Source: a virus (taxonomy: Duplodnaviria; Heunggongvirae; Uroviricota; Caudoviricetes). Taken from it: a stretch of DNA of 4,772 bases. The number at the start of each line of letters is the position of its first letter. Within the stretch, counting starts at the first letter, position 1. The translations under genes and the position numbers were made by a program. The stretch lies in IMG/VR virus record IMGVR_UViG_2645727810_000002; one strand, 5' to 3'. The notes below the pieces were generated by a model. The model ran no database searches. It saw nothing but the letters and a program-made list of their open reading frames with translations, and was not told where the DNA came from. This document shows, piece by piece, positions 1 to 4,772 of this stretch.

Positions 1-80
1 TTTCCATATTCGAGAGATTTTGCCAACGCCGCGCACGGTTCTATCTTGTTGCCATTAATTTGGCATTTTGACTCACTCAC
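1..80 (-). CDS. Hypothetical protein, N-terminal fragment only (gene runs off the left edge of the window)
   Basis: GTG at 80..78 overlaps the stop of the upstream ORF (GTGA); SD-like GGAGG at 91..87, 6 nt upstream; frame stays open to position 1 (N-term [26 protein letters not shown]). Not in the supplied ORF track because it is truncated. No family recognised. Confidence 0.35.
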
Positions 81-244
81 TGGTTGCCTCCTTTGCGCCA
101 CATCGCATTCAGATATTTGTTTTGATTCACTGACGGAGAAGAATTTCTCTTAAGCAATTCCTCTCTCGATGGCATTGGCTTTACGCGTTGGCGAATAATC
201 ATTTCTGCCGGAAGAATGCCGGGATTGTATGCAAGCCCTCTCAT
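77..244 (-). CDS. Hypothetical small protein (55 aa)
   Basis: ATG at 244..242 preceded by SD-like AGAGGAA with ~8-nt spacing, 16 nt after the stop of the 104-aa ORF; stop TGA at 79..77. Hand translation [55 protein letters not shown]. Absent from the ORF track (short). No homology recognised. Confidence 0.35.
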
Positions 245-260
245 GGTAAATTCCTCTTTG

Positions 261-575
261 TTAATTTATTTGTATGCCTGCTCTTTCTTCATCGAGTTTT
301 TTTAGCTTGTATCGCATAGCTCTTACTGAATAAATTGAGCGGCAGGTTGCAATTGCTATTTCTTCTGCGGAGAACTTACCGAAAAGTGATACTTCGGCTC
401 TTGTCCAGCGTCTTCCACGAAGTCGGCTAACAATGTCAGCGCCAATCCTTGTTGCTTTCGCCATTACTGCTTTTTCAGTCCTTTCCAGTTTTTCTGCGAT
501 AACTTCAACTGGCATTGTCGCCGCTACCTCGCGCAAGAAATCGACTTCCCATTTCTCCCATGGAGTCTTTTTCAT
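261..575 (-). CDS. Hypothetical phage protein with two tandem HTH-like modules (putative DNA-binding regulator)
   Basis: ORF-track 104-aa ORF with ATG start 11 nt after the stop of the upstream gene. Residues ~5-52 and ~55-102 align as an internal repeat (W...E.IA....R....V.A pattern). Family not recognised. Confidence 0.6.
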
Positions 576-586
576 AGGCGATACCG

Positions 587-1069
587 TTATTTGATAAGAA
601 GTGAAGGTTTCCCAACTTTGAGTTGAGCACCGGGGATATTTATTCCTGCTTTTAGTTGGTGTTTGATTGCCAGTTTGTCGGCTTTAATTGTCGTTTCAAA
701 CTCAACGTATTCAGGAGGAAGGGCGCTTGAGTCGATTATTTCTACAATTTCTGACGGTTTGCGGATTGTTACCTGGTGAATACCTGCTCGAATCTTTTTC
801 TTGCCAACCATTTCAAGCGATGCCGCTATATACGCCATAATGCTGTCAATCTTATTTTGAATTACTGCGGCTCGCTCATTCAGCGACCTTGCCTCTTCCT
901 TGAGGCGTTCAGCATAACCAGATTCATTTTTAATAATGGCAAGAAGTTGCTCTATTTTATCGGCAAATTCTCCTTCCATGCCTTCTATTGTGTCAGCAAT
1001 CATCTCTGGTTCTAAATCTGAATCCATCAATTTTGCGTATTCATTGGCAATTTCATACAGTTTGCTCAC
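587..1069 (-). CDS. Gp157-family-like coiled-coil phage protein (recombination-associated; possible host-nuclease inhibitor)
   Basis: ORF-track 587..1075 uses a TTG at 1075 that abuts the SD GGAGG (1080..1076); GTG at 1069..1067 has correct 6-nt spacing, so start set to 1069. The 5' end overlaps the recT 3' end by 17 nt. Helical, charged N-terminal half and beta-rich C-terminal half, ~160 aa, adjacent to recT, as typical for Siphovirus Gp157 (PF05565) or Mu Gam-like proteins. Family call is from memory. Confidence 0.6.
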   Translation of the reverse strand: MSKLYEIANEYAKLMDSDLEPEMIADTIEGMEGEFADKIEQLLAIIKNESGYAERLKEEARSLNERAAVIQNKIDSIMAYIAASLEMVGKKKIRAGIHQVTIRKPSEIVEIIDSSALPPEYVEFETTIKADKLAIKHQLKAGINIPGAQLKVGKPSLLIK

Positions 1070-1964
1070 TGGCAACCTCCAGTTTCGCTTTGCATTCTAT
1101 GTAAATGGCTTGTACGTTCTGCTGCAATTTCATTCCAGATGTCAGGCGATATGCTTCTGCAAAATATCGCTTCAAATCATCCATGTTTTCTGCATGAGCC
1201 ATTTCATCGCAAAGAAGTTGTGCTTTATCCATTATTTCCTGCTGGCGTTTCCGTTCATCTTCGCGGATATCTTCCTCTGATTTGTGCGGCATAACTGGTT
1301 CAGTCCACACACCTTCTTCTTCGTTTAGTACGTGAATAGCACTATCAAGACGTGATGCCTTAGGCCAATACTTGCTTGCACGCTTTACGACCGTCTTTCG
1401 CGCCATCTCATTCCAGTGATTTACCCATGGTCCTTTATCGCTGAATGCTGCCTTGCTTGTTTTCCTTACAGCCTCAATTTCAGCCAGACTCATCTCTTCC
1501 GTTAGATAATCACCTGCTGGCGTCTTAACTGTGCAGTAAACACCAACAATATCACCACGATCACCGAAGGCGTTGTATTTATGGGTTGGTGCTTTATCAA
1601 GCCCGTTTGACTCATAGGTATCGTTAGCTTGAACAAGTTTTGCCTGACCCCATGAGATAACACCAGACTCCATTGCAATATGGAGCAATCCCATATAACT
1701 GATATCAAGGCACACCATGCCGTCGCGCGGAACCAGATAAGCCAGTTTGCTAGCCGGGTTTAAGGTGATACCGATCGCCGCAACATTGATGATGGCGTTC
1801 TGTGCGCTGGTTGGATTTGCCAGTGCTGTTTTAGCCAGGTAATCATTTTTCTGGAAATACTGAATTGCAAACTGGCTTTCCTTAGCCCATGTCACCGTCT
1901 GTTCAGTCAATGCTCCGCAGAATAACTGCTCTTGCTGTTTAACGAATTCAACGATATTGCTCAT
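1053..1964 (-). CDS. recT: RecT-family single-strand annealing protein (phage recombinase)
   Basis: 303-aa ORF. Segment GPWVNHWNEMARKTVVKRASKYWPK closely matches the conserved RecT motif (E. coli Rac RecT ...GPWVTHWEEMAKKTAIRRLFKYLP...). SD GGAG ~7 nt upstream of ATG 1964; start overlaps the upstream stop (ATGA). Confidence 0.9.
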   Translation of the reverse strand: MSNIVEFVKQQEQLFCGALTEQTVTWAKESQFAIQYFQKNDYLAKTALANPTSAQNAIINVAAIGITLNPASKLAYLVPRDGMVCLDISYMGLLHIAMESGVISWGQAKLVQANDTYESNGLDKAPTHKYNAFGDRGDIVGVYCTVKTPAGDYLTEEMSLAEIEAVRKTSKAAFSDKGPWVNHWNEMARKTVVKRASKYWPKASRLDSAIHVLNEEEGVWTEPVMPHKSEEDIREDERKRQQEIMDKAQLLCDEMAHAENMDDLKRYFAEAYRLTSGMKLQQNVQAIYIECKAKLEVASEQTV

Positions 1965-2272
1965 GCTGCTTCTCCATAAACGTGTCTGCGTTTGAATATT
2001 GCGAAGGCATATTCAGCCTTAACTCTTTCGGTTATTGCATCCCAGAACCATTCAGCGGCTTTTTCCTGATAGTTACAGTCATAATCTTCCAGCCAGTCGA
2101 TAGCGTCCTTAGTGTGTTCATCTGGTTTATATGAGCGAAGCATTTCGCTTATTGGGTCGCAACGTTTGCAGAGGCGATCAACTTCACTGTTGATTCGTTC
2201 GTAATCTTCATCAGTAAAACTTGCGATTATTTGCGATATTTCACGCTCATCTTTCAGAGTCAGAATCATCAT
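1961..2272 (-). CDS. Hypothetical small acidic protein (103 aa) translationally coupled to recT
   Basis: ATG-ATG at 2272..2267 with SD AGGAG (2281..2277), 4 nt before the first ATG; stop overlaps the recT start. About 24 D/E versus about 15 K/R; contains a CKRC motif plus one more Cys. No family recognised. Confidence 0.65.
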   Translation of the reverse strand: MMILTLKDEREISQIIASFTDEDYERINSEVDRLCKRCDPISEMLRSYKPDEHTKDAIDWLEDYDCNYQEKAAEWFWDAITERVKAEYAFAIFKRRHVYGEAA

Positions 2273-2357
2273 CTTTCTCCTGTTCTTTGTGCTGATTGAG
2301 CATTTCTTTCATCTGAAGAATGAATTCTTCGTCTGACCAGTTATCTGTAAAACTCAT
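2247..2357 (-). CDS. Possible small ORF (36 aa) overlapping the cIII stop and the start of the 103-aa gene
   Basis: ATG at 2357..2355 overlaps the cIII-like stop (ATGA); weak SD-like AAGG ~6 nt upstream; hand translation MSFTDNWSDEEFILQMKEMLNQHKEQEKDDDSDSER; stop at 2249..2247. It overlaps the next gene by 26 nt in another frame, so may be spurious. Confidence 0.2.
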   Translation of the reverse strand: MSFTDNWSDEEFILQMKEMLNQHKEQEKDDDSDSER

Positions 2358-2524
2358 GGACGGCCTTGTTGTTTCAAAATATCCCAAAGCTTTTCGAGCA
2401 AACTTTTCATTCTTGGTTGTTTAAAGTCTGCTCCGGTTAAAATATTTTTTCGTGAATGCTGTACCGATAAAATCGGGTTGAAAGGGCGAACCGATGCCGC
2501 CCCTGCAATAGCGAACTGTTGCAT
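2354..2524 (-). CDS. cIII: CIII-like protein (putative FtsH/HflB protease inhibitor stabilising CII)
   Basis: ORF-track 2354..2629 has an implausible N-terminal extension. The internal ATG at 2524..2522 has SD AAGGAG with 6-nt spacing, giving 56 aa MQQFAIAGAASVRPFNPILSVQHSRKNILTGADFKQPRMKSLLEKLWDILKQQGRP. The MQ.AIAG start, the SLLE-containing segment and the size resemble lambda CIII as I recall it. Position in the leftward operon matches lambda cIII. Confidence 0.55.
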   Translation of the reverse strand: MQQFAIAGAASVRPFNPILSVQHSRKNILTGADFKQPRMKSLLEKLWDILKQQGRP

Positions 2525-2595
2525 AGGATGCTCCTTCTGTTTGATTGCATAACGAAAACGCCTCGAGTGAAGCGTTATTGGTATGCATATAAAAA

Positions 2596-2615
2596 GGCCC
2601 TCACACTGGAGGGCA
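2596..2615 (-). terminator. Candidate rho-independent terminator inside the leftward operon (tL1-like position)
   Basis: On the minus strand: GCCCTC-CAGTGT-GAGGGC (6-bp GC-rich stem, 6-nt loop) followed by CTTTTTATAT. Sits in the 220-bp gap between the 51-aa ORF and the cIII-like gene. Confidence 0.45.
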
Positions 2616-2676
2616 AAGAAGATTTCCAATAATCAGAACAAGTCGGCTCCTGTTTAGTTACGAGCGACATTGCTCC

Positions 2677-2704
2677 GTGTATTCACTCGTTGGAATGAAT
2701 ACAC
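2677..2704. repeat. Perfect 9-bp inverted repeat with 10-nt spacer (GTGTATTCA-N10-TGAATACAC)
   Basis: Read directly from the sequence; intergenic, upstream of the terminator hairpin in the direction of leftward transcription. No flanking T-tract, so not a canonical terminator; a protein-binding site or RNA stem-loop is possible. Confidence 0.5.
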
Positions 2705-2743
2705 AGTGCTTATTCGTCATGCATTTCAGGTATTTCTTCGTAT

Positions 2744-2899
2744 TCAACACCCCACATGTTTGTTACCCAGGATAGTTTTTTCGTACCGTTGACAAGATTC
2801 AGACCACATAAACTGACTTCCATGCGGGCGAGTTTCGATATCTGTTATCTCTCCCGGCCGAACAAAACTGGTATTCGACTTCGTTATTTTTACTTTCAT
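2744..2899 (-). CDS. Hypothetical small protein (51 aa), translationally coupled to the upstream 83-aa gene
   Basis: ATG at 2899..2897 overlaps the upstream stop (TAATG); stop TGA at 2746..2744. Hand translation MKVKITKSNTSFVRPGEITDIETRPHGSQFMWSESCQRYEKTILGNKHVGC. Not in the ORF track (short). An antisense plus-strand ORF (2756..2959) covers the same DNA and is judged the shadow. Confidence 0.35.
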   Translation of the reverse strand: MKVKITKSNTSFVRPGEITDIETRPHGSQFMWSESCQRYEKTILGNKHVGC

Positions 2900-3150
2900 T
2901 ACTCATCCCCAAGAGCTTTGCTGATTGCTGACTGTGCTTTCGATACTTCATCAGGATAATGGTCATTCCAGCTTTGCTTGTATGCCTTGTTTAGCATCGC
3001 TTGCAGAGCTTCAAGCAAATCAGGAGCTGCCTCCATCAATCTCAAATCACCACGATGTATGGTTGTATCGTCAAACGTGACATAAACACCATCATCGTTG
3101 AATCCAGTGCCAACAACACTCCACGGCCTTTTCATTCTTTCTACGGTCAT
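2899..3150 (-). CDS. Hypothetical protein (83 aa), first gene of the leftward early operon (occupies the position of lambda N but is not N-like)
   Basis: ORF-track 2899..3156 begins at a GTG that is part of the SD (GAGG 3159..3156); ATG at 3150..3148 has 5-nt spacing. Protein MTVERMKRPWSVVGTGFNDDGVYVTFDD... is net acidic with no arginine-rich motif. No family recognised. Confidence 0.6.
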   Translation of the reverse strand: MTVERMKRPWSVVGTGFNDDGVYVTFDDTTIHRGDLRLMEAAPDLLEALQAMLNKAYKQSWNDHYPDEVSKAQSAISKALGDE

Positions 3151-3322
3151 ATTCACCTCTGTTGTTTATGCCAAAAATATCTTTTTCTATATCAAAAAGC
3201 TGCTTTGCTTTTTGTGACTAAAAGCAAAAAAGCCTTCTCGCTAATGAGCAGCATTGCCGTTCATCCTGAACCCGCCGCGCTCCCGACGCATGGTTTAATG
3301 TCGCGCCGTTCGACATGGCTTA

Positions 3323-3351
3323 ACTATATTCAAAGCTATTATTGCTGTAAA
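3323..3351 (-). promoter_or_regulatory. Candidate pL-like early-left promoter
   Basis: Minus strand: -35 TTTACA (3351..3346), 17-nt spacer, -10 TATAGT (3328..3323); predicted start near 3316, giving a ~165-nt leader before the ATG at 3150. Overlaps operator-like motifs. Confidence 0.45.
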
Positions 3352-3364
3352 TAGCTATAGTTAT
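3326..3364. promoter_or_regulatory. Candidate OL operator sites (two copies/variants of the ATAGCT-NN-AGCTAT motif)
   Basis: 3351-3364 ATAGCTATAGTTAT (one mismatch to the palindrome consensus) and 3326-3339, which reads ATAGCTTTGAATAT on the minus strand (good left half, degenerate right half); centres ~25 bp apart; they overlap the candidate pL -35 and -10. Additional AT-rich palindromes nearby (AGTTAT-AAA-ATAACT at 3359-3373; AATAAC-N7-GTTATT at 3367-3385). Confidence 0.4.
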
Positions 3365-3443
3365 AAAATAACTCCTTTGGTTATTTAGTCATTGATATCT
3401 AATGTAATTTATTTTTCTTGTATGTGAGATTTGGTGTTTTTTG

Positions 3444-3476
3444 GGCAATAAAAAACCCGCAAAAAGCGGGTTTGTT
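3444..3476 (-). terminator. Rho-independent terminator immediately downstream of cI (hairpin is bidirectional, strongest for the minus-strand transcript)
   Basis: Stem AACCCGC / GCGGGTT with AAAAA loop (3454-3472). On the minus strand the hairpin is followed by TTTTTTATT; on the plus strand by TTTGTTG. Lies ~15 nt after the cI stop. Confidence 0.75.
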
Positions 3477-3490
3477 GTGGTGTGATGAGG

Positions 3491-4222
3491 TTAGTAGTCA
3501 ACTACAGACCACCAGAAGATTCTTCCGATGATCTCGATATCGCTTAGATTCTTTTCTTCTTGTGGGTATTCCAGTGAGTTAAAGCTTCTAATGCTTACCT
3601 TGTCAGGCCCTGATCGAAAGAGAATCTTAATGCGTTTCCAACCGTTCTCGTTAATGGCGTAAATCTTTCCGTCAACTATTTTCTTATCGTTGGTGTTAAC
3701 AGCAACTGTTGTTCCATCAGGAATGTTTGGCTCCATGCTGTTGCCACGAGCCGGAAAACAAACAACCCCGCTTCCATCACTGTTCGCGCCAACTCTGCGA
3801 AGGGTTGATTTGGAGAAGCGCAACATAAAGCCGTTGTGATCTTCATCAATCACCCGACCATCCCCGCATGCAAACTCAATATCTTTAAGGTAAGGAACTT
3901 CAACTTCATCACCTCTTAAAGGCGTTCCTCCATCCCATGGGTCCAAATATCCCCACGTGCTTTCATGAGGAATAGAAGATTTTGGATTATAAGGTTCAAC
4001 TCCCTCATCACGCATTGGCCCAGTCCCATCGGAAAGCCATTCCGTACGAACTCCAAGCACTTTTGATATTTCAAAAAGTTTGCGCGTATTGCGTGTTTTT
4101 CCAGACGTAAGTTTCCAGACGCTTGGCTGAGACATGCCAACAGCATTGCCAAGAGAAGCCTGAGTAAACCCAGCCTGATCCATCGCGTATGTAAGCCTTT
4201 GAGAAAAAGTATCTAGTTTCAT
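3491..4222 (-). CDS. cI: CI-like phage repressor (N-terminal HTH DNA-binding domain plus C-terminal LexA/S24-type autopeptidase domain)
   Basis: 243-aa ORF. HTH-like segment QASLGNAVGMSQPSVWKL; S24 signature G-N-S-M (putative nucleophile Ser162) and W-K-R-I-K ~35 residues later (putative general base Lys196), matching the LexA/CI/UmuD Ser-Lys dyad spacing. Divergent from a cro-like gene across an operator-rich intergenic region. Confidence 0.9.
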   Translation of the reverse strand: MKLDTFSQRLTYAMDQAGFTQASLGNAVGMSQPSVWKLTSGKTRNTRKLFEISKVLGVRTEWLSDGTGPMRDEGVEPYNPKSSIPHESTWGYLDPWDGGTPLRGDEVEVPYLKDIEFACGDGRVIDEDHNGFMLRFSKSTLRRVGANSDGSGVVCFPARGNSMEPNIPDGTTVAVNTNDKKIVDGKIYAINENGWKRIKILFRSGPDKVSIRSFNSLEYPQEEKNLSDIEIIGRIFWWSVVDY

Positions 4223-4228
4223 TCGTAC

Positions 4229-4257
4229 AACCTATAGCTACAGCTATTATTAGTCAA
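4229..4257 (-). promoter_or_regulatory. Candidate pRM-like promoter giving a leaderless cI transcript
   Basis: Minus strand: -35 TTGACT (4257..4252), 17-nt spacer, -10 TAGGTT (4234..4229); the cI ATG (4222) lies ~6-7 nt downstream of the -10, and there is no SD. Same arrangement as lambda pRM/cI. Confidence 0.45.
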
Positions 4258-4296
4258 ATACCTAAAGCTATTTACTTTCTGAATAGCTTTGGCTAT
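4234..4296. promoter_or_regulatory. Tripartite operator (OR-like): three 14-bp inverted repeats, consensus ATAGCT-NN-AGCTAT
   Basis: Site at 4234-4247 ATAGCTACAGCTAT (perfect 6+2+6 inverted repeat), 4258-4271 ATACCTAAAGCTAT (1 mismatch), 4283-4296 ATAGCTTTGGCTAT (1 mismatch); centres 24 and 25 bp apart, between divergent cI and cro. Confidence 0.6.
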
Positions 4297-4299
4297 TAT
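4271..4299 (+). promoter_or_regulatory. Candidate pR-like promoter for cro
   Basis: -35 TTTACT (4271-4276), 17-nt spacer, -10 TATTAT (4294-4299). The third operator overlaps the -10/spacer and the second overlaps the -35. The cro SD AGGAG (4318-4322) is followed by ATG 4331. Confidence 0.5.
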
Positions 4300-4330
4300 T
4301 CTGATTGTGAATTCAGCAGGAGTTATTTTT

Positions 4331-4561
4331 ATGGTCAACGAGGCTATTAAAGCGGCTATTGACTCAGTAGGAAGTCAGCAAAAGTTAGCTAATGCCTGCG
4401 GTGTTAAGCAGCCGTCTGTATGGGCTTGGTTGCATGGGAAGAAAAGGGTATCCGCTGAAAATGCCAAGCGCATTGAAATGGCTACCAATGGAAGCGTCCC
4501 TGCATACCTGATTCGCCCTGATTTATCCGCTTTGTTCCCCAATCCGAACAAAGCAGCTTAA
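4331..4561 (+). CDS. cro: Cro-like / YdaS-family HTH transcriptional regulator (76 aa)
   Basis: ORF-track 4289..4561 starts at a TTG inside the operator region; ATG 4331 with SD AGGAG 8 nt upstream is the likely start. HTH-like QQKLANACGVKQPSVWAWLHGKKRVSAENAKRIE; small size; divergent from cI. Confidence 0.8.
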   Translation: MVNEAIKAAIDSVGSQQKLANACGVKQPSVWAWLHGKKRVSAENAKRIEMATNGSVPAYLIRPDLSALFPNPNKAA

Positions 4562-4574
4562 TAAAGCAAATTTT

Positions 4575-4626
4575 TATACCGAACGGCCCGGTATACGGTC
4601 GGGTGCCCGGCGTGGTCATGGATGAC
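4575..4626 (+). promoter_or_regulatory. Stem-loop and palindrome cluster just downstream of cro (candidate nutR/tR1-like or protein-binding element)
   Basis: TATACCG-AACGGCC-CGGTATA (7-bp stem, 4575-4595) followed by a GC-rich stretch and the palindrome GTCAT-GG-ATGAC (4615-4626). No adjacent T-tract, so not a canonical intrinsic terminator. Confidence 0.35.
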
Positions 4627-4680
4627 TGTCAATGGTGCACAATAAAAAACCAAATTATTTACCTATGGAAATAGTAAGAA

Positions 4681-4772
4681 ATGGAACAAACAAGTTACAG
4701 CAAACTATCACAGCGTGACGTTGATCGCGCAGAAACAGATTTACTCATCAACCTGTCAACGCTTACCCAGCG
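4681..4772 (+). CDS. Hypothetical protein, N-terminal fragment (possible CII-like regulator; continues past the right edge)
   Basis: ATG 4681 with weak SD-like AAGAA upstream; frame open to the window end (MEQTSYSKLSQRDVDRAETDLLINLSTLTQ...). Follows cro as cII does in lambda. Identity not established. Confidence 0.35.
   Translation, partial: MEQTSYSKLSQRDVDRAETDLLINLSTLTQ

Follow-up and report, generated by a model that had tools for sequence, protein, structure and literature searches.

A probable lambdoid early-left operon of an Escherichia coli prophage, with overlapping genes, two conserved small genes and an apparently truncated third

We analysed a 4,772-nt stretch of DNA from a virus of the class Caudoviricetes (IMG/VR record IMGVR_UViG_2645727810_000002), hereafter the window. 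Its minus strand carries, in order, pL, putL, orf83, orf62, a structured spacer with terminators, cIII, orf36, orf103, RecT, Gp157, orf104 and a DUF2737 gene (Table 1). The window matched 383 phage records and 2460 of 5426 complete E. coli genomes in megablast searches, with annotation of the HK022/HK97/P22 type. With the ORF identities included, positions 1-3351 of the minus strand are very probably the early-left (pL) operon of a mosaic lambdoid E. coli prophage of this type, which supports the first-pass annotation of a leftward phage early operon with putatively translationally coupled genes.

Table 1 Features on the minus strand of the window and the evidence for each
Feature	Coordinates	Strand	Evidence
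Candidate pL promoter	3323..3351	-	TTTACA, 17-nt spacer, TATAGT; directly upstream of putL
putL, HK022-type RNA making RNA polymerase termination-resistant	3185..3322	-	Annotated putL antiterminator RNA in HK022, HK75, O276
orf83, first gene of the operon, P22 orf78 type	2899..3150	-	phrog_1273, E 8e-19
orf62, disrupted in the window	2710..2899	-	Repaired protein vs phrog_10407, positions 1-62, E 6e-43
51-aa ORF	2744..2899	-	First 41 codons of orf62, then 10 codons out of frame
A6 homopolymer, +1 insertion shifting the orf62 frame	2776..2781	-	A6 in the window vs A5 in HCP17S3
Conserved 12-bp hairpin	2677..2704	-	Immediately 3' of the native orf62 stop
Two intrinsic-terminator-like hairpins (2597-2614, 2557-2576)	2557..2614	-	Terminator scan; upstream of cIII
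cIII-type gene, 56 aa	2354..2524	-	ATG at 2524 behind GAAGGAG; phrog_550 ("CIII"), E 1e-22
orf36, small conserved gene	2247..2357	-	phrog_17766, E 2e-14 (positions 1-32 of 60); phrog_2123, E 1e-10 (1-21 of 52)
orf103	1961..2272	-	phrog_3486, E 1e-57; putatively ATGA-coupled to RecT
RecT single-strand annealing protein	1053..1964	-	Pfam RecT, E 1e-31; phrog_148, E 2e-90
Siphovirus Gp157 / Mu Gam-like protein	587..1069	-	Pfam Sipho_Gp157, E 5e-36; phrog_253, E 7e-53
orf104	261..575	-	phrog_11492/phrog_323 ("D5-like regulator" label)
DUF2737 protein, 55 aa, intact, HK97 gp38 type	77..244	-	Pfam PF10930, E 3e-30; phrog_1117, E 1e-35
Start of the next gene	1..80	-	GTG at 80, AAGGAGG upstream; GTG overlaps the DUF2737 stop (GTGA)

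With 10 of 12 positions matched, the candidate pL resembled a promoter more closely than anything else in the window, and the stretch aligned to it is annotated as a promoter or -10 signal in the records of HK75, HK022 (X16093) and O276. The putL element shared 96.4% identity over 138 nt with those of HK022, HK75 and O276. No Rfam match was reported at putL, and no N-like ORF was found among the window ORFs between pL and the first gene. The arrangement resembles the pL-putL antitermination of HK022 (the put mechanism is described in PMC9378689) in that a closely similar putL RNA comes right after pL without an N gene, but the first gene downstream is not nun. That gene, orf83, shares a C-terminal AAP(D/E)LLEAL...ISKALG(D/K)E stretch with P22 orf78, and the same 252-nt CDS is annotated by RefSeq in relatives. 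As in the P22 orf78-orf87 pair, an orf78-type first gene near the N or put region overlaps by one base, stop to start, with a second gene of about 60 aa; P22 orf87, however, is unrelated to the phrog_10407 gene of the window, which is frameshifted.

The orf83/orf62 pair is parted from cIII by a structured, non-coding spacer of 185 nt (2525-2709) with two terminator-like hairpins inside it. The mEpX1 annotation calls one of these (2597-2614) a rho-independent terminator, and that of HK97 a putative terminator. The fold of positions 2520-2715 had a z of -6.2. The conserved hairpin at the orf62 side, for which Rfam gave no match, falls within a stretch (2640-2717) that is 100% identical in 933W, H-19B and many Stx phages, and in 933W the element is located between L0079 and ssb/ea10. 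Beyond the spacer, the cIII-type gene corresponds to the same 171-nt CDS in RefSeq, where it is called hypothetical. It had no NCBIfam match, its exact protein was present in at least 1000 contigs, and its position upstream of kil/rec genes fits cIII.

Among the genes of the recombination module and those that follow it, orf103 is annotated in RefSeq, mEpX1, Kapi1, SEN22 and Gally, and no sequence relative of it was found in the PDB. The label "Abc1-like" that orf104 bears in phage Gally received no backing from BLASTP against P22 Abc1. The DUF2737 protein scored 104.2 bits against a gathering cutoff of 25 for PF10930, aligning over residues 1-51 of the 53-position model, and its exact 55-aa sequence is named "DUF2737 family protein" in public records (64 contigs). 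It is a full-length member that, like HK97 gp38 and mEpX1 gp31, stands after the Rec module with an equal 4-nt overlap with the next gene; it differs from them only in its last ~20 residues, because of a mosaic boundary near 75-96. In E2348/69, which is 99.6% identical, a RefSeq hypothetical protein of 89 aa starts at the same GTG with the same 4-nt overlap.

A script run on the reverse strand reproduced the coordinates given in the first-pass annotation for all junctions and for the three short ORFs that it had added (51, 36 and 55 aa). The stop of orf83 overlaps the ATG of orf62 in TAATG (2897-2901), that of cIII overlaps the ATG of orf36 in ATGA (2354-2357), orf103 meets RecT in ATGA (1961-1964), and the DUF2737 stop meets the next GTG in GTGA (77-80). 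Gp157, called as the same 483-nt CDS in RefSeq relatives, starts with GTG at 1069, 6 nt behind a GGAGG, and overlaps by 17 nt the RecT gene, whose stop is at 1053; a gap of 11 nt follows at 576-586. An overlap of 26 nt between orf36 and orf103, in different frames (2247-2272), came in addition to those already described. Shine-Dalgarno sequences had been claimed for the three short ORFs, and a purine-rich run does precede each of them by 4-7 nt, that of orf36 being weak (AAGG). The proposed chain of coupled starts thus stands junction by junction, but it is interrupted by the 185-nt spacer. RefSeq and GenBank place the CDS boundaries of relatives at the same junctions. In mEpX1, a related phage, 22 of 63 same-strand junctions overlap (14 by four bases, five by one base and three otherwise); with mEpX1 as the comparison, the overlap density of the window (six overlaps in nine junctions) was not above the genome-wide level of such phages.

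The three small ORFs differ in status: two of them, orf36 and the DUF2737 gene, are real, intact genes under purifying selection, whereas the 51-aa ORF, taken earlier for a small gene in its own right, is a frameshift product created by an extra A in an A5 run. The HCP17S3 copy, otherwise 99.8% identical to the window, retains A5. An intact 62-aa orf62 was found in HCP17S3, EC187792 and IMG/VR loci, with a pN/pS of 0.37 in frame against 1.0-1.2 off frame, and the 51-aa product matched phrog_10407 only over positions 1-42 of 62. In public protein collections, the exact 51-aa sequence occurred in eight contigs and the intact 62-aa form in 335; among the loci compared, A6 was present in two distinct contigs (IMG/VR) and intact forms in 18 loci. 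The 51-aa frame appears to be a recently inactivated, truncated allele of the 62-aa gene rather than a native gene. It is unlikely that the 51-aa ORF is functional as such, or that A6 is an assembly error or a slippage site still giving the full 62-aa protein. A homopolymer insertion is admittedly a typical spot for sequencing error and polymerase slippage, the N-terminal 41 residues of orf62 are kept, and the frame downstream of the insertion is still perfect, so that the change is recent or artefactual. However, the recurrence of the 51-aa product and of A6 in separate contigs points to a reproducible allele, and the product has lost the conserved C-terminal WGVEYEE(I/L)PEMHDE. Six A's are also short for efficient transcriptional slippage.

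For orf36, the conservation and synonymous-substitution check suggested with the initial description came out in favour of a gene. Its frame was intact in 75 of 80 related loci, with a pN/pS of 0.22 for this frame, compared with 0.83 and 6.1 for the alternative frames. The remaining five loci have lost it (two nonsense mutations, one frameshift, two lacking a start), which makes it dispensable in prophages. The family comprises 126 protein clusters from six enterobacterial genera, and members from Escherichia, Salmonella, Citrobacter, Yokenella, Enterobacter and Pseudocitrobacter share a conserved N-terminal motif. The phrog_17766 and phrog_2123 matches cover the N-terminal part only. The predicted structure is a single helix (residues 9-31), and we regard orf36 as a real small protein consisting of one amphipathic helix and an acidic tail. 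ORFs of this type are annotated in Kapi1, the PV340543 mEpX1 record, 118970_sal4, PhiR12_5 and HK97. The nearest counterparts, HK97 gp42.1, Sf6 gene 30 and Sf101 gp29 (phrog_2123, labelled "recombinase"), have nearly the same first 21 residues (MSFTDNWSDEEFIRQMKE...) and an ATGA start of the same form, and likewise adjoin recombination genes on the upstream side; they differ in following kil and in having 52-83 aa with an unrelated tail, whereas the orf36 of the window comes directly after cIII, has 36 aa and ends inside orf103. The ATGA junction at its start was kept in 77 of the 80 loci, the upstream gene being kil in 42, cIII in 32 and another gene in three. The gene joins the cIII/kil module to the recombinase module that follows, whichever one that is.

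That orf36 is no gene at all, its conservation reflecting a DNA-level joint at which mosaic modules recombine, together with the ribosome-binding site and start of orf103, is very unlikely, the least probable of the alternatives weighed here. Several observations would fit such a reading: the first 54 nt (2304-2357) are ~98% identical across HK97, Sf6, HK022 and Stx phages while the flanks differ, the C-terminal tails vary with the downstream module (35 to 83 aa), the RefSeq (PGAP) record examined does not call the ORF, and only two sites in the last 27 nt vary among 25 haplotypes, a pattern that orf103 could account for by itself. Against it, the 26 of the first 84 nt that differ in a divergent lineage are distributed 7/3/16 over the codon positions, concentrating at the third, and the low pN/pS is confined to the orf36 frame. 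That frame is also open in all tail variants, and replacements are conservative across the six genera. Scarcely more probable is the suggestion, made when the small ORFs were described, that they are Kil- or DicB-like peptides that inhibit host functions, cell division for example. Their size fits: the Kil proteins of lambda, HK97 and P22 and the DicB of Qin are likewise small proteins of prophage early operons. The ORFs lie in the pL operon, where lambda and P22 keep kil, and in related prophages kil is immediately upstream of orf36. Nevertheless, these proteins have no sequence similarity to any window ORF. A Pfam-A scan of the three ORFs (36, 51/62 and 55 aa) returned neither Kil (PF06301) nor DicB, only DUF2737, and tblastn of the four Kil types (Sf101, lambda-type, P22 and 933W) against the window gave no match at E<=10. 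The 51-aa frame, moreover, is probably only a truncated allele. The gene for lambda Kil begins inside the 3' end of cIII or just beyond it, and orf36 does begin on the cIII stop. In the 42 loci mentioned, however, the same ORF follows a separate kil, so that its position is that of the gene after kil, and orf36 is probably not kil. From these searches, kil appears to be absent from the window, with cIII joined directly to orf36.

As to the role of orf36, the most likely reading, put forward tentatively, is that it assists the recombination module as an accessory factor, in analogy to P22 Arf. The order in P22 is c3-kil-arf-erf, that in the window cIII-orf36-orf103-recT, and that in relatives kil, an orf36-type gene and erf or bet; orf36 occupies the position of Arf between kil/c3 and the annealing-protein gene. 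Arf (the Erf recombination cofactor; PF17585, phrog_2445) is a non-essential aid to recombination, and what it does at the molecular level is not known (PMC12315714). Both are small acidic proteins (47 aa for Arf, 35-36 aa for the orf36 type), and in both an acidic helix comes after an N-terminal (W/F)SDEEFI motif placed equally far from the N terminus. They differ in that orf36 precedes orf103 and RecT, not Erf, begins on the stop of the preceding gene (ATGA) and ends in a tail that depends on the module. One divergent orf36 variant matched phrog_2445 (E 0.007), and the source of one family cluster gives it the name "accessory recombination function protein". The hhalign comparison of the orf36 and Arf families gave P = 0.001 with a probability of only 19-21% over 20-22 aligned columns around the motif. 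Pfam gave no match for orf36 at E<=0.01, Pfam Arf was not matched by any of 15 family members at E<=1, and an exhaustive orf36 profile search of 1.84 billion proteins recovered 28 representatives, all from its own family and none of them Arf. No homology with Arf can be demonstrated. It is conceivable, though doubtful, that the family (MS[FI][TA]D.W[ST][DE][DE].F[IV]R.M...) is a remote, unrecognised counterpart of P22 Arf: a one-helix acidic cofactor kept by lambdoid phages at the boundary of the recombination module, tied by ATGA to the upstream gene and working with the downstream RecT, Erf or Bet.

Read from this layout and from the biology of lambda, P22 and HK022, transcription would start at pL, and the nascent putL RNA would modify RNA polymerase in the HK022 manner, allowing read-through of the terminators at 2557-2614. 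A single polycistronic mRNA would then span orf83, orf62, cIII, orf36, orf103, recT, gp157, orf104, the DUF2737 gene and beyond. At the stop/start overlaps (TAATG, ATGA, GTGA, 17 nt and 26 nt), ribosomes ending one gene may start again on the one that follows; any gene whose ribosome-binding site is weak, orf36 foremost, would thereby be translated in step with the gene before it.

The compact, overlapping layout is standard for lambdoid early operons, whose textbook organisation it repeats, and its importance is correspondingly small. Every ORF is already in public family catalogues, the three small ones in Pfam DUF2737, phrog_17766/phrog_2123 and phrog_10407, with their exact sequences in public protein collections. 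The locus does show how a frameshifted gene can leave behind a small ORF that has a plausible ribosome-binding site yet is no native gene. In orf36, it offers a precise marker of a mosaic joint whose ATGA start is kept regardless of the upstream gene and, if the Arf-like role is true, a possible accessory for RecT-based recombineering. Because the RefSeq (PGAP) records examined omit both orf36 and an intact 62-aa gene, which are clearly under purifying selection, counts of small proteins in prophages are underestimates.

By megablast, the window matched 383 phage records, and 2460 of the 5426 complete E. coli genomes also gave matches. The matches were piecewise, as mosaic lambdoid prophages would be expected to show. 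At approximately 75–96, 2265–2304, 2710 and 3180, differing groups of relatives cease aligning, which marks sharp mosaic boundaries; these lie at gene ends or slightly inside them (the 3′ end of the DUF2737 gene, the interior of orf36, the stop of orf62 and the start of orf83). The right part of the window carries cI, cro and the start of the cII-region genes. To the left of cI, a pL-like promoter site is followed directly by a stretch that carries a putL antiterminator RNA annotation in HK022, HK75 and O276, and no N gene was found in the window. Together, these features point to a put-type early-left operon on minus strand 1–3351, consistent with the operon proposed in the first-pass annotation. 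The put mechanism has been described (PMC9378689). The putL stretch had no Rfam match in a whole-window scan (E ≤ 1). Its first downstream gene here is a P22 orf78-type ORF, not nun.

Features of the leftward operon and flanking elements in the window
Feature	Position	Strand	Assignment
DUF2737 protein (55 aa)	77-244	minus	Pfam E 3e-30, 104 bits (cutoff 25); phrog_1117 E 1e-35
orf104 (104 aa)	261-575	minus	phrog_11492/phrog_323
Gp157 / Mu Gam-like	587-1069	minus	
RecT	1053-1964	minus	
orf103	1961-2272	minus	phrog_3486
orf36 (36 aa)	2247-2357	minus	phrog_17766 E 2e-14; phrog_2123 (N-terminus) E 1e-10
cIII	2354-2524	minus	phrog_550 E 1e-22
Non-coding spacer (185 nt)	2525-2709		
Conserved non-coding element (78 nt)	2640-2717	minus	
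51-aa ORF	2744-2899	minus	fragment of orf62
orf83	2899-3150	minus	phrog_1273, P22 orf78 type
putL antiterminator RNA, HK022 type (138 nt)	3185-3322	minus	96.4% identity to HK022, HK75, O276
Promoter-like site (pL-like)	3351-3323	minus	10/12 matches
CA-rich stretch	3447-3505	minus	
LexA-like cI repressor	3491-4222	minus	Peptidase_S24 + HTH

The chain of coupled starts that had been read along this operon was reproduced by script at every junction: TAATG at 2897–2901, ATGA at 2354–2357 and 1961–1964, GTGA at 77–80, a GTG start at 1069 preceded by GGAGG, with a 17-nt overlap at the recT stop, and an 11-nt gap at 576–586. In close relatives, the annotated CDSs have the same boundaries: this holds for RefSeq isolate A357 and for phage mEpX1, for EC187792 at the one-base orf83/orf62 overlap, and for E2348/69 at the GTGA where the gene downstream of DUF2737 starts. 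Two details had been missed, namely a 26-nt overlap between orf36 and orf103 and the non-coding spacer, which breaks the chain. The window contains six overlaps in nine junctions. Because overlaps are common across mEpX1 as a whole, where 22 of the 63 annotated junctions between same-strand genes overlap (14 by 4 nt, five by 1 nt and three by other lengths), the chain is not beyond chance and represents the normal style of these operons. The observation was correct and the operon reading right; the features themselves are commonplace and have been catalogued before.

The spacer was strongly folded (z = −6.2) and contained two terminator-like hairpins, one of which is an annotated terminator in mEpX1 and HK97. 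The mEpX1 record gives a 276-nt cIII CDS (91 aa, TTG start; window 2354–2629, positions 3759–4034 of the mEpX1 locus) that crosses its own annotated terminator, and a mechanical ORF list returned the same CDS. This version is probably too long; the 171-nt cIII of RefSeq, with an ATG at 2524 and GAAGGAG ahead of it, is far more plausible. The 78-nt element begins directly past the native orf62 stop, contains a 12-bp hairpin (2677–2704) and is conserved at 100% identity in 933W, H-19B and many Stx phages, lying between L0079 and ssb/ea10 in 933W. The element may belong to a lambda tL2-like terminator or processing region. Neither this hairpin nor any other part of region 1–3150 had an Rfam match at E ≤ 1; the whole-window output consisted of three sub-threshold matches, all at the cI 3′-end terminator. 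There, the CA-rich stretch (CAUCACACCACAACAAACCCGC) leads into a strong terminator hairpin and weakly matched Yfr1, Trp_leader and isrK (E 0.014–0.5). An AgvB-like anti-sRNA with an anti-GcvB-like seed was considered at this site and dropped, published anti-sRNAs being located at the PR′ moron site and not adjoining cI (PMC4104026). The stretch is probably just the cI terminator.

Three small ORFs absent from the supplied ORF track had been proposed as genes, and two of them, the DUF2737 gene and orf36, are intact in the window. The 51-aa ORF is instead a pseudogene fragment that covers the N-terminal two thirds of a gene frameshifted not long ago, as indicated by an inserted base and by the intact gene elsewhere. 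Alignment with three relatives revealed an extra A (A6 versus A5; plus-strand T-run 2776–2781), whereas the otherwise 99.8% identical copy in E. coli HCP17S3 has A5. Removing the extra base gives a frame of 62 codons that closes with TAA at 2710–2712 and ends in ...LSWVTNMWGVEYEEIPEMHDE, and this native C-terminus is retained out of frame in the window as the tail of a 37-aa ORF (2710–2823). The 62-aa gene itself is real: the protein matched phrog_10407 end to end (E 6e-43), homologues at 55–65% identity keep a length of 58–62 aa, EC187792 annotates the gene with the same TAATG junction, and pN/pS was 0.37 in frame versus 1.0–1.2 off frame. The intact protein was present in 335 public contigs and the 51-aa product in eight. 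The extra A could conceivably be a homopolymer assembly error, but the allele recurs: among the loci compared, two distinct contigs had A6, and 18 loci had intact forms. AlphaFold without an alignment gave an unusable model of the 62-aa protein (pLDDT 53). RefSeq (PGAP) leaves the intact gene unannotated in HCP17S3 (locus L006, 3071–3259) despite purifying selection.

The 55-aa ORF is a full-length DUF2737 member scoring above the Pfam cutoff. It corresponds to HK97 gp38 and mEpX1 gp31, is annotated in relatives, and its exact sequence is already public as “DUF2737 family protein”. In isolate A357, the closest complete-genome relative, the gene is frameshifted (locus L001, 1503–1671), whereas the window copy is intact, indicating that small genes of the operon decay independently across prophages. 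The neighbouring orf104 is labelled “Anti-RecBCD protein 1, similar to P22 Abc1” in phage Gally (locus L109, 1366–1680); PHROGs does not bear this label out, and P22 Abc1 was rejected for both orf103 and orf104, as BLASTP gave no alignment. A PDB sequence search with orf103 returned nothing meaningful.

Membership in a catalogued family, an open frame, the substitution pattern, a conserved N-terminus and a predicted helix mark orf36 as a genuine small gene. Its CDS is annotated in Kapi1, the PV340543 mEpX1 record, 118970_sal4, PhiR12_5 and HK97, and the exact peptide and close variants are present in public collections, with contig counts of 42, 747 and at least 1000. Among 80 IMG/VR loci sharing orf103, the frame was intact in 75 (the rest comprised two nonsense mutations, one frameshift and two without a start), and the start overlapped the upstream stop as ATGA in 77; the stop belonged to kil in 42 loci, to cIII in 32 and to some other gene in three. 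Since a few shared differences dominated pN/pS summed over all haplotypes against the window sequence, making it uninformative, pairwise comparison with divergent lineages was used instead. A divergent lineage showed 26 differences from the common haplotype within the first 84 nt (7/3/16 by codon position), with a pN/pS of 0.22 in the orf36 frame versus 0.83 and 6.1 in the alternative frames, a pattern that supports coding. The first 54 nt (2304–2357) are ~98% identical in HK97, Sf6, HK022, HK75 and Stx phages. The start is constant (MSFTDNWSDEEFI...), and the tail varies with the downstream module (35, 36, 44, 52, 56, 60 or 83 aa). The family comprised 126 clusters, which came from Escherichia, Salmonella, Citrobacter, Yokenella, Enterobacter and Pseudocitrobacter, and replacements within the N-terminal 30 residues were conservative; AlphaFold on the family alignment predicted one helix (residues 9–31; mean pLDDT 89 over 11–20) followed by an acidic tail. 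This tail (DDDSDSE) and the orf103 N-terminus (MMILTLK) use the same bases (2247–2272) in different frames, and this 27-nt stretch had only two variable sites among 25 haplotypes versus 32 in the preceding 84 nt. Of the three small ORFs, only orf36 is absent from the examined RefSeq record; PGAP leaves it unannotated in A357 (L001, 3696–3781) despite purifying selection.

The suggested analogy with the host-inhibiting proteins Kil and DicB found no support. None of the three ORFs matched Kil or DicB models, and tblastn with four Kil types (Sf101/HK97, lambda, P22 and 933W) gave no match in the window at E ≤ 10. No small ORF matched NCBIfam either, a library that is uninformative here, as a bona fide Kil control also had no match. 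Relatives carry kil as a gene of its own immediately upstream of orf36; this prophage has a cIII–orf36 joint without kil. Literature searches on the orf36 peptide, HK97 gp42.1 and DUF2737 yielded no relevant work. In P22, the position between kil and erf is occupied by arf (47 aa), whose product helps recombination without being essential, its molecular function being unknown (PMC12315714). Arf starts with MQHEFSDEEFIALIS... and has (W/F)SDEEFI in the same place as orf36. Profile–profile comparison aligned this region (P = 0.001) with only 19–21% probability, one divergent variant matched the Arf PHROG (E 0.007), and one family cluster is named “accessory recombination function protein” by its source. 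No family member matched Pfam Arf, even at E ≤ 1, and when 1.84 billion representatives were searched exhaustively with the family profile, the 28 proteins recovered all belonged to the orf36 family, with no bridge to Arf. Because of its position and motif, the most likely function of orf36 would be that of an Arf-like accessory of the recombination module, which is in itself a doubtful assignment, and membership of the Arf family is not established. What is left, of only mild interest, is the orf36 family itself: a conserved, often unannotated protein, predicted to form one helix, at the mosaic joint ahead of the recombination module.

Follow-up and report, generated by a model that had tools for sequence, protein, structure and literature searches.

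Abc1 ('anti-RecBCD protein 1', gp35, 94 aa) has been counted among the components of the recombination system of phage P22 since the 1980s, without a mechanism being attached to the name. It helps P22 recombination but is not essential, and its molecular mechanism is unknown (PMC12315714, PMC9836394). The gene lies in the order erf-abc1-abc2-orf56. The protein carries a helix-turn-helix (HTH). Its expression was reported to trigger, in ECOR15, a cell death that depends on the P4 prophage and to make several wild strains of E. coli more sensitive to phages; interference with P4 transcription was proposed (bioRxiv 10.1101/2023.04.06.535777; PMC12373910). When Abc1 was subjected to AP-MS, no clear host partner pattern was obtained (PMC12373910).

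D5 of phage T5 (255 aa) is another early phage protein with a repeated HTH unit. It is annotated as a DNA-binding protein required for replication, late transcription and shut-off, and was reported to bind retron msdDNA via its HTH (PMC13405049). Three-helix units of a similar kind are present in Caulobacter GcrA (PDB 5yiu), which combines one such domain with a C-terminal sigma-70-binding domain, and in tandem in the R2R3 Myb/SANT proteins and in Tc3. Here we analysed a 104-aa protein with two such units, encoded in the early-left operon of a lambdoid phage region, and compared it with these systems.

Results

Genomic setting of the 104-aa gene

The window, that is, the whole stretch of 4,772 nucleotides that was analysed, comes from a temperate enterobacterial phage or prophage of the lambdoid/P22-like kind and represents its immunity and early-left region. 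Its sole plus-strand gene was Cro-like (4289-4561; Pfam YdaS_toxin/P22_Cro), and every other gene was found on the minus strand. In order, these were a CI-type repressor (3491-4222; HTH_3 and Peptidase_S24), small early genes, a 103-aa PHROG 3486 protein at the promoter-proximal edge of the Rec module (1961-2272; 1.1e-57), a RecT-family single-strand annealing protein (1053-1964; Pfam RecT 1.2e-31, PHROG 148 1.8e-90), a Gp157/Mu-Gam-like end-protection protein (587-1075; Pfam Sipho_Gp157, PF05565, 5.6e-36; PHROG 253 1e-52), the 104-aa ORF (261-575) and a DUF2737 protein (77-244; PF10930 3.3e-30). The Gp157/Mu-Gam-like protein is an anti-RecBCD-type member of the Rec module, and its HK140 counterpart has been classed as MuGam (PMC12315714). 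The DUF2737 protein is the equivalent of P22 orf56, with 75% identity between the two products.

Two features of the gene boundaries were also recorded. The PHROG 3486 gene overlapped the start of recT by 4 nt. The start of the Gp157/Mu-Gam-like gene was ambiguous; the longest ORF began at TTG 1075 and overlapped the 3′-end of recT by 23 nt, and the annotated versions of this gene were 441 bp in phages Gally and mEpX1 and 483 bp in Kapi1.

The 104-aa ORF has an ATG start and a stop codon at 261-263. It started 11 nt past the stop of the Gp157/Mu-Gam-like gene and ended 16 nt short of the DUF2737 gene, and the gene is thus packed within the leftward operon, beyond the recombination genes, in agreement with the first-pass annotation, which had put it late in the early-left operon. 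Its frame was kept in homologues at 34-89% identity. It is a genuine conserved gene.

In the comparison with sequenced phages, bases 96-2710 showed 97-98% identity to Gally, mEpX1, HK140 and others, and 2587-4772, the immunity region, matched other phages such as APC_JM3.2 (98%); a mosaic junction was located at about 2590-2710, and 80% of the window was not covered by any single phage record. Among complete E. coli genomes, the 104-aa gene was carried by 299 of 5426 (~5%), chromosomally every time. The E. coli copies were annotated as 'hypothetical protein', and the RefSeq phage records named the gene 'transcriptional regulator, D5-like'.

Placement of the protein in the Abc1 and D5 families

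The family of the protein had at first gone unrecognised, and it can now be placed. The 104-aa protein matched PHROG 11492 (4.5e-23), which is labelled as of unknown function, and PHROG 323 (2.2e-20), which is labelled 'transcriptional regulator, D5-like'; both P22 Abc1 and T5 D5 appeared as distant homologues at the profile level. No alignment was obtained when the protein was compared with P22 Abc1 and Abc2 by BLASTP, and a tblastn search of the phage collection returned relatives at ≥90% identity only. We then used a profile of the family. With 12 diverged members, hhalign aligned this profile with P22 Abc1 at 93.6% probability (P 2.1e-7) over 77 colinear columns spanning both units, against just 16.8% for a shallow profile of 10 sequences, and hmmsearch gave a single-comparison E-value of 7.4e-9. 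Abc1 itself matched PHROG 323 at 1.3e-23. In Pfam, Abc1 showed HTH_8 at residues 22-36 and Sigma70_r4_2/Myb at residues 49-94, with Sigma70_r4_2 above threshold (3.4e-6) and Myb and HTH_8 weaker. Furthermore, the GenBank record of phage Gally labels a 99%-identical gene as 'Anti-RecBCD protein 1, similar to P22 Abc1'. From these profile comparisons, distant homology between the 104-aa protein and P22 Abc1 appears very probable. HTH units are widespread, and a share of the Abc1 profile score may thus come from a common fold class rather than from orthology. A relationship with Abc2 was rejected; Abc2 is unrelated and belongs to Pfam Anti-RecBCD_p2.

The two proteins were similar in size and in basic charge (pI 10.3 for Abc1 and 9.9 for the 104-aa protein), and a model of an Abc1 homologue showed the same predicted layout of 3+3 helices in two units and the same top fold matches. 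Unit 2 of the 104-aa protein aligned to the Myb-like second unit of Abc1. However, the first unit of Abc1 lacks the W...E...FL and IAEKLER signature that is conserved in the family of the window protein. The two genes also agree in location, both lying where the early-left Rec module ends distal to the promoter, after the annealing/Rec genes and before DUF2737. In P22, abc1 is located between erf and abc2, whereas the window gene follows a RecT and Mu-Gam-like pair and abc2 is absent. The 104-aa protein is the HK140/mEpX1-type counterpart of P22 Abc1, and this comparison supplies a name and some genetics but not a mechanism.

The same profile aligned with T5 D5 at residues 141-229, over two units (hhalign 87%, P 4e-6; hmmsearch E 1.7e-9), and D5 was found to hold the HTH unit several times. 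The likeness thus lies in the repeated HTH unit, in being an early phage protein and in the annotated DNA binding. D5 differs in belonging to a virulent phage, in being 2.5 times as long, with additional units and with spacers rich in alanine, and in the location of its gene, which is surrounded by replication genes rather than placed in a lambdoid Rec module. As judged from these profile matches, the 104-aa protein belongs to the wider phage superfamily of PHROG 323, whose namesake is D5. The family is a known one, already grouped in PHROGs and with one record already labelled as Abc1-like, but it is mechanistically unsolved; the protein adds a new, diverged member to it.

The NCBIfam search gave nothing meaningful for the protein, and for a relative the sigma70-ECF model scored 17.5 bits against a cut-off of 42.9. 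The 94-aa P22 Abc1 homologues in Salmonella genomes (P0196-P0220) carry the NCBI name 'sigma-70 family RNA polymerase sigma factor'. We regard this name as an over-annotation, as the similarity is that of a region-4-like HTH only, without region 2.

The protein is built of two HTH units

The first-pass annotation had described two tandem HTH-like repeats sharing the pattern W-x14-E-x-I-A-x4-R-x4-V-x-A. When this pattern was searched for as a regular expression, the core E-x-I-A-x4-R-x4-V-x-A was recovered in both halves (residues 24 and 71), and the complete pattern was found at residue 9; in the second half, from residue 57, the spacing after the tryptophan was x13 rather than x14. In the single sequence, the repeat was not above chance: the half-versus-half BLOSUM62 local score was 21 against a shuffle mean of 21.3, and the best ungapped identity count of 8 was equalled by 1847 of 5000 shuffles (37%).

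Unit 1 and unit 2 were also compared as separate profiles, for which an alignment of 12 diverged family members (alignment A3) was used. These aligned with each other at 94.4% in hhalign (P 9e-8) over 39 columns, in the very register that had been proposed. A word-indexed search yielded 51 relatives, among them three-unit proteins of ~152 aa, whose third copy of the unit matched unit 2 at P 2.6e-11. An exhaustive HMM search returned 3337 cluster representatives at E ≤ 1e-3, many of them 300-900 aa long with 4-10 matched stretches. In one of these (P0053, 807 aa), a helicase is followed by nine units, and the Pfam Myb_DNA-binding match reached 2e-41. The duplicated HTH architecture of the 104-aa protein is nearly certain; it was accepted because the family profiles, the relatives with three to ten units and the AlphaFold model described below support a duplication, although the single-sequence tests do not.

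In P0053, P0058, P0076 and P0084, nearly the whole length was made up of 4-10 tandem copies of the HTH unit, and one of these proteins was fused to a ResIII/Helicase_C helicase. Myb-like HTH repeat arrays were abundant in bacterial and phage proteins.

Predicted structure, fold and charge

The AlphaFold2 model of the 104-aa protein, made with the family alignment as input, had a mean pLDDT of 82 and consisted of two equivalent three-helix units, as the proposal of paired HTH folds had anticipated. Unit 1 (residues 6-45; 441-560, minus strand), delimited by AlphaFold2 secondary structure and alignment conservation, contained helices 8-17, 23-30 and 34-44, of which 34-44, after the turn, is the predicted recognition helix; the residues conserved in this unit were W6, E10, F13, L14, IAEKLER 26-32, A41 and G45 (alignment A3). 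Unit 2 (residues 55-101; 273-413, minus strand) contained helices 59-66, 70-77 and 81-101 and was characterized by W57-T-x-x-E61, an R79-S80 turn and a long basic recognition helix (81-101). The two units were joined by the basic linker ADIVSRLRG (residues 46-54; 414-440, minus strand), which was the internal part of lowest confidence, the pLDDT block for residues 51-60 averaging 69. With a pTM of 0.47, the model does not define how the two units are oriented to each other.

The best fold match was the DNA-binding domain of GcrA, followed by Tc3, Cef1/Cdc5, SNAPc4, the c-Myb repeats, homeodomains and sigma-4. When viral models were searched with Foldseek, many uncharacterised phage proteins of ~100 aa with the same two-unit build were obtained, and also entries named GcrA-like, Myb-like and 'D5 protein'. 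The likeness to sigma-70 region 4 and to Myb/SANT units, which had been pointed out from the sequence, was thus upheld, with Pfam Sigma70_r4_2 matching 8 of 10 family members (best E 1.4e-7) and the multi-repeat relatives matching Myb. The window protein itself remained below every Pfam gathering threshold, with a sub-threshold HTH_12 match at residues 70-97. In a profile search of PDB sequences, unit 1 gave a weak match to the GerE-type HTH of NarL (E 0.0028); the neuraminidase matches in the same search were dismissed as chance.

The structural matches to c-Myb, WER, Cef1, SNAPc4 and Tc3 share with the 104-aa protein the tandem three-helix units, the 'W-T-x-x-E' start and the 'R-S/T ... V-R' recognition helix. 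However, a Myb repeat has three regularly spaced tryptophans, and the window protein keeps the first only and stays below the Pfam Myb threshold. Membership of Pfam Myb_DNA-binding (PF00249)/SANT was accordingly rejected, as no PF00249 match was obtained and each unit retains the first W alone, although the protein would work in the manner of a Myb repeat. Membership of GcrA (PF07750) was rejected as well: there was no Pfam match, the resemblance is to the DBD-like fold alone (present twice), and 104 aa leave no room for the C-terminal sigma-70-binding domain of GcrA, which is absent. GcrA prefers methylated sites, a preference that cannot be assumed for the 104-aa protein.

The calculated pI of the protein was 9.9, and it ranged from 9.4 to 10.5 in 11 of 12 family members, the acidic exception being P0044 (pI 5.4). 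The net charge was +7 for residues 51-104 (unit 2); both third helices were net positive, and unit 1 as a whole was net neutral. As modelled, the 104-aa protein is small and basic, and its two tandem three-helix HTH units, connected through a short basic linker, are of the type seen in Myb/SANT proteins and at the N-terminus of GcrA.

Gene neighbourhood across diverged loci

All of 80 near-identical loci in IMG/VR showed the order of the window, RecT, Gp157 (MuGam-like), the 104-aa gene and DUF2737, and these loci are not independent. We thus collected a diverged set of 31 loci at 34-63% identity from IMG/VR, NCBI and Logan assemblies, and a profile scan of genome contigs yielded 6 loci. In all 31 diverged loci, the Abc1-like gene came directly after a gene of the Rec module, with a gap of 0-30 nt and a single case of 135 nt.

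Five kinds of immediate upstream neighbour were observed: Gp157 after RecT, a 189-aa protein after a DUF3799 exonuclease, a 92-aa protein after Sak4 or Rad52, YqaJ, and RecT after DUF3799. The modules that precede the Abc1-like gene were composed of RecT and Gp157; RecT and YqaJ; Gam, an uncharacterised protein and YqaJ; the DUF3799 exonuclease and the 189-aa protein; Sak4 (AAA_24) or a Rad52-like protein with the 92-aa protein; or DUF3799 and RecT. The position equivalent to that of abc1 is thus retained even where the recombination machinery is unrelated.

About 1.4 kb upstream of the Abc1-like gene, the PHROG 3486 gene was present in 18 of the 31 diverged loci, with RecT-type and DUF3799-type modules both, and it therefore marks the other edge of an exchangeable Rec cassette. 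As many of the modules are bordered by this gene on their far side, the conserved position may in part result from an inherited lambdoid gene order, or from the swapping of cassettes between flanks that are themselves conserved, rather than from functional coupling.

Directly downstream of the Abc1-like gene, DUF2737 was found in 16 of 31 loci and a DNA methyltransferase in 7 of 31. The methyltransferases belonged to four families (Dam, N6_N4_Mtase, a Dcm-Dam fusion and MT-A70); their genes lie at L004:6456-7007, L090:5276-6397, L098:4018-5799 and L106:5450-6109, and also in L168, L171 and L172. This adjacency may be meaningful, because GcrA, the best fold match, is a regulator tied to DNA methylation, or it may be coincidental.

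Two conserved proteins were encountered just before the Abc1-like gene, one of 189 aa (L090:4417-4986), which follows DUF3799, and one of 92-95 aa (L091:4708-4986, 92 aa), which follows Sak4 or the Rad52-like protein. Neither gave a Pfam match, and they are candidate unrecognised components of the Rec module.

Discussion

Analysis of the window has placed a gene annotated as 'hypothetical protein' next to P22 Abc1 and has described the duplicated unit of its product. DNA binding by the 104-aa protein is likely, as far as can be judged from its charge, its predicted fold and its relatives, and a role as a DNA-binding regulator is plausible. Taking fold, charge and gene position jointly, we consider it somewhat probable that the 104-aa protein is a monomeric, two-headed dsDNA-binding protein which is expressed alongside the Rec genes and has an accessory or regulatory function. 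Its synthesis would coincide with that of RecT and the Gam-like protein, early in the lytic cycle. The third, positively charged helix of each unit would then enter the major groove of dsDNA, and a bipartite site would be read by the monomer, as in R2R3 Myb proteins and in the bipartite domain of Tc3. Once bound to DNA, the protein might assist or regulate the Rec/anti-RecBCD module; alternatively, it might modulate the transcription of the host or of a resident prophage, as has been proposed for Abc1. Bipartite recognition, and any role in recombination or counter-defence, are inferences from these data.

The historical name 'anti-RecBCD protein 1' implies a direct action on RecBCD, and units of SANT type, which share the fold of the two HTH units, are often protein binders instead of DNA binders. 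The 104-aa protein could accordingly be a SANT-like adaptor that binds RecBCD, RecT, the Gam-like protein or another host factor and modulates RecBCD or recombination directly. This seems rather unlikely to us, given the pI of about 10 and the basic third helices, and given that DNA is bound by the proteins nearest to it in structure and sequence (the DNA-binding domain of GcrA, Tc3, R2R3 Myb and T5 D5); the AP-MS experiments on Abc1, with their lack of a clear host partner pattern (PMC12373910), speak against it as well, and no single phage partner is conserved, because the Rec modules before the gene have unrelated components. It is still less to be expected that the protein is directed at RNA polymerase as a look-alike of sigma-70 region 4, docking on the polymerase (e.g., on the beta-flap or on sigma partners) or competing for -35-like DNA, and so redirecting or shutting off host transcription. 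Such an action would fit with Sigma70_r4_2 being the most frequent Pfam match in the family, with the above-threshold match of Abc1 to the same model, and with the sigma factor name given by NCBI to the Abc1 copies; according to its annotation, the related D5 of T5 is required for late transcription and shut-off, and GcrA, the best fold match, works on RNA polymerase.

The first-pass annotation had also suggested an excisionase-like recombination directionality factor, which is highly improbable. The idea is invited by the small size, the basic charge and the HTH units of the protein and by the place of its gene in a temperate phage's early-left operon, and the HTH domains of Tc3, resolvase and invertase are among the fold matches. 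However, mEpX1, Gally and Kapi1 carry near-identical copies of the gene and each has a distinct annotated excisionase 1.2-3 kb further left; xis abuts int in mEpX1 and Gally, and the Kapi1 stretch shows only xis. The gene abuts the Rec module throughout the diverged loci (31/31), several unrelated genes lie between it and int, and no excisionase family was matched in Pfam, PHROGs or NCBIfam. The separate xis of the relatives and the association of the gene with the Rec module thus both argue against a directionality factor.

Abc1-like tandem-HTH proteins might be a general, so far unlisted component of lambdoid Rec modules which acts on DNA itself, for instance by marking or holding recombination substrates, or which reads methylation as GcrA does, rather than a set of ordinary transcription factors. 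The idea of methylation reading comes from the methyltransferase genes directly downstream in 7 of 31 diverged loci. We think this reading unlikely; if it were true, Abc1-like proteins would be kept whatever annealing protein, nuclease or RecBCD inhibitor is used.

Our analysis reveals a diverged Abc1-like double-HTH protein that closes Rec modules of unrelated composition, and it adds tested homology to Abc1 and D5 and the Myb/GcrA-type HTH identity of the duplicated unit. Nothing is overturned by these results; a 'hypothetical protein' is replaced by a member of a placed, still unsolved family. The outcome is a testable hypothesis of bipartite dsDNA binding, together with a broader set of natural variants for studying Abc1-type proteins.

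Follow-up and report, generated by a model that had tools for sequence, protein, structure and literature searches.

The window, by which we mean the whole stretch of 4,772 nucleotides analysed here, contains the recombination genes of a lambdoid prophage of E. coli. All of these are minus-strand genes of the early-left (PL) operon, and they form a general-recombination ("Rec") module of the HK140/mEpX1 type, which is located in the middle of the operon with cIII on one side and DUF2737 and the ea genes on the other. Along the PL strand, the order is cIII, a 36-aa ORF, a 103-aa ORF, recT, gp157, a 104-aa ORF and DUF2737. The features are as follows.

77-244, minus strand: DUF2737 small protein (phrog_1117), left border of the cassette
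261-575, minus strand: basic 104-aa protein with two helix-turn-helix repeats, directly downstream of gp157 (phrog_323, E 2.2e-20)
587-1069, minus strand: gp157, 160-aa protein of the Sipho_Gp157 family (PF05565, phrog_253), "MuGam"-type in the survey PMC12315714
1053-1964, minus strand: recT, 303-aa single-strand annealing protein, putative by homology (PF03837 and phrog_148)
1314-1964, minus strand: RecT core, residues 1-217
1053-1313, minus strand: RecT C-terminal domain, residues 218-303
1961-2272, minus strand: acidic 103-aa protein (phrog_3486, E 1.1e-57; no Pfam family)
2247-2357, minus strand: 36-aa acidic ORF overlapping the start of the 103-aa gene (phrog_17766, E 4e-14; phrog_2123, E 2e-10)
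2354-2524, minus strand: cIII-like gene at the right border of the cassette, 56 aa counted from the ATG at 2524 (phrog_550, E 4e-22)
2597-2614, minus strand: terminator-like hairpin, tL-like, upstream of cIII
3491-4222, minus strand: cI-like repressor
4289-4561, plus strand: cro-like gene

Over positions 96-2710, the window has a nucleotide identity of 97-98% to HK140, mEpX1, Gally and Kapi1. The module of these four phages is alike in gene order, overlaps and sequence, and nothing material differs. What surrounds the cassette is mosaic and differs from carrier to carrier, both on the right, in the immunity region with cI and cro, and on the left, among the ea genes; the content of the ea region varies freely, while the cassette is constant. 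The recT-gp157 pair was found in 262 of 5,426 complete E. coli genomes. RecT also adjoins Gp157 in all 80 IMG/VR loci that carry the same Gp157, loci which were collected with a single-protein query, comprise only relatives of at least 95% identity and are therefore not independent samples. The arrangement is still present in HK639 and phage 15G, where protein identity has fallen as low as 62%.

At the right border, the phrog_550 match of the cIII-like gene begins at residue 36 of a longer ORF, and GGAG lies ahead of the ATG. The position in mEpX1 that is homologous to the hairpin at 2597-2614 is annotated as a rho-independent terminator. At the left border, the DUF2737 protein, found in 76 of the 80 loci, is 75% identical to orf56 of P22, where it adjoins abc2. 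No terminator-like site was found on the minus strand within 261-2357, so the cassette reads as a single transcription unit. The ORFs of the window are all intact and have ribosome-binding sites as well as coupled overlaps, and neither frameshifts nor premature stops were seen. The identity to isolated phages and the occurrence in complete E. coli genomes indicate that the cassette genes are real and not chance ORFs. Antisense ORFs of the plus strand were considered as genuine genes and rejected.

The identification of recT in the sequence-only reading of this DNA was borne out. RecT matches PF03837 over residues 31-217 (E 1.2e-31, 110.3 bits, cut-off 24) and phrog_148 (E 1.8e-90), and it is 99.3% identical to RecT of mEpX1. 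Binding and annealing of single-stranded DNA are putative activities of this protein, assigned by homology.

The gene downstream of recT had been described as overlapping it and as coding for a 160-aa coiled-coil protein, Gp157- or Mu Gam-like and not a nuclease. The protein proved to be a full-length member of PF05565 (profile positions 1-162 of 162, E 5e-36, 124.5 bits, cut-off 28.6) and of phrog_253 (E 1e-52), and PF05565 was matched by all 33 aligned Gp157 relatives. The protein is 97.5% identical to Gp157 of HK140. Its GTG start is located 6 nt after GGAGG, and the gene overlaps the end of recT by 17 nt (recT stop, 1053-1055). An in-frame TTG at 1075, taken from the ORF list, is an alternative start that would give 162 aa; the 160-aa length, from the GTG, is the form that is constant across Enterobacterales. 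The 146-aa form from an ATG, annotated in mEpX1, was excluded by the L-Y-E motif, which is invariant at the N-terminus throughout the family. Residues L4, Y5, D26, T27, K38, E59, P118, K132, G142 and G147, each of them shared by 87% or more of 158 diverse members, are all present.

Gp157 is composed of two halves of opposite charge. Residues 1-88, which include the long helix, are acidic (pI 4.3), and residues 89-160 are basic (pI 9.85). The AlphaFold2 model has a helix at 21-87 (mean pLDDT 85), in agreement with the description of the protein as a coiled coil. A Foldseek search of this model against BFVD returned only other Gp157 or "resistance" proteins and recovered no Ku-like fold, and a sequence-profile search of the PDB gave nothing meaningful. 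The family is very large, with 21,310 clusters (50% identity, E <= 1e-3), and its usual label, "resistance protein", is uninformative. The literature searched yielded no experiments on this Gp157 subfamily, no experimental study of the family and no demonstration of end binding by any Gp157 protein. In other phages, gp157 genes adjoin those of unrelated annealing proteins, RecT, Erf and Sak4, and are often translationally coupled to them. The phages concerned infect Gram-negative as well as Gram-positive hosts, the annealing proteins are unrelated in fold, and the presence of Gp157 beside different annealing proteins has likewise been reported (PMC8093625).

The relationship of Gp157 to Mu Gam is more distant. 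Mu Gam (PF07352) is a Ku-like DNA-end-binding protein. The two-family search proposed in the sequence-only reading gave a divided answer: PF05565 was matched, as described above, and PF07352 scored 17.4 bits (E 0.0044), under the Pfam cut-off of 28.3 bits. PF07352 is the commonest secondary match among members of the Gp157 family (8 of 33, all sub-threshold), and many coiled-coil families score similarly against Gp157. For comparison, Mu Gam itself scores 144 bits against PF07352 and belongs to PHROG 491, as opposed to 253 for Gp157. When a profile of 158 Gp157 sequences was aligned with 53 Mu Gam relatives using hhalign, the probability was 58% and the E-value 9.6e-5 over 113 colinear columns, nearly the full length, with an E-value of 0.19 for the reversed control; shallower Gp157 profiles gave probabilities of 23% and 1.5%. 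The alignment spans the C-terminal domain, which is basic and non-helical (columns 93-156), including the motifs R-x-P-S, D-K-x-A-I and G-x-P-G-A, and the match is therefore not confined to the helix. The two proteins are of similar size, and each has a long helix at the N-terminus and a basic domain at the C-terminus. Furthermore, gam of Mu is preceded by the gene of gp9, a phrog_323 protein, and here a phrog_323 protein adjoins gp157 on the downstream side. The profile-profile comparisons lend moderate support to a probable distant kinship between Gp157 and Mu Gam. MuGam is described as binding to DNA ends, which blocks RecBCD (PMC12315714).

Three small ORFs accompany recT and gp157. The 103-aa protein upstream of recT is acidic, as had been noted, with a pI of 4.67 and 24 D+E against 15 K+R, and the stop of its gene overlaps the start of recT (ATGA), an overlap that corresponds to translational coupling. 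It is represented by just 27 protein clusters, essentially from E. coli, and is found in 74 of the 80 related loci at a fixed offset. The gene occupies the slot of GamL in HK639. However, there is no Pfam Gam match and a BLASTP comparison with HK639 GamL gave an E-value of 5.5; position and acidity are all that is shared with lambda Gam/GamL. Comparisons with GamL, P22 Arf and a neighbour in phage 15G by BLASTP and hhalign were negative or weak. AF2 modelled the 103-aa protein with low confidence (pLDDT 67), and a fold search of BFVD gave no match below E=3.

The 36-aa ORF, found in 74 of the 80 loci, has the N-terminal sequence WSDEEFI. The motif (W/F)SDEEFI is common to this ORF and P22 Arf, but Arf belongs to phrog_2445. 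The 104-aa protein (pI 9.86; 78 of the 80 loci) shares phrog_323 with P22 Abc1 (1e-23) and Mu gp9 (5e-29). By BLASTP, it is similar to Mu gp9 (E 5e-5), and no similarity was found to P22 Abc1 or Abc2. We do not adopt the annotation of this protein in Gally as "Anti-RecBCD protein 1 (Abc1)", the basis of which is the shared PHROG, without BLASTP similarity.

An exonuclease partner for RecT had been reported as missing from the window, and this holds: Pfam and PHROGs detected neither nuclease nor SSB domains in its ORFs, including those that flank recT. The two findings that would have overturned the sequence-only reading, a nuclease domain in a flanking ORF and a match of the 160-aa protein to an unrelated family, were thus both absent. 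The suggestion that the exonuclease lies further left was not upheld. The complete genomes of mEpX1, HK140, Kapi1 and Gally have no gene of the Exo/RecE/YqaJ type and no SSB in the module, and none of this type was found between the cassette and int in the closest E. coli prophage. Homologues of lambda Exo, RecE/DUF3799, Abc2 and Erf were found in 0 of the 80 IMG/VR loci, and about 30 flanking proteins gave no match to nuclease families in Pfam or PHROGs. To call the module non-canonical was an overstatement. HK140 has been named as SAP type 4 with MuGam, without nuclease and without SSB, and a nuclease gene is absent from 84 of 246 enterobacterial lambdoid Rec modules, P22 and HK620 likewise (PMC12315714). 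The present module belongs to the type "SAP-4 + MuGam, no nuclease, no SSB" of that survey. Dependence on host functions is the accepted reading of such modules and is putative for this one. Taken as it stands, the module is a common prophage cassette that is already in the literature; its annotation is correct and nothing in it is new.

Compared with lambda Red (gam-bet-exo) and RecET of Rac, the cassette has the same PL position after cIII and a central annealing protein of the RecT/Red-beta superfamily, with a small acidic protein in the place that gam takes in lambda. It differs from both in having no Exo or RecE and in having a Gp157/Mu-Gam-like gene after the annealing protein. The erf module of P22 (arf-erf-abc1-abc2) is likewise nuclease-free and host-reliant, and it too borders cIII and DUF2737/orf56. 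Moreover, it shares with the cassette a phrog_323 protein after the recombination genes and an Arf-like motif in a small upstream ORF. However, the annealing protein here is RecT rather than Erf, and the cassette has no Abc2 homologue, so hijacking of RecBCD of the P22 type cannot be assumed. Gp157-Erf and Gp157-Sak4 modules are known from temperate phages of Firmicutes (Staphylococcus 42E, S. thermophilus, Lacticaseibacillus). They also have Gp157 directly beside the annealing protein, usually without exonuclease, but in these gp157 precedes the annealing gene, with an SSB after it, whereas here gp157 comes after recT and an SSB is absent. RecT of Firmicutes phages is typically paired with YqaJ or DUF3799 exonucleases (PMC8093625).

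The C-terminal domain of lambda Red-beta binds Exo and SSB. One small point is new: at the level of sequence, the corresponding domain of RecT co-varies with the partner gene, Gp157 or Exo. The core is 69-75% identical across Gp157-paired and Exo-paired relatives alike, while the C-terminal domain has 45% identity in the Gp157-paired relatives only and 9-16% in the Exo-paired ones (P13374 and Aeromonas phage 56), whose C-terminal domain is unrelated; the comparison is based on no more than two lineages per pairing. A further two loci, in which the core seemed to be 57% identical, are fragmentary and were left out. Because this domain changes with the partner gene, and because it is the one that binds Exo and SSB in Red-beta, the RecT C-terminal domain probably contacts Gp157 or a host factor, bringing RecT to protected ends. 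The domain and the partner gene are adjacent, and the co-variation may do no more than mark a favoured mosaic junction. The "shuffling of partner interaction domains" was explicitly left unanalysed in the 2025 survey of lambdoid modules (Genome Res; PMC12315714).

The best explanation of the locus, to which we give a probability of roughly 0.6, is a Rec module of the HK140/mEpX1 type made of RecT, a Gp157 end-protector that is probably a distant relative of Mu Gam, and three small accessory ORFs, without a phage 5'-3' exonuclease or SSB. As the sequence shows, derepression and transcription from PL give the 103-aa protein, RecT and Gp157 as translationally coupled products. Gp157 would dimerise through its long helix and bind double-stranded DNA ends, as suggested by the Mu Gam relationship, the acidic helical N-half and the basic C-half. 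Such ends, including rolling-circle tails and cut genome ends, would be shielded from RecBCD and other exonucleases. RecT, by analogy with the established biochemistry of RecT and Red-beta, would coat and anneal single-stranded DNA that is not generated by the phage itself and that could come from lagging-strand gaps at replication forks, from tails made by host helicases and nucleases, or from both. The C-terminal domain of RecT, judging by its co-variation, would touch Gp157 or a host factor and recruit RecT to the protected ends.

Gp157 could instead be a mediator or adaptor that loads the neighbouring annealing protein or connects it with the replisome or SSB, its likeness to Mu Gam being superficial and due to a shared long helix. 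The adjacency and frequent translational coupling of gp157 to recT, erf and sak4 genes favour such a role, as does the co-variation of the RecT C-terminal domain; the sub-threshold PF07352 match, with many coiled-coil families scoring alike, would fit it too. HK639 has GamL in addition to Gp157, which would be redundant if both merely blocked RecBCD. Furthermore, if Gp157 blocked RecBCD as fully as lambda Gam does, its carriers would be expected to avoid Chi (PMC3784561), and mEpX1, HK140 and HK639 show no such avoidance. However, the hhalign match to Mu Gam reaches the basic non-helical C-terminal domain, and binding of a common DNA substrate is a more parsimonious assumption than one adaptor that fits three unrelated SSAP folds; the occurrence of Gp157 beside RecT, Erf and Sak4 suggests that it acts on such a substrate and not on one SSAP. 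We regard the adaptor role as rather unlikely. The Chi sites bear also on the proposal that host RecBCD is itself the nuclease partner, which would resect the ends and be switched by Chi to a recombinogenic mode, leaving 3' tails for RecT, with or without RecA, while Gp157 modulates RecBCD rather than blocking it. The counts are mixed across the five carriers compared, and the comparison is confounded by mosaic structural genes: Kapi1 and Gally have 0, mEpX1 has 6 (expected 2.9), HK140 has 4 (expected 2.7) and HK639 has 13 (expected 4.1). In the three siphoviral carriers, Chi is thus at or above expectation and also strictly co-oriented (6/6 on the top strand in mEpX1, 4/4 in HK140, 12/13 in HK639), and lambdoid phages that are recombinase-positive and inhibitor-negative over-represent Chi (PMC3784561); mEpX1 and HK140 are absent from the supplement of Bobay 2013. 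P22, which hijacks RecBCD by means of Abc2, provides a precedent. On the other hand, Kapi1 and Gally have the same cassette and no Chi at all, and no Abc2 homologue occurs in the 80 loci. Moreover, HK97, which encodes Abc2, has the same number of Chi sites (4) as HK140, and the sites may travel with the head and tail genes instead of reflecting the Rec module; those of HK639 have been ascribed to recent mosaicism (PMC12315714). A partnership with RecBCD is improbable.

A dedicated phage exonuclease might also be present but unrecognised, as one of the small flanking proteins (103-aa or 104-aa) or as an ea-region protein beyond the left end of the window. No Pfam family is assigned to several conserved neighbours, for example a phrog_614 protein of 160-271 aa in 52 of the 80 loci, and phage SEN22 has a DUF3799 nuclease between the same 103-aa and 104-aa flanks. 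This is nevertheless very unlikely, given the roughly 30 flanking proteins free of Pfam and PHROG nuclease matches, an ea region that varies between carriers around a constant cassette, and the published classification of HK140 as nuclease-less (PMC12315714). The 103-aa protein is, in addition, small, all-helical and acidic, and the 104-aa protein consists of a double helix-turn-helix. A nuclease concealed within the window was considered and rejected. That the locus is the decaying remnant of a cryptic prophage, from which the exonuclease has been lost, is hardly credible: the same cassette occurs in the plaque-forming or inducible phages HK140, mEpX1, Kapi1 and Gally, its ORFs are undamaged and coupled, and the arrangement persists at the divergence of HK639 and phage 15G.

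The preferred reading, RecT with a Gp157 end-protector, can be extended tentatively. The RecT C-terminal domain and Gp157 might be a co-transferred interaction pair, in which Gp157 caps the double-strand end and recruits RecT through this domain, in an "end-capture" pathway that needs no nuclease; the three small genes that always go with the pair, namely those of the Arf-like 36-aa ORF, the acidic protein of 103 aa in the Gam slot and the double helix-turn-helix protein of 104 aa, might then code for unrecognised accessory recombination factors. We put this forward as a speculative possibility. A compact two-gene recombineering pair that needs neither Exo nor lambda Gam could be a practical use of recT and gp157. 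Follow-up would matter modestly, Gp157 being a very large family. Once the function of Gp157 is shown, and with it whether this protein is bound by the RecT C-terminal domain, one would understand how roughly one in three lambdoid recombination modules manages without a nuclease of its own.

The window, 4,772 bases long, represents a portion of the immunity and early-left region of a lambdoid prophage. Besides a cI-type repressor and a Cro/YdaS-type gene, it holds one leftward operon of minus-strand genes, and its features are:

4289-4561, plus strand, Cro/YdaS-type gene
3491-4222, minus strand, cI-type repressor with HTH and S24 peptidase domains
2899-3156, minus strand, 85-aa ORF, first in transcription order
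2614-2597, minus strand, terminator-like hairpin after the 85-aa ORF and before the cIII-like gene
2354-2524, minus strand, cIII-like gene
2247-2357, minus strand, 36-aa ORF overlapping the start of the 103-aa gene
1961-2272, minus strand, acidic 103-aa gene
1053-1964, minus strand, recT
587-1069, minus strand, Gp157-like gene
261-575, minus strand, basic 104-aa gene
77-244, minus strand, DUF2737 gene, last in transcription order

The stop codon of the 103-aa gene overlaps the recT start as ATGA, and the Gp157-like gene, with a GTG start 6 nt past a GGAGG, shares 17 nt with the end of recT. Because of these overlaps, and because no terminator-like site was found on the minus strand between 261 and 2357, the five genes from the 36-aa ORF to the 104-aa gene read as one translationally coupled unit, which is expressed from PL. 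A candidate PL is the promoter-like site TTTACA, 17 nt, TATAGT (10/12 matches) at 3351-3323, minus strand, such sites being no commoner than in shuffled sequence. A strong terminator-like hairpin (3473-3453, minus strand) lies directly after the cI stop. The gene at the cro position (4289-4561, plus strand) matches PF15943, the YdaS 'toxin' family, with an E-value of 2.5e-19, better than its match to P22 Cro (1.3e-7); in the closest prophage, RefSeq gives it a shorter, 76-aa form.

RecT matches PF03837 with 110 bits (cut-off 24), and the 160-aa product of the adjoining gene aligns along its whole length with PF05565 (Sipho_Gp157), scoring 124 bits (cut-off 28.6), which bears out the pair of RecT and a Gp157-like protein proposed in the sequence-only reading. 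On PF07352 (Mu Gam), the other family named there for the 160-aa protein, the score is 17 bits, under the cut-off of 28.3. The length given there is also kept in relatives across Enterobacterales. Residues 4-6 form an L-Y-E motif that hardly varies among 158 diverse family members; therefore the 146-aa form annotated from an internal ATG as mEpX1 gp33 (L001:6492-6932; L017:25128-25568 in the mEpX1 genome), which loses this N-terminal motif, is too short. The 160-aa GTG start is used in the HK140 and RefSeq E. coli annotations. The AlphaFold2 model of Gp157 (pLDDT 85) shows a short helix, then a single helix of 67 residues, and a C-terminal domain of small size. Charge is divided between the two halves of the protein, with an acidic N-terminal half (pI 4.3) and a basic C-terminal one (pI 9.85). 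The 103-aa protein (pI 4.67) matched no Pfam family. A scan of all window ORFs gave no match to nuclease families in Pfam or PHROGs, in agreement with the earlier view that the window holds no exonuclease partner for RecT.

The segment 96-2710 is 97-98% identical to the coliphages Gally, mEpX1, HK140, Kapi1 and others. The complete annotated genomes of these four lack any gene of the lambda Exo, RecE or YqaJ type; apart from RusA, the only nucleases they encode are HNH proteins associated with packaging or located in the nin region. Between the cassette and int of the closest E. coli prophage, every gene either carries a RefSeq name or was covered by our scan, and none is a nuclease. The 80 IMG/VR loci with a Gp157 at least 95% identical to that of the window are close relatives, and are thus evidence of cassette stability and not 80 independent events. 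RecT is adjacent in 80/80, and the 104-aa gene is present in 78/80, DUF2737 in 76/80, and the 103-aa gene and the 36-aa ORF in 74/80 each. Homologues of lambda Exo, the RecE-like DUF3799 protein of phage SEN22, Abc2, Erf and Mu Gam were found in 0/80, and the commonest unknown flanking ORFs of these loci gave no Pfam or PHROG match to a nuclease. The suggestion that an exonuclease lies further left is therefore not supported.

Nor is the arrangement unusual, as had been suggested: the recT-gp157 pair is common in E. coli (262 of 5,426 complete genomes) and had already been described. A survey of the Rec modules of 325 lambdoid phages (Genome Research 2025; PMC12315714) recognised a Rec module in 246 enterobacterial phages and found the nuclease gene absent in 84 of them, P22 and HK620 being likewise without one, and recorded both GamL and MuGam, its name for Gp157, in HK639. 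On account of that survey, the module of the window is a named type already catalogued. An independent study of Firmicutes phages (PMC8093625) notes that the position upstream of erf and sak4 is usually taken by Mu gam-like and Sfi21 orf157-like genes, and that RecT is typically partnered there by YqaJ or DUF3799 exonucleases.

The small genes around the pair have counterparts in other modules. The 103-aa protein is confined to 27 clusters, essentially from E. coli. Its slot is occupied in HK639 by a GamL-type gene (phrog_1050), of the RecBCD inhibitor type (window 1961-2272, minus strand, compared with L008:2796-3080), and in 1/80 IMG/VR loci by a lambda-Gam-like gene. The 103-aa protein resembles these occupants in acidity; sequence or fold similarity was looked for and none was detectable. 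The N-terminus of a 99-aa protein of phage 15G, encoded two genes upstream of recT, is weakly like that of the 103-aa protein (hhalign E 0.0018). The 104-aa protein has two helix-turn-helix repeats and belongs to phrog_323 along with P22 Abc1 and Mu gp9 (window 261-575, minus strand; L007:1071-1355; L016:5482-5781). The gene for gp9 is found immediately before Mu gam, in 51/80 Mu-like loci; such a small protein is thus a repeated neighbour of Gam, Gp157 and anti-RecBCD genes. The 36-aa ORF is acidic (pI 4.1) and begins with WSDEEFI, compared with FSDEEFI in P22 Arf; the Kapi1 annotation lists its counterpart as a hypothetical gene of 35 aa. In SEN22 (L004:4486-5876), recT and gp157 are replaced, between homologues of the 103-aa and 104-aa genes, by a 273-aa DUF3799 PD-(D/E)XK nuclease ('exonuclease VIII') and a 189-aa protein (phrog_11517) that may be an unrecognised annealing protein. 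Since SEN22 keeps these flanks without recT and gp157, they are not specific to RecT.

The Mu Gam Pfam model is the commonest secondary match of Gp157 family members (8/33), always sub-threshold and beside coiled-coil noise, and the PHROG assignments differ (Mu Gam 491, Gp157 253). Two profiles were compared, one of 158 Gp157 sequences taken from the representative search and one of 53 Mu Gam sequences taken from IMG/VR loci; their alignment gave an hhalign probability of 58% and an E-value of 9.6e-5 over 113 colinear columns (residues 28-154 and 37-160), a region that includes the basic C-terminal domain. The reversed-sequence control gave an E-value of 0.19, and shallower profiles gave weaker values. 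On this moderate evidence, Gp157 is probably a relative of Mu Gam, and we infer that it would bind DNA ends.

The Gp157 family comprises 21,310 clusters at 50% identity (E at most 1e-3). The gene adjoins that of RecT in HK639 and phage 15G, of Sak4 in Klebsiella YX3973, S. thermophilus CHPC873 and Lacticaseibacillus R18.1, and of Erf in Staphylococcus 42E and Streptococcus Javan52. Since these partners span three unrelated annealing-protein folds, a common substrate (e.g. a DNA end) or a common host factor is the more plausible target of Gp157, and a role as a dedicated RecT subunit is the less plausible. It also adjoins exonuclease-like genes in two phages, Pseudomonas MPK9 and Geobacillus E2, and thus can accompany nucleases too. 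The MPK9 neighbour (L012:3258-4004) belongs to phrog_7838 'exonuclease', and that in E2 (L013:4474-5274), 266 aa long, carries an ExoX-like motif at its C-terminus; neither neighbour is itself a recognised annealing protein.

In lambda, the C-terminal domain of Red-beta is established to bind Exo and SSB (Caldwell et al., NAR 2019; Zakharova et al. 2024, a paper that PMC12315714 cites). With many RecT relatives at 65-76% identity, the alignment is confined to residues 1-218 or 1-233. We divided RecT into a core (1-217) and a C-terminal domain (218-303; window 1053-1313) and compared the proteins of loci L008, L186, L184 and L185.

Identity of RecT proteins to the RecT of the window, by partner gene
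HK639 and phage 15G: partner Gp157; core 75%; C-terminal domain 45%
Stx phage P13374: partner exo, 88% identical to lambda Exo; core 69-70%; C-terminal domain 9-16%
Aeromonas phage 56: partner exo, 45% identical to lambda Exo; core 69-70%; C-terminal domain 9-16%

Across the 80 loci with Gp157, two variants of the RecT core are seen, at ~100% and ~85% identity, and the C-terminal domain stays at 91-100% throughout. The comparison fits an interaction unit in which Gp157 pairs with the C-terminal domain of RecT. Since their coding sequences adjoin and only two lineages per kind were compared, the pattern may instead reflect mere linkage at a mosaic junction that is favoured. This co-variation is the one observation here that goes beyond the literature.

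A recognisable phage exonuclease or SSB is absent from a cassette that is stable and prevalent. That there is no phage nuclease, and that host functions are presumably used, is the part of the sequence-only interpretation that holds. In the likeliest mechanism, Gp157 dimers would cap double-strand ends and keep off RecBCD and other exonucleases, RecT would anneal ssDNA produced by host helicases or nucleases or exposed at replication forks, and the C-terminal domain may target RecT to Gp157 or host SSB. A rival is that RecBCD, with Chi, serves as the nuclease. According to PMC3784561, Chi is avoided by those lambdoid phages that combine a recombinase with a RecBCD inhibitor, and over-represented in those that lack the inhibitor. 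After reproducing the expected value of that study for lambda (2.70), we counted Chi sites (GCTGGTGG) in five carriers: 0 in Kapi1 (expected 1.95), 0 in Gally (1.85), 4 in HK140 (2.7), 6 in mEpX1 (2.9) and 13 in HK639 (4.1). The sites are co-oriented, 6/6 on the top strand in mEpX1 and on one strand 4/4 in HK140 and 12/13 in HK639. HK97, which encodes Abc2, has 4 sites, equal to HK140. The excess in HK639 occurs despite its encoding GamL and Gp157, and has been put down to recent mosaicism (PMC12315714); the Chi-free Kapi1 and Gally are the podoviral carriers. As a whole, these counts speak neither for nor against a block of RecBCD by the module.

A further rival is that Gp157 acts as a mediator. 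Unlikely rivals are that a nuclease is present in unrecognised form and that the module has decayed. The only leads worth keeping are the co-variation of the RecT C-terminal domain with Gp157 and the very large, uncharacterised family to which Gp157 belongs.

Follow-up and report, generated by a model that had tools for sequence, protein, structure and literature searches.

A 56-residue peptide in the cIII position of a lambdoid phage belongs to a third CIII-like sequence class and is a candidate FtsH inhibitor

The cIII gene of lambda-like phages encodes a small peptide that protects CII, the activator of lysogeny, against FtsH, a protease of the host. The window studied here, a stretch of 4,772 nucleotides of viral DNA, is early-region DNA of a lambdoid phage or prophage, with its left part read on the minus strand, and the question it raises is whether a small ORF in that part is the cIII gene of this phage. 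The original prediction held that a 56-aa CIII-like FtsH inhibitor was masked by a mis-extended ORF and that, together with a CI/Cro switch and a possible CII-like ORF at the right edge, it pointed to a lambda-type lysogeny decision circuit. The coordinates of the features discussed are collected in Table 1.

Table 1. Features of the early region within the 4,772-nt window
Feature	Position	Strand	Evidence and remarks
Gp157-like gene	587-1075		
RecT recombinase	1053-1964		
Downstream 36-aa ORF (MSFTDNWSDEEF...)	2247..2357	minus	PHROG 17766 at 2.2e-14; ATG overlaps the stop of the cIII-like gene
cIII-like CDS	2354..2524	minus	ATG 2524-2522, 56 aa, TGA 2356-2354; ORF translation and PHROG 550 match
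5' extension of the six-frame ORF, 35 codons	2525..2629	minus	Non-coding cIII leader; holds both terminators
Shine–Dalgarno sequence AAGGAG	2531..2536 (2536-2531)	minus	6-nt spacer CATCCT before ATG 2524; direct reading
Proximal terminator-like hairpin	2548..2576, stem 2576-2557	minus	AACGCTTC-ACTC-GAGGCGTT with TTCGTTATG tail; -9.9 kcal/mol
Distal intrinsic terminator	2588..2614, stem 2614-2597	minus	GC-rich; GCCCTC-CAGTGT-GAGGGC with CTTTTTAT; -10.7 kcal/mol
HK022-type putL-like element	3215..3312	minus	98% identical over 98 nt to HK022 28210-28307
pL-like sigma-70 promoter	3323..3351	minus	TTTACA-17-TATAGT, 10/12 matches; consensus match only
CI-like repressor, 243 aa	3491..4222	minus	HTH_3 and Peptidase_S24
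Cro-like regulator, 76 aa, divergent from the CI-like gene	4331..4561	plus	YdaS_toxin and P22_Cro HTH matches
HK022-type putR-like element, 3' of cro	4577..4669	plus	96.8% identical over 93 nt to HK022 29457-29549
Lambda-type cII, 5' end (first 30 codons), cut by the window edge	4681..4772	plus	Phage_CII N-terminus, E=7e-4, 30 aa

Two start codons were considered for the gene. The six-frame ORF at 2354..2629 on the minus strand encodes 91 aa from a TTG at 2629, and no Shine–Dalgarno sequence was found upstream of that TTG in the sequence. For the internal ATG, the sequence agrees with the prediction of a strong Shine–Dalgarno sequence, and translation from there gives a protein (MQQFAIAGAASVRPFNPILSVQHSRKNILTGADFKQPRMKSLLEKLWDILKQQGRP) that begins MQQFAIAG and ends KQQGRP. 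The reading in which the 91-aa ORF is the true product has an uninterrupted reading frame in its favor and is carried by several deposited records, including mEpX1 (AFM76007) and the 224-member cluster P0003, but its extension is open only in close relatives having the same DNA. Among more distant homologues, the 57-aa proteins of Hafnia phage Pocitis76, Erwinia phage vB_EhrS_49 and Yersinia phage vB_YenM_30.14 use the equivalent ATG, with in-frame stops 5–14 codons 5' of it. The extension also crosses two terminator hairpins, and its homologue in lambda is non-coding, namely the cIII leader. The shorter version, a 171-nt CDS, is the NCBI PGAP call in E. coli 55989 (WP_001183771.1, "hypothetical protein") and is preferred by many other gene callers. 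The 91-aa model was rejected, as the upstream stops, the terminators and the leader homology effectively refute it and leave it a negligible chance of being correct; the 56-aa model with its start at 2524 is secure, to the point of near certainty, and the 35-codon extension is a leader without a protein role. In correcting the gene model the original prediction was right; the masking it saw stems from the six-frame listing and from some deposited annotations with the over-long model, and masked is an overstatement, PGAP already calling the 56-aa CDS.

The leader itself is recognizable as that of a cIII gene. The long ORF does read through a terminator hairpin, as had been noted, and it crosses two terminator-like hairpins rather than one; between 2200 and 3500, three terminator-like sites were observed against 1.1 expected. 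The distal terminator is the rho-independent terminator annotated within the "cIII" CDS of mEpX1. Window positions 2587-2709, which cover it, are 97.6% identical to lambda 33923-34045, and positions 2501-2586 align to lambda 33443-33522, the non-coding DNA directly 5' of lambda cIII together with the opening codons of that gene. Being homologous to two separate stretches of lambda, the leader represents the lambda arrangement minus ea10. The proximal hairpin is nearly identical to the sequence directly upstream of cIII in both lambda and HK022, and the stretch AAGGAGCA...ATGCAA is held in common with the lambda cIII translation-initiation region, such that hairpin, Shine–Dalgarno sequence and first codons (ATGCAA) all nearly match those of lambda. 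HK022 has the same two terminators upstream of its cIII and the same potential for 5' mis-extension, in its case to a 79-aa ORF. The suspicion that the N-terminus of the long ORF is not real protein was thus borne out by its homology to the leader of cIII in lambda and HK022, which is non-coding.

The RNA around the start codon was compared with the lambda cIII thermoregulator (Rfam RF01804, Lambda_thermo). No match was obtained at E<=10 in 2400-2700, whereas the lambda control scored 88.5 bits, and the predicted minimum free energy fold of the cIII-like start consisted of three small local hairpins at 25, 37 and 45 °C. With no RF01804 match and only small local hairpins, translational control of the lambda type is unsupported for this gene, which differs from lambda cIII in this respect. 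The Rfam scans of the whole window and of 2400-2700 otherwise returned sub-threshold terminator look-alikes only (Yfr1, Trp_leader, isrK, RyhB and others).

The DNA on either side places the gene in the position that cIII occupies in HK022. Upstream, 168 nt (2531-2698) match HK022 26433-26600 with 97% identity; downstream, 54 nt (2304-2357) match HK022 26105-26158 with 98% identity. Between these flanks HK022 holds its own cIII, with the product MMHFQLAGSGVMSAFYPHESELSRRVKQLIRAAKKQLEALCAMK, and additionally kil, whereas the window holds the 56-aa gene alone; the difference is a typical lambdoid mosaic cassette exchange. Lambda likewise differs from the window in having a kil gene that overlaps the 3' end of cIII and in having ea10 in the leader. 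The stop codon of the cIII-like gene overlaps the start of the next small ORF in an ATGA at 2357-2354, making translational coupling of the two likely, and the same MSFTDNW gene start lies 3' of the cIII–kil cassette in HK022. The cassette between the conserved leader and the MSFTDNW gene is therefore occupied in the window as it is by cIII in HK022. A small gene neighboring the cIII-like gene in the window bears a frameshift.

The window also carries genes of a lambda-type lysogeny circuit. Both the CI/Cro switch and the CII-like ORF at the right edge of the original prediction were identified by domain matches. The CI-like gene is named "XRE family transcriptional regulator" by PGAP on DNA that is 99.6% identical, and the truncated cII shares 83% identity with a full-length protein that PGAP names "CII family transcriptional regulator" and that itself scores 4e-34 on PF05269. 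Phage_CII is present in the window and in all four of the other genomes examined that carry the 56-aa class, and the order CI-Cro-CII(PF05269)-O also occurs in three distant phages of Hafnia, Erwinia and Yersinia. Like lambda cIII, the 56-aa gene belongs to the pL operon and precedes the recombination genes, and it stands behind a cIII leader in a phage with a lambda-type CII; mEpX1 and the phages of Hafnia, Erwinia and Yersinia share this layout. Nowhere in its complete genome does mEpX1, whose 56-aa gene is identical and is accompanied by a lambda-type cII, carry a cIII of the lambda or HK022 class. We consider it very probable that the 56-aa ORF is the cIII allele of this phage, a true but divergent relative in the same cassette.

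Early leftward transcription would begin at the pL-like promoter near 3323. An N-like ORF was looked for between this promoter (3351-3323) and the terminators, and none was found. In its place the window carries two elements of the HK022 put type, the right one of which resembles the left. In HK022, putL follows closely on pL, and putR follows the pR start at a distance of about 270 nt (PMC9378689); the positions of the putL-like and putR-like elements agree with that description. Expression dependent on lambda N was rejected for the window on both grounds, the lack of an N-like ORF and the presence of HK022-type put elements instead. Antitermination of the put type in place of N, a context shared with HK022, was missed by the original prediction. 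Judged by their sequence, the put elements would yield an RNA that makes RNA polymerase termination-resistant without an N gene, and polymerase could then pass the terminators at 2614-2597 and 2576-2557 and read through into the cIII-like gene.

For the protein itself, similarity to known CIII families was examined at several levels. Neither the 56-aa nor the 91-aa product matched PF02061 or PF08134 at E<=1, and no NCBIfam model matched either product at the same threshold; NCBIfam labels lambda-class proteins "protease FtsH-inhibitory lysogeny factor CIII." In the controls, lambda CIII scored 1.5e-30 on its own family's model and HK022 CIII scored 2e-30 on PF08134. The two CIII classes of lambda and HK022 were recognized by Kobiler et al. 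(PMC1838920), and HK022 CIII is classed as a cIII homologue in the lambda CIII literature (PMC1838920). Failure on PF02061 is not disqualifying, since HK022 CIII fails that model as well (E=0.17); five of 28 members of the family of the 56-aa protein touched it weakly, below threshold, with a best E of 4e-4. The remote-homology cluster PHROG 550 ("CIII anti-termination"), by contrast with Pfam and NCBIfam, matched the 56-aa protein over residues 1–56 with E=1e-22, and it is also matched by lambda CIII (1.4e-31) and HK022 CIII (2.6e-13). The grouping with CIII comes from PHROG 550 only.

At its N-terminus the protein does begin like lambda CIII, as had been claimed, with MQQFAIAG against MQYAIAG. 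BLASTP of the 56-aa protein against lambda CIII gave E=0.025, and profile–profile comparison (hhalign) of the close family with the lambda family gave E=2.7e-8 with 95% probability over 46 columns. With a broad family profile, the first 14 residues alone aligned to lambda CIII (E=1.3e-8). The N-termini of the 56-aa protein and HK022 CIII align ungapped over 17 residues (E=0.002), and past about residue 20 the two bodies are unrelated in sequence. The codons of A-I-A-G vary synonymously among distant phages, and the constraint therefore acts at the protein level. The conserved N-terminal residues of CIII, to which Kobiler et al. assigned no function (PMC1838920), are present in the 56-aa protein, including the two glycines (M-x-x-A-I-A-G...G).

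Likeness to lambda CIII is also seen at the C-terminus, where L-x-D-I-L-x-Q-x-G-x-P occurs in both proteins in addition to the N-terminal M-Q-x-A-I-A-G, and the two are of similar size (54 aa in lambda and 56 aa in the window). In a manual alignment, KSLLEKL|WDILKQQGRP against lambda ESLLERI[TRKLRDGWKRL]IDILNQPGVP gave 10/17 identities with a single 11-residue gap. When the N-termini were removed, hhalign recovered this alignment in part (KSLLdrL~ESLLeRI, E=2.6e-4, 42% probability). When 50,697 phage records were searched by tblastn with the 56-aa protein, no lambda-class cIII came up at E<=0.01, and among the phages listed for lambda CIII as the query in turn (E<=1) none carried the 56-aa class. 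About 22 additional residues make up a conserved core peculiar to the family, F-[DN]-P-I-x-S-I-Q-H ... N-I-L-T-[GS]-A-D-F, to which nothing in lambda or HK022 CIII corresponds. On the alignment to lambda and HK022 CIII, by which the original prediction was to be judged, the answer is mixed: the N-terminus, the C-terminus and PHROG 550 speak for CIII, and the Pfam and NCBIfam models and the family core speak against. On the sequence comparisons, the resemblance to lambda CIII is greater than chance, and the protein is placed in a third CIII sequence class beside those of lambda and HK022; its similarity to lambda CIII is firm where the AIAG motif is concerned, and over the essential helix (residues 14–37) it is weak or ambiguous.

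That helix bears most directly on function. Region 14–37 of lambda CIII (ESLLERITRKLRDGWKRLIDIL) is essential and sufficient for activity, and S17A, R24A, L26A, R27A and R32A each abolish activity (PMC1838920). In the alignment with the 11-residue gap, S17 alone is kept of these five, and R24 to R32 fall in the gap. An alternative hhalign alignment keeps S17 and pairs three of the others conservatively (L26M, R27K and R32K), at the cost of two insertions that place a G and a P inside the helix, and with the broad family profile region 14–37 does not align at all. The counterpart of the lambda helix would thus be either shortened by ~11 residues or interrupted by insertions, and to judge from these alignments the essential region is not recognizably conserved in the 56-aa protein.

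An AlphaFold2 (AF2) model built with the family alignment was of low confidence overall (pLDDT 65), with a disordered N-terminus, weak helices at 17–26 and 31–34 and a better-supported helix at 37–53 (about KSLLEKLWDILKQ; pLDDT about 85 at residues 41–50). A lambda-class control treated by the same procedure gave a single helix at 18–38 with pLDDT 83–88, which coincides with the published essential region (PMC1838920). The maximum 18-residue hydrophobic moment of the window helix was 0.60, a value equalled in 90/2000 shuffles (p about 0.045), and that of lambda was 0.83, equalled in 0/2000. An amphipathic α-helix is therefore predicted in both proteins by AF2 and hydrophobic moment, and that of the window is shorter and weaker than that of lambda. 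The models are very small, with low pLDDT values (65–67). Searching PDB sequences with the family profile gave no meaningful match (chitin deacetylase, E=0.5).

Based on its position, its N-terminal motif and its short amphipathic helix, the 56-aa peptide probably inhibits FtsH and thereby stabilizes CII, a reading to which we assign a probability of roughly 0.6. Translation would start from the strong Shine–Dalgarno sequence and ATG, probably coupled through the ATGA to the next small ORF, and would yield a peptide whose flexible N-terminus bears M-x-x-A-I-A-G, the signature of CIII, and whose C-terminal part forms an amphipathic helix (about 37–53). On the model of CIII in lambda and HK022, the helix would bind FtsH/HflKC as a competitive inhibitor and substrate, so that lambda-type CII would be transiently stabilized and the decision pushed toward lysogeny. 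[quoted passage not shown] FtsH inhibition is best described as a reasonable inference, because similarity over the essential helix is weak or ambiguous and no Pfam or NCBIfam CIII model matches.

The same observations leave some room, at odds we put well below even, for a peptide that sits in the cIII slot and does a different job. Mosaic recombination would have kept the leader, the translation-initiation region and the AIAG segment, and the body (the FNPILSVQHSRKNILTGADF core and the short C-terminal helix) would act on another host target, or on FtsH/HflKC by a different mechanism; possible targets are another protease or a membrane or division factor, as for the neighboring Kil-type peptides. 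The lack of any equivalent of the family core in lambda or HK022 CIII speaks for this, as do the absence of a Pfam or NCBIfam CIII match, the loss of significant homology to lambda CIII past residue 14 with the broad profile, and the fall of four of the five lambda-essential residues into the 11-residue gap under one alignment. The N-terminal variants MQQFA.AG and MTFAISGG are, moreover, common to the lambda class and the 56-aa class, which suggests intragenic recombination just past the N-terminus. Against it, the gene fills the exact HK022 cIII cassette between flanks of 97–98% identity and is the sole cIII candidate in a complete temperate phage (mEpX1) with a lambda-type CII, and its C-terminal KSLLEKL...DILKQQGRP is similar to the lambda essential helix at either end. 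Divergence alone is also weak evidence, given that HK022 CIII counts as a cIII homologue (PMC1838920) in spite of its E of 0.17 on PF02061. A related proposal concerns the whole third class, about 35 clusters in which the core replaces most of the lambda essential helix: that it acts on FtsH/HflKC through a different interface, or on a different target, while keeping the cIII leader and AIAG. We hold this to be unlikely, slightly more so than a different job for the window peptide.

The distribution of the gene bears on whether it could instead be a decaying, non-functional cIII remnant with a disrupted essential helix. The non-conservation of the lambda essential region and the frameshift in the neighboring small gene would fit such a remnant, but the 56-aa protein is 100% identical in mEpX1, HK140, HK542, SPN9CC and others, amounting to dozens of E. 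coli and Salmonella phages, and 334 of 5426 complete E. coli genomes carry the gene. Homologues of 53–63 aa occur across Enterobacterales, and those from several genera with 40–60% identity have retained start and stop as well as length and motifs, as purifying selection predicts. Decay is therefore highly improbable, and FtsH inhibition by a divergent CIII is the preferred reading. An exhaustive HMM search of 1.84 billion representatives yielded 35 representative clusters (50% identity), and all 23 new sequences examined from them belonged to the 56-aa class with the family core, none being a lambda-type CIII.

Naming in the databases is uneven. In mEpX1 (JQ182727) a 276-nt ORF is annotated as "putative cIII protein" with the terminator annotated within the CDS, and the 91-aa cluster counts 224 member sequences against 159 for the 56-aa cluster. 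RefSeq records of HK140, HK542 and SPN9CC use "CIII anti-termination," a Hafnia homologue is called "CIII-like protease inhibitor," and the RefSeq name in E. coli is "hypothetical protein" (56 aa). A search of the literature on the 56-aa class, including cIII of mEpX1, HK140 and HK542, found no functional or experimental study. Since the identical protein is already public, also as a putative cIII, the finding is an ordinary one, and its main value lies in annotation: the 334 of 5426 E. coli genomes carry the gene under "hypothetical protein" only, and some phage records hold the 91-aa model, which is too long and has a terminator within its CDS. The class is covered by neither of the two Pfam CIII families nor by NCBIfam, and functional confirmation would permit a new family model. 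Functional data would also show whether it is the shared AIAG motif at the N-terminus that matters in CIII or the short amphipathic helix at the C-terminus; in other respects the 56-aa gene is an expected component of a lambda-like lysogeny circuit.

The leader of the cIII-like gene (2501-2709, minus strand), which carries two terminator-like hairpins, joins two separate lambda stretches, 34045-33923 and 33522-33443, and lambda ea10 is therefore cleanly absent. HK022 differs in carrying an IS903 insertion, positioned exactly at the equivalent of window 2690-2698; the 9 bases at either side of this insertion overlap, resembling a target duplication. At the other end of the cIII-like gene, no kil gene was found (window 2247-2357). 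Whereas the HK022 cassette holds both cIII and kil, the window is without the latter, and where kil overlaps cIII in lambda, a short acidic ORF overlaps the cIII-like stop instead; this ORF likewise lies 3' of the cassette in HK022. Coordinates of these and the following features are collected in the table.

Features of the window around the cIII-like gene and the immunity region
Feature	Position	Strand	Remarks
Acidic ORF, 36 aa (MSFTDNWSDEEF...), phrog_17766	2247-2357	-	Start overlaps cIII-like stop (ATGA)
ORF, 37 aa	2710-2823	-	phrog_10407 positions 40-62
ORF, 51 aa	2744-2899	-	phrog_10407 positions 1-42
putL-like element, HK022-type	3215-3312	-	98% identity to HK022 28210-28307
Imperfect inverted repeats, AAAGCTAT...ATAGCTTT / ATAGCTA.AGCTAT units	3325-3370 and 4225-4300		Read directly from sequence
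Strong intrinsic terminator, AAACCCGC-TTTTT-GCGGGTTT then T-run	3453-3473	-	Directly 3' of cI stop
putR-like element, HK022-type	4577-4669	+	96.8% identity to HK022 29457-29549

The two overlapping ORFs at 2710-2899 both match a single 62-aa protein family. In E. coli PEC122 the 62-aa gene is intact, and aligning the window with it suggests one additional base near 2740-2750, due to a frameshift mutation or to an error in sequencing.

Although the put-like elements on both sides of cI/cro match those of HK022, the remaining immunity region is not that of HK022; the same immunity region is found in the E. coli PEC122 prophage. No N-like gene was found 3' of pL within the window, and in PEC122 an annotated 27-aa "antitermination N peptide" lies directly beyond the segment common to both. 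The inverted repeats, which flank cI on both sides and adjoin the pL-like and pR regions, probably represent operators OL and OR of the window's immunity type. Weak, sub-threshold Rfam matches to Yfr1, Trp_leader, and isrK are terminator look-alikes, attributable to the intrinsic terminator after cI.

Two long proteins, P0122 (516 aa) and P0139 (667 aa), matched only the last 16-18 positions of the window-class family profile (the KSLL...L.Q.G.P helix), with 7 and 4 repeated stretches matching this helix, respectively, and are probably unrelated repeat proteins.

N-terminal variants were compared in CIII alignments A1 and A2 (proteins P0031, P0064, P0065, P0075, and P0092), whereby identical variants were found in both the window class, a third class of cIII-slot peptides, and the lambda class (PF02061-type CIII). 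The N terminus MQQFAFAG occurs in lambda-class P0064 and P0065, and MTFAISGG is found in window-class P0031 as well as lambda-class P0092. Because these variants are common to both classes, the alignments suggest that intragenic recombination immediately 3' of the N-terminal motif has produced hybrid alleles.

What the first reader, a model, noticed from the sequence alone, without database searches (positions are those of the whole stretch)
2525..3350. Early-left operon has an internal terminator but no recognisable N-like antiterminator
In lambda the first pL gene is N (arginine-rich motif protein), which reads through tL1. Here the first two genes (83 aa and 51 aa) are acidic or neutral with no arginine-rich N-terminus, yet a plausible intrinsic terminator (2596-2615) separates them from cIII, recT and the other downstream genes. 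Either antitermination is done by a non-N mechanism (an RNA-based put-like element as in HK022, or a novel factor among the two small proteins), or the downstream genes have their own promoter. The two small proteins are unrecognised and sit where regulators usually are.
Basis: partly seen in the sequence, partly recalled or inferred. Interest (0 to 1): 0.6.

Follow-up and report, generated by a model that had tools for sequence, protein, structure and literature searches.

The report
HK022-type put RNA replaces N
This phage has no N protein because it carries near-exact copies of the HK022 putL and putR RNAs, which make RNA polymerase ignore terminators on their own, and the internal terminator is lambda's tL2a, the 3' end of the known PreS small RNA, so the puzzle has an ordinary, already described answer.

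Summary
The minus strand carries pL, then an 83-aa and a 51-aa ORF without an arginine-rich motif. A good intrinsic terminator follows (stem 2597-2614 plus U-tract), then cIII and recT. No N, Nun or boxA is present.

Window 3317->3244 (minus) is HK022 putL. It is identical to HK022 from position 4 through the mapped C94/U95 pause, except for two compensatory A-U to U-A swaps (pairs 3-19 and 5-17). It starts at the predicted pL start site. putR (4579-4640, plus) lies about 273 nt downstream of pR, as in HK022. HK022 put RNAs bind the RNA polymerase beta' zinc-binding domain and suppress terminators without any phage protein.

The terminator is lambda tL2a. Window 2597-2709 is identical to lambda and encodes the Hfq-dependent sRNA PreS/LPR1.

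The two small proteins are cargo. In Sf101 and an E. coli prophage they lie downstream of N. The 51-aa ORF is a frameshift-truncated allele of a 62-aa family.

Most put-bearing viral contigs lack nun.

Verdict: already known mechanism, in a new mosaic. Interest is low.

The parts
3323..3351 (-). pL promoter (-35 TTTACA, 17-nt spacer, -10 TATAGT)
   Evidence: Best promoter-like match in the window, 10 of 12. It lines up with the annotated HK022/HK75 pL -35 TTTACA. The predicted start is at 3316/3317, which is putL position 1-2.
3244..3317 (-). putL antiterminator RNA (positions 1-74 in the HK022 numbering)
   Evidence: Identical to HK022 putL from position 4 onward, except pairs 3-19 and 5-17, which are A-U in HK022 and U-A here. 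A9-G35, G12-U32, G42-U65, G43-A64, C44-A63, U68 and the -10-like AACCAT at +23..+28 are all kept. Numbering and pairs come from PMC9378689. The HK75 record annotates the homologous stretch as the putL site.
3193..3238 (-). AT-rich hairpin plus U5 directly after putL; its 5' arm holds the put-sensitive pause site C94/U95 (window 3224/3223)
   Evidence: Fold of -17 kcal/mol. The first 100 putL positions, including the pause, are identical to HK022 from position 4 apart from positions 5, 17 and 19, and the 3185-3322 leader as a whole is 96.4% identical. The pause position is taken from PMC9378689.
2899..3150 (-). Gene 1, 83 aa, acidic, unknown function (phrog_1273; precomputed Pfam PF27050)
   Evidence: AlphaFold2 model with pLDDT 72, a beta-hairpin plus a helical hairpin. 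No PDB fold match, best E = 4. The gene lies downstream of N in Sf101 and in E. coli strain HCP17S3.
2744..2899 (-). Gene 2, 51-aa frameshift-truncated allele of a 62-aa family (phrog_10407); the extra A is in the A6 run at 2776-2781; the lost C-terminus is still readable in the ORF that ends at 2710
   Evidence: PHROG profile positions 1-42 match the 51-aa ORF and positions 40-62 match the overlapping 37-aa ORF. The A6 versus A5 difference shows in the alignment. The intact 62-aa homologue is P0122 and the truncated allele is P0121. L038 carries the same allele.
2669..2706 (-). 14-bp hairpin at the 5' edge of the conserved PreS block
   Evidence: -18.8 kcal/mol. The 2590-2712 region folds with z = -5.1. 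It is identical in lambda and is split by IS903 in HK022.
2591..2678 (-). PreS/LPR1-like Hfq-dependent sRNA. The 5' end is inferred by counting about 88 nt back from the terminator U-tract.
   Evidence: Window 2587-2709 is 97.6% identical to lambda 33923-34045. It is identical from 2709 down to the end of the terminator stem. In lambda, LPR1/PreS is about 88 nt (processed to about 68 nt), lies between ea10 and ral, and ends at tL2a (bioRxiv 10.1101/2024.10.31.621285).
2587..2614 (-).
   Evidence: Annotated as a terminator in HK75 and mEpX1. Named tL2a in the PreS paper.
2547..2576 (-). Second terminator-like hairpin (AACGCTTCACTCGAGGCGTT plus TTCGTTAT) just upstream of the cIII ribosome-binding site
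   Evidence: -9.9 kcal/mol. Annotated as a terminator in HK75. About 79% similar to the lambda region upstream of cIII.
2354..2524 (-). cIII (56 aa)
   Evidence: phrog_550 'CIII', E 1e-22.
4579..4640 (+). putR antiterminator RNA core
   Evidence: One difference from HK022 putR, in the stem II loop. Aligns with the annotated HK75 putR. About 273 nt downstream of the predicted pR start (promoter-like site 4271-4299), which matches the published figure of about 270 nt.
3491..4222 (-). cI-like repressor (HTH plus S24 peptidase); its immunity type differs from HK022
   Evidence: Pfam Peptidase_S24 3.7e-15 and HTH_3. There is no DNA match to HK022 cI. 98-99% identical to APC_JM3.2 and PDP110P2.
4331..4561 (+). 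cro-like repressor
   Evidence: Pfam YdaS_toxin 1.6e-19 and P22_Cro 8e-8.

Best explanation
Antitermination of the early-left operon is done in cis by an HK022-type put RNA, not by a protein. Transcription from pL (start about 3316/3317) first makes the roughly 74-nt putL RNA (3317->3244). [quoted passage not shown] It holds that polymerase in a non-swiveled, pause-resistant state and travels with it. The polymerase then reads through the tL2a-like terminator at 2614-2587 and the hairpin at 2576-2557 into cIII, recT and beyond. putR (4579-4640) does the same for the pR operon. The terminator itself is the lambda tL2a homologue. The polymerases that do stop there, or processing of the long transcript, release the Hfq-dependent sRNA PreS/LPR1, which in lambda raises dnaN translation. 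The 83-aa and 51-aa genes are swappable cargo occupying the slot that nun fills in HK022. Shown here: sequence identity, retained base pairs with compensatory changes, position relative to the promoters, and absence of N, Nun and nut. Inferred: activity in this phage.
For: HK022 matches the window in only three kinds of place: the pL leader (3185-3322, 96.4%), the post-cro region (4572-4772, 92.6%) and the nun-cIII spacer (2531-2709, 97%). The window's putL and putR align with HK022 putL and putR. Using the cryo-EM paper's numbering, every pair and critical residue is retained, and pairs 3-19 and 5-17 changed on both sides from A-U to U-A. Across 35 unique putL variants from viral contigs, pair 5-17 is U-A in 30 and A-U in 5. 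Pair 3-19 is U-A in 13, A-U in 6 and A.A in 16. All other stem pairs are essentially invariant. The window's variant is the commonest. putL begins at the predicted pL start and putR about 273 nt after pR, as published for HK022. The HK75 record annotates the homologous stretches as putL, putR and two terminators. No N, Nun or boxA is present. put suppresses intrinsic and rho-dependent terminators without phage proteins, at distances of 10 kb or more (PMC9378689). The same downstream module (window 96-2710, 97.8% identical) is served by N in mEpX1, so the antitermination module is exchangeable. The tL2a/PreS identity rests.
Against: Nothing was measured in this phage. The fold programs do not recover the put structure as unusually stable (z = +0.2 and +0.6). 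That is expected for an RNA with a triplex and non-canonical pairs that folds on the polymerase, but it means thermodynamic prediction adds no support. The two 5'-helix changes and the slightly different start-site context (-10 TATAGT; first bases CA rather than AU) are untested. The termination efficiency of tL2a in this context is unknown.
Confidence: 0.9

Rival explanations
1. One of the two small proteins (83 aa or 51/62 aa) is a novel protein antiterminator, or a cofactor that put needs.
For: They sit first in the pL operon, where N or Nun usually lies. Both are of unknown function, with no informative Pfam, PADLOC or PDB fold match.
Against: Both genes occur at 98.9% identity in an E. 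coli prophage that encodes its own N and Nun upstream, and the 83-aa gene also lies downstream of N and ral in Sf101. The closest put phage with the same immunity region, APC_JM3.2, has a different first gene after putL. Across put-bearing contigs the first gene is highly variable, including HNH endonuclease, Nun and several unknowns. That fits a mechanism that needs no specific protein, as shown for HK022. Gene 1 is acidic without an arginine-rich motif, and gene 2 is a truncated allele.
Confidence: 0.03
2. cIII, recT and the other downstream genes are expressed from their own promoter below the terminator, so no antitermination is needed.
For: A weak promoter-like match exists on the minus strand at 2351-2324 (9 of 12), but it lies downstream of cIII.
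Against: No promoter-like site lies on the minus strand between 2525 and 2900. The window holds fewer promoter-like sites overall than shuffled sequence (7 against 9.3). In lambda the homologous region is transcribed from pL, and PreS appears only in the lytic cycle. The presence of both putL and putR argues for processive readthrough.
Confidence: 0.04
3. The hairpin at 2597-2614 functions mainly as the 3' end and Hfq-binding module of the PreS sRNA and terminates only weakly, so antitermination matters little at this site.
For: A GC-rich stem plus poly-U is the classic Hfq sRNA 3' module, and lambda PreS ends there. The stem has only 6 bp (-10.7 kcal/mol) and the U-run is interrupted (CUUUUUAUAU).
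Against: The site is described as tL2a, one of the termination sites of the lambda early-left operon, and is annotated as a terminator in two phage records. This reading adds to the put explanation and does not compete with it.
Confidence: 0.25

Closest known systems
Phage HK022 putL/putR (polymerase-utilization) antiterminator RNAs; also annotated in HK75
   Same: The sequence is nearly the same (putL identical from position 4 apart from two compensatory pairs; putR has one loop change). The positions relative to pL and pR match. The put-sensitive pause site, the flanking tL2a-type terminators and cIII are also the same, and there is no N gene or nut site.
   Different: The immunity region is different (cI, cro and operators are unrelated to HK022). 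There is no nun; two unrelated small genes fill that slot. There is no IS903 insertion. Downstream is a RecT-type recombination module rather than an Erf-like one.
Lambda tL2a terminator / PreS (LPR1) Hfq-dependent sRNA
   Same: Identical over the sRNA body and terminator stem. It sits in the pL operon upstream of cIII.
   Different: The U-tail differs (CCTTTTTATAT against CGATTTTTTAT). In lambda the ea10 gene separates it from cIII, whereas here it abuts the cIII leader. Here it is read through by put-modified rather than N-modified polymerase (inferred).
Lambda N / nut antitermination
   Same: The same operon logic applies: terminators inside pL and pR operons are overcome by a polymerase modification set up near the promoter. 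The downstream module is shared at 97.8% with the N-encoding phage mEpX1.
   Different: There is no arginine-rich protein, no boxA or boxB, and no homologue of lambda-, Sf101- or mEpX1-type N.
Escherichia phage APC_JM3.2 and Wanchaivirus PDP110P2
   Same: The block 3180-4772 (putL, cI, cro, putR) is 98-99% identical, and APC_JM3.2 has no annotated nun in this region (PDP110P2 has no annotation).
   Different: Different cargo genes lie downstream of putL. The mosaic junction is at about window 3180.

Membership tests
HK022-type put antiterminator RNA | Sequence homology to the experimentally defined HK022 putL and putR | tested here: met
   The leader is 96.4% identical and the post-cro region 92.6%. 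Over positions 1-100, only positions 1-3, 5, 17 and 19 of putL differ, and putR has one difference in its core.
HK022-type put antiterminator RNA | Two-stem structure with the A9-G35 junction pair, G12-U32, G42-U65/G43-A64/C44-A63, the U68 bulge and the 5' duplex 3-7/15-19 | tested here: met
   All are retained. Pairs 3-19 and 5-17 show compensatory A-U to U-A changes. Covariation at these pairs is seen across 35 variants. The pair list is from PMC9378689. Single-sequence folding does not reproduce the structure.
HK022-type put antiterminator RNA | Position: putL at the start of the pL transcript, putR about 270 nt downstream of the pR start | tested here: met
   The pL -10 ends at 3323 and putL position 1 is at 3317. 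The pR -10 ends at 4299 and putR starts at 4579, about 273 nt from the start. These are predicted promoters, not mapped start sites.
HK022-type put antiterminator RNA | Protein-independent antitermination that depends on the RNAP beta' zinc-binding domain | not testable with these tools
   Needs reporter or in vitro transcription assays and rpoC mutants.
Lambda N / nut antitermination | An arginine-rich-motif N protein encoded first in the pL operon | tested here: not met
   tblastn with three N types and Nun gave a best E of 0.89. The first two ORFs have at most 2 R per 15 aa.
Lambda N / nut antitermination | A nut site (boxA CGCTCTTTA plus a boxB hairpin) in the leader | tested here: not met
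   No boxA within 1 mismatch anywhere in the window. boxB was not searched for separately.
HK022 Nun exclusion factor | A nun homologue downstream of putL | tested here: not met
   No tblastn hit. The first ORFs after putL are gene 1 and gene 2.
PreS/LPR1 sRNA (lambda) | At least 92% identity to lambda LPR1 with no more than 3 gaps (the conservation criterion used in the paper) | tested here: met
   Identical to lambda from 2709 to the end of the terminator stem. 97.6% over 123 nt.
PreS/LPR1 sRNA (lambda) | A GC-rich terminator hairpin plus poly-U at the 3' end (tL2a) | tested here: met
PreS/LPR1 sRNA (lambda) | Expression, Hfq binding and dnaN regulation | not testable with these tools
   Needs northern blots, RIL-seq or reporter assays.

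The most novel reading that the evidence does not exclude
The position immediately downstream of putL is a hot-swappable cargo slot. It holds Nun in HK022, an HNH endonuclease or several unknown genes in other contigs, and the 83-aa plus 62-aa pair here. Under this reading the pair would be a new superinfection-exclusion or host-takeover function analogous to Nun, expressed first and put-independently after induction. A second part of the reading is that put-type rather than N-type antitermination changes how much PreS sRNA is released at tL2a.
Probability: 0.15. Interest if true: 0.4.

Novelty: already known. Interest (0 to 1): 0.15.

Why it matters
The apparent paradox of terminators without an antiterminator protein has a textbook answer, so the finding opens no new question. 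It has modest practical value in three ways. First, put elements are unannotated in RefSeq E. coli genomes (38 of 5,426 carry this putL leader, with no feature under the match) and no Rfam family matched either put element, so annotation pipelines and sequence-only readers will keep flagging such operons as lacking antitermination. Second, most put-bearing viral contigs lack nun, so put and nun are separable modules and HK022 is not the typical arrangement. Third, the PreS sRNA/tL2a block travels with both N-type and put-type phages.

Tried and rejected
- An Rfam scan of the whole window at E <= 1 gave only three sub-threshold hits, all on the cI terminator. No family matched put or PreS.
- Single-sequence folding of putL and putR gave no stability signal (z = +0.2 and +0.6), so it is uninformative for this RNA.
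- For the two small proteins, Pfam gave nothing significant, PHROGs gave only unknown-function families and PADLOC gave nothing.
- No complete E. coli genome covers 80% or more of window 2500-3500, so the exact mosaic is absent there.
- The lambda records held here carry no terminator features. The tL2a name therefore rests on the PreS preprint.
- A literature search for putL plus putR returned mostly unrelated papers. No comparative survey of nun-less put phages was found in the searchable library.
- Programmed frameshifting in gene 2 was considered and set aside. Intact A5 alleles exist and the truncated allele is simply the rarer one.

Full report
**Anatomy.** The window is a lambdoid immunity region.
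- A cI-like repressor with HTH and S24 peptidase domains lies at 3491-4222 (minus strand). A strong terminator follows it at 3473-3453.
- A cro-like gene lies at 4331-4561 (plus strand).
- The best promoter-like site in the window is on the minus strand at 3351-3323: TTTACA, 17 nt, TATAGT. This is pL.
- Downstream on the minus strand come an 83-aa ORF (3150->2899), a 51-aa ORF (2899->2744), a roughly 190-nt non-coding stretch, cIII (2524->2354; phrog_550, E 1e-22) and a recombination module. That module includes recT and is 97.8% identical to phage mEpX1 over window 96-2710.

**Observation check.**
- Its stem is GCCCTC/GAGGGC at 2614-2597, followed by CTTTTTATAT, at -10.7 kcal/mol.
- The HK75 and mEpX1 records annotate the homologous site as a terminator.
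- A second terminator-like hairpin lies at 2576-2557, and a 14-bp hairpin at about 2706-2669.
- Neither small ORF has an arginine-rich motif.
- Six-frame searches with three N types and Nun find nothing, and there is no boxA.
- Two corrections apply. The 51-aa product is mildly basic (pI 9.2). It is also a frameshift-truncated allele of a 62-aa family: its residues 1-42 match positions 1-42 of phrog_10407, and the overlapping 37-aa ORF supplies positions 40-62. The cause is an A6 run at 2776-2781 where an E. coli prophage has A5. Intact 62-aa homologues exist, such as P0122.

**What supplies antitermination.** Megablast against phage records shows that HK022, HK75 and O276 match the window only in short pieces.
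- Mapped precisely, these are 3185-3322 (the pL leader, 96.4%), 4572-4772 (downstream of cro, 92.6%) and 2531-2709 (the nun-cIII spacer, 97%).
- The first two are the HK022 putL and putR regions. A four-way alignment shows the shared put core.
- The numbering of the cryo-EM study of the put-RNAP complex (PMC9378689) fits the HK022 sequence exactly. In that numbering the window's putL runs 3317->3244.
- It is identical to HK022 from position 4 through position 100, which includes the put-sensitive pause at C94/U95. The exceptions are positions 5, 17 and 19. Together with position 3, they convert pairs 3-19 and 5-17 from A-U to U-A.
- These two pairs belong to the 5' duplex (A3-G7 with C15-U19) that the cryo-EM structure revealed, so the changes are compensatory.
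- Every residue reported as critical is unchanged: A9-G35, G12-U32, G43-A64 and U68. The -10-like AACCAT at +23..+28 is also unchanged.
- putR (4579-4640) differs from HK022 at one loop base. Compared with putL it keeps stem pairs through changes on both sides: 14-30, 37-71 and 40-67 (read from the sequences).
- putL begins at the predicted pL start, and putR begins about 273 nt after the predicted pR start. The paper states the same arrangement for HK022.
- The HK75 GenBank record annotates the homologous stretches as the putL site and putR site.

**Mechanism, by homology.** According to PMC9378689, put RNA acts alone.
- It suppresses intrinsic and rho-dependent terminators at distances of 10 kb or more.
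- HK022 has no N-like factor.
- Applied here, polymerases starting at pL acquire putL within the first 74 nt. They then read through the hairpins at 2614-2587 and 2576-2557 into cIII and recT. putR does the same for the rightward operon.
- These steps are inferred. Nothing was measured for this phage.

**The terminator is also an sRNA end.** Window 2587-2709 is 97.6% identical to lambda 33923-34045, between ea10 and ral.
- In a five-way alignment the window is identical to lambda from 2709 to the end of the terminator stem. Only the U-tail differs.
- A preprint on lambda sRNAs (10.1101/2024.10.31.621285) shows that this lambda region encodes LPR1/PreS. It is an Hfq-dependent sRNA of about 88 nt, processed to about 68 nt, and its GC-rich hairpin plus poly-U is tL2a of the early-left operon.
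- PreS is expressed in the lytic cycle, activates dnaN translation, and is conserved at 92% or more in over 2,500 genomes.
- The structured block here (z = -5.1) is therefore a PreS homologue. The same block is present in 325 phage records.
- In HK022 an IS903 copy splits the hairpin at its 5' edge.

**The two small proteins.** The 83-aa protein belongs to a widespread enterobacterial prophage family of unknown function: phrog_1273, and precomputed Pfam PF27050, which the local Pfam scan did not report.
- An AlphaFold2 model (pLDDT 72) shows a beta-hairpin and a helical hairpin. It has no significant PDB neighbour, and PADLOC gives nothing.
- Context is the telling evidence. In Sf101 the 83-aa gene lies downstream of N and ral.
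- In E. coli strain HCP17S3 both genes, at 98.9% identity, lie downstream of an mEpX1-type N, a Nun and an Nmad5-family gene.
- The closest put phages with the same immunity region, APC_JM3.2 and PDP110P2 (98-99% over 3180-4772), break homology at about 3180, just after the put leader, and APC_JM3.2 carries different genes there.
- The two genes are exchangeable cargo, not part of the antitermination device.

**Survey of put elements.** A pattern for the put core found 105 stretches in IMG/VR, of which 80 were returned as loci. They gave 69 putL-type and 78 putR-type elements, usually paired around an immunity region.
- The window's putL variant is the commonest.
- The first gene after putL is Nun-like in 11 cases, which count HK022 and HK75 twice each. 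It is something else in 52 cases.
- The largest groups are an HNH endonuclease, a 151-aa unknown, Nun, a 75-aa unknown and a zinc-ribbon peptide. Only Nun has an arginine-rich motif.
- One contig, L038, is 99.7% identical to the window and shares the frameshift.
- Among 5,426 complete E. coli genomes, 38 carry this putL leader, with no annotation under the match. None carries the window's exact mosaic.

**Rivals.**
- A private promoter for cIII and recT finds no support. There is no promoter-like site on the minus strand between 2525 and 2900.
- A protein antiterminator among the small ORFs is contradicted by their context and by the variability of the slot.
- The reading that the tL2a hairpin serves chiefly as the PreS 3' module is compatible with the put explanation.

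**Verdict.** The mechanism and the terminator are both already described, and what is new is only this particular mosaic. Interest is low.

Noticed in passing
window 2776-2781 (gene 2, 2744-2899, minus strand): The 51-aa ORF is a +1 frameshift allele (A6 here, A5 elsewhere) of a 62-aa phage protein family (phrog_10407). The same truncated allele occurs in viral contig L038 and in protein cluster P0121, so it is probably a real mutation rather than a sequencing error.
   Followed up: yes
window 2591-2709 (minus strand): A homologue of the lambda Hfq-dependent sRNA PreS/LPR1 that ends at the tL2a terminator. It is identical to lambda apart from the U-tail. Rfam reported nothing for it. In HK022 an IS903 insertion splits the hairpin at its 5' edge.
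   Followed up: yes
loci L009-L099 (IMG/VR contigs with put elements): Most put-bearing contigs have no nun. The gene directly after putL varies widely: an HNH_3 endonuclease in 14 loci, a 151-aa unknown in 11, Nun in 10, a 75-aa unknown in 7 and a zinc-ribbon 59-aa peptide in 6. This suggests a cargo slot.
   Followed up: partly
window 3193-3238 (minus strand): An AT-rich imperfect 13-bp hairpin followed by U5 lies directly after putL, within the leader segment that is 96.4% identical to HK022. The 1989 HK022 record labelled the equivalent stretch a 'put. nutL equivalent'. Its 5' arm contains the mapped put-sensitive pause (C94/U95, window 3224/3223). Whether it terminates unmodified polymerase was not examined.
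   Followed up: partly
window 3333-3365 and 4236-4300: Operator-like repeats with AGCTAT/ATAGCT cores flank pL and pR. They differ from the HK022 operators, so the immunity specificity is different. This was read by eye only.
   Followed up: no
window 3180 and 2710: Sharp mosaic junctions. Homology to APC_JM3.2 and PDP110P2 ends at about 3180, just after the put leader. Homology to HK022, lambda and mEpX1 resumes at about 2709-2710, at a short motif (CGAATAAGCACTGTG) shared by several otherwise unrelated upstream genes.
   Followed up: partly
E. coli complete genomes, hits H53-H60: The putL leader occurs in 38 of 5,426 complete E. coli genomes, 26 of them at 99% identity or more. RefSeq has no annotated feature under the match.
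   Followed up: partly
window 2557-2576 (minus strand): A hairpin plus T-tract lies immediately upstream of the cIII ribosome-binding site. HK75 annotates it as a second terminator, and it is about 79% similar to the lambda cIII upstream region. It could also take part in the known structural control of cIII translation.
   Followed up: no

What the first reader, a model, noticed from the sequence alone, without database searches (positions are those of the whole stretch)
3157..3320. Long structured leader downstream of candidate pL with a GC-rich island: candidate cis-acting RNA
The predicted pL start (~3316) lies ~165 nt upstream of the first ATG (3150). The leader contains a conspicuously GC-rich island (about 3240-3320, e.g. 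CCCGCCGCGCTCCCGACGCATGG) in otherwise AT-rich DNA, several short stem-loops (GTTCA-TCC-TGAAC; an 8-bp TTGCTTTT/AAAAGCAA stem at ~3203-3224) and no convincing ORF with an SD. This is where lambdoid phages place nutL, or in HK022 the putL antiterminator RNA; a small regulatory RNA is an alternative.
Basis: partly seen in the sequence, partly recalled or inferred. Interest (0 to 1): 0.55.

Follow-up and report, generated by a model that had tools for sequence, protein, structure and literature searches.

The report
HK022-type putL antiterminator RNA leader
The GC-rich structured leader is a near-identical copy of putL, the well-studied RNA of phage HK022 that folds as it is made, grips RNA polymerase and lets it read through terminators; the finding is real but already known.

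Summary
Window 3244-3316 (minus strand) is a GC-rich island (52-62% GC against 20-32% in the flanks). It starts at the predicted start of an operator-controlled leftward promoter, about 166 nt before the first ATG.

It is putL, the polymerase-utilisation antiterminator RNA of HK022-like lambdoid phages. Window 3185-3322 is 96% identical to the annotated pL-putL segments of HK022, HK75 and O276. The few differences from HK022 include two compensatory A-U to U-A flips in the 5' helix. All residues shown to be essential in HK022 are present.

A covariance model built without this allele scores 100.9 bits (E 8e-19). It also finds the partner putR downstream of cro at 4574-4643 (48 bits). Across 50 distinct put sequences, the cryo-EM-derived pairing is 96% kept and 8 pairs show compensatory changes. 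No N, Nun, or boxB is present. Two terminators (2614-2557) lie before cIII.

The AT-rich 8-bp stem is the core of an 18-bp third hairpin (3238-3194). Equivalent hairpins of unrelated sequence follow 90% of putL copies but not putR. Their role is unknown to me and is the only open point.

Verdict: already known, low interest.

The parts
3351..3365 (.). oL2-like operator (ATAGCTATAGTTATA), touching the -35 hexamer of pL
   Evidence: It belongs to the 15-mer repeat family whose other copies are the three oR operators at 4234-4248, 4258-4272 and 4283-4297.
3326..3340 (.). oL1-like operator (ATATTCAAAGCTATT), overlapping the -10 hexamer of pL
   Evidence: Repeat families D2/D3 and inverted pair I6.
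3323..3351 (-). pL promoter: -35 TTTACA (3351-3346), 17-nt spacer, -10 TATAGT (3328-3323)
   Evidence: Consensus scan gives 10 of 12 matches. Its position is equivalent to the annotated HK022/HK75/O276 pL.
3244..3316 (-). putL antiterminator RNA, from the predicted +1 (A3316). It corresponds to HK022 putL residues 2-74.
   Evidence: 96.4% identity to annotated putL segments (annotations). The covariance model R1 hits 3318-3243 at 100.9 bits, E 8.4e-19.
3298..3316 (-). 5' helix of stem I: AUGUCG (3316-3311) pairs with CGACAU (3303-3298). It is equivalent to HK022 A3-G7:C15-U19, which carries the minor-groove triplex.
   Evidence: Two A-U to U-A compensatory flips and one extra pair relative to HK022. 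Three of 5 pairs covary across the family. Deleting residues 3-7 inactivates HK022 put (PMC9378689).
3284..3308 (-). Lower helix of stem I: CGGCG (3308-3304) pairs with CGUCG (3288-3284). It is equivalent to HK022 10-14:30-34 and crosses the 5' helix in a pseudoknot-like topology.
   Evidence: Identical to HK022. 100% of cells paired, with one G-C to A-U change in the family. The pairing was derived from the cryo-EM description.
3290..3295 (-). -10-like element AACCAT (HK022 +23 to +28; last base = U28), proposed to cause a sigma-dependent pause
   Evidence: Identical to HK022. Its role was proposed in PMC9378689.
   Evidence: Identical to HK022. 96.6% of cells paired and 4 pairs with compensatory changes in the family.
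3224..3224 (-). Homologue of the put-suppressed backtrack pause site (C94 of the HK022 transcript), after the U6 run
   Evidence: The sequence is identical to HK022 here. The pause position comes from PMC9378689.
3194..3238 (-). Third hairpin: 18 bp, AU-rich, loop AGUCACA, followed or closed by a U5 run. It is the 'put. nutL equivalent' of the 1989 HK022 record. Function unknown.
   Evidence: MFE structure. Identical to HK022. One compensatory C-G to U-A change in locus L074. Hairpins at this position follow 90% of putL copies.
3148..3159 (-). Shine-Dalgarno GAGGTG (3159-3154) and ATG (3150-3148) of the first pL gene (83 aa, 3150-2899, PHROG 1273, function unknown)
   Evidence: Sequence. PHROG match at E 8e-19, with no N or Nun family match.
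2557..2614 (-). Two tandem intrinsic-terminator-like sites (2614-2597 and 2576-2557, each followed by a U run) between the first pL genes and cIII. They are the presumed targets of put-mediated read-through.
   Evidence: Terminator scan. Near-identical to the HK75 segment that carries two annotated terminators, and in part to the O276 segment that carries tL2a.
4574..4643 (+). putR, the partner antiterminator RNA, between cro (4331-4561) and cII (starts 4681)
   Evidence: Differs from O276/HK022 putR by one base over the core put element. R1 hit at 48.0 bits, E 1e-8.

Best explanation
Window 3316-3244 (minus strand) is putL, the cis-acting antiterminator RNA of HK022-like lambdoid phages.

Proposed sequence of events:
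1. When the prophage repressor (3491-4222) leaves the oL operators, RNA polymerase starts at about A3316.
2. The first ~73 nt of the transcript fold as they are made into a V-shaped two-stem structure. Stem I combines a 5' helix with a second helix in a pseudoknot-like arrangement; stem II follows.
3. In HK022 this RNA binds the zinc-binding domain of the beta' subunit and the beta flap tip of the same polymerase that made it. It holds the enzyme in the non-swivelled, active conformation, suppresses the nearby backtrack pause (here 3224), and stays bound for kilobases.
4. The modified polymerase reads through the terminators at 2614-2557 into cIII, kil and the recombination genes. putR (4574-4643) does the same for the rightward operon. 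No phage antiterminator protein is needed.

Shown here: identity, position, fold conservation, presence of all essential residues, the partner putR, the downstream terminators, and the absence of N.
Inferred from HK022 experiments: polymerase binding, anti-pausing and antitermination by this copy.
For: - Sequence identity: 96.4% over window 3185-3322 to HK022, HK75 and O276, where the segment is annotated as the putL antiterminator RNA next to pL.
- Same allele elsewhere: the 83-nt core is 100% identical in phage PDP110P2, and the same allele is in 10 further loci held here.
- Differences from HK022 are confined to the 5' end and its helix. They include two A-U to U-A compensatory flips plus one added pair.
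- Essential residues A9, U28, G35, G45 and A64, the U68 bulge and the AACCAT element are all present (against PMC9378689).
- Family covariation: on 50 distinct put sequences, 95.9% of cells are paired against 25-51% in slid controls. Eight pairs have double-sided changes, and 0 of 500 shuffles reach the observed score.
- Leave-out covariance model: 100.9 bits, E 8.4e-19 at 3318-3243. putR scores 48 bits, E 1e-8. Nothing else in the window scores above 5.3 bits.
- Context: an operator-flanked promoter; no N or Nun among the pL-operon ORFs; terminators before cIII that are homologous to annotated ones.
Against: - There is no functional test of this copy.
- The transcription start is inferred, not mapped.
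- The window may come from a defective prophage. One downstream gene is frameshifted, so the element could be intact but unused.
- The IMG/VR family set was collected with a pattern that fixes 23 bases, so many pairs are invariant by construction. Covariation is measured only at the free positions.
- The window is only 4.8 kb, so an N-like gene elsewhere in the phage cannot be excluded, although N genes sit at this position in N-dependent phages.
Confidence: 0.93

Rival explanations
1. The leader is a lambda-type nutL site (boxA plus boxB) that recruits an N-like protein and the Nus factors.
For: The position is the same as lambda nutL. The string UGCUCAUUA (transcript 67-75) differs from the rrn boxA consensus by one base. 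The 1989 HK022 record labelled the AU hairpin 'put. nutL equivalent'.
Against: There is no boxB-like 5-bp stem with a GNRNA pentaloop in either leader. No ORF of the pL operon in the window matches an N family; the first gene is PHROG 1273 of unknown function and has no N-terminal arginine-rich motif. The boxA-like string overlaps put stem II and is not kept in other putL lineages (UGCUCACAA, UGCGUAUUC, UGCACAAC). HK022 antitermination needs no phage protein (PMC9378689 introduction).
Confidence: 0.02
2. The segment encodes a free-standing trans-acting small RNA, or an antisense RNA on the plus strand.
For: It is a compact, GC-rich, structured segment. Hairpin III with its U run could end a ~123-nt transcript.
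Against: No Rfam small-RNA family reaches threshold here. The plus strand folds no better than shuffles (z -0.77) and shows no promoter or terminator there. The sequence is fully accounted for by putL. In other lineages hairpin III usually lacks a U tail (only 5 of 56 have at least 4 U in the next 8 nt).
Confidence: 0.03
3. The leader encodes a small leaderless peptide: the 32-codon ORF 3316-3218 that begins with AUG at the predicted +1.
For: A 5'-terminal AUG can be translated without a leader in E. coli (established knowledge, for example lambda cI from pRM). The ORF exists.
Against: The AUG is absent from the HK022 (AUAGAC), GUCAGUCG, AUAAGUCG and GAUAGUCG alleles of putL. The AUG lies inside the 5' helix. 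Variation in the region is compensatory for RNA pairing rather than synonymous.
Confidence: 0.02
4. It is a true putL by descent but an inert relic in a decaying prophage.
For: One gene downstream is split by a frameshift in a homopolymer run. Only 38 of 5426 complete E. coli genomes carry this leader.
Against: putL, putR, the promoter, the operators, the repressor, cro and the terminators are all intact. The only substitutions relative to HK022 keep or extend pairing. The same allele is in a deposited phage genome, PDP110P2.
Confidence: 0.05

Closest known systems
putL of coliphage HK022 (also HK75 and O276): polymerase-utilisation antiterminator RNA. Cryo-EM structure PDB 7XUE (Hwang et al. 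2022, PMC9378689). Genetics by King et al. 1996 and Banik-Maiti et al. 1997, as cited in that paper.
   Same: Same position, starting at the +1 of pL. It is 94-96% identical, and identical from residue 20 of the RNA through the pause site and the third hairpin. Same two-stem fold, same essential residues, same -10-like element, the same partner putR after cro, and no N gene.
   Different: The 5' helix is AUGUCG/CGACAU instead of AGACG/CGUCU: two flipped pairs, one nucleotide fewer at the 5' end and one extra pair. The promoter, operators and repressor belong to another immunity type (99% to phage PDP110P2, 98% to APC_JM3.2). The gene after the leader is not nun but an 83-aa protein of unknown function, similar to one in Shigella phage Sf101.
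putL-like antiterminator RNA of phage HK639 (GenBank HM208537 feature; King et al. 2011, J Bacteriol 193:5784, which I could not read here)
   Same: Same 5' part and overall fold, and a long third hairpin directly after stem II.
   Different: Only 84% identical over the core. Stem II and the third hairpin have different sequences. The HK639 feature is annotated as 126 nt and covers the third hairpin.
Lambda nutL with N protein (protein-dependent processive antitermination)
   Same: Same genomic position and the same outcome: read-through of the tL terminators into cIII and the recombination genes.
   Different: nut works by binding N and the Nus factors through boxA and boxB. Here there is no boxB and no N, and the RNA itself is expected to bind polymerase.
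EAR RNA of Bacillales eps operons (Irnov and Winkler 2010, cited in PMC8632103)
   Same: It is likewise a cis-acting RNA that promotes processive antitermination.
   Different: Unrelated sequence, host and context. I did not test any relationship.

Membership tests
HK022-type put antiterminator RNA (putL) | Lies at the very start of the repressor-controlled leftward early transcript | tested here: met
   The -10 hexamer is at 3328-3323 with operators on both sides. The element begins at the predicted +1, 3316, which aligns with the HK022 +1.
HK022-type put antiterminator RNA (putL) | Sequence homology to experimentally defined putL | tested here: met
   96.4% over 138 nt to HK022, HK75 and O276. 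94.1% over the 83-nt core. Leave-out covariance model: 100.9 bits, E 8.4e-19.
HK022-type put antiterminator RNA (putL) | Fold: 5' helix (3-7:15-19), helix 10-14:30-34 and bulged stem II (36-72), as in the cryo-EM model | tested here: met
   All pairs can form in the window copy, with two compensatory flips relative to HK022. In the family, 95.9% of cells are paired, 8 pairs have double-sided changes, and 0 of 500 shuffles match.
HK022-type put antiterminator RNA (putL) | Residues whose mutation inactivates HK022 put (A9, U28, G35, G45, A64; 5' helix present), and the U68 bulge whose deletion abolishes antitermination but not anti-pausing | tested here: met
   All are present at the equivalent positions, window transcript 8, 27, 34, 44, 63 and 67. 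The mutant list comes from PMC9378689.
HK022-type put antiterminator RNA (putL) | putL-specific -10-like NANNAT element at +23 to +28 | tested here: met
   AACCAT at 3295-3290. The feature is described in PMC9378689.
HK022-type put antiterminator RNA (putL) | A second copy (putR) downstream of cro in the rightward operon | tested here: met
   4574-4643 (+), one base different from O276/HK022 putR over the core put element. 48 bits, E 1e-8.
HK022-type put antiterminator RNA (putL) | No phage N-type antiterminator protein; terminators downstream that must be read through | tested here: met
   No N or Nun family hit among the ORFs between pL and cIII. Terminator-like sites at 2614-2597 and 2576-2557 are homologous to annotated HK75 and O276 terminators. 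This is limited to the 4.8-kb window.
HK022-type put antiterminator RNA (putL) | Antitermination and anti-pausing activity in cis, abolished by beta' zinc-binding-domain mutations such as rpoC Y75N | not testable with these tools
   Needs reporter or in vitro transcription assays.
Lambda-type nut site | boxA sequence (CGCUCUUA / UGCUCUUUA) | tested here: inconclusive
   There is one 1-mismatch match, UGCUCAUUA. It overlaps the 3' arm of put stem II and is not conserved in other putL lineages.
Lambda-type nut site | boxB hairpin (5-bp stem, GNRA-like pentaloop) and a cognate N gene just downstream | tested here: not met
   No such hairpin in either leader. No N-family protein.
Intrinsic terminator (considered for the third hairpin, 3238-3194) | GC-rich stem followed by a free U tract, kept across homologues | tested here: not met
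   The stem is AU-rich, and the U5 run can pair with the upstream AGAAG. The terminator scan did not call it. Only 5 of 56 equivalent hairpins in other putL leaders have at least 4 U in the next 8 nt.
Any curated Rfam family | Score at or above the gathering threshold | tested here: not met
   Nothing reaches threshold in 3157-3320. The best overlapping matches are rsmX (18.5 bits against a threshold of 56) and mir-4679 (19.3 bits against 88), both chance level. No put model matched even these near-identical copies, so Rfam 15 appears to hold none.

The most novel reading that the evidence does not exclude
The AU-rich hairpin directly after putL (3238-3194) is one instance of a general third component of putL modules that is under selection.

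Evidence so far:
- In 45 of 50 distinct putL leaders, a 14-23-bp hairpin of unrelated sequence starts 0-8 nt after stem II. It is absent after putR and at control offsets.
- In one family of these hairpins, 7 of 15 pairs covary.

Possible roles, none tested:
- Shielding the polymerase-bound put RNA from 3' exonucleases after the tether is cut.
- Insulating put folding from whatever sequence mosaic recombination places downstream.
- Acting like the RNase III hairpin of the lambda N leader, freeing the first gene's mRNA from the polymerase-anchored 5' end.

It may already be described for HK639. The 126-nt GenBank feature there covers it, and I could not read King et al. 2011.
Probability: 0.3. 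Interest if true: 0.4.

Novelty: already known. Interest (0 to 1): 0.15.

Why it matters
For this window it settles how the early operons are regulated. This is a put-type phage, not an N-type one: it has putL and putR, another immunity specificity, and no nun gene.

More generally:
- RefSeq records annotate nothing under any of the 12 best of the 39 matches to this leader in complete E. coli genomes, and Rfam appears to have no put model.
- The alignment and covariance model made here could be used to annotate put elements.
- They occur in Escherichia, Kluyvera, Siccibacter, Pantoea, Winslowiella and Symbiopectobacterium.
- The natural compensatory variants give independent support for the 5' helix seen only in the 2022 cryo-EM structure.
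- The only point that might add knowledge is the conserved third hairpin after putL.

Tried and rejected
- Rfam scan of the whole window at E up to 10. Nothing relevant. The hits at 3447-3528 (Yfr1, Trp_leader, isrK, asX2) all sit on the terminator hairpin after the repressor gene. The hits inside the leader are chance level.
- Whole-leader MFE fold. It pairs the 5' end with sequence 140 nt downstream, which conflicts with co-transcriptional folding and with the cryo-EM structure. I used the published structure instead.
- nut reading: boxA and boxB searches and N-family scans. Rejected.
- Terminator reading of the third hairpin. Rejected as a general feature.
- Coding reading of the 32-codon ORF. 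Rejected.
- Papers: I tried to read King et al. 2011 (PMC3187212), Komissarova et al. 2008 (PMC2677985) and King and Weisberg 2003 (PMC296242). None is held, so I could not check whether the third hairpin is already described.
- Genome-collection scan with the put pattern. About 30 of the 42 hits are in GC-rich Actinomycetota, Planctomycetota and similar groups, and nearly all of these have other gap lengths. I treat them as chance matches of a GC-rich pattern.
- PGAP's 'transcriptional antitermination N peptide' (20 aa) in a related E. coli prophage that also has putL and putR. I regard it as a spurious small-ORF call, but I did not follow it up.

Full report
WHAT IS THERE

The window is the immunity and early region of a lambdoid prophage. 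It holds:
- a CI-like repressor (3491-4222, minus strand; HTH plus Peptidase_S24),
- a Cro-like gene (4331-4561, plus strand),
- the start of a cII-like gene (4681 onwards),
- leftward: an 83-aa gene of unknown function (3150-2899), a small gene split by a frameshift (2899-2710), cIII (2524-2354), a short kil-position ORF, RecT (1964-1053) and a Gp157-family gene.

Between the repressor gene and the first leftward gene lies a sigma-70-like promoter on the minus strand: TTTACA, 17 nt, TATAGT, at 3351-3323. It is flanked and overlapped by two copies of a 15-mer (3326-3340 and 3351-3365). The other three copies of that 15-mer sit between the repressor and cro genes, at 4234-4297 with 24-25-nt spacing. 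This is the layout expected of oL/pL and oR/pR. The inferred transcription start is A3316, and the first ATG with a Shine-Dalgarno sequence is at 3150.

CHECK OF THE OBSERVATION

- GC island. GC is 52-62% in 60-nt windows across 3220-3319. It is 28-32% just downstream in the leader and 20-28% in the operator region.
- Stems. The quoted GC-rich string and both quoted stems are present.
- Folding. The transcribed strand of 3316-3157 folds better than dinucleotide shuffles (z -2.82, 0 of 200 shuffles as good). The opposite strand does not (z -0.77).

IDENTIFICATION

Megablast of 2850-3500 against phage records shows that window 3185-3322 is 96.4% identical to HK022, HK75 and O276. In O276 the matching stretch is annotated 'putL, antiterminator RNA', and in HK75 it is annotated 'putL site'. 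In both it lies just downstream of the annotated pL -10.

The 1989 HK022 record labels a different part of the same match as 'put. nutL equivalent'. That part is the AU-rich hairpin.

In the alignment, the window is base-for-base identical to HK022 from RNA residue 20 to about residue 130. All differences lie in the first 19 nt. HK022 has AGACG...CGUCU, and the window has AUGUCG...CGACAU.

I used the numbering and pairing of the cryo-EM structure (Hwang et al. 2022, PMC9378689). From its description I reconstructed the 21 Watson-Crick pairs:
- 3-7:15-19;
- 10-14:30-34, in which 12-32 is a G.U pair (so four Watson-Crick pairs);
- 36-41:66-72, with U68 bulged;
- 45-62;
- 47-51:55-59.

On that scheme the window differences are two A-U to U-A flips in the 5' helix, plus one extra pair at the very 5' end. 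The paper reports that deleting residues 3-7 inactivates put, and that positions 3-5 and 17-19 are the less conserved ones in that helix. This matches what is seen here.

All residues whose mutation inactivates HK022 put are present: A9, U28, G35, G45 and A64. So are the U68 bulge and the putL-specific -10-like AACCAT.

THE PARTNER ELEMENT

Between cro and cII, window 4574-4643 (plus strand) differs from O276/HK022 putR by one loop base over the core put element. putL and putR in the same window differ by compensatory changes. Examples are helix 5'-AUGUCG/CGACAU against AUACCG/CGGUAU, and stem II A37-U71 against U-A and G40-C67 against C-G.

FAMILY-LEVEL TEST

A degenerate pattern spanning the conserved core found 118 stretches in IMG/VR. 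With the phage loci already held, they contain 94 putL-type and 90 putR-type elements. The two types are often paired about 1.2 kb apart on opposite strands. The exact putL allele of the window occurs in 10 other loci, and its putR allele in 7.

I took 50 distinct sequences and used the cryo-EM pairing, written with the pseudoknot-like crossing of the two stem I helices:
- 95.9% of cells form standard pairs, against 25-51% when the 3' partners are slid by 1-3 columns.
- 8 of 23 pairs show changes on both sides.
- 0 of 500 column shuffles reach the observed covariation score.

One caveat applies. The pattern fixes 23 positions, so those pairs are invariant by construction.

A covariance model built from 20 putL sequences, none of them the window's allele, gives 100.9 bits (E 8.4e-19) at 3318-3243. 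It gives 48.0 bits (E 1e-8) at 4574-4643. Nothing else in the window scores above 5.3 bits.

Rfam 15 gave no hit, so it appears to hold no put family.

MECHANISM

By homology with HK022, the nascent RNA folds and binds the beta' zinc-binding domain and the beta flap tip of the transcribing polymerase. It counteracts swivelling, suppresses the backtrack pause 21 nt after stem II, and makes the enzyme resistant to intrinsic and Rho-dependent terminators for many kilobases (PMC9378689). The pause is at C94 in HK022, which corresponds to window 3224.

In this window the relevant barriers are two terminator-like hairpins with U runs, at 2614-2597 and 2576-2557. The segment 2530-2700 is nearly identical to the HK75 segment that carries two annotated terminators. 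In part it also matches the O276 segment that carries tL2a. It lies immediately before cIII.

None of the ORFs between pL and cIII matches an N or Nun family. The fold, the position and the context are shown here. The activity itself is inferred.

RIVALS

- nutL. There is no boxB-like hairpin and no N gene. A 1-mismatch boxA-like string overlaps stem II and is not conserved in other putL lineages.
- Free small RNA or antisense RNA. There is no support on the plus strand and no Rfam family.
- Leaderless peptide. The window allele happens to begin with AUG at +1 and opens a 32-codon frame. The AUG is missing from the other alleles, and it lies inside the 5' helix.
- Inert relic. This cannot be excluded without an experiment, but every component is intact.

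MOSAIC CONTEXT

- Homology to HK022 begins at about the -10/+1 boundary (3322) and ends at 3185, a few bases after the third hairpin.
- Upstream, the promoter, operators and repressor are 99.4% identical to phage PDP110P2 and 98.1% to APC_JM3.2.
- Downstream, the first gene is 92.7% identical to a hypothetical gene of Shigella phage Sf101.
- A related E. coli prophage has the same immunity region, putL and putR. There the sequence after stem II is different and leads into an HNH endonuclease gene.
- The leader occurs in 38 of 5426 complete E. coli genomes, and none of the 12 best matches has an annotated feature under it.
- In the species-representative genome set, matches with the true put spacing were found only in Enterobacterales: Escherichia, Kluyvera, Siccibacter, Pantoea, Winslowiella and Symbiopectobacterium.

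THE THIRD HAIRPIN

The known pause site lies in its 5' arm.

It is identical in HK022. In one diverged copy (L074) a C-G pair has become U-A and a mismatch has been repaired.

Other putL lineages carry hairpins of quite different sequence at the same place:
- In 45 of 50 distinct leaders, the 60 nt after stem II form one long hairpin. It is typically 14-23 bp and usually starts 0-8 nt after stem II.
- The mean dinucleotide-shuffle z is -3.46. At 300 and 600 nt further downstream, after putR, and 300 nt after putR, the means are between -0.10 and -0.39.
- In the commonest family (GAAUUAC...; 12 distinct sequences including HK639), 97.8% of cells pair and 7 of 15 pairs covary. In most of these sequences the loop is UNCG-like.
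- Only 5 of 56 are followed by a U-rich tail, so as a class they are not intrinsic terminators.

The HK639 GenBank feature 'putL-like antiterminator RNA' is 126 nt long and covers its third hairpin. The hairpin may therefore already be described in King et al. 2011, which I could not read. Its function is open. Ideas are listed under the novel case.

VERDICT

This is a near-identical allele of an experimentally and structurally characterised element. It is already known and of low interest. The only loose end is a modest one: the conserved hairpin after putL.

Noticed in passing
window 4574-4643 (+): putR, the second antiterminator RNA, lies between cro and cII. It differs from O276/HK022 putR by one loop base over the core put element, and the putL-derived model scores it at 48 bits.
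   Followed up: yes
window 3194-3238 (-); loci L005-L119, L123: A long hairpin of unrelated sequence directly follows putL in about 90% of distinct leaders, but not putR or control offsets. It shows compensatory changes, and in one family most loops are UNCG-like. It is usually not terminator-like, and its function is unknown.
   Followed up: partly
window 3218-3316 (-): This putL allele puts an AUG at the predicted +1 of the pL transcript and opens a 32-codon leaderless frame. The AUG is absent from the other alleles, so it is probably a by-product of the helix sequence.
   Followed up: partly
window 2710-2899 (-): Two overlapping ORFs (51 aa and 37 aa) match the N-terminal and C-terminal parts of one 62-aa PHROG family (phrog_10407). 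The gene is therefore split by a frameshift, near a run of six A at about 2776-2781. This could be a pseudogene, a sequencing error or slippage.
   Followed up: no
window 3180-3500, 3185-3322 and 2908-3179: Sharp mosaic joints surround the element. The immunity module is 99% identical to phage PDP110P2. The putL-plus-hairpin cassette is 96% identical to HK022. The first gene is 93% identical to Shigella phage Sf101. The put cassette behaves as an exchangeable unit bounded at about the -10/+1 and a few bases after the third hairpin.
   Followed up: partly
window 2676-2705 (-): A perfect 13-bp hairpin (GUGUAUUCAUUCC-AACG-AGUGAAUACAC) lies just upstream of the terminator pair. It is identical in HK75 and mostly shared with O276. 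The whole 2530-2720 stretch folds with z -4.56. Its role was not examined.
   Followed up: no
window 3450-3476 (both strands): An 8-bp GC-rich hairpin with A and U runs on both sides lies just after the repressor gene stop. It is a bidirectional-looking terminator between cI and the oL/pL region, and it accounts for all the weak Rfam matches at 3431-3538.
   Followed up: no
L122 6136-6198 (E. coli A357 prophage): RefSeq annotates a 20-aa 'transcriptional antitermination N peptide' in a prophage that has the same immunity region and intact putL and putR. It is probably a spurious small-ORF call, but an N fragment in a put phage would be odd.
   Followed up: no
whole window; Rfam: No Rfam 15 model matched these near-identical put copies, and none of the 12 best of the 39 matches to this leader in complete E. 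coli genomes has an annotated feature under it. The alignments A3 and A4 and the model R1 made here could seed such a family.
   Followed up: partly

Follow-up and report, generated by a model that had tools for sequence, protein, structure and literature searches.

A phi80 cI-type S24 repressor with a predicted Cys-Gly scissile bond in the immunity region of a mosaic lambdoid phage

The gene at 3491..4222 (minus strand) of the window, meaning the whole 4,772-nt stretch of viral DNA analysed here (IMG/VR record IMGVR_UViG_2645727810_000002), very probably encodes a lysogeny-maintenance (CI-type) repressor with a phi80-cI-type S24 domain that is SOS-cleavable at Cys119-Gly120 by Ser162 and Lys199. 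The repressor is a new member of the known phi80 cI clade of S24 repressors.

Domain architecture and predicted fold

The repressor ORF, taken from the ORF list, specifies 243 amino acids and closes with a stop codon at 3491-3493. Pfam assigns two domains to it, HTH_3 at residues 13-63, with a score right at the cut-off (23.1 bits), and Peptidase_S24 (PF00717) at residues 117-235 (E = 3.7e-15; 56.1 bits vs a cut-off of 23.3). The presence of both in one ORF bears out the earlier reading of the gene as that of a CI-type repressor with an S24 self-cleavage domain. Its annotation as a cI-type immunity repressor gene also draws on a match to PHROG 4, 'transcriptional repressor' (E = 3e-50), and on homology to phi80 cI. 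An NCBIfam scan of the repressor returned nothing above a family cut-off.

The N-terminal HTH DNA-binding domain (residues 1-68; 4019..4222, minus strand) is like that of the 434 repressor, residues 2-63 of which match it in a phmmer search against the PDB (E = 2.7e-8). The AF2 model folds this domain into five helices with a pLDDT of ~95. The C-terminal S24 self-cleavage and oligomerisation domain, including the cleavage-site region (residues 105-243; 3494..3910, minus strand), is defined by Pfam, by identity to phi80 cI and by the AF2 model, which was computed from an alignment that left out the phi80 and POCJ13 rows and has an overall pLDDT of 90.4. Comparison of the model with the C-terminal domains of LexA, lambda CI and UmuD' gives TM-scores, normalised to the target, of 0.70-0.79. 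Among the Foldseek matches are LexA, UmuD' and lambda CI structures, with 2ho0 and 2hnf (cleavage-site fragments) and 8gmu (bound to RecA) among the latter; the non-catalytic C-terminal domain of 186 CI is a further match. In a PDB profile search with the full-length family alignment A2 the HTH dominated, and the five alignments listed did not extend over the S24 domain.

An identical protein (ATN92760, 100%) is encoded by Escherichia phage APC_JM3.2. Of 5426 complete E. coli genomes, 31 contain the repressor gene at an identity of at least 95%. Among the matches listed (eight records), the protein is labelled either 'XRE family transcriptional regulator' or 'helix-turn-helix transcriptional regulator'.

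Predicted scissile bond and catalytic residues

Cys119-Gly120 (3863..3868, minus strand) is the predicted scissile bond, and Ser162 of the GNSM motif (3737..3739, minus strand) the predicted nucleophile; both assignments are well supported by sequence comparison. The bond was assigned by alignment with LexA, lambda CI and UmuD and by the phi80 cI motif, and the serine by alignments A1, A2 and A3. Direct reading places the Cys119 codon at 3866-3868 and that of Gly120 at 3863-3865. The pair lies in the context IEFACGDGRV and Ser162 in RGNSMEP, while two lysines considered below, Lys196 and Lys199, lie in NGWKRIKILF. Residue counts and codons confirm the numbering of Cys119, Gly120, Ser162 and Lys196 in the preliminary description. 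The spacing of about 42 residues given there also holds, at 42 residues from Gly120 to Ser162 and 43 from Cys119.

Alignment A1 was built with MAFFT from six sequences, including LexA and UmuD of E. coli K-12, lambda CI and phi80 cI, taken from annotated records. The larger alignment comprises 152 sequences, with 146 family representatives that correspond to clusters at 50% identity. In A1, Cys119 shares its column with LexA A84, the lambda CI Ala and UmuD C24. The Gly120 column is invariant and contains LexA G85, UmuD G25 and lambda CI G112 (mature-protein numbering; G113 when counted from the gene), and Ser162 is aligned with LexA S119, UmuD S60 and the lambda CI Ser. The columns of Cys119, Gly120 and Ser162 are the same in the 152-sequence alignment. 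The residues of LexA, lambda CI and UmuD in these columns are their experimentally determined scissile bonds and nucleophiles. In this check against the three proteins the scissile bond falls on Cys119-Gly120, not elsewhere, and the nucleophile on Ser162.

Gly120, Gly160, Ser162 and Met163 are invariant in the 70-sequence family alignment, so Cys119-Gly120 is no chance motif. Across the 146 representatives, the P1 column (119) contains Ala in 103, Gly in 16 and Cys in 10, these three residues accounting for 129/146, and the P1' column (120) contains Gly in 130/146. The preliminary description had called Cys119-Gly120 the only X-Gly motif in the expected position. This is too strict, since Asp121-Gly122 and Asn130-Gly131 are also close by, but conservation and alignment do pick out Cys119-Gly120.

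In the AF2 model a short strand ends at residue 119, and the lowest-confidence segment, residues 121-130, follows directly past the scissile bond. A PNAS commentary describes LexA, lambda CI and UmuD as flexible around the cleavage site, and the low-confidence loop is consistent with this. Local HMM alignments to LexA, UmuD and lambda CI stop short of the cleavage-site region, and the assignment of the scissile bond therefore rests on the global MAFFT alignments, on conservation and on identity to phi80 cI.

Self-cleavage might in principle occur at another bond of the same loop, for example Asp121-Gly122. Gly122 is likewise strongly conserved, in 137/146 representatives, the loop past residue 120 is flexible in the model, and the HMM alignments to solved homologues leave the cleavage segment uncovered. 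However, the column of position 121 is highly variable among the 146 representatives (N, S, D, A, H, T and others), too variable for a P1 residue, whereas position 119 is limited to Ala, Gly or Cys, which argues against an Asp121-Gly122 bond. Both global alignments, moreover, match Gly120 with the glycine at P1' in LexA, lambda CI and UmuD. Cleavage at such an alternative bond is extremely improbable, and Cys119-Gly120 is the bond considered in what follows.

The predicted general base is almost certainly Lys199 (3626..3628, minus strand), not Lys196 (3635-3637, minus strand). The assignment draws on the 152-sequence alignment, a family HMM and residue spacing. In the 152-sequence alignment, Lys199 falls in one column with LexA K156, UmuD K97 and the lambda CI Lys; of the 146 representatives, 134 have Lys there and 10 have Arg. 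The column of Lys196 contains Leu in 104 and Lys in 10. A family-only profile HMM of the C-terminal domain, built without LexA, CI and UmuD, sets its conserved Lys (dgllrvKiLyr) on Lys199, on LexA K156, on UmuD K97 and on the lambda CI Lys. From Ser162 to Lys199 the spacing is 37 residues, equal to that in LexA and UmuD, and this places Lys199 in the range of ~37-43 residues past the Ser that characterises the general base in the S24 family.

The preliminary description had proposed a Ser162/Lys196 dyad with Lys196 as the general base. By eye, WKRIK does look like VKRLK of LexA, and the six-sequence alignment A1 set Lys196 on LexA K156, UmuD K97 and the lambda CI Lys. That placement, however, costs a 4-residue gap directly past the motif, and it is at odds with the 152-sequence alignment, the family-only HMM and the Ser-to-Lys spacing, each of which leads to Lys199. 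A Ser162/Lys196 dyad is thus very unlikely, the earlier choice being off by three residues. The correction to Lys199 matters for anyone designing non-inducible mutants, for which Cys119/Gly120, Ser162 and Lys199 are now the defined residues.

The phi80 cI clade and other S24 proteins

The closest characterised relative of the repressor is phi80 cI (JX871397, PHI80_47), at ~51% identity over the full length (51.6% by tblastn against phage records; BLASTP E = 1e-84). Its cleavage motif, LKDIEFACGDGRV, is identical to that of the repressor; the shared motif spans 13 residues and contains FACGDG, and over the longer segment VEVP(Y/F)LKDIEFACGDGRV the two proteins are one residue apart. The C-terminal domains are 68% identical and the catalytic spacings are the same, 43 residues from Cys to Ser and 37 from Ser to Lys. 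The phi80 gene also occupies the same place in its immunity region, where three operators flank it to either side.

The N-terminal DNA-binding domains, in contrast, are only 22% identical, and the OR and OL regions of phi80 are without the AATAGCTnnnGCTATT motif, their operators being unrelated to those found here. Accordingly, phi80 and this phage should be heteroimmune. The repressor has the full-length homology, the FACGDG motif and the immunity-region layout of the phi80 cI-like clade, without the immunity specificity of phi80. It is the same cleavage and oligomerisation module as that of phi80 cI, combined with a different immunity specificity. Cleavage of phi80 cI was reportedly mapped to its Cys-Gly bond by Eguchi et al. 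in 1988; a full-text literature search found no statement that the phi80 cI bond is Cys-Gly.

To judge from the relatives' sequences, Cys-Gly is the norm in the phi80-cI-like clade, where Cys interchanges with Ala. The 120 closest database proteins (at least 59% identity) comprise 109 with Cys-Gly, 10 with Ala-Gly and one with Cys-Ser, and the distance from P1 to Ser is always 43 residues. A ratio of 109 Cys to 10 Ala at a fixed distance from the Ser is the pattern expected of an interchangeable P1 residue. In the wider PrtR-like family Cys at P1 is a minority state, at ~7%. The Cys-Gly pair had been presented in the preliminary description as unusual, standing in place of the usual Ala-Gly, but it proves to be a family trait of phi80-cI-like repressors. 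Because Cys-Gly is a hallmark of the phi80 cI family, the repressor is a routine family member and no new kind of switch.

The repressor has the features of the S24 family, namely PF00717 with the corresponding fold, the Ser of GNSM, the general-base Lys and, by global alignment only, the (Ala/Cys)-Gly strand-loop. LexA and lambda CI have the same S24 fold as the repressor, their Ser/Lys dyad occupies the same columns, and their cleavage-site strand-loop likewise contains the invariant Gly at P1'; the order of DNA-binding domain, linker and S24 domain is also common to all three. They differ in having Ala at P1, where the repressor has Cys, in their shorter spacing from P1 to Ser (35 in LexA and 38 in lambda CI, against 43) and in an overall identity to the repressor of only 15-24%. 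The N-terminal domain of LexA is a winged helix. The loop from the scissile bond to the Ser is 5-8 residues longer in the repressor than in LexA, UmuD or lambda CI.

UmuD resembles the repressor in having Cys-Gly at the scissile position, with C24-G25 on Cys119-Gly120, and in a Ser-to-Lys spacing of 37. It differs in that it lacks a DNA-binding domain and does not act as a repressor. The 'UmuD-like' label of the preliminary description fits the P1 residue only: in A1 the repressor is 16% identical to UmuD and 15% identical to LexA, and is thus no nearer to the former. The Cys common to the two proteins is a coincidence at P1, not a sign of shared ancestry of a 'UmuD type'. As a family assignment, UmuD-like was rejected on the N-terminal HTH, the low identity and the gene neighbours, which are cro, cII and recombination genes, without umuC. 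UmuD is described as cleaving intermolecularly within its dimer (PNAS commentary).

The PrtR-type repressors of Pseudomonas pyocins and prophages belong to the same wider family, at 35-40% identity to the repressor, and the annotation prtR or 'HTH-type transcriptional regulator PrtR' is carried by several relatives. They share the motifs ELAAGxG ... GNSM ... LRVKxLY. The wider family differs from the clade in being mostly Ala-Gly, as reflected in the 103 representatives with Ala at P1.

Some family members depart from the consensus at the active site. Several close relatives (P0106, P0125, P0128, P0136, P0141 and P0152) are without the scissile Gly or the Ser, for example with FSCSDG, LIGC-N or LVPN-D at the cleavage site, or with NNDSL or SDNAM substituted for GNSM. 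Such relatives may be non-cleavable repressor variants. In a sub-group of the wider family, 16 representatives (e.g. P0160, P0184 and P0199), the predicted scissile position is occupied by Gly-Gly and not by Ala-Gly or Cys-Gly.

The immunity region and the proposed switch

The layout of the locus is canonical for an immunity repressor, with three operators towards cro, two or three on the left, overlapping promoters and a terminator. A repeat search identified the right operator region (4233..4297) between the repressor and cro-like genes, where three 16-bp pseudo-palindromes (4233-4248, 4257-4272 and 4282-4297) match AATAGCTnnnGCTATT and are spaced 24-25 bp apart. The same motif recurs in the left operator region (3325..3390), where 3325-3340 and 3350-3365 match it and a third, weaker copy lies near 3375-3390, as found by repeat search and pattern count. 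The pattern AATAGCTNNNGCTATT has 11 matches where 1.84 would be expected, a count not reached in any of 200 shuffles. A promoter scan predicted a PR-like promoter at 4271-4299 (plus strand), overlapping the right operators, and a PL-like promoter at 3351-3323 (minus strand), overlapping the left ones. Just downstream of the repressor gene, a terminator scan found an intrinsic terminator (3453..3473, minus strand) that consists of an 8-bp stem, in which 5 pairs are G-C, and a run of T behind it. An Rfam scan gave only sub-threshold chance matches, on the terminator.

The divergent cro-like gene (4331..4561, plus strand) encodes 76 amino acids from an ATG at 4331, the ORF lister having placed its start at a TTG at 4289, and matches the Pfam families YdaS_toxin and P22_Cro. 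Its counterpart in APC_JM3.2 is a CDS of equal length (231 nt). In the APC_JM3.2 record this gene is labelled 'antirepressor', which looks like a misnomer.

The source of the window is a mosaic lambdoid/P22-like E. coli phage or prophage. Over positions 3300-4772 its identity is 99.0% with Wanchaivirus PDP110P2 and 98.4% with APC_JM3.2, a Lederbergvirus. The left 2.7 kb encodes RecT, a Gp157/Gam-like protein and small genes, and is ~98% identical to phages Gally, mEpX1 and HK140. Its recombination module (587-1964) contains RecT (1053-1964, minus strand) and a Siphovirus Gp157/Mu Gam-like protein (587-1075, minus strand), which overlaps RecT by 23 nt. APC_JM3.2 combines a near-identical immunity region with a different left arm. 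The immunity module is itself mosaic, with a phi80-type C-terminal domain, a 434-like HTH, a cro of the YdaS/P22-Cro type and an HK022-like putR and cII start; from 4572 onward, over putR and the cII start, identity to O276/HK022 is 92.6%.

Put antiterminator RNAs flank the immunity region. The HK022-type putR RNA (4584-4640, plus strand) has one difference from that of phage O276/HK022 over the annotated 57 nt, and the HK022-type putL RNA (3246-3308, minus strand) is near-identical to O276 putL; Rfam gave no match for either. Downstream of putL the first ORF (2899-3156, minus strand) encodes 85 amino acids that match PHROG 1273 (unknown function), with no Pfam match. No N-like gene was found downstream of the PL-like promoter. 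Given the put RNAs and the lack of an N-like gene, antitermination in this phage is probably RNA-mediated and N-independent. The neighbourhood of phi80 cI differs in this respect, having N and nut sites where the present phage has HK022-type put RNAs and no N gene.

In the proposed switch, the 434-like HTH domain would bind the AATAGCTnnnGCTATT operators to the left and right of the gene and shut the PL- and PR-like promoters, which we infer to be the ones repressed. Upon DNA damage, a RecA-ssDNA filament would favour the state with the flexible cleavage-site loop seated in the active site, where Ser162, activated by Lys199, would attack the Cys119-Gly120 bond. Cleavage would part the DNA-binding domain from the domain for dimerisation and cooperativity, and the prophage would be induced. 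Both cleavage itself and its dependence on RecA are proposed here from homology. RecA-mediated self-cleavage is described for the P22, phi80 and lambda repressors (PNAS commentary, citing Eguchi, Ogawa & Ogawa 1988). As phi80 cI, the closest characterised relative, is reported to be cleaved with RecA, SOS/RecA-dependent cleavage is the expected mechanism.

Alternatively, the repressor might escape cleavage in vivo, with induction solely via an antirepressor (of the Gifsy, 186 or P22 Ant type) and the S24 domain serving for oligomerisation only. The near-identical APC_JM3.2 is classified as a Lederbergvirus (P22-like), and phages of this group often carry an Ant antirepressor. The representatives that have lost the Ser or Gly imply that non-cleaving members exist, and a non-catalytic domain, that of 186 CI, is among the fold matches. 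The repressor nevertheless keeps the family-conserved catalytic and scissile residues Gly120, Gly160, Ser162, Met163 and Lys199, and its closest characterised homologue is RecA-cleavable. An antirepressor, moreover, would not preclude cleavage, and P22 c2 is subject to both. Induction by an antirepressor without any cleavage has only a very small chance of being correct, and an SOS-cleavable repressor is the preferred reading.

Within the clade, the P1 Cys and the longer loop are fixed features, and they might be functional, making the clade a differently set SOS sensor and not a neutral Ala-to-Cys variant; this possibility is an unlikely one. If it is true, the P1 Cys and longer loop could tune the induction threshold, or could make cleavage sensitive to thiol redox state or small ligands. 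Lysogens of phi80/Lula are reported to be unusually UV-sensitive, with ready phage release, and the authors of that study speculate that the phi80/Lula repressor is cleaved more readily than that of lambda (phi80/Lula paper). The swap of Cys and Ala at P1 within one clade is of modest interest for the range of substrates that S24 self-cleavage tolerates. The value of the present analysis lies mainly in annotation, through which an 'XRE family transcriptional regulator' becomes a phi80-cI-type, probably SOS-cleavable prophage repressor.

Follow-up and report, generated by a model that had tools for sequence, protein, structure and literature searches.

The two divergently oriented genes near the right end of the window (the whole stretch of 4,772 nt that was analysed) are separated by three similar palindromes, and the question raised by this locus is whether these are the operators of a lambda-type genetic switch and, if so, with which specificity. 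The preliminary description had proposed a complete lambda-style switch with a distinct operator consensus, ATAGCT-NN-AGCTAT. The window holds the region that governs lysis and lysogeny in an HK022-like E. coli phage (Table 1), and we consider it highly probable that the palindromes are OR3, OR2 and OR1 of a temperate lambdoid phage with a specificity unlike those of lambda, 434, P22/21, HK022 and N15.

Table 1. Genes, promoters, operators and RNA elements of the window.
Feature	Position	Strand	Description
cIII homologue	2354..2524	-	56 aa; phrog_550, E 1e-22
putL-like antiterminator RNA	3246..3308	-	HK022 type, by alignment to annotated O276/HK022; left module edge
PL	3323..3351	-	-35 TTTACA 3351..3346, 17-bp spacer, -10 TATAGT 3328..3323; promoter scan, 10/12 matches
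OL1	3326..3339		ATATTCAAAGCTAT; 3-base overlap with PL -10
OL2	3351..3364		ATAGCTATAGTTAT; 1 mismatch; 1 base in common with PL -35
OL3 (possible, vestigial)	3371..3384		ACTCCTTTGGTTAT; 20 bp from OL2; putative
Intrinsic-terminator-like hairpin	3453..3473	-	Directly past the cI stop codon
cI	3491..4222	-	Repressor, 243 aa; N-terminal 434-like HTH, helix QPSVWK; C-terminal S24 autopeptidase
PRM	4229..4257	-	-35 TTGACT 4257..4252, 17-bp spacer, -10 TAGGTT 4234..4229; read by eye
OR3	4234..4247		ATAGCTACAGCTAT; perfect palindrome; inside PRM spacer, 1 base in common with PRM -10
OR2	4258..4271		ATACCTAAAGCTAT; one half-site weak; adjoins PRM -35, 1 base in common with PR -35
PR	4271..4299	+	-35 TTTACT 4271-4276, 17-bp spacer, -10 TATTAT 4294-4299; promoter scan
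OR1	4283..4296		ATAGCTTTGGCTAT; perfect against ATAGC-N4-GCTAT; 3-base overlap with PR -10
cro	4331..4561	+	76 aa; P22_Cro/YdaS family, helix QPSVWA; Shine-Dalgarno AGGAG 4318-4322
putR-like antiterminator RNA	4584..4640	+	By alignment to annotated O276/HK022; right module edge
cII, 5' part	4681..4772	+	Cut by the window end
Expected CII site of PRE	4690-4703	-	TTGC-N6-TTGT; by HK022 pE/oE annotation

Three 14-bp inverted repeats with a spacing of 24-25 bp had been described between the two genes, and they are present there, at start-to-start distances of 24 bp (OR3-OR2) and 25 bp (OR2-OR1). The overlaps that had been described for them hold as well (OR3 in the PRM spacer, OR2 at both -35 elements, OR1 on the PR -10), so that, as in a lambdoid switch, three dyad-symmetric sites of the intergenic region overlap PR and PRM. 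With respect to ATAGCT-NN-AGCTAT, OR3 has no mismatch while OR2 and OR1 have one each. Over all 14 bp only OR3 is perfectly palindromic; over the ten conserved positions OR1 is as perfect as OR3, and therefore the sequence alone predicts no lambda-like order of CI binding (OR1 > OR2 > OR3). As a candidate DNA target for CI(1-70) and Cro dimers we give AATAGCTACAGCTATT.

PR is invariant in the alignment of relatives (alignment A1). The -10 element of PRM is poor (3/6 matches), and PRM was missed by the consensus scan; among the relatives, TTGA and TAnnnT stand at fixed positions, 6-7 nt ahead of the cI ATG. From these elements we infer a PRM start on the A of that ATG (4222) or beside it, which would make the cI mRNA leaderless, and the centre of OR2 lies at about -42.5 relative to this predicted start.

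Variants of the motif had also been claimed at a candidate OL (3326-3364), and two sites, 25 bp apart, were found in it. OL1 has 3 mismatches with respect to ATAGCT-NN-AGCTAT and 2 with respect to ATAGC-N4-GCTAT (1 with respect to the latter in most relatives). Lying on PL, OL1 and OL2 form the second operator set expected of a lambdoid switch and mirror the arrangement of OR2 and OR1; a 39-nt inverted repeat (I1) pairs OL with OR2-OR1. There are two clear sites in OL, with a third that is vestigial at best: the possible OL3 is weak here (4 mismatches), and a better version of it, ATTGCTTTAGGTAT, occurs in relatives.

The motif was counted in the window, and every match falls within the OL or the OR region. 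With at most 2 mismatches, ATAGCT-NN-AGCTAT has 4 matches against 0.21 expected and, with at most 1 mismatch, ATAGC-N4-GCTAT has 4 against 0.14; in both cases none of 200 shuffles reached 4, and the enrichment over shuffles is 20- to 30-fold. The genome-wide count that had been proposed as a check was run on two complete phage genomes carrying the module, PDP110P2 (44 kb) and APC_JM3.2 (39.8 kb), in which all 4 sites of the form ATAGCT-NN-AGCTAT with at most 1 mismatch are confined to OL/OR. For the refined motif, 5 of the 6 sites of PDP110P2 (6 against 1.15 expected; 0/100 shuffles) and 5/5 of those of APC_JM3.2 are inside OL/OR, over the whole genomes.

Phylogenetic footprinting was performed on relatives with 64-92% CI identity. 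In these the half-sites, the -35 and -10 elements of PR, the TTGA of PRM and the Shine-Dalgarno sequence are invariant; variation is seen in the central 4 bp and in the spacers between sites. The operator spacing is kept in relatives down to 64% CI identity. Of the consensus originally proposed, the outer ATAGC/GCTAT is thus conserved, but positions 6 and 9 drift. Since the central 4 bp drift and the half-sites are kept in relatives down to 64% CI identity, the conserved consensus is, as read from these alignments, better written ATAGC-N4-GCTAT, or AATAGC-N4-GCTATT as a 16-mer. By site, the outer 5+5 bp of OR3 are invariant among relatives and its centre varies, OR1 is nearly invariant (alignment A1), and OR2 is off the ATAGC-N4-GCTAT consensus in every relative examined that has the QPSVWK helix (group A).

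The two genes encode the pair of proteins expected of a lambdoid switch, a divergently transcribed repressor with an HTH and a LexA-like S24 domain and a small Cro-type HTH protein. CI matches the Pfam families HTH_3 and Peptidase_S24 (S24 E 3.7e-15). Its N-terminal domain is of the 434 type: residues 6-67 match residues 2-63 of the 434 repressor (phmmer E 2.7e-8), and the two share Gln at helix position 1 as well as the GKT.R..R loop. In 9 relatives neither Ser162 of GNSM nor Lys196 varies, and FACGDG is conserved for the most part; FAC/GDG is the probable cleavage site, with the cut predicted between Cys119 and Gly120. A BLASTP comparison of CI with LexA gave nothing useful, and the S24 assignment rests on Pfam together with the conserved GNSM and KR motifs. 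Cro matches the profiles of YdaS (E 1.6e-19) and P22_Cro (E 8e-8), as well as Xfaso-1 Cro (3BD1), and its ATG and Shine-Dalgarno sequence are conserved among relatives. The recognition helices of the two proteins are nearly the same, with Lys in CI versus Ala in Cro at position 6. Because Cro has Ala, and not Lys or Gln, at this position, its preference may differ from that of CI.

Among 454 IMG/VR relatives with one common CI C-terminal domain there are at least six operator classes, which were obtained by a de novo search for half-sites in the intergenic regions of diverged relatives (loci L060-L121). The half-site ATAGC goes with the helices QPSVWK and QPT[IV]WR, ATAAC with QPA[IV]QK, ACAAC with QAAIQK, AATAC with QGAIQK and ATCGC with QS[TS]I.K. 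In 6/6 classes G is found with Ser or Thr at helix position 3 and A with Ala; the other pairings are Gln/A for position 1 and Lys/C for position 6. The CI and Cro helices change together over the six classes. An exception is L067, which has the same CI helix, a different Cro helix and ATACC-like sites, so that the mapping of helix to operator is not strictly one-to-one.

These pairings can be compared with the "evolutionary code" of Cro proteins (Hall, Lefevre and Cordes 2005, as given in PMC6649833), in which A+2 corresponds to Gln at position 1, G+5 to Ser or Thr (A to Ala) at position 3 and C+6 to Lys at position 6. Numbering the half-site A1 A2 T3 A4 G5 C6 N7 N8, we found agreement for Q1 and S3 of Cro and for Q1, S3 and K6 of CI, with Ala at position 6 of Cro lying outside the code. 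The pairing of Ser at position 3 with G+5 has never been seen in any Cro-DNA structure (PMC6649833). On balance, and with some reserve, we favour the view that the module belongs, as one allele, to a large natural series, in which CI and Cro repeatedly changed the same two to three helix residues together with the half-site, and that QPSVWK/QPSVWA with ATAGC-N4-GCTAT is an uncharacterised specificity.

The operator had been claimed to differ from those of lambda, 434 and P22, and it does; it also differs from those of HK022 and N15. The closest structural analogue is the phage 434 system. Common to both are 14-bp operators in which the outer bases are conserved and the centre, presumably uncontacted, is variable, a set of three OR sites flanked by divergent promoters, the position-1 Gln of CI with an operator starting with A, and loop residues of CI matching K38, K40 and R43 of 434. 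Unlike in 434, the half-site is ATAGC instead of ACAA(G/T) (the 434 operators being ACAA-N6-TTGT), the helix is QPSVWK instead of QQSIEQ, and the CI C-terminal domain is unrelated at a detectable sequence level. Cro, moreover, is of the P22-Cro/YdaS lineage, whereas in 434 Cro and the N-terminal domain of CI are paralogues; consistently, 434 Cro matches the CI of this locus and not its Cro.

With lambda the locus shares the divergent cI and cro, a tripartite OR with 24-25 bp between centres, OR1 on the PR -10, OR2 between the -35 elements (~ -42 relative to PRM), OR3 in PRM, OL on PL, cII and cIII, an S24-type CI with GNSM and a leaderless cI message (predicted here). In contrast to lambda, whose 17-bp sites are centred on a base pair, the sites are of 14 bp (16 when extended) and the axis lies between base pairs; there is no significant similarity of operators or proteins (CI E 0.74), OL has two clear sites only ~0.9 kb from OR, and put RNAs are found instead of N/nut.

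The flanks are those of HK022 (and O276, HK75), with putL, putR and cII at 93-94% identity, and the layout of 2 OL and 3 OR sites is the same. The stretch from ~3320, where homology to HK022/O276 stops on the left, to ~4577, where it restarts on the right, is however replaced: the operators annotated in HK022 have an unrelated sequence, CI has only 30% identity over 77 residues and Cro 27%. An assignment to HK022 immunity was therefore rejected, as cI, cro and the operators differ and only the flanks are HK022-like. The immunity module (~1.26 kb) has putL and putR, both of the HK022 type, as the exact borders of the exchange. A search of Rfam for put or other RNAs gave nothing at the gathering thresholds. 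At the place corresponding to nun no homologue of it is present; an 85-aa protein (phrog_1273) is found there instead.

As for the separate immunity specificity that had been suggested, the comparison of sequences supports it, with the qualification that the N15 operator is a look-alike in another register. The 16-bp CB/Cro operator consensus of N15, phiKO2 and PY54 is TTATAGCT/AGCTATAA (PMC6649833), and N15 resembles the locus in having the hexamer ATAGCT/AGCTAT and in its dyad axis, which falls between base pairs (PMC6649833; N15 sequence). In N15, however, the half-sites are 2 bp closer and the G is at +6 rather than +5, the Cro helix is PGAVYQ versus QPSVWA here with no BLAST alignment between the proteins, and CB is only 25% identical over ~100 N-terminal residues. 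Membership of the N15/phiKO2 immB operators was thus rejected on the register, which is 1 bp off per half-site, and on the difference of the proteins. By the published helix-base rules the two operators are read in different ways, and the resemblance is superficial. The repressor of Erwinia phage phiEt88 ("rdgA") and the wider IMG/VR family have 55-68% CI identity, mostly in the C-terminal domain, three 14-bp sites ~24-25 bp apart and the same Cro family, but other helices (QANIQK, QAAIQK, QPAIQK and others) and other operators (ACAAC-, ATAAC-, AATAC- and ATCGC-N4-). By these characters they are best read as sister immunity alleles and not as the same specificity.

By analogy with lambda and 434, in a lysogen CI dimers would occupy OR1 and the intrinsically weaker OR2, and likewise OL1 and OL2, shutting PR and PL; given the 25-bp spacing, binding at OR1 and OR2 would probably be cooperative. 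CI at OR2 would be positioned to activate PRM, from which the leaderless cI mRNA would be made. Lambda CI activates PRM from about that position of OR2 (~ -42). At high CI concentrations OR3 would be filled and PRM repressed. Upon DNA damage, RecA-stimulated self-cleavage involving Ser162/Lys196 would inactivate CI, allowing PR to fire; Cro would then bind, presumably starting with OR3, and PRM would be silenced. Transcripts that begin at PL and PR would pass terminators through the HK022-type putL and putR RNAs and not through N/nut. The term "lambda-style" used previously is therefore apt for the genes and for the geometry of promoters and operators, but not for antitermination, the backbone being HK022-like with putL/putR and no N/nut.

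Other explanations of the palindromes were weighed against a switch operated by both proteins. The palindromes could bind one regulator only, for example CI at all three, with Cro binding one of them or another sequence. In the telomere phages PY54, N15 and phiKO2 Cro is reported to bind essentially only OR3, and N15 Cro bound only OR3, with no shift of OR1 and OR2 up to ~1 uM (PMC6649833); here, too, OR3 alone is a perfect 14-bp palindrome, and Cro has Ala where CI has Lys at helix position 6. Nevertheless, QPSVW is common to both helices, which co-change over six operator classes, and OR1 and OR3 are equally perfect at the ten conserved positions, so we regard binding by a single regulator as unlikely.

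That the repeats are a by-product of an AT-rich promoter region or an RNA/DNA hairpin with no protein-binding role has a practically negligible probability. The region is AT-rich and a scan flags 4262-4292 as a stem of 13 pairs with a T-rich stretch behind it, but this stem, located upstream of the PR start, contains no more than 3 G-C pairs, and the motif is enriched over shuffles, recurs at PL and changes in step with the recognition helices, as no artefact of structure or composition would. As OR2 and OR1 are both copies of one palindrome, the stem is simply OR2 pairing with OR1, and the terminator/hairpin reading was rejected as a by-product of the two copies; in alignment A1 no compensatory stem changes were seen without dyad symmetry within the sites. 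Very improbable, likewise, is that the module is a RacR/YdaS-type toxin-antitoxin-like pair of a defective prophage and not a working switch. It is true that the best Pfam match of the small protein is "YdaS_toxin"; the same protein is, however, also above threshold for P22_Cro, the large one is not RacR-like but a CI of full length whose S24 domain is intact, cIII, putL, putR and cII flank the module, and the latter is present in PDP110P2 and in the plaque-forming phage APC_JM3.2.

A lambdoid switch used by both CI and Cro, as preferred here, is of ordinary lambda-type design and leaves unchanged the accepted view of how such switches work; with it the lambdoid repertoire gains a further immunity specificity that is well delimited. 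In the literature neither this operator set nor the module was found described, and the Cro/operator database of Hall, Lefevre and Cordes (2005) may list it. The relatives form a clean natural series, useful for testing rules of protein-DNA recognition, from which superinfection immunity between prophages could be predicted from sequence. If the reading of this series is true, it would provide ready-made, mutually orthogonal repressor/operator pairs and offer the pairing of Ser at position 3 with G+5 for the study of Cro-DNA complexes.

The module is carried by 33 of 5426 complete E. coli genomes (~0.6%); Salmonella, E. albertii and E. marmotae have it too. HK022-like siphoviruses and P22-like podoviruses alike carry it; APC_JM3.2 is an isolated phage. 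In the window, a perfect inverted repeat of 12 nt was also noticed, with one copy at 3365-3376, beside OL2, and the other at 4318-4329, at the cro Shine-Dalgarno sequence. Among relatives it is not conserved, and we therefore treated it as a chance or recent occurrence.

The whole is supported as a typical lambdoid CI/Cro switch, as the preliminary description had proposed, by the genes, the promoter and site layout, motif enrichment, conservation and helix/operator co-variation, with refinements in the consensus and the closest analogues. Precisely, OR3 occupies the PRM spacer, OR2 lies directly against the PRM -35 and just reaches the PR -35, and OR1 shares three bases with the PR -10, all as previously placed, and OL1 and OL2 hold on PL exactly the positions of OR1 and OR2 on PR. 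PRM was missed by the consensus promoter scan of the window. Six bases lie between its -10 and the cI ATG, which would place the transcript start on the A of this codon or right next to it, giving a leaderless message as for lambda cI. Lambda CI bound at OR2 activates PRM from about -42.5; here OR2 is likewise centred at about -42.5 if PRM transcription begins, as inferred, near 4222.

Coordinates of the features discussed
Feature	Position	Strand	Details
Recombination module	587-1964	-	RecT-family protein 1053-1964; Siphovirus Gp157-like protein 587-1075
cIII homologue	2354-2524		
51-aa ORF	2744-2899		next after 85-aa ORF
85-aa ORF	2899-3156	-	phrog_1273, unknown function; first gene downstream of PL/putL, nun position in HK022
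putL	about 3246-3308	-	HK022-type antiterminator RNA; near-identical to O276/HK022 (alignment to annotated O276)
PL	-35 3351..3346; -10 3328..3323	-	TTTACA, 17 bp, TATAGT; consensus scan
OL1	3326-3339		ATATTCAAAGCTAT; linked by repeat finder
OL2	3351-3364		ATAGCTATAGTTAT; motif match, at most two mismatches to ATAGCT-NN-AGCTAT
Possible degenerate third OL site	3371-3384		ACTCCTTTGGTTAT; 20 bp from OL2
cI	3491-4222	-	243 aa; HTH_3 and Peptidase_S24 domains; PHROG "transcriptional repressor" families
PRM	-35 4257..4252; -10 4234..4229	-	TTGACT, 17-bp spacer, TAGGTT; read from sequence
OR3	4234-4247		ATAGCTACAGCTAT; sequence read
OR2	4258-4271		ATACCTAAAGCTAT; sequence read
OR1	4283-4296		ATAGCTTTGGCTAT; sequence read
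PR	-35 4271-4276; -10 4294-4299	+	TTTACT, 17 bp, TATTAT; consensus scan
cro	4331 (ATG) to 4561	+	76 aa; YdaS_toxin (E 1.6e-19), P22_Cro (E 8e-8)
putR	about 4584-4640	+	HK022-type antiterminator RNA; near-identical to O276/HK022 (alignment to annotated O276)
cII	starts 4681		

The three 14-bp inverted repeats of OR, whose starts are 24 and 25 bp apart, stood up to a shuffle test. Allowing at most two mismatches, ATAGCT-NN-AGCTAT has four matches in the 4772 bases, namely the three OR sites and 3351-3364, against 0.21 expected from shuffles, and four were reached in 0 of 200 shuffles. The recurrence claimed at the candidate OL was also found, both as this fourth match and as a 39-nt inverted copy of 4258-4296 at 3326-3364, detected by the repeat finder. 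A similar density of the motif genome-wide was not observed in the complete genomes of two phages carrying the module, PDP110P2 (44,134 bp) and APC_JM3.2 (39,761 bp), in which all four sites with at most one mismatch are in OL/OR. For the refined motif ATAGC-N4-GCTAT, again with at most one mismatch, OL/OR holds five of the six sites in PDP110P2 (1.15 expected; 0 of 100 shuffles reach six) and all five in APC_JM3.2.

This refinement came from relatives gathered from IMG/VR and GTDB genomes. Loci with a CI 64-92% identical and the QPSVWK helix keep all three sites, with position and spacing unchanged. When eight intergenic regions were aligned, the invariant columns were the half-sites, the PR -35 and -10, the PRM TTGA, and the start codon (ATG) and Shine-Dalgarno of cro. 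Relatives vary in the four base pairs at the centre of OR3 and in the spacers between sites. The PRM -10 is TAGGTT, TAGGAT, TAGGGT or TATGAT (TAnnnT), always 6-7 nt from the ATG. Hence, of the consensus first proposed, the outer ATAGC/GCTAT stands and positions 6 and 9 do not, the conserved core being ATAGC-N4-GCTAT (as a 16-mer, AATAGC-N4-GCTATT). OR1 and OR3 match it perfectly, OR2 deviates in every QPSVWK-helix relative, and OL1 and OL2 have one deviation each, with two in the OL1 of this window. At the possible third OL site the match is better in relatives, e.g. ATTGCTTTAGGTAT in the cI-cro locus L023. L027/L064 (IMGVR_UViG_3300048929_000044) lacks one base pair of OR3 (ATAGCAAAGCTAT, 13 bp) and keeps the rest of the operator region conserved; this is a natural variant with a defective OR3, or else the assembly is wrong. 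A 12-nt inverted repeat, perfect in the window (AAAATAACTCCT, 3365-3376, beside OL2; AGGAGTTATTTT, 4318-4329, over the cro Shine-Dalgarno), is not kept by relatives whose CI is 82-92% identical and so is probably due to chance or recent.

The centres of OR1 and OR2 stay A/T tracts (TTTG, TAAA), and that of OR3 varies. In 434, affinity is tuned by the operator centre, and by analogy the kept tracts would fit such tuning; that they overlap the PR spacer could explain them equally well.

By analogy with lambda and 434, CI would fill OR1 with OR2, and OL1 with OL2, cooperatively, a need that the conserved weakness of OR2 fits; at OR2 it would activate PRM and through OR3 repress its own synthesis, and Cro would act first at OR3. 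RecA-stimulated self-cleavage of CI would likewise be expected. Ser162 and Lys196 are invariant in the alignment with relatives, and the cleavage site is likely FAC/GDG. In public annotations the repressor has either 243 or 230 aa, and the shorter start would remove helix 1 of its 434-like domain; gene callers were probably misled by the absent Shine-Dalgarno, as expected of a leaderless PRM message. Cro is annotated with 76 or 90 aa.

The recognition helices of CI (..GMSQPSVWKLTSGK..) and Cro (..GVKQPSVWAWLHGK..) are nearly alike. In the wider family, we searched each cI-cro intergenic region in an unbiased way for the best motif formed by a 5-mer, N4 and its reverse complement, and obtained six helix/operator classes, all keeping three sites about 24-25 bp apart.

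Recognition helices and operator half-sites of the six classes
CI helix	Cro helix	Half-site
QPSVWK	QPSVW[AS]	ATAGC
QPT[IV]WR	QPSVS[RG]	ATAGC
QPA[IV]QK	QPAV[HC]K	ATAAC
QAAIQK	Q[AQS]AV[QYF]K	ACAAC
QGAIQK	QGAVWK	AATAC
QS[TS]I[NW]K	QSTICD	ATCGC

In 6/6 classes the fourth half-site base is G with Ser/Thr at helix position 3 and A with Ala. Numbering the half-site from the dyad (A1 A2 T3 A4 G5 C6 N7 N8), the published Cro rules pair Gln at position 1 with A+2, Ser/Thr at position 3 with G+5 and Lys at position 6 with C+6 (PMC6649833); CI of the window obeys all three and Cro the first two, with Ala at position 6. Two loci are exceptions: L078, whose intergenic region gave no clear motif in the half-site search, and L067 (IMGVR_UViG_3300031110_000424), which has the CI helix of the window, QPSVWK, with Cro QPAVFR and ATACC/ATAAC-like sites, and is perhaps a hybrid immunity module or one in transition. 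The main added value of the module is this clean series of natural helix/operator alleles surrounding it.

Among known systems, 434 shares with the window a homologous repressor (E 2.7e-8 for the CI N-terminal domain), a Gln at the first helix position, basic loop residues and a 14-bp operator with conserved outer bases and variable centre, but its operators have ACAA instead of ATAGC, and the Cro here is of P22/YdaS lineage, its closest solved relative being Xfaso-1 Cro 3BD1. N15 operators (TTATAGCT/AGCTATAA) hold the hexamer found here, although displaced by one base pair per half-site, and the window's proteins show essentially no relation to Cro and CB of N15. The alignment with lambda CI is weak (E 0.74), yet superposes the GNSM serine motif. 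The phiEt88 "rdgA" has the C-terminal domain in common with CI (55% overall identity) but a different helix and ACAAC-type sites. A full-text literature search, covering sources other than the Cordes Cro/operator database, found the operator set nowhere described (the APC_JM3.2 publication is a short genome announcement), and the immunity specificity appears uncharacterised.

The CI, Cro and annotated operators of HK022 are unrelated to those of the module, whereas in the window flanks identity to HK022, O276 and HK75 is 93-94%. HK022 homology ends at about 3320, in the PL transcription-start region, and at about 4577, directly after the cro stop codon; these borders delimit an immunity cassette, about 1.26 kb long, that has been swapped exactly from PL +1/putL to the cro end. 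It is flanked by HK022-type putL and putR and therefore the phage appears to use put-RNA antitermination instead of N/nut; an Rfam search of the entire window gave no match at gathering thresholds.

Only two phage records carry the module at 98-99% identity, so that one cassette sits in two backbones, an HK022-like siphovirus (Wanchaivirus PDP110P2) and a P22-like podovirus (APC_JM3.2). The left arm, with the recombination module, has just patchy similarity to both, so the window represents a third mosaic backbone. Of 5426 complete E. coli genomes, 33 carry the module, with 2 of 35 places classed as plasmid. The exact CI sequence, always generically named, turns up on contigs of E. coli, Salmonella, E. 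albertii and E. marmotae, several hundred in all. Non-chromosomal E. coli records with the module are NZ_CP158430.1 (179 kb), NZ_LT599830.1 (41 kb) and NZ_CP063485.1 (39 kb), and those of 39-41 kb are possibly phage genomes, either excised or episomal. The 85-aa ORF had no Pfam match. Within the cII 5′ end, TTGC-N6-TTGT occurs at 4690-4703 (minus strand), which, judged from the pE/oE annotation of HK022, would be the expected CII-binding repeat around the PRE -35.
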